Source: Trichoplax adhaerens
Taxonomy: Eukaryota; Animalia; Placozoa
Reading direction: 5' to 3'
NCBI RefSeq assembly: GCF_000150275.1
Contig: NW_002060992.1
Span: 11,655-39,175, forward strand
Length of the DNA: 27,521 nt
Shown one piece after another: positions 1-27,521 of this stretch. The position numbers and the translations under genes were made by a program. Position 1 is the stretch's first letter. Every line of letters starts with the position of its first letter. A model generated the notes under the pieces. It worked only from the letters and a program-made list of their open reading frames with translations, was not told where the DNA came from and searched no databases.

Positions 1-136
1 GAACATTTCCCGATAATTTACGATCTAACATAAGTAAGTTACAATTACAATTAGATGTTAACTAAATAAGGATGGGCTAATAATATTATCCTAACACAGA
101 TATTTCGACTCTAATACAATATATAACGCTATCACA

Positions 137-2286
137 TACACGTCTTACGAATACACTTAGATCCGGGTTTTTGTGTGTTTAATATAGTCTTAGAATTCGC
201 AGTTTAATACAGTATGTGAAATTACTGAGTACCGATTAGACCGATCAGTCTCGATCTTAGAGTATTATTTAGAGCAAATAATACAGCGAGATAAGTCATT
301 TTATCATTAGCTACTGTCTACTAGCACTTTAGTGTAGTTGTGATAAAATCCAATCACGAAAATTCCAAAGTTGTAGAAAATTAGAACTTTATCAGATCTA
401 ATAGAAAGACTAGCTACACACAACTCTGCTCTAGCCGAATACAACTATTGAAGGACTTCTAGAAAGAACGAACTGAATAGTCTAAAGTTGCCAGCTTATA
501 TTCATTTCGTAGCAGTCACAGCCACAATCAGCGTAGCAATATTCTCCCTTAATTTACACATAGTCAAATTATTATTAGTGACAACATTTTACAGCGGACC
601 ATCATTAATCCGATATGGAAACAACTACAGTATTTCCGTACATATTATTCTTAGCAGTCAAAGCACGGTAAACTAAGCATACCCTAATATATGAATTACA
701 GTTCTATTTTAGCTCTAGCCTTAATAGATCTCAACACCTTACTATATATAGTCATCTGTACTGTAGCATAGAATCTACCATTGCAGTCTATAGTAGAGAG
801 CTACAAAATACGTCTTAAGATAAATATAGAAAGTTACGTTTCCGTATATCTTACTAACATAGCTAAAAATCTACAATCACAGTACTAAGTTTCGTTACAG
901 TAATATATTACTGTTTACTACGCTAATTGATAGACTAAGTTTCTTGCCAAAGCTAGATAGGCTAGAATACTATCAGATATTTAATATACGCACAAATCGC
1001 TCGTACGTTCTATTATACCGAGTTTATATTATATACTCTTCTATAATAACTATAGTGCAATTAATACAACGATATTTATAGATATTGATCTTTTCTATAA
1101 ACAAAGCGATTACCAGTTCTAGACAATTAGAATATAATATAGTTACTTATAGTTTTTACTATATATTATACGATCTATTCTTGCTTAGTTTCTCTTATAA
1201 AAAGCGATAGAGGTGCCTATTAATCTCTACTACTTTATATAAACGCTATTAGTGATATAATTCACAACTTACTACGCTTAGACGAATTATAATCACGCTC
1301 GGGTACTATTCATAATGGCCAACGTAGCTTAAACTTAATACATTATAACTTCAGATGTAAGTGGATATCAAGTAATATGCCCAATAAATTTTAGACATAA
1401 ATATTACTAGACCCAATTTGGATCCGTATTTTAAACGCTTAATATAAATTATATAATTAGAGCTTAAACGCGACCGTTCACACAATATAGTACACGGATT
1501 CCGCTAGTACTAAATACAGTTGACATCAAAATTTATCAGAATACTGAACCTAAAATAATTGGCCGTATAATGTACAAAAATCATTTAAAATCGTTGATCT
1601 TCTCTTTGTAAGTTAATATCGTAAGAGACGATTTGTAATACTTACTTTGTATTGCACGCATTTATGCTTCGTTGTATCTTTAATAATAGCCTGCTGCAAT
1701 GTTTATGATATGTAATTTTAGTTATAGTATAATATGTTACAGTAGATACTTTTACTCGTATTTTAAAATAGATTGCCCTGTTAGAATATTTTATAGCATT
1801 GTATAGATGATTTTGGATAGTTAAACGAAGGATACTTTAAATACTCCAACAGTAACTATTTGAGCTTATAATTGTAGAATTTTTGACAAGATTTGACAAT
1901 CTATCACACTTTTTCTAATTTCATGCACTTTAAAACAACTTGGCCAAATTCGTAGGAAAATTTGAATGTTCTAGAGAAGAAATTGGTTAGAAATTAGATT
2001 AGATAGATGTCATAAATAAAATATTGAGGAAACCTATTAATACTTAAGCAACAGTGCTTACTATTTTTTAATCTCTTTTGTTTAGTATTATAAGTAAGTC
2101 GTAGATCTTATATCTAGGTACACTGAAAGATAGCTAAGTATCTATCTGATAGATATATTGCAGATAGTACTCTACATATTATCGGTCACTAAAGTCACAT
2201 TATCCGTGTAGCATCGTATTTCTTTTATTCAGTTATGCTCTGCCTTGGGCTATATTCAATCATATGTAATATTTGAATGCAAAAGA
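137..2286 (+). repeat. Segmental direct duplication, copy A (partner 5722-7325)
   Basis: Co-linear with 5722-7325 from 'acttagatccggg' (155 vs 5740) to 'tttgaatgcaaaaga' (2286 vs 7325). Near-identical from 900 onward, more mismatched in the first ~200 bp. Differs by a 561-bp insertion (339-899), a 30-bp indel and a 10-bp tandem duplication near 1885. Confidence 0.95.
339..899. mobile_element. Putative solo LTR (561 bp, TGTGAT...GTTACA) with near-perfect 5-bp target-site duplication
   Basis: Absent from duplicate B, whose empty site reads tttagt-ataat-atattac (~5913-5930). Termini are TG...CA, flanked by GTAGT (334-338) and GTAAT (900-904). No coding capacity. Confidence 0.7.
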
Positions 2287-3059
2287 TAGTTTCTATTACC
2301 ATTTTATGTAGTCAGATAATTCCTGTGTGATACATTATTAAATACATTGACTTCATATTATTCGATGATAATTACATATTAACTTCATGAGATATTGTGC
2401 CACATTAAAGATATTCGAGAAAGAGTCATATTCTGAGTAAATTTACGCTACAGTTATATTATAACTTTGAAAATTTAGACACAATAGCATTCAAACTTCT
2501 TCGTAATAATTTCTAATACAAGGATATAGAACGATATAGCATTTTTTTATAGATGAAACTTTAGTAATTCGATTTAATTTACTATGAAGTATAAGTTTAC
2601 TTTTAATTATTTATCGGTAGAAAATGAGTGAATTAATCCACAGTATTAATCCGGATTACTATAAAAAACATTTAGTACAAAATGCGTTAGTATCCAGCAT
2701 CGTTGATGCGAATATTATCGGAGTTAAAGTATTATACGCTAGTTCAATGTATGGTATATAAATCTTATCATGCTATCTATAATCGCTGTTATACATAAAC
2801 CATTGATCTTAGTGTTACGAAACTTCTATATTTAGATAATGCCATAGCTAGATGGGGAATTTTTCTTTACTTAGTACTATTCTGGTACCTTGCTGTAATA
2901 AGTTAAACAGTTGCAGACTGAAAACAGATAGTTCTTACTATTACTCGAAGAATCAAGTTTATTTGATGGACTGAACTTTGCAAGAAATACTAATTCTTGC
3001 TTAATATTTTGAGATATTTGTTATGATATGTTAACTAACAATAAGCTTTACTAATATGA

Positions 3060-5230
3060 GTAATTTGCTCTTTTATTTACATTTTGTGATGCGAACATCG
3101 TGGTTTAAAACGAAACTTGCGTTTCAGGTGGTAAGTCTCAAACATGCGTATGTGACTTTACTTTCATGATAATTTATTAGTTAAATTTATTTATCTTATC
3201 TCGATATCTCGGATATTATGAAATATCAAATACTATAATATCGTAATGAGCATGACAAATCGACTTTGCTATAAGATGACTTTTAAATGCAGAATTAAGA
3301 ACTAACTTAATGATACATTTTCTATCACTTAAATTGTAAAATGTCAATATTATGGCTCTGATAATTAGGCCAACTTCAGTGGGCGAGTCTCTAGTAATCA
3401 TATATGATTTTGTTTTCTTAATAATTTGAAAGTTAAATTTTATATATTATCTCATTATCTCAGATATTACAAGCTATCGAATACCATATATCGTGTTATG
3501 TGTGATAAATCAAATTTGCGATAAGATAACCTTTAAATACAGAACTAAGAACTGATTTTATTATGTATTTTCCATTTTGTGCACTGTGTAATCTTAACGT
3601 TACTACTCTAACGATTACACTGATTTCAGCTGATAAGTCTCGAACAATCATATACTCGTATATTTTATTTTCATGATATATTAATAGTTTGAATTTCGTA
3701 TTATCTGTGTGCTTCGCATATCATGAACTGTCAAATACTATAATATCGTAATGTGTATGATGTGTTAAACTTTACGATAAGATAACTTTTATATATAGAA
3801 CTAAGAACTGATTGAATTTTACATTTTCTATTATTTACGCTGTATGATGCTGACACTGTGATTGCGACGATTACTTCTATTACAGCGCGTAAGTTTCAAA
3901 CAGTTTTATAAGAATATGCGATTTGTTTTCTTGATATTTGCAAAGTTAAAATTTTTACTTTATTGCGATATCTTGAATATTATAAACTATTTAACGCTAT
4001 AATATCGTAACGTACATGATGTATTAAACTTTACAATAAGATAACGTCTATATACAAGCTAAGAACTGATTGAATTTACATTTTCTATTATTTACACTGT
4101 ATGATGCTGACGCTATGGCTGCAACGATTACTTCTATTACAGCGCGTAAGTTTCAAACAGTTTTATAAGAATATGCGATTTGTTTTCTTGATATTTGCAA
4201 AGTTAAATTTTTTATTTTATTGTAATGTCTTGAATATCGAATACTATAATATTACAGTATACATGATGTATTAAACTTCGATAAGATAACTTTTAAATAC
4301 AGAACTAAAAACTGATTGAATTTTACATTTTCTATTATTTACACTGTATGATGTTGACACTATGGCTGCGACGATTACTTCTATTACAGCGCGTAAGTTT
4401 CAAACAGTTTTATAAGAATATGTGATTTTTTCATGGTATCTTAATAGTTAATTTTTTGATGTTAGATTGCTGTAACGATTACTTCGAGTTCAGTACGAAG
4501 TCTCAGATAATATATAATCAAATATGATTTTGTTCTTAGGATAGATTTAAAGTTAAATTTGTTTAAAACATCTTGATATCCTGAATACTATGATTATAAT
4601 ATCGTAATGCGTGTAATATATGAACTTTAAAATAAGATAACTTTCAGATACAGAGCTAAGAACTGATTCGATTATATATTTTCGATCAGTTACTATGTAC
4701 GGTGTCAACACAATGGCTGTAACAATTACTTCGATTTTAGAGTGTAAATCTCAAAAAGTCACTTATGATTTTGTTTTATAAAGGTTTAATAGTTTAATAT
4801 GATTACATGATCTCAGTATCTCGGATATTATGTACCTAGTGAGCACCATAATATCGTAATATGTCTCACAAATCAACTTTGCCATAGGGTAACATTAATT
4901 ACAGAATTTAATAATCGATTTAATATTACATTTTCTATCATTTGCACTGTATGGTATCAACATCATGGCTCTAACGATATACACCAATTTCAGTTCGTAA
5001 GTCTAAGACAATCACATACTATTTTATTTCTCTAATAGTTTTATGGATAAATTTTTTTATATTAGCGATTATTAAATACAGAATTTGCACATTGATATAA
5101 TATACATTTATATCATTTAAACTGCCTGATATCAACATTATGGGTCTAGTGAGTTACTCCAATTTCAGTCCATAAGTCTAAGATAATCACATGCAAGTTT
5201 ACATCTAATATTTTTATAGCGAATTTCTTC
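3060..5230 (+). repeat. Tandem array 1 of ~250-bp unit (about 10 units, two shortened); each unit has YAG-NNN-GTAAGT-like motif
   Basis: Anchor motif recurs at 3125, 3377, 3627, 3883, 4140, 4387, 4491, 4738, 4991 and 5166. 'ataagataactttt...acagaactaagaactgattgaattttacattttcta' also recurs. Central units are near-identical; edge units are diverged. Confidence 0.93.
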
Positions 5231-5721
5231 TATATCAGCAATTATTAAAGACTCAAATGATAGACTTTACTAAAAAATAGCTTAACGACAAGATATTGTA
5301 ACATGTGAATTTATTTATCGACTTCATTATGCAGCATGCGTAAAACACATAGTTACCTACGATAACTGTAAGTGGCAGTATCAATATTCTTAGCTCGTAT
5401 CAAAAAGTGAGCTTTATGCTTTAGTGATTATTTATTAATTTAGATATGAAGTAATAAAGTTCTTGCAGAGATAGTGCAGACGAAATGTGTAATATATTAT
5501 ATATTTTATAGTGTACCTTACATAAATTATAGTATAATTTTTTGTGCATCGATATACCCTTATACATTTTGATAAATACAGTACTCTTAGTTTTTTCTAA
5601 AAAGTTAATTGTATAAATTTTTTTCCATTTTTAAAATACTATCGTGACCTATTTTATGGATAACTAGGCGAAGTCCTTGGATAGTTCGGTAAGAGATAAA
5701 TCTGAATTATACATAAAATAT

Positions 5722-7325
5722 TACACGTAGTACAAGTAAACTTAGATCCGGGTATTTGTGTGATTAATGTAGTCTTAGAATTCGCAGTTTAATACTGTAT
5801 GTGAAATTACTAAGTGCCGATTAGGGCTGTCAGTCTCGATCTTAGAGTATTATTTAGAACAAATAATACAGTGAGATAAGTCATTTTATCATTAGCTACT
5901 ATCTACTAGCGCTTTAGTATAATATATTACAGTAAACTACGCTAATTGATAGACTAAGCTTCTTGCCAAAGCTAGAGAGGCTAGAATACTATCAGATATT
6001 TAATATACGCACAAATCGCTCGTACATTCTATTATACCGAGTTTATATTATATACTCTTCTATAAGATAGAGAAGGTCTTCTCTATCTTCTATAATAACT
6101 ATAGTGCAATTAATGCAACGATATTTATAGATATTGATCTTTTCTATAAACAAAGCGATTACCAGTTCTAGACAATTAGAATATAATATAGTTACTTATA
6201 GTTTTTACTATATATTATACGATCTATTCTTGCTTAGTTTCTCTTATAAAAAGCGATAGAGGTGCCTATTAATCTCTACTACTTTATATAAACGCTATCA
6301 GTGATATAATTCACAACTTACTACGCTTAGACGAATTATAATCACGCTCGGGTACTATTCATAATGGCCAACGTAGCTTAAACTTAATACATTATAACTT
6401 CAGATGTAAGTGGATATCAAGTAATATGCCCAATAAATTTTAGACATAAATATTACTAGACCCAATTTGGATCCGTATTTTAAACGCTTAATATAAATTA
6501 TATAATTAGAGCTTAAACGCGACCATTCACACAATATAGTACACGGATTCCGCTAGTCCTAAATACAGTTGACATCAAAATTTATCAGAATACTGAACCT
6601 AAAATAATTGGCCGTATAATATACAAAAATCATTTAAAATCGTTGATCTTCTCTTTGTAAGCTAATATCGTAAGAGACGATTTGTAATACTTACTTTGTA
6701 TTGCACGCATTTATGCTTCGTTATATCTTTAACAATAGCCTGCTGCAATGTTTATGATATGTAATTTTAGTTATAGTATAATATGTTACAGTAGATACTT
6801 TTACTCGTATTTTAAAATAGATTGCCCTGTTAGAATATTTTATAGCATTGTATAGATGATTTTGGATAGTTAAACGAAGGATACTTTAAATACTCCAACA
6901 GTAACTATTTGAGCTTATAATTATAGAATTTTTGACAATCTATCACACTTTTTCTAATTTCATGCACTTTAAAACAACTTGGCCAAATTCGTAGGAAAAT
7001 TTGAATGTTCTAGAGAAGAAATTGGTTAGAAATTAGATTAGATAGATGTTATAAATAAAATATTGAGGAAACCTATTAATACTTAAGCAACAGTGCTTAC
7101 TATTTTTTAATCTCTTTTGTTTAGTATTATAAGTAAGTCGTAGATCTTATATCTAGGTACACTGAAAGATAGCTAAGTATCTATCTGATAGATATATTGC
7201 AGATAGTACTCTACATATTATCGGTCACTAAAGTCACATTATCCGTGTAGCATCGTATTTCTTTTATTCAGTTATGCTCTGCCTTGGGCTATATTCAATC
7301 ATATGTAATATTTGAATGCAAAAGA
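5722..7325 (+). repeat. Segmental direct duplication, copy B (partner 137-2286)
   Basis: See copy A. Lacks the 339-899 insertion, carries an extra 30-bp hairpin at 6064-6095 and runs directly into tandem array 2 at 'aagaatatgcg'. Confidence 0.95.
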
Positions 7326-8537
7326 ATATGCGATTTGTTTTCTTGATATTTACAAAATTAAATAATTTTTTACTTTATTACGATATCTTGAATGCTATAA
7401 ACTATTTAACACTATAATATCGTAACGTGTATAATGTATTTAGCTTTACGATAAGATAACTTTTATATACAAAGCAAAAAACTGATTGAATTTTACATTT
7501 TCTATTATTTACATTGTATGATGCTAACACTGTGACTGCGACGATAACTTCTATTACAGCGCGTAAGTTTCAAACAGTTTTATAAGAATATGCGACTTGT
7601 TTTCTTGATATTTGCAAAACTAAATAATTTTTTACTTTATTGCAATATCTTGAATACTATAATATCGTAACGTTTATGATGCATTCAATTTACTATAAGA
7701 TAAATTTTAGATACAGAACTAAGAACTGATTGAATTTTACATTTTCTATCATTTACGCTTTATGAAACTAACACTGTGACTGTGACGATAACTTCTATTA
7801 CAGCGCGTAAGTTTCAAACAGTTTTATAAGAATATGCGATTTGTTTTCTTGATATTTGCAAAGTTAAATTTTTTACTTTATTGCGATATCTTGAATATTA
7901 TAAACTATTTAACACTATAATATCGTAACGTGTATAATGTATTAAACTTTACAATAAGATAACGTCTATATACAAGCTAAGAACTGATTGAATTTTACAT
8001 TTTATATTATTTACACTGTATGATGCTAACACTGTGACTGCGACGAAAACTTCTATTACAGCGCGTAAGTTTCAAACAGTTTTATAAGAATATGCGATTT
8101 GTTTTCTTGATATTTGCAAAATTGAATAATTTTTTACTTTATTGCGATATCTTGAATATTGTGACTATCAAATACTATAATATTACAGTATGCCTGATGT
8201 ATTAAACTTTACGATAAGATAACTTTTATATACAGAACTAAGAACTGATTGAATTTTACATTTTATATTATTTACACTGTATGATGCTGACACTATGGCT
8301 ACAACGATTACTTCCATTACAGCGCGTAAGTTTCAAACAGTTTTATAAGAATATGCGATTTGTTTTCTTGATATTTGCAAAGTTAAATTTTATACTTTAT
8401 TGTGATATCTTGAATATTATGACTATCGAATACTGTAATATTACAGTATGCCTGATGTATTAAACTTTACGATAAGATAACTTATATATACAGAACTAAA
8501 AACTGATTGAATTTTACATATTCTATCATTCACACTG
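7321..8537 (+). repeat. Tandem array 2 of the same ~250-bp unit (~4.7 highly similar units)
   Basis: 'cagcgcgtaagtttcaaacagttttataagaatatgcg' at 7557, 7801, 8059 and 8320 (periods 244, 258, 261). Confidence 0.95.
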
Positions 8538-8548
8538 AGGGTGAATCA

Positions 8549-8648
8549 TTAAGTATAGATTACACAAATAAGGAGTTAAGCTACGGTCTAGTAGAAATTT
8601 ACTTTTACTAAGAATAGGCTATACCGTATTTAGAAGTAAAGACTACAA
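8549..8648 (+). repeat. Dispersed repeat fragment (second copy 16208-16307)
   Basis: 'gagtta.gctac..tctagt.gaaatt.acttttactaa.aatag.ctataccgtatttagaagtaaa.actacaa' is shared with 16232-16307. Confidence 0.8.
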
Positions 8649-11600
8649 GCGGCATTAGCTTACTTAGTTCACATCAAAAAAAGTGAATTTTATACTTAAT
8701 TACTTCTTAGACCTAAATCGACAAACTCAAAGAGTGTTTGTCTTACAGATATAAAGCGTCTTAACTTTGCTCTATTGCAAGATAAAACATAGTTAAAGTC
8801 TATAAGTCTAGCCTTTTAAACTTATATCAAGAGAAGTTATCTAACAAGAAATTTTAGAAAAATCTTCCTAGCTACAAAAATTGCAAAATAACTTAGATTA
8901 ATTAAGCTCCGCATTGAGTTCCCTTTATCTAAATCATTTAAGTCCAACGTAATAATGTACAATATTGTTTTCACGATTTTTATAATGATGTTCTTATTAT
9001 TTGTAAATTGTTTAGATATAAGCAGCAATCTATTAGCTTTCAGTTGGATAACACAATTTTGGTAGCTGCTAGTGGACTAAATTGGAAATGCAATTAGCGT
9101 TTAGGCTTCCAGAGTAGTTGAGAAGATTTGATACTTGTAGTCAGTGATAACAGAATAATCTAATTACAAACTAAGCTGAAATTAAAACTGAAAGCAAATT
9201 TGCTGTATTATGTCCCCATCAACTATGTCAATCAGCTTAAGTAGCTATAAGAATATATTTGCAGGATTTACATCAGTGATGGTGTTAAAAATTTGCAATA
9301 TCATTTCAAGTATAAGAAGTATCATACTAGTTTATTTTTTATCCATGAAAGCCTACGCATTTTTAATAAAATATAATTTTGCAAAAGTACTTATAACTGT
9401 GTTACTTATTTGGTATATGATTCATGCTCATAGAATATGTTGTATTTTATACAATAGTTTCTCTTACGAAATTGATCTAATCATTTATAACAAGTGATAA
9501 CTGAGTGTTATAACTGATGCATGCAGCATTTATTGCTAATATCACTTCGTACAGTACATAGTTTCCTGTTTTAAATTGAACATCAAAGGTTTACTGAAAA
9601 GTTTAATAGAGGTAACTGCTCATAATATTTCATACTTCATTAGTCAATGGCAAGCTGTTTCCTTTGATTTAGCCTGGGTAGAAAATTCAAGATCTACTCC
9701 TTTTCTCAATTATATTACTGCAGCTTAAACAAAAGAATATTTGAATTAAAAAGTAAAAATGATAGAGGTATTTGAGTAAACATTTCTTGTAATTAGATTT
9801 CTGTTATCTTCCCTAGTCTCCCTTACGCTAAACCCCAGTTTAGATGTAGGAGTAACAGAAATTTTTTAAGTTACTAAGGGAGCAATCGATGACTGCTCTA
9901 GTTACAAGTGGCATGGTTGGTTAAATACCCCGTAGCACCAAGCAACTTTCTCGCTTACTATTCATTTAAACTAACAAAATAATGTAACGATTTTGATATT
10001 AGTTACTATACGTCCATTGGAAGCCATTTGTGATATTCGATCATGTTTATAATAAATACTATAAAATGTACAATCTTCTATGCGAGCATCTACTTGATTT
10101 GGGGTTAAAGTTCCGGGTAGTCTTCCATATTTGATGCAAATTTATGAAAATTGATAAGTTGCAATAATTGAACTGGCTACAGTAACCTATTACGCTAAAT
10201 TATCAATATTGTATTATTAACAAGTACAAGAGGCCCTACACTTACTGTATTAATTCCTGCAACTAAAGTAAGAGATTATAGCGTAAAAGGATAGTCATCC
10301 AGTGACTATTACTAATGAATGCTTATCTTATTCTCTAATAAGTAATACGTATACTTAGGTATATTTTGAGAATACCGAGATCCATAATGTTTTACATTTT
10401 TATGAATAAGTGCACAGTTTTACAATACTATTAAGGTATTAATATTTATAATTAATGGTTGTATGAATAGTTACTTTAAATTGACTGATACTTTAATAAA
10501 ACTTAGGTTTAGTTTTGTCTAAGAAACTAGTGATAGTTACTGATTCTCCTGATAATGGCAAACTTTTAGTATTTACAGCAAGGACCTAATATATCAAGTT
10601 TAATAGCTATAATGATATAAAATAGACAAGTTGTGAAATCTACAGCATAACTGTAGAGGCTTCGATTAATTACTGCTGACATTATGGAATTTGAAAGTAT
10701 GATAATACTCGTATTAAACGGTGAAAACTAGATAGACTAAAGTAGTTACCTGCAGTTACACCAGAATCTGCATAATGCAGTTCTTTACTATTTTCTACCG
10801 TAATATAAGAAGTCCGAAAGCTATGGGAGAGTACAAAATTCTACAATGTAACTTTAATTGTAAAAACTTTAGTTGATTACACTAGCTACGAGATTTGAAA
10901 GTGTGATGGAGGGTTCGAAGAGTCAGATAATGTGGTTTTAGTTGCCATACAGAGAATTACACAAGGAGCTTAAGAAAAGAAGATACTTTATTGTAGATTG
11001 TAGTTAGGTACAGTGTGATAATTACGGTAGGTCAGCGTGGTAGCTGCCGTGAGTAAAGTGTGAATACTAACTGTGACTAATAATGCAACTTAAGAAATCT
11101 AAGGTAGAAAACGGCAGTATTTATAGCTATGGCATTAGAACACATGCAGAGAACATGATTGTAGGATTAGATACAACATATACCATAACAGGTTATAGAA
11201 TAGCAGATGATTGTAGAAAATAGCGAGGACTGTAATAACTAAATGTAGTAAGCCATATTTGAATGTAGAGCGAACAGACTGTATATATGTCTAAATATAA
11301 GATCAATACAATGTGTCTATATTTAAGAGTAGAATATAGTTCCAGTATATTCTAAATACACTACAGAAAGCATGGTATTACTTGTATAGTATAGTAATAA
11401 TTTCAAACACGCGATTAATATAATTAGTTAAAACACTCCATAAATTGCAAATAACTCTAGATTGTAGCTGCTCAACTTGATATCGATGGATTACTAAGCT
11501 AGCAGAGCTTGAGATACAACGACTGTGGTGGAGCTCACAAGTGCACAACACAACTCATTTTTATGCTAGACTATAACATTGATAGCGAACGCCGTATATA

Positions 11601-13092
11601 TCAAATGATAATATCCGAGATAAACAGACAATTGTACCTGAGAAATTGATAAGTATTCTAAGAATTGAAACGATTATAAATGTATACGTATATATGGCTA
11701 TTAAATTAGATTATTCTTGATTTGTACATAGTACTGGTCATGATATTTGCAGATGATAGGGTTCTGGCTTGAGTACCAATGAAGCTATTGTCCGCCATCA
11801 TGTTACCTATTGTAATCAATTTAGAACATCAACAATGCTGACCAATAAGATCGCAAAGAAATGATGTCATAGCCAACTATTTTATGGATCTGCCCGCGTC
11901 ATCAATTATTTTTCCAGCTATAATCTCGCGTTCTATTTCATTTCCCTGCTCATAATTATCGACTTAGTTTTATCGTATTCCATTGAATTAACTTCAATCC
12001 AGCTATGCGTTCAGGAAAGATTTATAGTTATCTTCTGATTGCATTTGCTTTTATCTAGTTTAGCTAGTGGTATTATTATTTTTGCTGGAAATACTTTAAA
12101 GTTAGACCGTATAAACTTGAGTGCCGCTCTGATTGATCCATCGCTTATGGGATTTTTCGTAAGTATTGCTATTTCAAATATTATGGATTAAAACAGTACA
12201 GTCGTTCGTTAACGGTTTACCTTTTCACACCTATAAGCTACTAAAGTTGGGTGGAAGCAGTTTTAAGATAAGATAAATTTAGCTTAAATACAATTACTAT
12301 TCAGATAGAATTCGATCAAATTAAGAAATTGTGATATTGATTAACTGATGAAGAATAATATAATTTACAGTTAAAGACGAAACGCTTCACTTAGGCTTAC
12401 AATGAAAATCTAGGCAAAAATTATTGAAATCTGTTTCTATTAGCTCCTTCCTAACTTTGAGTAATTTTTGTAGTGCATTAAAATATTCGCTATTTATGAC
12501 CGAGTTAATTGGAGAAAGAAAGATTTTGTAAAGTTACTTTTATCGAATTTGTCCCTTCTAAGATACTTAATTGATAAAAGATATTCTCAGCTGCAATTAA
12601 AGATCTCACGATCAACTTTGGTTGTGGTAATAAATTTAGATGATCTGATCAATTTTACTTTGATAAGCTCATTCAATTAGTGATTATATTATAGTGTTTG
12701 ATAATAGAAATGGGCTTAGGTTAAACAGATTTAAGCGAGAAGAGTTTATGCATTAAAATCAGTAATATCAGATCTATCAAGGTGATTTGCAGGGTGAAAA
12801 TATTTTCGGTTTATAATTCATAACAATGTGATTTATAGGATATGAGTCATAGATGAACGTTTTATTTTAGGCTCTAGCGAATTCCCTCTTTGTCGTAAAA
12901 TTAAGCCAGTTTTCAAGTACGTCACCATCCCAGGTAAGCTTGAGCTCCTTTTATGCCTTAATAATGATAAGTAAATGACATACTTAGGATTGAACATTTT
13001 ATTCGCTCACTTCTTTTTATACGCAAATTAAATTATAGGCATCTGGCATAGTAACCTTTGGAGTAATATGTATTGTGTCATGTCCTACTTAC

Positions 13093-13527
13093 TGTCACAA
13101 CCCTCACTTGTGGCAAAGGAAAGTAAAGAACTCTAGTGTAGTTACTTAAAACTTGGGCTATTTCTCCCAGTACTTTCAGTTTCTATGAGAGAAGTATTTG
13201 AGAGCTCGCTTTCTCGGCTGATCTCCACAGACAACTGACTAATTATTACACTATTCTTCACGATATGAGTCTTGCCGTTTCTTGAGCAATTACTTTCTTT
13301 ATTCTGCAAACACACGCGCTTAAGTAGGTTTCTACAGTGAATCCAGATAGAGAAGACCTGGACCCCCGCGAAAAATAATAACAAAAAGATAATAAAAGGA
13401 AATAAAAAATGAAACACTAAAAATCGGATATATACGCCGCGCGAGCGCAAAGAAATATATATATCGTTTCGACTCTGAAATTTTCTATATATATTTATGC
13501 AATAATGTATCGCGATTATCTTTTTGT
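13093..13527. mobile_element. Foreign insertion starting TGTCAC within exon 3 of paralogue 1 (possible LTR element; far end hidden in gap)
   Basis: Protein homology to paralogues 3/4 stops abruptly at 'tgtcacaaccc' and weakly resumes after the N gap. TGT is a typical LTR start. No TSD or PBS can be verified. Confidence 0.5.
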
Positions 13528-13988
13528 NNNNNNNNNNNNNNNNNNNNNNNNNNNNNNNNNNNNNNNNNNNNNNNNNNNNNNNNNNNNNNNNNNNNNNNNN
13601 NNNNNNNNNNNNNNNNNNNNNNNNNNNNNNNNNNNNNNNNNNNNNNNNNNNNNNNNNNNNNNNNNNNNNNNNNNNNNNNNNNNNNNNNNNNNNNNNNNNN
13701 NNNNNNNNNNNNNNNNNNNNNNNNNNNNNNNNNNNNNNNNNNNNNNNNNNNNNNNNNNNNNNNNNNNNNNNNNNNNNNNNNNNNNNNNNNNNNNNNNNNN
13801 NNNNNNNNNNNNNNNNNNNNNNNNNNNNNNNNNNNNNNNNNNNNNNNNNNNNNNNNNNNNNNNNNNNNNNNNNNNNNNNNNNNNNNNNNNNNNNNNNNNN
13901 NNNNNNNNNNNNNNNNNNNNNNNNNNNNNNNNNNNNNNNNNNNNNNNNNNNNNNNNNNNNNNNNNNNNNNNNNNNNNNNNNNNNNNNN
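13528..13988. other. Assembly gap (461 N)
   Basis: Run of n characters. Confidence 1.
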
Positions 13989-16207
13989 CTGGTAGTAATA
14001 TTTGTCCTCAATCTTTGTTGGATATGTATCTAATCAGCAGTTATGACTATTTCAAATGAAGATGTAAAGATCTTTGAAAGAGTGCTTTGATGCTGGCTTA
14101 GTTAGGTCTCAGATTCCGTCTTTTAAATTTTTACTAGTAGTCCTAATGATCTACATCGATATCGAACTAAAAATATATGATTTTTGAGTTAGATCTAATA
14201 GGCTTCATGATCTTTCTGTTAGGGTTTGATACGCTACATCAGTAAGCCCCAAGTGTTAAATTATTTTATTTCCTAACAAAAGCTACAATCAAATATGATA
14301 ACTACAATAACTAATAATATGCTGTAGATCTTACAAACATTGTAACTACCAAGGTTCAACTACCAAGCGAACCATTATGATACGAGATTAAGATCTGTTG
14401 AGAATTGCAGCTAGTCAGTTTAACTGCCAAACTAACCAATCGATCGTAAGACTTTTTTATTCTTTATTTTTAGCTATTATCGAACGGAGTGATTGGAATA
14501 ATCTCATATCAAAAAAATGTTGCCGAATTGGTTAGTATATCGCTGCTAACAATTTTTTTTAAAATCGGACTAAAAATTCTTTTTAACTATAGCTTGTAGA
14601 GTTTAGCTCTAGTAATGCTTCTCTCTCTCTCAGTGTGTCTCTACTTTGGTGTGTTATGTGAGTTATAGATTGCGCTTTAGTAATACCTCACATTTATATA
14701 ATATTAAAGAGTAAACGTACTAAAGTAAGATGTTATACCATAGTTAATGGAATAACTGAACGTTGTATGTTCTCATATTTTTATCGCAGCACTTAGTAGT
14801 TACATTTGAGTATATTAAGAAATCATGTGATCGTAAATTATCATAAAGTTAATGCTCCACTTGTTAATGGAATAGGATGCCTGGTACAAGGAAATAGCTA
14901 CCATTACATCAGGAGTTTGTATCACTTCCATTCTATTTGTTTTACAAACCCTGACATATATTAACAACAATAAGAAAGATCTTCTGTGGAAAGACAATCA
15001 ATTTGCTATCCTTTATCTTCTCTACACTGCCATTGCTATTATTGGATTGATTGTAGCATTAATTGGAGCAAAAGCATCGCGTTATCCTAGTGATATTTTT
15101 AATCATTCTATAAGATACTCGCCTAGAAGTGATTCTAACAATATTTGCATGCTAGCTAGTGCATTGCTCGCCGGTGGTATTGGGATATCAAGTTTAGGCC
15201 TACTAAACCAGGAAATTTGGGGTTTCTCAACTCTATTTATTGCTGTTACTATATGTTAAAAACTGAATAGAAGTAATTCAGCAGTTGTAGTCTCGACTAA
15301 TATGTTGCTATTTACTCGTATTTGCTATTGATTAGACTTTTACTACTGCAACGATTGGACTTGATAAACTTTATGTGGATAGACAAATCTTGGTCAGCAC
15401 AGCTTAAATGAACTATAGGATATTGAATATCGTTGTTCAACTATATAACAATTGATTATCATAAATTCTAATCCTTTTGGAACTGTTTCAAATAGGATCG
15501 GCCATATTTTGCCTTAAATTTTTGCAACTCTGTACACCATAGGCTTGATACTTTTTACGTATTTGGTTCAACCTTATTCCTATACCAATCTTCATTTGGC
15601 AAGCTTGATAATTCCTGCAATTGTCATCGCATCACATATATTTTCCATGGTTTGATTGCTTATTTTAGTACTAAATCAGCTGTACTTGCGGTACGTAGTC
15701 TAGAAAATGAAATATCAGAAGTAAAAGCTTAAATTAATGAGAGTCGGACGTATCGAAAGCTGGTTGACCTTCACTCCTCTTCAACTAGAAATAGCGAAAT
15801 GTACTTAAATTCTATACATTGCAATGATCATTTTTGCGAAATCAAAATTGTGATTTTTCGGAAGATTGTGGATTCGTCATGATCACAGTAAATTACCAGA
15901 GTTAATTTAGTAGAGGAATAGAGTTTATTGGAATTAGTGCAAAGGAAAAACCGTATGAGATTACAGCGTGTATAACGACGTGACTAGTCGAATAGCTATA
16001 GTAATGTAGCATAGGTAAAGCGTGCAAGCTTACCGTGTAACTAGCAGAACTAACTAACGAGATAGGTGAAAGAAGATAGCTTTTATAATGTATAAAGCAC
16101 AGCAGGAGGAAATCATAAATGACTAATAAGAATATGTTACTTCTATGTTAAGACAGGGCTACGATATAATTCAGCTAGATTCAAAGCGATTTCCACAGAG
16201 TATTTTG

Positions 16208-16307
16208 TTAAATATAAATTATACATATTTAGAGTTATGCTACAATCTAGTGGAAATTGACTTTTACTAAAAATAGACTATACCGTATTTAGAAGTAAAC
16301 ACTACAA
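16208..16307 (+). repeat. Dispersed repeat fragment (second copy of 8549-8648)
   Basis: Ungapped similarity to 8549-8648. Confidence 0.8.
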
Positions 16308-17389
16308 AAATAATTAATGGCAAGCTCGCTATGCTAATAAAAAGTACCCACGTAAATATTTAGAATATACCTTAACTCCGTAAATATCATTTATAGATTT
16401 AATTTTAGTAAATATGAAACATAATTTAGATTCTGCATTCTAACTATCTGACTATTAATTAAGGCTAGATTCATATTAGATGTAAAACGATCTAAGTATA
16501 GTATTAATGGCTAATTTTATTTTTACTATAATACGAAGCCAACGAACGGTTACTAGAGATTTGTAGTGATGCAAAAATCTGCTCGTCTTAAGATAAATCG
16601 GCCGTTTACATGTCATATACATTGCTATATACTGTGCTGGTAAATGAAATTAGTCGACAAATGCTATATGATTGACATAAAAAACACAGAAATGATGTTA
16701 CTATGCAATAAAGAAATGTAAATTTGGATAGAACTTTTTTCATTATTAACTTTTTTTCATGATAAGAATTGATATAAAACTGCTTTATTACCAATATACT
16801 GTACTGTATTTGCAAAAATCTCGTATTTTAACTAGATATAATTATCCAGTTTGTCTTAGTTGGGGATCAAATTAAGGTCCGTACAATTTTCCAATAGAGT
16901 ATTTACTATAGAATACAGTCTCGATTTAATATTTTTTTATGAATTTGTAAATAGATAAAAAGTATTACGCCTCTTTATTTGGATTATGATAGCCATTTTA
17001 AATGTGTCCAGAATATCATGTACGAATTTCGTCTGTTATTGCTATGAGATTGGATTAAAGTATGCCGAATTAGAAAATGTTACAAATTCAATGGGAGCAA
17101 AGTATGATAGATCTTACATTGGTATCAAAAATCCGATGTCAGTCTATAATATAATATAATTAATAAATTTATTTTCCAAATTTCCAATGCAATTCCATCC
17201 TCAATGTTTATACTATAATCGTGGACTACTACCCGCCAAGTAATCAGACCTGCATAAATCATTTACTTTATTTGCTCTCATCGGTTACTACCTGGATCTA
17301 CAAAATCTTCTTGAAAGAACATACCACTACTACTAAAATATTTCAGAACCACCTAACCTCTTCAAAAAGATTTATTATGAATAGATATA

Positions 17390-18092
17390 CCGTAAAATCT
17401 GCTCGTTTTCTGTTTTTTTTTTATCGGACGCACTATCCTATGGCTCCATTTTTCATTTCTATATCATCTACTACAGTTGCCTTAATTGCTGTTGGAATCA
17501 TCTCTATCTACATTGCTAACAAGGAATTTCAGCGAATCCATTCGAGTGATAATAATTATATTCTCTTTCAAACTCCTTTCAGTAGGGTTACTGTACTGTA
17601 TCTTGGGTGATGATATTTATAAGTCTTACCCTTTCTGGAATATCTACTGCAATATATTTCATACATTGGCCTTTTTACCATCTCGTCGTAGCTAATTTTC
17701 ATGCAGCTATGGTAAATAAAAGATGATAAACATTTTTTAACAGTGTTGGAAATTAACAGTTTTTAAATTTATGTTTAATCAAATTTCATTGTGTTATAAA
17801 TTGCTACTTAAAGTCATTATTTACTGTATTTTAAATATTCAGCTCTTTGCTACTGGAATTCTTAGTATGGTTGCCCATAAAAAGCAAGCTGCTAGATTAG
17901 TAAGCCTAACTACATTATAATCTATCCCTTTTAAAGTAATATCGTGTTATTTCACTATTTTAGCACTAACGGCCAATTCATAAAATTTAGAACGCGTGGC
18001 TAAAGACTTTTACTACTTTTACTAACGGAATAGGTATCGCTTTTACGTTTGCTACCGTTCAACTCCTTGCCCGCTATGCAACCCAAATGTAT
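17390..18092 (+). pseudogene. Paralogue 2, truncated and frameshifted pseudogene of the same membrane protein family
   Basis: Partial E3 ~17390-17711 (SARFL...ISIYIANKEFQRIHSSDNNYILFQTPF, frameshift near 17590-17605, then WVMIFISLTLSG...HLVVANFHAAM|gtaaat). E4 17843-17899 (LFATGILSMVAHKKQAARL|gtaagc). E5 from 17991 (NAWLKTFTTFTNGIG...VQLLARYATQ), with homology lost at 18093. No recognisable E1, E2, E6 or E7. Confidence 0.85.
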
Positions 18093-18341
18093 TGTGACAT
18101 AGACAAGAATTGGAATAAGGAAGTAGCCTACTATTACCAAAGTAAGGCCCAAAATATAGCATCTTTTGCAATTTAGACTAAATCTAGATTGAAAAATTTG
18201 CTTTAGTTACTTGATCATACAACTACGGGAACTGTTAATAATATTTTTACCTTATTGTACAGTATTTGGTATTATTCGTCTAAAGTTAACAATAATACAA
18301 TAATAGTCATTCCATCAATAAGAGTTGAGCTGTCAGTTACA
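18093..18341. mobile_element. Possible LTR-like remnant (TGTGAC...GTTACA) at the truncation point of paralogue 2
   Basis: Exon 5 homology ends exactly at TGTGAC; candidate GTTACA end at 18336-18341. No matching TSD, so the right end is uncertain. Confidence 0.3.
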
Positions 18342-20522
18342 TTACCCTGATTATATATGAGCTAAGTCAATTTTTCATCAGCCAAATATAGGTCAATACT
18401 AGTGGTAGCTATATTATTCATTCAATAATAACAATAAATACCATAACCTGATGAGCCGTTAGCAGACTGCCGAGTAAGACAGCATTCATTTATTTTTGTA
18501 TGAAATTACTTGTGTATATCTAAATGTCTAATTATCACGGCGATATTTAAAGTCATAAATATTTAATGATTAATGCAAGGCAGTTAGATTATGATATATC
18601 CTTTCACAATCATCAAGATACAATATACAATCTAATGTGAAATAATCACAATCATATATTACGGCATAAGATGTACAAAGTATGAACTATCTCGTAATCT
18701 AAATAAAGTTATGTCATTAAATATTACTAATTACCGTGAGATAGAATCGTGACGATAGGTTATAAAATATAATCGAGAATCAGATAAAGCTTGAAGTAAA
18801 GATGTATCGTAAGTACATATAAGATCCGGCAGTAAATTTATTTTAGACACCTAATTAAGGAATTAGTGTTTTACTTGTTTGTAGTAGCTAATTATTTATT
18901 TGATAAAACATAAGATAAATTTTTGACTAATTAACTATCGATTACATCAAGAGTTTAACCATCATACTATAATCGCAATATTGGTTAATAGCGCTTGTGC
19001 TGCAGTACTGGTCTTACTCTAATTTGCTACAGATACCAATTGCAGCTCCTCTGCTTTTACTTTTAATCAGTATACGAGAATGGTGTATCAAATATTAATC
19101 ATCTGGTTATTTTTATAATTCTCCATGCCATGTATTCAATCCTCTATTTGCTTATTTGCAAACATTAGCTGCAGTTTCTCCCTTTCTGTGGCTTAAATCC
19201 AGGGTTAAAACTCAGATACAATATTTTGAACTATCGGTGATTCTATCTGACTCAGCATCATGTATAGGAGTATAAAGCAGTAAATCTTTTAAAGCTTGCA
19301 TGCGCATGATGCTCAGCCATAATTCAAAGGTTTAAGAACCTTTTCGTAACTTTTTTAATTATCATGTATAGTTTTAGCTAATTTGATTATATCTTTCTAA
19401 ATTAGCAATCTGACATCACTCTTACTCCAGGCTTTGTTTTAAAGCTGTCTTAGGGCAAAGTTTGACCTCATTGCTCAATTCTTTGTAAAGTAGGCAGTAA
19501 ATAGGATAAAAACGTCTTATTTCGGTTAACGTAAACACTACGTGATATTTGCTTATTAGCTAGAAATATATATATATAATGCTTACTATTTAAATTGAAC
19601 CTCTTATTTTCTATACAATAAGCTATTGTTTATTATATTGGTATATTGAGGTGCATTAATTTAAACATAGCTTTATAATAATTCTAAATTTAAACCTCGC
19701 TATGATCCCGTTGAAGCAGCTTATAGTATATTCTCTGGTAATGTTGCCATTTATATGATTTGAACTTGAACAGAAATTGATTTATGCTGACATCATTCAT
19801 TTCAATCCATAATGGGCCGACATCTTTATTGATCTCATGTTCTATTGTATCTAACTGGTATAATCAATTCCTTATATGGTTATAGTTTTGAACTATATTG
19901 GCGACTAAAACAAAGGCCTTACACAAACCTAGGGCTTATTGCAATGGTTTTATTTCTGGAAAGCATTTTGGTTTATAATTTAGCTAGACTAACTCATAAT
20001 ACATTTAATTATTTTTAGAATGAGTTCAAATGCACGATCAAGGATTACGAAGTCAAATTCAATCTTCTACGTAGCTAGCTGATCAAAATAATTATTGATT
20101 TCTGTGATATCCCATCAGACTTACAAACTCGGACAAATCGGCTTTCATTCCTGTAGATACATTTCTCCAGGGATGGAGGAAGCTATTGGAGGTTCATTAT
20201 CTATTGTAGTATAACTTCTACTGTATTTTATAATCAAAATTAGCTAGAAGTTTCTATCTTGATTAAAACACGCATATTATACTGACTAAATTTATCACTT
20301 AAATTACGACCTAATTCGTATATTTTGTAACAAAATTATGCTATAGAATATTCTTAACTTCAAACCCGAATACTGGCTTCGGGTTTGTTATATACTACGA
20401 TATTAAGTAAAATTTACAGCAGTTAAAACCAAACTACATGATTTCTTAAAACTACAATACTTATTAAAATGCTAAAGCTCGAAGAAGAATTATAAAAATT
20501 GATTTATATTTTAAATTTTCAG

Positions 20523-22385
20523 ACTCTTACACTTGCTACAACTTTGCTAAAAGTCAACGATTTTAAGACAACATCTATAGCTCAGGTATTTTCCATATTG
20601 CCTACATCAATTCTATGATTCTTTGAAAGTGTTTACATATTCCGTAAACCTTCTAATCATGTTTGATTTTATTAGATTTAAGCCAAATAACTTAATCTCT
20701 ATTACGTTATCGTGTAGGCTTCTGGTCTTACTGCTATAGCTGTGATTCTTTCTGCTACGTCGCCGATAATACTAGCCCGATTAGTATTGACCTTTTTCAC
20801 AAGCAACATTACGGATCAGTTGGCATTTAGAGTAGCCGCTGCGTTCGGCACTACTGGCATTGTTGTCGCAACAGTTATCTCTTTCTATATAGCTGTTAAA
20901 CAAGCTCGTCGTGTTCATTCTAGCGATAAGGAATATTCGATTCTTCAAACTTCATTCAATAAAAAAGCACTTATCTGCATAATGATAATAATCGGCCTGT
21001 TCATTTTTGGACTATCCGTTCCTTCACTTTTTGAAAATTGGGAACTATTTCATGTAGTCACAACCAACTTTCATGCTGCTATGGTGAGTTAAGCTTATGA
21101 TTTTATTAGTCGATCATTTTCGTTTTCAAACTAGTTATTTTCTTGCTTTTTCAGCAGTCTAAATAGCCTAAATTGCATCGTTAGCAGTTATAGTAGAATT
21201 CATATCATTTGCCTTAACCAATATAAAGGTTCTATGCGTTATTTTATACGCGTATGAAATTGTAGCTATTCAGTACCGGAATTCTTGGTCTTATTTCTCA
21301 TAAAAAGCAATCTGTCGATCTAGTAAGCATATATTTACTGTTATCCAAAATCGTTATGACATAATAGCCTACTTCATTGCTATTTTAGCATTACTGATTT
21401 ATTCTTTAATTAGAATATCTGGACTAGAACACTCGCTGACTTTACTACCGGAATTAGTGTTGCATCTACTATTTCTATAGTCCAACTTCTTGTCAGTTAT
21501 GCCAGCCAATCGAATTATACAAAGTGGCAAATAAGACCAGATTTTACAATTTTAATTCTTTGCCTAGCTCTATTTAACTTCATTGGATTCATGCTATCCT
21601 TTACTGCTAGCGCGGCTACGGATGACATCTTGCATAAAGTGCCACAGCCTTCAAAATCATCGAATACTGATACTGTTAATGTCGGTATGTTAGTCTCCGC
21701 AGTACTAGCAGGCGCAGTTGGCATCTTTAATATGGCTATTATGAATTATCCTACTTATGGATTTCCGGCTTTAGTCGTTTCTACCATGGTAGGTCGCTAG
21801 TATTAAAATGATAACTATAATCGATAATTTAACACGGAAGGACAGTATAATAAATTGATTACTTTAATTAATTCTGTATTAGCTTATCTGTAGCCTACCA
21901 AACTGGCTTTTAATGCTGTAAATGCAGGCTTATATAACGTCTAGACGCGGAACTGATATACAAACTACTAATAACGAGCTATTGGTAAGTCGAAATTACT
22001 TATAAATAGCGCTATTAGTACAGTATAGTTCGTCGGCAACGTGACGGATTGTAGGACTACTATCGATTAAATGACTAGAATAGATAAAATAAATTGTCTT
22101 ACTGGATGCTATTCTACTGTTGGAATATAGAGATTTCCATACCATATTTTCTACGTTTTCAATAGCTTTGGTAGCGTATGGGCAATTGGCATGACTATTT
22201 ATGCATTCGTAGCTGATAAGCCGTCACAAACTAGCCTTCTCGTCGTCATTCCTGCCTTTATTTACCCTTTTACTACTATCGCTATACTCAGTTTACTACC
22301 AGTTGCTTATTTTAGTGTTCGAGCAGCTTTCTGTAATAAAAAAGACACATGTAATGAAGACGATGCAAGCACTATCATTGCATAA
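20523..22385 (+). CDS. Paralogue 3: multipass membrane protein (putative triple MS4A/CD20-like), exons 2-7 intact, first exon unresolved
   Basis: GT-AG phase-0 exons forming one open frame: 20523-20585, 20718-21083, 21266-21322, 21414-21788, 21928-21984, 22131-22385 (stop TAA). Exon sizes 63/366/57/375/57/255; the first five match paralogue 4 (63/366/57/372/57). Mostly hydrophobic helices. Confidence 0.88.
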
Positions 22386-25300
22386 TATGATATCGATGTA
22401 TTCCAAAAGTGTTTAACCTATGCTAGATAGAACAATAACTATTTCTTACCGGTAGTTTGATGCTAAAATTCTTTCTTCGCTAGGCATTACAAGTAATCTC
22501 TATAGGTGTTGAGAAAAATTTTTAAATTTAGATTTTAAACCCTCTCCCTCTACTGTTTTAGTAAAATTTAGCCAAATAACACTTTCGGTAACAATCAACT
22601 GATTACGGTACTTAGTCTTTCTCTAGCATAAGATTTCCTTGCTTGCGCATTACTATATTAATAAAACTTCTTACCGCTTAATACCTTATTTTTTTCTCTT
22701 TCTCTCTCAAAAATACTTGCTCGTGATAAACTGTCATTATAAAGATTCTTAAAATAATAAAGCAATACTATAGTTTCTTGTAAACTTTACTTTATTATAT
22801 TAACTAGGTTCATTTTATAAGTACTGTACAAAGAAAAAGTTAGCCACAATAACTTGGCAATTAAGTCGCAAGATCAGATAAAAATTTATCTTCATTATCT
22901 AAATATAGTTCGCCCTTCTAGTTCAATTATCACGATACAAATATCAGCAATCACGTACTTAGTGCTATCTATTCAAGCTTTGGAATTTTAATATAAACAT
23001 TCAATAGAATTACTAAAATATATACTAAAATCACCTTCTACTACTTGAGGTTGTAAAAGTACTGACTAATCAAAGTATATATAGCTACAAGTAGAGAACG
23101 TAAACAATATCAAAAGAAATTCGCATTTAAAATAACCATACGGGTGATAATTCGAAAATATACGCATAATTGCTACTGAATCTAAATTAAATATTACGAT
23201 GTTGTTAAGCCAGATATTTTTAAAGTAAGCAATCTTTTCTAAAATCATTTTGCATTCTAATTAAAGGTTTACCATTATTTTTTATCGTTCCTATATTTAT
23301 GAAACATTTCTGTCAGTCTGTTGCGCTTAACAATTCCACGAATGTTAGTTATGCTTATCGACTTTCATTTAGCGCGATCAAATTTTTAAAATTGAACTAT
23401 CATATAAGATTCTAGGTTTACTTCGCAACCCGATTGACTCGATATGATTGAACATGGTCTTCTTTCAGCAGTTCATAAATTTAGTCGTCAATGTAGCCCG
23501 GTTATAAAGAAAATGGCATTATACGAAACTGCCCAACTTTGATTCTGTAACATACGACAGTGGTTATTGTCTTGAATTAGTCTGATGAATGGTCGATTCA
23601 TTTAAAATATCACAACAGGATTAAAAGTAGATATTAATCAGACTCTTTTACGTTTTCTTAATAAGTTGTTGATCGGTTGTTTCCCTAATTTTATTTTCAG
23701 TCACAGATATATGTTAAGTCGACCAGAGTGCAAATAAAGTAGAATCAAAGTTTGTTAGAATTTTTGTAGCTTGGTTTCTACACATTTCTTTTTGTTACAA
23801 TTGCTTTGGTTTGACTTTCAGTCAAGCTATGATATATAAAAGGCACTAGTTTTGAACCATTTTCCATGTCGTCATTATTATACTTGAGAGATGGCACTAA
23901 TTATTGGGTACTAATGCCAATTAGATTAATAGAAAATTACGATCAAATACCCTTTACATGAAATGCTAACAACTTTACATCTATAATATCGTCACTAATA
24001 GTAGTTGCTTGAGGTAAAGATGTAGCTTTTACATAAAAGTAATGTTTATCTTTCTAATCCCAAACGATTCGGAGTAAAACAGTTTATTACTAGATTCTCG
24101 TTCATGAAAGTCTTCAACTGCAGACTATAATTTCTAGTACGAAAAAGACAAACTCTATTGCGTTACCTTAATTACTTAAATCTTTAGCATGCTTACAACC
24201 CGAAGACCATAAACAGAAATTACCTAACCACATCTGTTAACTTCTAGACTCAGTGTAAGAACGAAATTCTACGATTACTATAGTTTCTTACGGAACTTAA
24301 ACTAGAAGATCTTTTACACTAACAACATAACTATACTTACATTTGTTATTACTAGCTGCATAACGTTGACAACAGTATCACAACCTATCTCAATAGCACA
24401 AAATCATTACAACCATGTTGATAACGTACCGTATGAAATTGATACAATTTCTTTAACAGCTACTCAGCAATACCCGATGTTAGATATTCTAAATAAGTGC
24501 CGACATGATCTCATCTAAACTATCTGTAGCCTAAACAATTGCCATTTCAGTTATACTATATCAATTTTAGCAGGTAGTAATTTAATAATAGTTTCTCCAT
24601 ATGATTCTAAATTTAAGCAATGAATTGACCTCGTCTGTGATGTGATTTTCGGTATGCATGGTCTATGACTATCTGATCTTCTTTCGGACTGTTTTGAACG
24701 CTATTAAGAATTAATTTATTCTAATATCATCGCATTCAAATTATAAACAATAGACTGTTGTCTTCTGTTGATTCTTACCTTCTACTGTAAATAATCGAAA
24801 CATAATTCAAATTCCATATATGGTTAAATAGGTAGCCACATCAACGGATAAAAATAGAAGACATAGAAATATACTAGAAATTCCTACTATATTTTATTAT
24901 TACCAATATTTCTATTTATATTTTTATACACTAGAGGATGATCCAATCAATATTTTATAATATCGCCTTATGGATGTACTATCAAGAAATAACACGCTTA
25001 TCTTGATCCCCTACATCACTACAAGATCAAGTTAATTGTTGCTTTTCTTCATAGAAGAGATTAAAAGTAGCGTTCTAGTAGATGCAACAATAACTAAGAC
25101 TAGCAACAATATTTACTGGCAGCTAGAGTAAACTTAATATAAATTCATACTGTTCTTTAGTTTAAGGACCGAGTTTGAAAACATTACGTAATGTTAATAA
25201 ATATTCAGTATCATTTGTTACAGTAGCTCTATAGTCTAGTCAGAGTTCAAGCTATGATCAAAGTTCAATAGCATAGCTGATGAGTAGTTAATTATTTTTC

Positions 25301-25604
25301 GCTTATTGACGCATTATATCTTATATAAGAGGAACTGTTAACGGCAATTCAACAATAGAAACCGTTTTGGAATTTCACAAACCTTATTTCACAAACCTTA
25401 TTTCAGTTAAATTGGCCTTCTGTCTTCAACGAGTTTACATCCTAAAAAGAAAAAACTTGGCTGTTATTCTCTGTAATATCTTAACTTTGATGATCTATAT
25501 TATTAGTCGAAAACTATCTTGGATCGTTTAAATTACTTTTAACTTTATCTAAGAAATACACGTAAACTATTTTCTAGTTTGAATTGGAATAGAAAAATCT
25601 CAAG

Positions 25605-27514
25605 ATGTATAATCCACGTAAATTGAGTATCATTGTCTATGTTGGAGCCGTAGCTATGCTTTTTGGTGGTCTATTTACTTATATTTCCAACCAAGTTATG
25701 ATGCGGAGTTGTGAAAATATATTTATGATAGATCTTGGATTGATGGGACTTCTTGTAAGTCGAATTTTACTTTAGTTTGTTAAGATTATTTTTATCTTTA
25801 CGGAATGTAATATAAAAATAGCATAATAGTTGCAGCCGAAATGGAAGAATCGACTTACGTAATATCGGCTACTTTTCTAATTTATTTTTCTGAGTAGTCG
25901 AATAAACTTCTTAAGAGTACTATCTCCTTACGTAACCAAAATAACTTTTAGTAACTAGCTTGGATTATTATAACTTATCTATAGGCTCTTACACTTGCTA
26001 CAGCTTTGCTAAAAGTAAACGATCTAGCTACAACTTCAACAACTCAGGTACGGTAATTTATTTCGATATCGCTTTCGATTAAATCTTTAATTTCTTAACA
26101 ACAAATTTTTCACCCTATTTTATATTATATTCGATCTTAATCGATTAAAACTCCAATAATTATTTTAAAATTAACGTTAATCGTCTAGGCTTCCGGTCTT
26201 ACTGCTCTAGCTGTCATTATATCTGCTGCATCGCCCGCAATATTGGCCAGATTAGTCATAGCCTTTTTTTCAAGCGCCGTTAATTCTTCGTTAGGATTTT
26301 TTGTACCAGTATCAATCGCTATCGCGGGCTTTGTTTCCGTAGCAGCTATTTCTATCTATGTGGCTGTTAAGCAAAATCGTCGTATCTATTCTGACGATAA
26401 TGAATATTCGCTAGTTCAAACTCCATTCAATAAAGCGGTACTTTTCTGGGCGATGATAGTAACTAGTCTAGCTATTTTTGGGCTATCTGTTGCTATATTT
26501 ATGGAACGGTGGTATCTATATCACGTTGTCACGGCTAATTTCCATGCTATTATGGTAAGTTTTATCTTGATAAGTGGATAATTTCAGTTTCTTGCCAGCT
26601 TGTTTCTTGTATTTTCTCCAATTTAAAATAATTACAAGTTATCAGCCAAAGTAGTGTAAAAACTTACATCGCTTACACAAACTAATAAAAGCTGTCTTTG
26701 ACATTTTATGTTTCAATTTTAGCTTTTCGCTACTGGAATTCTAGGCCTCATTGCTCACAAAAAACAAGTTGTTGATTTGGTGAGCGTAACTTTACTAGCG
26801 TCGAAAGAACATTATCATGTATTTTATCGCCGTTTTAATAAATAGTAGTGATTTATTCCTAATTAAGAACTTGCTGTCATTGGAAGATTATTACGATACA
26901 CTTTATGTCTGTTTTAGTAATATGAATGTTTTATTTTGTAATTAGGGTGTCTGGACTAAAACTTTTACTAACTTTACTGCTGGAATCAGTGCTGCATCGA
27001 CTATTGCTATGGTTCAAACTCTCGTCCGCTATGCTAACCAACCGGGAGATACGAAATGGGAACGATTCGATTTTACAATTTTAACACTTTGCCAAACTCT
27101 ATTTACCTTCATTGGATTGATCCTATCCTCCGTTGCGATCGTAGCTACCGATAACGTCCTAAATAAAGCGCCAAAACTTACTAAATCGTCAGATATTGAT
27201 ACTATGAATGTCGGTATGTTGGTCTCCGCATCAGTTGCAGGAGCTGTTGCAATCTTTAATATGGCAATTATGAATTATCCTGTTTACGGATTTCCACCTG
27301 TAGTTGTAGCTATCATGGTCAGTTATTAACATTTATAACAATCACAGATCGATTATTTTATATCAATAATAGAAGGTGTAATGAATCGATTCTTTTAACT
27401 ATTTCCATATTTACTTAATTATAACCTACTAAATTAGCTTAAATGTCACANATATAGGTTATTGTAACAGCTAAACACGGAATTGATATCCAAACTACAG
27501 ATAACGGGATAGCG
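25605..27514 (+). CDS. Paralogue 4: multipass membrane protein (putative triple MS4A/CD20-like), exons 1-6; last exon beyond window
   Basis: Phase-0 GT-AG exons: 25605-25754 (MYNPRKLSIIVYVGAVAMLFGG...LMGLL), 25985-26047, 26189-26554, 26723-26779 (LFATGILGLIAHKKQVVDL), 26946-27317, 27458-27514 (VIVTAKHGIDIQTTDNGIA|gtaagc). Continuous ORF, homologous exon-for-exon to paralogue 3. Confidence 0.92.
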
Positions 27515-27521
27515 GTAAGCT

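What the first reader, a model, noticed from the sequence alone, without database searches (positions are those of the whole stretch)
3060..8537. ~250-bp tandem repeat whose every unit looks like an intron plus a variable 3-nt microexon (YAG-NNN-GTAAGT)
Seen: all 14 units keep a T-rich tract ending in YAG, then exactly 3 nt, then a donor-like motif. The triplets are GTG|gtaagt (3128-30), TGG|gcgagt (3380-82), CTG|ataagt (3630-32), CGC|gtaagt (3886-88, 4143-45, 4390-92), TAC|gaagt (4494-96), AGT|gtaaat (4741-43), TTC|gtaagt (4994-96), TCC|ataagt (5169-71) and CGC|gtaagt (7560-62, 7804-06, 8062-64, 8323-25). The flanks are conserved while the triplet varies at all three positions. Branch-like CTGAC/CTAAC lies ~20-35 nt upstream in many units. 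Established: frame-preserving microexons and Schistosoma micro-exon genes diversify proteins by exon skipping. Inference: this may be an amplified cassette array of single-codon exons, allowing one-residue-at-a-time variation by splicing, or recursive-splice-like sites. Ten units have a GT donor, one has GC and three look dead. The flanking large exons of a host gene were not identified.
Basis: partly seen in the sequence, partly recalled or inferred. Interest (0 to 1): 0.85.

Follow-up and report, generated by a model that had tools for sequence, protein, structure and literature searches.

The report
Peptide gene with one-codon exons
In the placozoan Trichoplax, this ~250-base repeat is a working part of a small secreted-protein gene: nine of its units each contribute a three-base exon, mostly one arginine codon, that RNA data show spliced together in genomic order, an extreme gene design that every public gene model misses.

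Summary
Fourteen ~250-bp units in two blocks (3060-5200, 7320-8537) carry YAG-NNN-donor. Nine have a perfect YAG-NNN-GTAAGT, against 0.59 expected by chance.

RNA contigs from three studies show that exactly these nine are used. A 30-nt exon (Q) is joined to CGC x4 and then to a last exon at 9016 (ATA TAA), matching the four CGC units at 7560-8325. Q is also joined to GTG, CGC x5, TTC and then to a 21-nt exon (P, 5668-5688).

All exons are phase 0 and all introns GT-AG. The text reads ...ENLNVLEKKL-V-RRRRR-F-AKSLDSS-ENLNVLEKKL-RRRR-I-stop.

The five units with GC, ATAAGT, GAAGT or GTAAAT donors appear in no spliced contig. No exon skipping or mix-and-match was seen.

The window starts after an assembly gap. 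Exon 1 (signal peptide plus acidic propiece) is visible only in the ~92% identical copy on C1400 and in Trichoplax sp. H2. There the first array spells Arg with CGT, CGC, AGA and CGA.

RNA has five CGC where the window has three, so the assembled array is probably short or polymorphic.

This scan had already reported one-codon-exon arrays on other DNA of this genome. This is a further gene. I found no paper describing it.

The parts
1956..1985 (+). Exon Q1 (30 nt, ENLNVLEKKL), acceptor tag|, donor |gttaga. It opens module 1.
   Evidence: Identical to Q2. Q is joined to GTG-CGCx5-TTC-P in contigs of X4, X5 and X7 (tables 5 and 5c). By genomic order the Q before GTG must be this copy.
3128..3130 (+). 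Micro-exon GTG (Val), used.
   Evidence: GT..AG joint leaving 3130 in X4, X5 and X7. Perfect CAG-GTG-GTAAGT.
3380..3382 (+). Unit TGG|gcgagt (GC donor), not seen in RNA. It lies inside intron 3131-3885.
   Evidence: The joint 3130->3886 skips it.
3630..3632 (+). Decayed unit CTG|ataagt, no GT donor.
   Evidence: Sequence; skipped by the joint 3130->3886.
3886..3888 (+). Micro-exon CGC (Arg), module 1.
   Evidence: Joint 3130->3886; perfect motif.
4143..4145 (+). Micro-exon CGC (Arg), module 1.
   Evidence: Perfect motif. A CGC run lies between GTG and TTC in the contigs (table 5c). Individual CGC units cannot be told apart in RNA.
4390..4392 (+). Micro-exon CGC (Arg), the last intact CGC of module 1 in this assembly.
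   Evidence: As above. A contig covers 4393-4996 as retained intron plus TTC (records 12 and 19).
4494..4496 (+). Truncated, decayed unit TAC|gaagt.
   Evidence: Sequence and alignment. It lies in intron 4393-4993.
4741..4743 (+). Unit AGT|gtaaat, not seen in spliced RNA.
   Evidence: It lies in the retained-intron contig 4393-4996 and is absent from the Q-GTG-CGCx5-TTC-P contigs.
4994..4996 (+). Micro-exon TTC (Phe), used.
   Evidence: GT..AG joint 4996->5668 in X4 and X5. TTC precedes P in X4, X5 and X7.
5169..5171 (+). Decayed unit TCC|ataagt.
   Evidence: Sequence. The same dead unit precedes exon P in both Trichoplax sp. H2 loci.
5668..5688 (+). Exon P2 (21 nt, AKSLDSS), acceptor tag|, donor |gtaaga.
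   Evidence: Joints TTC->5668 and P->Q from the loose ends at 5689 and 6994 in X4, X5 and X7.
5722..7325 (+). Second copy (96%) of window 137-336 plus 901-2286. This is the P-Q intron, exon Q and the start of the next intron, so the whole module was duplicated.
6995..7024 (+). Exon Q2 (30 nt, ENLNVLEKKL).
   Evidence: The depth peak is here, 736-1660 against about 10-20 in the introns, in X4, X5 and X7. The loose end behind 7024 reads CGCx4 and then the last exon.
7560..7562 (+). Micro-exon CGC (Arg), module 2, first of four.
   Evidence: Exactly four CGC lie between Q and the last exon in the contigs (table 7), and exactly four intact units lie in this interval.
7804..7806 (+). Micro-exon CGC (Arg), module 2, second of four.
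   Evidence: As for 7560.
8062..8064 (+). Micro-exon CGC (Arg), module 2, third of four.
   Evidence: As for 7560.
8323..8325 (+). Micro-exon CGC (Arg), module 2, fourth of four.
   Evidence: As for 7560. The X7 joint lands at 8323.
8326..8537 (+). Partial last unit with no acceptor or triplet; part of the last intron, 8326-9015.
9016..9125 (+). Last exon: ATA TAA (Ile, stop), then 3' UTR. A candidate AATAAA lies further on at 9365-9370 (sequence only).
   Evidence: The first 18 letters are identical to the contig loose end in X4 and X5; the C1400 copy differs at 2 of 18. The 122-letter loose end reaches about 9125.

Best explanation
The repeat is the body of an expressed gene for a small secreted protein of Trichoplax. 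Each intact unit is a complete short intron (GTAAGT donor, CTNTAAC-like branch site, pyrimidine-rich tract, YAG) plus one codon.

In the window the transcript runs as follows:
- exon Q1
- GTG
- CGC run: three units in this assembly, five in RNA
- TTC
- exon P2
- exon Q2
- four CGC
- last exon, ATA TAA

Every exon is phase 0. The micro-exons spell V-R(n)-F and R4, that is the poly-arginine stretches between two copies of a 17-residue segment ((A/T)KSL(D/A)(S/N)S-ENLNVLEKKL).

The 5' end lies in the assembly gap just before the window. It comprises exon 1 (signal peptide plus a 40-residue propiece of charge -12), a first array of 4-6 Arg micro-exons, and the first P exon. It is seen in the collinear C1400 copy and in Trichoplax sp. 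H2.

Shown: the order and use of the exons, the reading frame, and the absence of a retrocopy.

Inferred:
(a) The ~250-nt units are recognised by intron definition, so exon length does not matter. Neighbouring introns must be removed one after another, because a U1 site and the upstream 3' splice site overlap on a 3-nt exon.
(b) The arrays grew by tandem duplication of intron plus codon, and whole modules by a ~5-kb duplication.
(c) The Arg runs act as polybasic convertase sites and/or as the cationic counterpart of the acidic propiece, as in the trichoplaxin-2 precursor design.
For: RNA evidence
- GT..AG joints 3130->3886 (X4, X5), 3130->8323 (X7) and 4996->5668 (X4, X5).
- the letters between the joint sides are CGC repeats.
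- the Q-GTG-CGCx5-TTC-P contigs have depth 500-1770 in X4, X5 and X7 (three studies; X7 is on record as RNA-Seq).
- the loose end behind 7024 reads CGCx4 + ATATAAGCAGCAATCTAT.
- the P->Q junction shows in the loose ends at 5689 and 6994.
- the flat-depth, DNA-like run X1 shows none of these joints.

Attribution to this copy
- the last exon lies at 9016 with 18/18 letters, against 16/18 in the C1400 copy.
- exon Q occurs three times in the genome, each time followed by GTTAGA intron, so there is no retrocopy.

Sequence support
- the nine perfect motifs are exactly the nine units used.
- all 12 introns are GT-AG.

The 5' end and constraint
- exon 1 in C1400 ends in phase 0.
- the H2 loci have exon 1 -> CGT CGC CGT CGC -> P -> Q and exon 1 -> (CGA) CGT AGA CGC CGT CGC -> P. 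These are four synonymous Arg codons, which is protein-level constraint.
- conservation dips at the triplet.
Against: - The RNA contigs have five CGC between GTG and TTC, but the window has three intact CGC units there. The C1400 copy has only CGC and CGT. So neither assembled copy reproduces module 1 exactly.
- The evidence is from assembled contigs, not raw reads. It gives no isoform frequencies or transcript ends and cannot exclude minor forms.
- Q1 and Q2 are identical, so a contig cannot say which Q it came from.
- Exon 1 is not in this contig (gap). Its link to the window's exons rests on collinearity with C1400 and H2, not on a single RNA molecule.
- The function of the protein is untested. 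The 17-residue segments are neutral and not amphipathic.
Confidence: 0.87

Rival explanations
1. It is a neutral low-copy tandem repeat (satellite) whose splice-like motifs are carried along by amplification, and the triplets vary through CpG decay.
For: Five of the 14 units are visibly decayed. The units are amplified as a block. CGC/CGT differences could be CpG transitions.
Against: Spliced contigs use the sites in three studies. The unit occurs at only three loci, all downstream of homologous signal-peptide exons. The Arg codons include AGA and CGA, not only CpG transitions. No stop codon was seen among the intact triplets listed.
Confidence: 0.03
2. It is a diversity generator: the symmetric one-codon exons are skipped in different combinations, giving peptides or Arg runs of variable length and composition.
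For: All exons are phase 0, so any skipping keeps the frame. TGG (GC donor) and AGT (GTAAAT) are potentially weak, regulated exons. The run length in RNA (5) differs from the assembly (3).
Against: Each module appears in one form only, in X4, X5 and X7 (tables 5c and 7). No contig includes TGG or AGT. The 4-CGC module matches the genome exactly.
Confidence: 0.1
3. It is an artefact: the spliced-looking contigs come from de Bruijn graph chimeras among repeats, or from another locus or a retrocopy hidden in an assembly gap.
For: The CGC count disagrees with the assembly. X1 shows odd non-GT-AG joints between units. Both assembled copies have gaps.
Against: The joints fall exactly on GT..AG at the predicted 3-nt exons. 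The joined stretches (12-19 nt) are shorter than the 31-letter words that the tool descriptions give for Logan's index, so if the contigs were assembled with words of that length, single words span them. The same forms recur in three studies and under two organism labels. Their depth is 25-100 times that of the intron contigs. They carry window-specific letters. No genomic Q is followed by CGC or GTG.
Confidence: 0.04
4. They are recursive splice sites that only help to remove a long intron stepwise, or a tandem small-RNA (spliced-leader-type) gene array whose GTAAGT is the leader's donor.
For: YAG followed closely by GTAAGT resembles recursive sites. Tandem ~250-bp units each with a strong donor resemble SL RNA gene arrays. 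This was my own first guess.
Against: The three bases remain in the RNA and read in frame. There is no Rfam match at E<=1. The exons are joined in cis, in genomic order, to ordinary exons P, Q and the last exon.
Confidence: 0.02

Closest known systems
One-codon-exon peptide genes reported earlier by this scan on other DNA of the same genome (s1-749457, s1-733970, s1-749468, s1-749462)
   Same: Consecutive 3-nt exons are spliced in order. They spell the basic (Arg-rich) part of a small secreted protein and are missed by gene models. No skipping was seen.
   Different: This is a different gene and contig. Here the micro-exon runs are short (4-7) and alternate with ordinary 21- and 30-nt exons in a repeated module. 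They spell mainly poly-Arg linkers rather than one long tail. I could not compare sequences with those loci because their coordinates are not given.
Schistosoma micro-exon genes (MEGs)
   Same: Secreted proteins with a signal-peptide exon at the 5' end. Most of the coding length lies in tandem, symmetric, very short exons that arose by duplication.
   Different: From my own knowledge, MEG exons are 6-36 nt and are skipped to make variants. Here the exons are 3 nt, the whole intron plus exon unit is a recognisable tandem repeat, no skipping was seen, and no sequence relative was found outside Trichoplax.
Single conserved 3-nt micro-exons of animals (cytohesin-1, homothorax, MAP4K5; PMC6314551, PMC7392893, PMC8632122)
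   Same: A 3-nt exon flanked by full splice sites adds one residue in frame.
   Different: Those are isolated, usually alternative exons. Here up to seven follow one another and look constitutive.
Trichoplaxin-2 precursor (EST GR418172; PMC7436000)
   Same: Same organism and same protein plan: an MN.K.IL... signal peptide, an acidic propiece, then an arginine run (13 Arg).
   Different: Its 13 Arg and the mature peptide lie in one ordinary exon at C1378:35695-35754(-). Exon-1 similarity to this gene is limited to the signal peptide (BLASTP E=0.37). This gene has no cationic amphipathic end.
Recursive splice sites / ratchet points (Drosophila Ubx, long vertebrate introns)
   Same: A 3' splice site is followed almost at once by a strong 5' splice site, and the two cannot be occupied at the same time.
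   Different: At recursive sites nothing stays in the mRNA. Here three bases stay and are translated in frame, and the introns are short (241-1306 nt), not very long.

Membership tests
Micro-exon (cassette exon of 30 nt or less, here 3 nt) | Flanked by a 3' splice site (YAG) and a 5' splice site (GT/GC) | tested here: met
   Nine perfect YAG-NNN-GTAAGT against 0.59 expected; all introns GT-AG.
Micro-exon (cassette exon of 30 nt or less, here 3 nt) | Present in spliced RNA between neighbouring exons | tested here: met
   joints and between-letters in X4, X5 and X7, for 9 of the 14 units; the other 5 were not seen.
Micro-exon (cassette exon of 30 nt or less, here 3 nt) | Keeps the reading frame | tested here: met
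   Exon 1 ends in phase 0. P is 21 nt, Q 30 nt and the micro-exons 3 nt. The frame ends at ATA TAA.
Schistosome-type micro-exon gene (MEG) | Signal-peptide exon, then a run of short symmetric exons making up most of the coding sequence | tested here: met
   Exon 1 is in the C1400 copy and in H2; in the window itself it lies in the gap. By the model, 15-17 of about 21-23 exons are 3 nt.
Schistosome-type micro-exon gene (MEG) | Protein variants made by skipping micro-exons | tested here: inconclusive
   The contigs show one form per module, and contigs drop rare variants.
Schistosome-type micro-exon gene (MEG) | Sequence homology to schistosome MEG proteins | tested here: not met
   phmmer of exon 1 against 1.84 billion representatives found only Trichoplax proteins.
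Trichoplaxin-2-type antimicrobial precursor | Signal peptide, acidic propiece, arginine run | tested here: met
   Exon 1 has an MNTKIILIATLF... signal peptide and a propiece of charge -12; the Arg runs have 4-5 residues.
Trichoplaxin-2-type antimicrobial precursor | Significant sequence similarity of the precursor | tested here: inconclusive
   BLASTP E=0.37. In the five-sequence alignment M1 N2 K4 I6 L7 A9 L11 are invariant.
Trichoplaxin-2-type antimicrobial precursor | Cationic amphipathic C-terminal peptide | tested here: not met
   The P+Q 17-mers have charge 0 to +1 and a hydrophobic moment no higher than shuffles. The C-terminus is RRRR-I.
Recursive splice site | Zero-length exon: nothing is retained in the mRNA | tested here: not met
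   The triplets are retained in the contigs.
Satellite DNA | High copy number, dispersed or long arrays, no role in mature RNA | tested here: not met
   About 50-60 units at three loci only; they are spliced.
Introner-like mobile introns | The same intron sequence inserted in many unrelated genes | tested here: not met
   A pattern search finds the unit only in the window, at C1400:782-797 kb and at C1400:17-30 kb.
Spliced-leader or other small-RNA gene array | Match to a known RNA family; the donor is used in trans | tested here: not met
   No Rfam hit at E<=1, no tRNA, and cis joints in genomic order.

The most novel reading that the evidence does not exclude
The intron-plus-codon cassette works as a length dial for polybasic linkers. 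Unequal crossing-over adds or removes one arginine at a time. On this reading the 3-versus-5 CGC difference between assembly and RNA, and the 4-versus-6 difference between the two H2 copies, are real copy-number variation. Weak units (TGG with a GC donor, AGT with GTAAAT) would be included only in some cells, so that one gene yields peptides or processing sites of graded charge. It would also mean that the placozoan spliceosome handles runs of 3-nt exons constitutively, with no room for a normal exon-junction complex at each junction.
Probability: 0.2. Interest if true: 0.9.

Novelty: new variant of a known kind. Interest (0 to 1): 0.8.

Why it matters
Three-base exons are known as rare, isolated, usually regulated events. 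Here four to seven of them follow one another and are joined faithfully, which pushes constitutive exon recognition to its lower limit. It gives a natural substrate for several questions:
- intron definition against exon definition;
- the order in which introns are removed when the splice-site footprints overlap;
- what happens to exon-junction complexes and nonsense-mediated decay when junctions are 3 nt apart.

It also shows a way in which a protein can grow one residue at a time, by tandem duplication of an intron together with one codon.

Practically, all three public models of this gene (TRIADDRAFT_60413, TrispH2_002920, TrispH2_011760) stop after exon 1 or run into intron. Secreted-peptide catalogues of placozoans, which are used to argue about the origin of neuropeptide signalling and innate defence, are therefore missing such genes.

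Tried and rejected
- Rfam at E<=1 and ARAGORN on the whole window found nothing. That ended my first idea of a spliced-leader or small-RNA gene array.
- My first pattern search had the spacing wrong by one base and found only noise. It was corrected.
It was shortened to the last 23 bases of exon Q plus flank.
- I looked for exon 1 inside the window, for example ORFs at 2852 and 3056. These are not needed: contigs show 2934-3127 as retained intron, and Q is the upstream exon.
- Exon 1 is absent from contig C1365. Positions 9540-11654 are N, and a protein search of the genome finds it once only, on C1400.
- Upstream and downstream flanks (2287-3127, 8520-10300) have no paralogous match at the C1400:17-30 kb locus.
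- Paper searches found nothing on this gene or architecture. I tried Trichoplax with microexon or micro-exon, 3-nt exon terms, peptide strings and gene identifiers.
- The search of earlier findings by relatives and by 'signal peptide acidic' gave nothing.
- Amphipathic-helix test of the 17-mers: negative.
- Only single exons by reference were used, plus the published 20-residue trichoplaxin-2 peptide as given in PMC7436000.


Full report
WHAT IS IN THE SEQUENCE

The window is G000:C1365:11655-39175 of a 105.6-Mb, ~29% G+C genome. Protein look-ups identify it as Trichoplax adhaerens. The gene model on the sister copy is TRIADDRAFT_60413, and the nearest relatives are from Trichoplax sp. H2.

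TRF and the repeat finder give a unit of 244-261 bp in two blocks, 3060-5200 and 7320-8537.

YAGNNNGTAAGT occurs nine times in the 27.5-kb window, all on the + strand and all inside the array. Shuffles give 0.59, with a largest value of 3.

The remaining five units have a GC donor (TGG|gcgagt, 3380), a weak donor (AGT|gtaaat, 4741) or no donor (CTG|ataagt 3630, TAC|gaagt 4494, TCC|ataagt 5169).

The ~2.1 kb between the two blocks is not an unrelated insert. Positions 5722-7325 are a 96% copy of 137-336 plus 901-2286, so a whole ~5-kb module was duplicated.

I collected 60 units from the three loci that hold this unit and stacked them on the triplet.
- Information content is 0.17, 0.66 and 0.61 bit at the three exon positions.
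- It is 1.5-1.8 bit at donor positions +2, +3, +4 and +6.
- It is 1.2-1.8 bit in the tract from -14 to -3.
- A CTNTAAC block sits at -24 to -18, the position expected for a branch site.

The AG was demanded by my detector, so its value is circular.

RNA EVIDENCE

One run search and one lay of contigs were allowed. I laid window:2800-8799 with four runs from four studies.

X1 has flat depth and none of the splice joints, so it behaves like DNA. X4, X5 and X7 (X7 is on record as RNA-Seq) have depth peaks of 736-1660 at 7000-7199 and 61-200 at 5600-5799, against about 10-20 in the repeat units.

Their contigs show four things.

(i) A loose end behind 7024 reads CGC CGC CGC CGC ATATAAGCAGCAATCTAT... 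(X4 and X5, 122 letters; X7 partial).
- 6995-7024 is a 30-nt exon (tag|GAAAAT...AAATTG|gttaga), which I call Q.
- The 18 letters after the CGC run are found at 9016 behind ttgtttag|. They match 18/18; the sister copy on C1400 matches only 16/18.
- Between Q2 and 9016 the window has exactly four intact CAG|CGC|GTAAGT units (7560, 7804, 8062, 8323) and no other.

(ii) A joint from Q has the letters GTG CGC CGC CGC CGC CGC TTC before position 5668. The aligner placed the GT of GTG on the donor GT, hence the table entries '7026' and 'G...'. Depth is 500, 1770 and 1233.

(iii) GT..AG joints run 3130->3886 (X4, X5) and 3130->8323 (X7), with CGC x4 between, and 4996->5668 (X4, X5).

(iv) Loose ends at 5689 and 6994 join a 21-nt exon, P (5668-5688, tag|GCGAAG...GTTCG|gtaaga), to Q.

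Because Q also occurs at 1956-1985 with identical sequence and flanks, the order on the genome is: Q1, GTG (3128), the CGC units (3886, 4143, 4390), TTC (4994), P2, Q2, CGC x4, last exon. All twelve introns are GT-AG, 241-1306 nt long.

The five imperfect units are in no spliced contig. TGG and CTG lie in the 755-nt intron after GTG. TAC and AGT lie in the 601-nt intron before TTC, which one contig (4393-4996 plus P) still retains.

Exon Q occurs three times in the whole assembly, each time followed by GTTAGA intron sequence. The joined form is therefore not an assembled retrocopy.

READING FRAME AND PRODUCT

P and Q translate as AKSLDSS and ENLNVLEKKL. With the micro-exons in phase 0 the text is ...ENLNVLEKKL | V RRRRR F | AKSLDSS ENLNVLEKKL | RRRR | I stop.

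The window begins directly after an assembly gap: C1365:9540-11654 is N. The 5' end is therefore missing here.

C1365 is collinear with C1400:~775-806 kb (- strand) at 90-96% identity. All 40 'other letters' listed in the laid contigs are the C1400 letters. Both copies are thus present in the sequenced animals, at about equal depth in the DNA-like run. They are haplotypes or a very recent duplication; I cannot tell which.

On C1400 the first exon is L012:7890-8069(-). It encodes 60 residues: a signal peptide (MNTKIILIATLFCAIVLANA), then a 40-residue propiece of net charge -12, ending in phase 0 at AAG|gtaagt. It is followed by decayed units, then CGT CGC CGT CGC, a dead TCC unit, and exon P.

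The two Trichoplax sp. H2 contigs show the same layout:
- exon 1, CGT CGC CGT CGC, P, Q;
- exon 1, (CGA) CGT AGA CGC CGT CGC, P.

Four different codons that all mean arginine, at homologous micro-exons, argue for selection on the protein.

The inferred protein is about 110 residues, encoded by some 21-23 exons, of which 15-17 are 3 nt. Searches were made exon by exon, by reference.

WHAT DOES NOT FIT

RNA has five CGC between GTG and TTC. The window has three intact units there, and the C1400 copy has only CGC and CGT.

A partly spliced contig with C1400-type intron letters also carries GTG plus five CGC. Neither assembled copy therefore reproduces module 1.

The likeliest reason is that the 2008 shotgun assembly is two units short or mis-joined in these repeats. 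Units of modules 1 and 2 are up to 94% alike, and X1 shows non-canonical unit-to-unit joints. A real copy-number difference cannot be excluded.

Module 2 matches exactly, four to four.

HOW IT PROBABLY WORKS (INFERENCE)

Each unit holds a full set of intron signals within ~250 nt, which fits recognition across the intron rather than across the exon. Exon length is then no obstacle.

U1 pairing (-3 to +6) covers the whole 3-nt exon and abuts the upstream AG. Neighbouring introns can therefore hardly be committed at the same moment and are probably removed one after another.

The partly spliced contigs give a hint on order.
- One molecule type has the five inner introns gone while both outer introns (1142 nt upstream, 601 nt downstream) are still present.
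- Another has the TTC-P intron gone while the intron before TTC is retained.

So there is no strict 5'-to-3' order, and most of the removed inner introns are the short ~250-nt units. This inference rests on contigs only.

At the protein level, the Arg runs are either polybasic convertase sites that release two 17-18-residue peptides, or the cationic partner of the acidic propiece. The charges nearly balance: about +13 against -12. The 17-mers themselves are neutral and not amphipathic. I therefore do not call them antimicrobial.

COMPARISON WITH WHAT IS KNOWN

Single 3-nt exons are documented (PMC6314551, PMC7392893, PMC8632122). Runs of them are not, in the library I could search. No paper mentions this gene or its peptides.

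Schistosome micro-exon genes are the nearest concept: a signal exon followed by tandem symmetric short exons. Their exons are longer and are skipped to make variants (from my own knowledge). No skipping is seen here, and there is no sequence relation.

The trichoplaxin-2 precursor (PMC7436000) has the same plan of signal peptide, acidic propiece and 13 arginines.
- I located its gene at C1378:35695-35754(-). Its 13 Arg and the mature peptide lie in one ordinary exon.
- Its first exon shares only the signal-peptide motif MN.K.IL.A..L with this gene.
- So the micro-exon design is not required for encoding an Arg run. It looks like the by-product of cassette duplication.

Further first exons of the same type lie at C1410:4.75 and 4.77 Mb. 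Another heads the C1400:15.7-30 kb locus, orthologous to TrispH2_008524. There the same unit spells T-Y-T-G-R-R-R, A-S-G-R, S-G-R-R-S and A-S-S-R5. That locus was not tested with RNA here.

This scan had already reported one-codon-exon arrays on other pieces of this genome. Those notes gave me the species and made me test the splicing reading first. The evidence above is from this window.

VERDICT

It is unsupported in its extension to combinatorial variation and recursive sites.

All public models miss the micro-exons. TRIADDRAFT_60413 is exon 1 plus a spurious intronic exon. TrispH2_002920 reads into the intron. TrispH2_011760 is partial.

Noticed in passing
G000:C1400:17200-29600 (+), loci L018, L013, L019; H2 orthologue L025: This paralogous gene uses the same intron-plus-codon unit. 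Its first exon is MNTKLILIAALFF... plus an acidic propiece (TrispH2_008524). Several micro-exon modules follow, spelling T-Y-T-G-R-R-R, A-S-G-R, S-G-R-R-S and A-S-S-R-R-R-R-R. These look like Gly (amidation) plus Arg processing sites written one codon per exon. Not tested with RNA here.
   Followed up: partly
G000:C1378:35695-35754 (-), locus L026: This is the gene of the published antimicrobial peptide trichoplaxin-2. WW, 13 Arg and the 20-residue peptide lie in one ordinary exon. The first exon (MNMKLILIAALLL..., acidic) lies ~280 nt upstream. The protein plan matches the window's gene, but there are no micro-exons.
   Followed up: partly
G000:C1410:4771704-4771868 (-) and 4754305-4754463 (-), loci L021, L022: Two more first exons of the same type: an MNTKLILVAT... 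signal peptide, then an acidic propiece with DEEDLKAL. The rest of these genes was not examined.
   Followed up: no
window 8604-8638: In all four runs the contigs break on both sides of a ~35-nt stretch, with different loose ends, and depth in the DNA-like run X1 rises to ~1900. It looks like a short dispersed repeat inside the last intron.
   Followed up: no
window 337-900: This ~560-nt stretch is present in module copy 1 but absent from copy 2 (5722-7325). It is 77% similar to C1365:7363-7921 (L014), so it is probably an inserted dispersed repeat in the P-Q intron.
   Followed up: no
C1365:9540-11654; C1400:786170-794444; ends of H2 contigs NOWV01000019.1 and NOWV01000421.1: Both T. adhaerens copies have assembly gaps inside this gene, and both Trichoplax sp. 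H2 contigs end inside it, at the micro-exon arrays or just after them. The repeats break the assemblies, so unit counts from them are unreliable.
   Followed up: partly
L012:~7280-7420 (-), protein P0004: The second exon of the JGI model TRIADDRAFT_60413 (NFARKFLSIGYTY...) is intronic sequence upstream of the first micro-exon array. The model is wrong after residue 70.
   Followed up: yes
table 5c, run X7: In X7 (organism label B) exon P after TTC begins with A instead of G (ACG, Thr, instead of GCG, Ala). This is an allelic or strain difference in the 17-residue segment. The five-CGC run is the same as in the organism A runs.
   Followed up: no

What the first reader, a model, noticed from the sequence alone, without database searches (positions are those of the whole stretch)
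25605..27514. Three MS4A/CD20-like tetraspan modules apparently fused into one ~12-TM, ~440-aa protein
Seen: exon pattern 150/63/366/57/372/57/255 (last exon from paralogue 3), all phase 0. A small 57-63-nt exon recurs three times, each separated by a long exon with about four hydrophobic segments and a central polar linker. This is the pattern expected from triplication of a 4-TM gene. The middle small exon (LFATGILGLIAHKKQVVDL / LFSTGILGLISHKKQSVDL / LLSNGVIGIISYQKNVAEL) aligns without gaps to the MS4A TM2-end motif, recalled from memory as FSISGMLSIISERRNATYL in human MS4A2 and likewise a 57-nt exon. Established: MS4As are 4-TM oligomerising proteins, and some act as chemosensors in mammalian necklace olfactory neurons. 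Inference: a covalently concatenated pseudo-trimer, possibly a lineage-specific channel or chemoreceptor family.
Basis: partly seen in the sequence, partly recalled or inferred. Interest (0 to 1): 0.8.

Follow-up and report, generated by a model that had tools for sequence, protein, structure and literature searches.

The report
Triple CD20-like 12-helix membrane gene
This Trichoplax gene, one of a tandem family found only in placozoans, encodes a single ~439-residue, 12-helix membrane protein that looks like three very diverged CD20/MS4A-type four-helix units joined head to tail; its function is unknown.

Summary
Six GT-AG, phase-0 exons (150/63/366/57/372/57 nt) are open and match the deposited model TRIADDRAFT_62449 exon for exon. 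The seventh exon (255 nt in every intact or near-intact copy examined) lies in the assembly gap just past the window. The full-length Trichoplax sp. H2 orthologue has 439 residues and 12 hydrophobic helices.

The triple-tetraspan reading is largely supported. The two unit-to-unit joints lie inside the 366- and 372-nt exons, so the fusion does not depend on splicing. Hydropathy repeats every ~145 residues. Three CD20-profile-matching genes of this genome share the plan: first exon ending in the second helix, then a 57-nt phase-0 exon. Exon 4 matches those 57-nt exons in exact register. Unit 2 (my AlphaFold model) matches the IgE receptor beta chain and a chain I take to be sarcospan best. Unit 3 (the Atlas model) matches an MS4A4A-like cluster best.

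Against it: no Pfam CD20 hit, no significant internal sequence repeat, unit 1 untested by fold, and fold scores within the range of generic helix bundles. Channel or chemoreceptor roles are untested. Relatives were found only in placozoans.

The scan has already noted triple CD20-like genes on other DNA of this genome. I file it as a new variant of a known kind.

The parts
25605..25754 (+). Exon 1 (150 nt): N-terminus, helix 1 and first half of helix 2 of unit 1
   Evidence: Open frame from ATG with an in-frame TAG 5 codons upstream and a GTAAG donor. Equals residues 1-50 of P0006.
25985..26047 (+). Exon 2 (63 nt, phase 0-0): second half of helix 2 plus a short cytoplasmic loop of unit 1
   Evidence: Paralogue B has the same 63-nt exon at 20523-20585.
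26189..26554 (+). Exon 3 (366 nt): helices 3-4 of unit 1, a 22-residue cytoplasmic joint, then helix 1 and half of helix 2 of unit 2
   Evidence: It is 366 nt in five paralogues and in Logan contig L016. The unit joint lies inside this continuous exon.
26723..26779 (+). Exon 4 (57 nt, phase 0-0): end of helix 2 of unit 2. This is the best-conserved piece and resembles the 57-nt exon of the genome's CD20-like genes
   Evidence: Six of its 19 positions are invariant in the family.
26946..27317 (+). Exon 5 (372 nt): helices 3-4 of unit 2, a 19-residue cytoplasmic joint, then helix 1 and half of helix 2 of unit 3
   Evidence: A profile of this exon finds only 14 proteins among 1.84 billion.
27458..27514 (+). 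Exon 6 (57 nt, phase 0-0): end of helix 2 of unit 3. The final 255-nt exon (helices 3-4 of unit 3) lies beyond the window in an assembly gap
   Evidence: Exon 6 is 57 nt in all copies checked. The last exon is seen in the 98% copy at L002:976-1215(-).
20523..22385 (+). Tandem paralogue B (TRIADDRAFT_62448), exons 63/366/57/375/57/255. Its exon-1 equivalent at 20020-20082 runs into a stop
14474..15250 (+). Third tandem copy (exon 4 at 14474-14530, exon 5 at 14876-15250). AT stands in place of the GT donor after exon 5, so it is probably truncated
   Evidence: The H2 model P0001 also ends there.
17449..18086 (+). Fourth tandem copy, degenerate: exon 3 is frameshifted and exon 5 is cut to about 30 codons

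Best explanation
The stretch is the 5' six-sevenths of a real placozoan gene (TRIADDRAFT_62449). It sits last in a tandem array of four copies in the window.

The product is one polytopic membrane protein of about 439 residues with 12 helices. The helices are arranged as three consecutive four-helix units. The N-terminus, the C-terminus and the two ~20-residue joints are cytoplasmic.

Each unit keeps the gene plan of a small CD20/MS4A-like tetraspan: a first exon ending in the middle of helix 2, a 57-63-nt phase-0 exon, then an exon with helices 3-4. The last exon of one unit is fused in frame to the first exon of the next. The most likely history is an internal triplication, or head-to-tail fusion, of a CD20-like tetraspan gene, followed by strong divergence.

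Inferred mechanism, not shown: MS4A proteins work as oligomers or as subunits of receptor complexes. This chain would therefore be a fixed-stoichiometry single-chain trimer whose three units diverged. It would act at a membrane surface as a sensor or organiser of partner proteins rather than as a solute transporter. The birth-and-death tandem array fits a fast-evolving, environment-facing role.
For: Gene reality: the exons are open and GT-AG bounded and match the deposited models exon for exon. Exon sizes are conserved in eight paralogues and two Logan contigs.

Twelve helices: hydropathy and the secondary structure of both AlphaFold models. K+R count is 15 on the N-terminal-side loops against 5 on the others.

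Covalent fusion: both unit joints lie inside the continuous 366- and 372-nt exons.

Period of four helices: the hydropathy autocorrelation lags 145 and 288-298 are the top two peaks in both proteins tested.

Link to CD20:
- Three genes of this genome match PF04103 positions 1-40 with their first exon (18.7-22 bits).
- Each continues with a 57-nt phase-0 exon (L011:1803-1859, L015:1319-1375, L021:5017-5073 on the minus strand).
- Sliding those 19-residue peptides over four family proteins puts exon 4 first of about 400 windows, in exact register, in all four.
- The reverse scan of 1600, 1750 and 4540 open windows puts the true 57-nt exon first in all three loci.

Fold:
- In the Atlas model, residues 295-438 match an MS4A4A-like cluster best (TM 0.80, 144 aligned).
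- The nearest clusters by language-model features are CD20 and MLC1 (0.81-0.82).
Against: - Pfam CD20 gives no hit at E<=10 on exons or full-length proteins. The genome-wide PF04103 search does not touch these loci.
- Exon 3 versus exon 5: BLASTP E 1.2, hhalign probability 0.16%.
- Units sliced from the family alignment: the best pair (unit 2 vs unit 3) is in register over 86 columns, but E is 0.12.
- First and third exons of the CD20-like genes against the family profile: not significant.
- Sequence search of solved structures: nothing.
- Feature scores under 0.9 are leads only.
- Units 1 and 3 are below pLDDT 50 in my model. The second model is unusable. Unit 1 has no fold evidence.
- Exons 2 and 6 do not resemble the CD20-like 57-nt exon in register.
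- No transcript evidence was examined, and function is wholly inferred.
Confidence: 0.65

Rival explanations
1. It is a placozoan-specific 12-helix protein of independent origin, for example a novel carrier or channel. Its likeness to MS4A would reflect only the commonness of up-down four-helix membrane bundles. The shared 57-nt exon would be a coincidence of helix-end composition.
Against: The same exon plan occurs three times and also in all three CD20-profile-matching genes of the genome. Exon 4 ranks first in exact register in every scan in both directions. The Atlas model of unit 3 has MS4A4A-like at the top by 0.1 TM. Transporter chains score TM 0.16-0.24, and no transporter Pfam family is hit.
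Confidence: 0.2
2. It is a three-unit protein derived from another tetraspan superfamily (tetraspanin, claudin/PMP22 or MARVEL) rather than from CD20/MS4A.
Against: There is no Pfam hit to those families at E<=10. The outer loops are 6-12 residues, with no large cysteine-rich second loop. The top PDB rows and the top Atlas rows are CD20-family proteins. The exon plan and the exon-4 motif match the CD20-like genes.
Confidence: 0.07
3. It is an annotation artefact or a dead gene: three neighbouring small genes wrongly joined, or a decaying copy that makes no 12-helix protein.
For: The array holds decaying copies. The near-identical copy L002 has a net -2 frameshift in exon 3. No RNA evidence was examined here.
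Against: The unit joints are inside continuous open exons, so no splicing model is needed to fuse the units. All six exons of this copy are open. Independent models in two strains give the same structure. Exon sizes are kept at 30-50% identity in another sample.
Confidence: 0.03

Closest known systems
CD20/MS4A family (Pfam PF04103: CD20, IgE receptor beta chain MS4A2, MS4A4A; sarcospan by my own knowledge)
   Same: Four-helix up-down unit with both ends cytoplasmic. Best fold matches of units 2 and 3 are to this family. The helix-2-end motif of exon 4 is shared with this genome's CD20-like genes.
   Different: Three units are in one chain. There is no PF04103 hit. The outer loops are very short and have no conserved cysteine pair. 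No ITAM or long cytoplasmic tails were seen.
Trichoplax's own small CD20-like genes (L011 and L013/L015 on contig C1409; L012/L021 on contig C1408)
   Same: The first exon ends mid-helix-2 at PF04103 position ~40. It is followed by a 57-nt phase-0 exon. In the C1409 pair an exon with helices 3-4 then follows. Their 57-nt exons align without gaps to exon 4.
   Different: They are single units. Their first exons reach 19-22 bits on PF04103, whereas the 12-helix family reaches none. Outside the 57-nt exon no similarity is detectable.
Tandem MS4A polypeptides of chicken, opossum and platypus (Zuccolo et al. 2010, PMC2826416)
   Same: Two to six MS4A units are encoded in one polypeptide. The authors read this as support for oligomeric function.
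   Different: Those units are plainly recognisable by PSI-BLAST and are vertebrate. That paper concluded that invertebrates lack MS4A genes. Here the units are far diverged, number exactly three, and occur in a placozoan.
MLC1 (8-helix astrocyte membrane protein, Pfam PF27925)
   Same: It is among the nearest clusters by language-model features (0.80-0.81). One Atlas cluster carries both the MLC1 and CD20 families.
   Different: It has eight helices, not twelve, and is vertebrate. PF27925 is not in the local library, so this could not be tested.
Other triple CD20-like 12-helix genes noted by this scan elsewhere in the same genome (454-501 residues)
   Same: The same reading was reached: three diverged CD20-like units in one chain, sharing an exon plan with the CD20-like genes (AI notes).
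   Different: Profiles of exons 3 and 5 of this family hit only contigs C1365, C1400 and C1304. This is therefore a separate subfamily by sequence. I did not see those loci.

Membership tests
CD20/MS4A (Pfam PF04103) | Match to the PF04103 profile at or above its cut-off (27.9 bits) | tested here: not met
   No PF04103 row at E<=10 for exons 1, 3 and 5 of the target, for paralogue exons, or for the full-length proteins P0017, P0008, P0007, P0019 and P0005. The six-frame genome search with PF04103 hits three other genes, not this family.
CD20/MS4A (Pfam PF04103) | Four-helix up-down membrane bundle with cytoplasmic N- and C-termini | tested here: inconclusive
CD20/MS4A (as represented by this genome's CD20-like genes) | Phase-0 intron in the middle of helix 2, followed by a 57-nt phase-0 exon | tested here: met
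   The CD20-like genes carry 57-nt exons at L011:1803-1859, L015:1319-1375 and L021:5017-5073 on the minus strand. The target carries 63-, 57- and 57-nt exons at the same place in each unit.
CD20/MS4A (as represented by this genome's CD20-like genes) | Helix-2-end motif: small residues and glycine, then a basic cluster, ending in Leu or Met | tested here: met
   Met for unit 2 only. Exon 4 is the top window, in register, in 4 of 4 proteins (z 3.1-5.2) and in 3 of 3 reverse scans (z 4.3-4.5). Exons 2 and 6 are not similar in register.
   No vertebrate gene structures are on hand and human sequence is not to be fetched. A literature search for it found nothing.
Internal triplication (three homologous repeats) | Significant sequence similarity between the three units | tested here: not met
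   Exon 3 vs exon 5: BLASTP E 1.2 and hhalign probability 0.16%. Unit 2 vs unit 3 is in register but E is 0.12; the other pairs give nothing. Only architecture repeats: hydropathy lag 145 and 2x145 and the exon plan.
MFS or other 6+6 transporters | Two six-helix halves and a transporter fold or profile | tested here: not met
   No transporter Pfam family is hit. Transporter chains score TM 0.16-0.24 in Foldseek. The hydropathy peak at lag ~220 is weaker than at 145 and 290. The model is of low confidence, so this is not a strong test.
Tetraspanin (PF00335) | Large cysteine-rich second outer loop and a family profile match | tested here: not met
   No Pfam hit. Outer loops are 6-12 residues.
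MLC1 (PF27925) | Match to the family profile | not testable with these tools
   PF27925 is absent from the local Pfam copy. There are only feature-score leads of 0.80-0.81.

The most novel reading that the evidence does not exclude
CD20/MS4A-type tetraspans, with their mid-helix-2 intron and 57-nt exon, predate the split of placozoans from other animals. Placozoans then welded three of them into single-chain pseudo-trimers. These would serve as surface chemosensors or ion-conducting receptors in an animal without neurons. That would give a natural fixed-stoichiometry model of the MS4A oligomer whose working unit is still debated.
Probability: 0.15. Interest if true: 0.75.

Novelty: new variant of a known kind. 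Interest (0 to 1): 0.5.

Why it matters
MS4A proteins (CD20, the IgE receptor beta chain, olfactory MS4A receptors) are medically and physiologically important. Their oligomeric working unit and their evolutionary origin are unsettled, and a 2010 survey concluded that invertebrates lack them (PMC2826416).

A placozoan family would place the superfamily near the base of animals if three things hold together: three such units hard-wired into one chain, an exon plan shared with the animal's own CD20-like genes, and a conserved helix-2-end exon. It would also offer a natural concatemer for structural and functional work.

The gene is deposited only as an uncharacterised protein. No paper in the held library mentions it.

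Tried and rejected
Each exon was searched by reference. Full-length work used deposited proteins returned by the tools (P0006, P0017, P0021, P0019, P0007).
- Pfam on exons and on full-length proteins gave only sub-threshold noise (ERMP1-TM, TMEM128, Cyclin_C).
- A word search with the exon-5 profile found only four short fragments, the one that is named being from Trichoplax sp. H2.
- The full HMMER search with the same profile found 14 proteins, all with E<=1e-10 and none weaker.
- Word searches with P0017 and with the family profile found only family members.
- A sequence search of the PDB found nothing.
- AlphaFold on P0017 gave mean pLDDT 50; only residues ~150-280 were usable.
- AlphaFold on P0021 gave pLDDT 45 and pTM 0.35, so it was not searched.
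- Foldseek on the whole model gave no row at E<=0.001.
- hhalign of the units against each other, and of the CD20-like exons against the family profile, was not significant.
- An enlarged alignment (A5) was dropped because MAFFT put three last-exon rows onto the exon-5 region.
- PF27925 is not in the library.
- Literature searches for the gene ids, for Trichoplax with MS4A, for MLC1 with CD20, and for a 57-bp MS4A exon gave nothing useful.
- Rejected readings: MFS or 6+6 transporter, tetraspanin, and mis-joined separate genes. Reasons are given under the rival explanations.

Full report
**What the DNA is.** The window is G000 contig C1365, positions 11655-39175, in a 105.6-Mb assembly of 1414 contigs. 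It has about 30% G+C. Its proteins are deposited as Trichoplax adhaerens proteins, so this is a placozoan genome and is not human.

**Observation.**
Their sizes are 150, 63, 366, 57, 372 and 57 nt.
- An in-frame TAG lies five codons before the ATG at 25605.
- The six translations occur contiguously and in order as residues 1-355 of the deposited protein TRIADDRAFT_62449 (P0006).
- That model then runs out, because Ns begin right after the exon-6 donor.
- A copy on contig C1400 is 98.2% identical over exons and introns alike. It shows that the gap hides the last exon.
- The full-length orthologue in Trichoplax sp. H2 (P0017, TrispH2_011665) has 439 residues. This is exactly what 150+63+366+57+372+57+255 nt predicts.
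- I did not build or search the joined model of the window gene. Exons were searched by reference, and whole-protein work used the deposited proteins.

**Family and surroundings.**
- The window holds four tandem copies on the plus strand.
  - The target gene.
  - Paralogue B (TRIADDRAFT_62448, 20523-22385). Its exon-1 equivalent hits a stop after 20 codons.
  - A copy at 14474-15250 with AT in place of the exon-5 donor.
  - A frameshifted, truncated copy at 17449-18086.
- The genome has eight full exon-5 copies and four fragments, on C1365 and C1400. Exon 3 is also found on C1304.
- Exon sizes are strikingly fixed. Exon 3 is 366 nt, exons 4 and 6 are 57 nt, and the last exon is 255 nt in every copy where it was delimited. 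This includes two Logan contigs from sample SRR30664517 that are only 30-50% identical.
- A full HMMER search of 1.84 billion proteins with the exon-5 profile found 14 proteins, all below 1e-10, with nothing in the twilight zone. All the named ones are Trichoplax.
- Word searches with the whole protein and with the family profile added none.
- By sequence, then, the family was found only in placozoans.

**Architecture.**
- Hydropathy and both AlphaFold models give 12 helices.
- Lys+Arg counts are 15 on the loops that share a side with the N-terminus and 5 on the others. The termini and the two long polar stretches are therefore cytoplasmic.
- The polar stretches sit in the middle of the 366- and 372-nt exons. 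The units are therefore helices 1-4, 5-8 and 9-12, and each joint is encoded inside one continuous exon. The fusion does not depend on any splicing model.
- In each unit a phase-0 intron cuts helix 2. A 63-, 57- or 57-nt exon then carries the rest of that helix and a short cytoplasmic loop.
- In both proteins tested, the two strongest hydropathy autocorrelation peaks are at lags 145 and 288-298. The lag of about 220 expected for a 6+6 protein is weaker.

**Is it CD20/MS4A-like? Evidence against.**
- Pfam gives no CD20 row at E<=10 for exons or whole proteins.
- The PDB sequence search is empty.
- Exon 3 and exon 5 are not similar to each other: BLASTP E 1.2, hhalign probability 0.16%.
- Among the three units, only unit 2 against unit 3 aligns in register. 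That alignment covers 86 columns but has E 0.12.

**Is it CD20/MS4A-like? Evidence for.**
- *Shared exon plan.* A six-frame search of the genome with PF04103 finds three other genes. Their first coding exons match profile positions 1-40 at 18.7-22 bits, and CD20 is their best Pfam row. Each first exon ends in the middle of helix 2. Each gene continues with a 57-nt phase-0 exon: L011:1803-1859, L015:1319-1375 and, on another contig, L021:5017-5073 on the minus strand. In the C1409 pair an exon with helices 3 and 4 follows. This is the plan seen three times in the target.
- *Exon 4 matches in register.* I slid the two 19-residue peptides from the C1409 genes over four family proteins. Exon 4 came first of about 400 windows, at offset zero, in all four.
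- *The reverse scan agrees.* I scanned every open 19-codon window on both strands of the three CD20-like loci with the exon-4 peptides of eight paralogues. The true 57-nt exon came first of 1600, 1750 and 4540 windows. In two of these loci the runner-up is close.
- *Fold of unit 2.* The only confident part of my model is residues ~150-280, which is unit 2. Against 48,161 PDB representatives, the region 145-290 aligns best with four chains.
- *Identity of those last two chains.* I take them to be sarcospan, because it is the only four-pass member of that complex. That is my own knowledge, not a tool result.
- *Fold of unit 3.* In the ESM Atlas model of P0017 (pTM 0.79), residues 295-438 match an MS4A4A-like cluster best. 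The TM-score is 0.80 with 144 residues aligned, and the next row is at 0.70.
- *Language-model features.* The nearest clusters are CD20 and MLC1 at 0.81-0.82.

**Caveats on the fold evidence.**
- Feature scores under 0.9 are leads only.
- Unit 1 has no fold evidence at all.
- Exons 2 and 6 are not similar in register to the CD20-like exon.

**Reading.** The best explanation is a single-chain trimer of very diverged CD20-like tetraspans, made by internal triplication or fusion. I give it 0.65.
- What is shown: the gene, the 12 helices, the exon-internal joints, the repeated exon plan, the exon-4 match, and the two fold matches.
- What is inferred: common ancestry of all three units with CD20, the pseudo-trimeric packing, and any function.
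- By analogy with MS4A proteins, I expect a membrane sensor or organiser of partners rather than a carrier.
- Invariant polar residues inside helices (R92, and the Q of the VQT motif in helix 7), together with invariant W250 and F255 in and next to the unit-2 outer loop, are candidates for a binding or packing site.

**Rivals.**
- A novel 12-helix protein that resembles MS4A only generically (0.2).
- Origin from another tetraspan superfamily (0.07).
- An annotation artefact or a dead gene (0.03).

**Known context.**
- Tandem MS4A polypeptides of two to six units are described in chicken, opossum and platypus. The same paper concluded that invertebrates lack MS4A genes (PMC2826416).
- No paper in the held library mentions these gene ids, or MS4A in Trichoplax.
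- This scan's own notes already describe several triple CD20-like 12-helix genes and a cluster of small CD20-like genes elsewhere in this genome. I read them after reaching my conclusion, and they agree with it.
- Profiles of this family do not hit other contigs, so it is a separate subfamily.

**Verdict.** I rate it a new variant of a known kind, with interest 0.5.

Noticed in passing
window 14474-15250 and 17449-18086; window 20020-20082: The tandem array is in birth-and-death turnover. One copy has AT for the exon-5 donor, and its H2 model P0001 also stops there. One copy is frameshifted and truncated. Paralogue B's exon-1 equivalent hits TGA after 20 codons, so B may lack helix 1.
   Followed up: partly
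L001 vs L002 (C1365 vs C1400:690540-693911); L007 vs L008; L010 vs L009: The 45-kb contig C1365 mirrors part of C1400. Nucleotide identity including introns is 98.2%, 94.8% and 93.6-95.6% for the three pairs, but spacing differs and paralogue B has no counterpart. It is either a diverged haplotype or a segmental duplication.
   Followed up: partly
L002:2496-2626 (minus strand), exon 3 of the C1400 copy: This copy has a net -2 frameshift relative to the window copy. The deposited model TRIADDRAFT_64272 (P0005, 348 aa) skips about 90 residues around it. It is either a pseudogene or an assembly error.
   Followed up: partly
window 26366-26431 (first unit joint, residues ~131-152): A tyrosine motif of the form acidic-x-Y-x-x-L/I/V is kept in the cytoplasmic joint of the target, of B and of P0021, with F at the last place in L009. 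It is absent in L005 and L006. It could be a sorting or docking signal.
   Followed up: no
P0017, whole length (ESM Atlas): A cluster of 828-residue nematode hypothetical proteins aligns to the Atlas model over 413 residues (TM 0.70 by query). Concatenated units of this kind may exist in nematodes.
   Followed up: no
alignments A3 and A5: MAFFT twice placed exon-3 or last-exon rows of the most diverged paralogues onto the exon-5 region. This may be a faint echo of internal similarity or just a depth artefact.
   Followed up: no
window 13524-13985 and 27451: A run of Ns interrupts the upstream part of the 14-kb copy. A single N sits just before exon 6 of the target.
   Followed up: no
window 3060-8537: Another note of the scan (s1-769873) flags a ~250-bp tandem repeat here. 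I did not examine it.
   Followed up: no
model m78477c472b92: The best Foldseek rows for the whole low-confidence model are cytochrome ba3 oxidase subunit I. By my own knowledge, this is a 12-13-helix protein with pseudo-threefold helix arrangement. At E 0.018 and TM 0.34 the match is probably meaningless.
   Followed up: no
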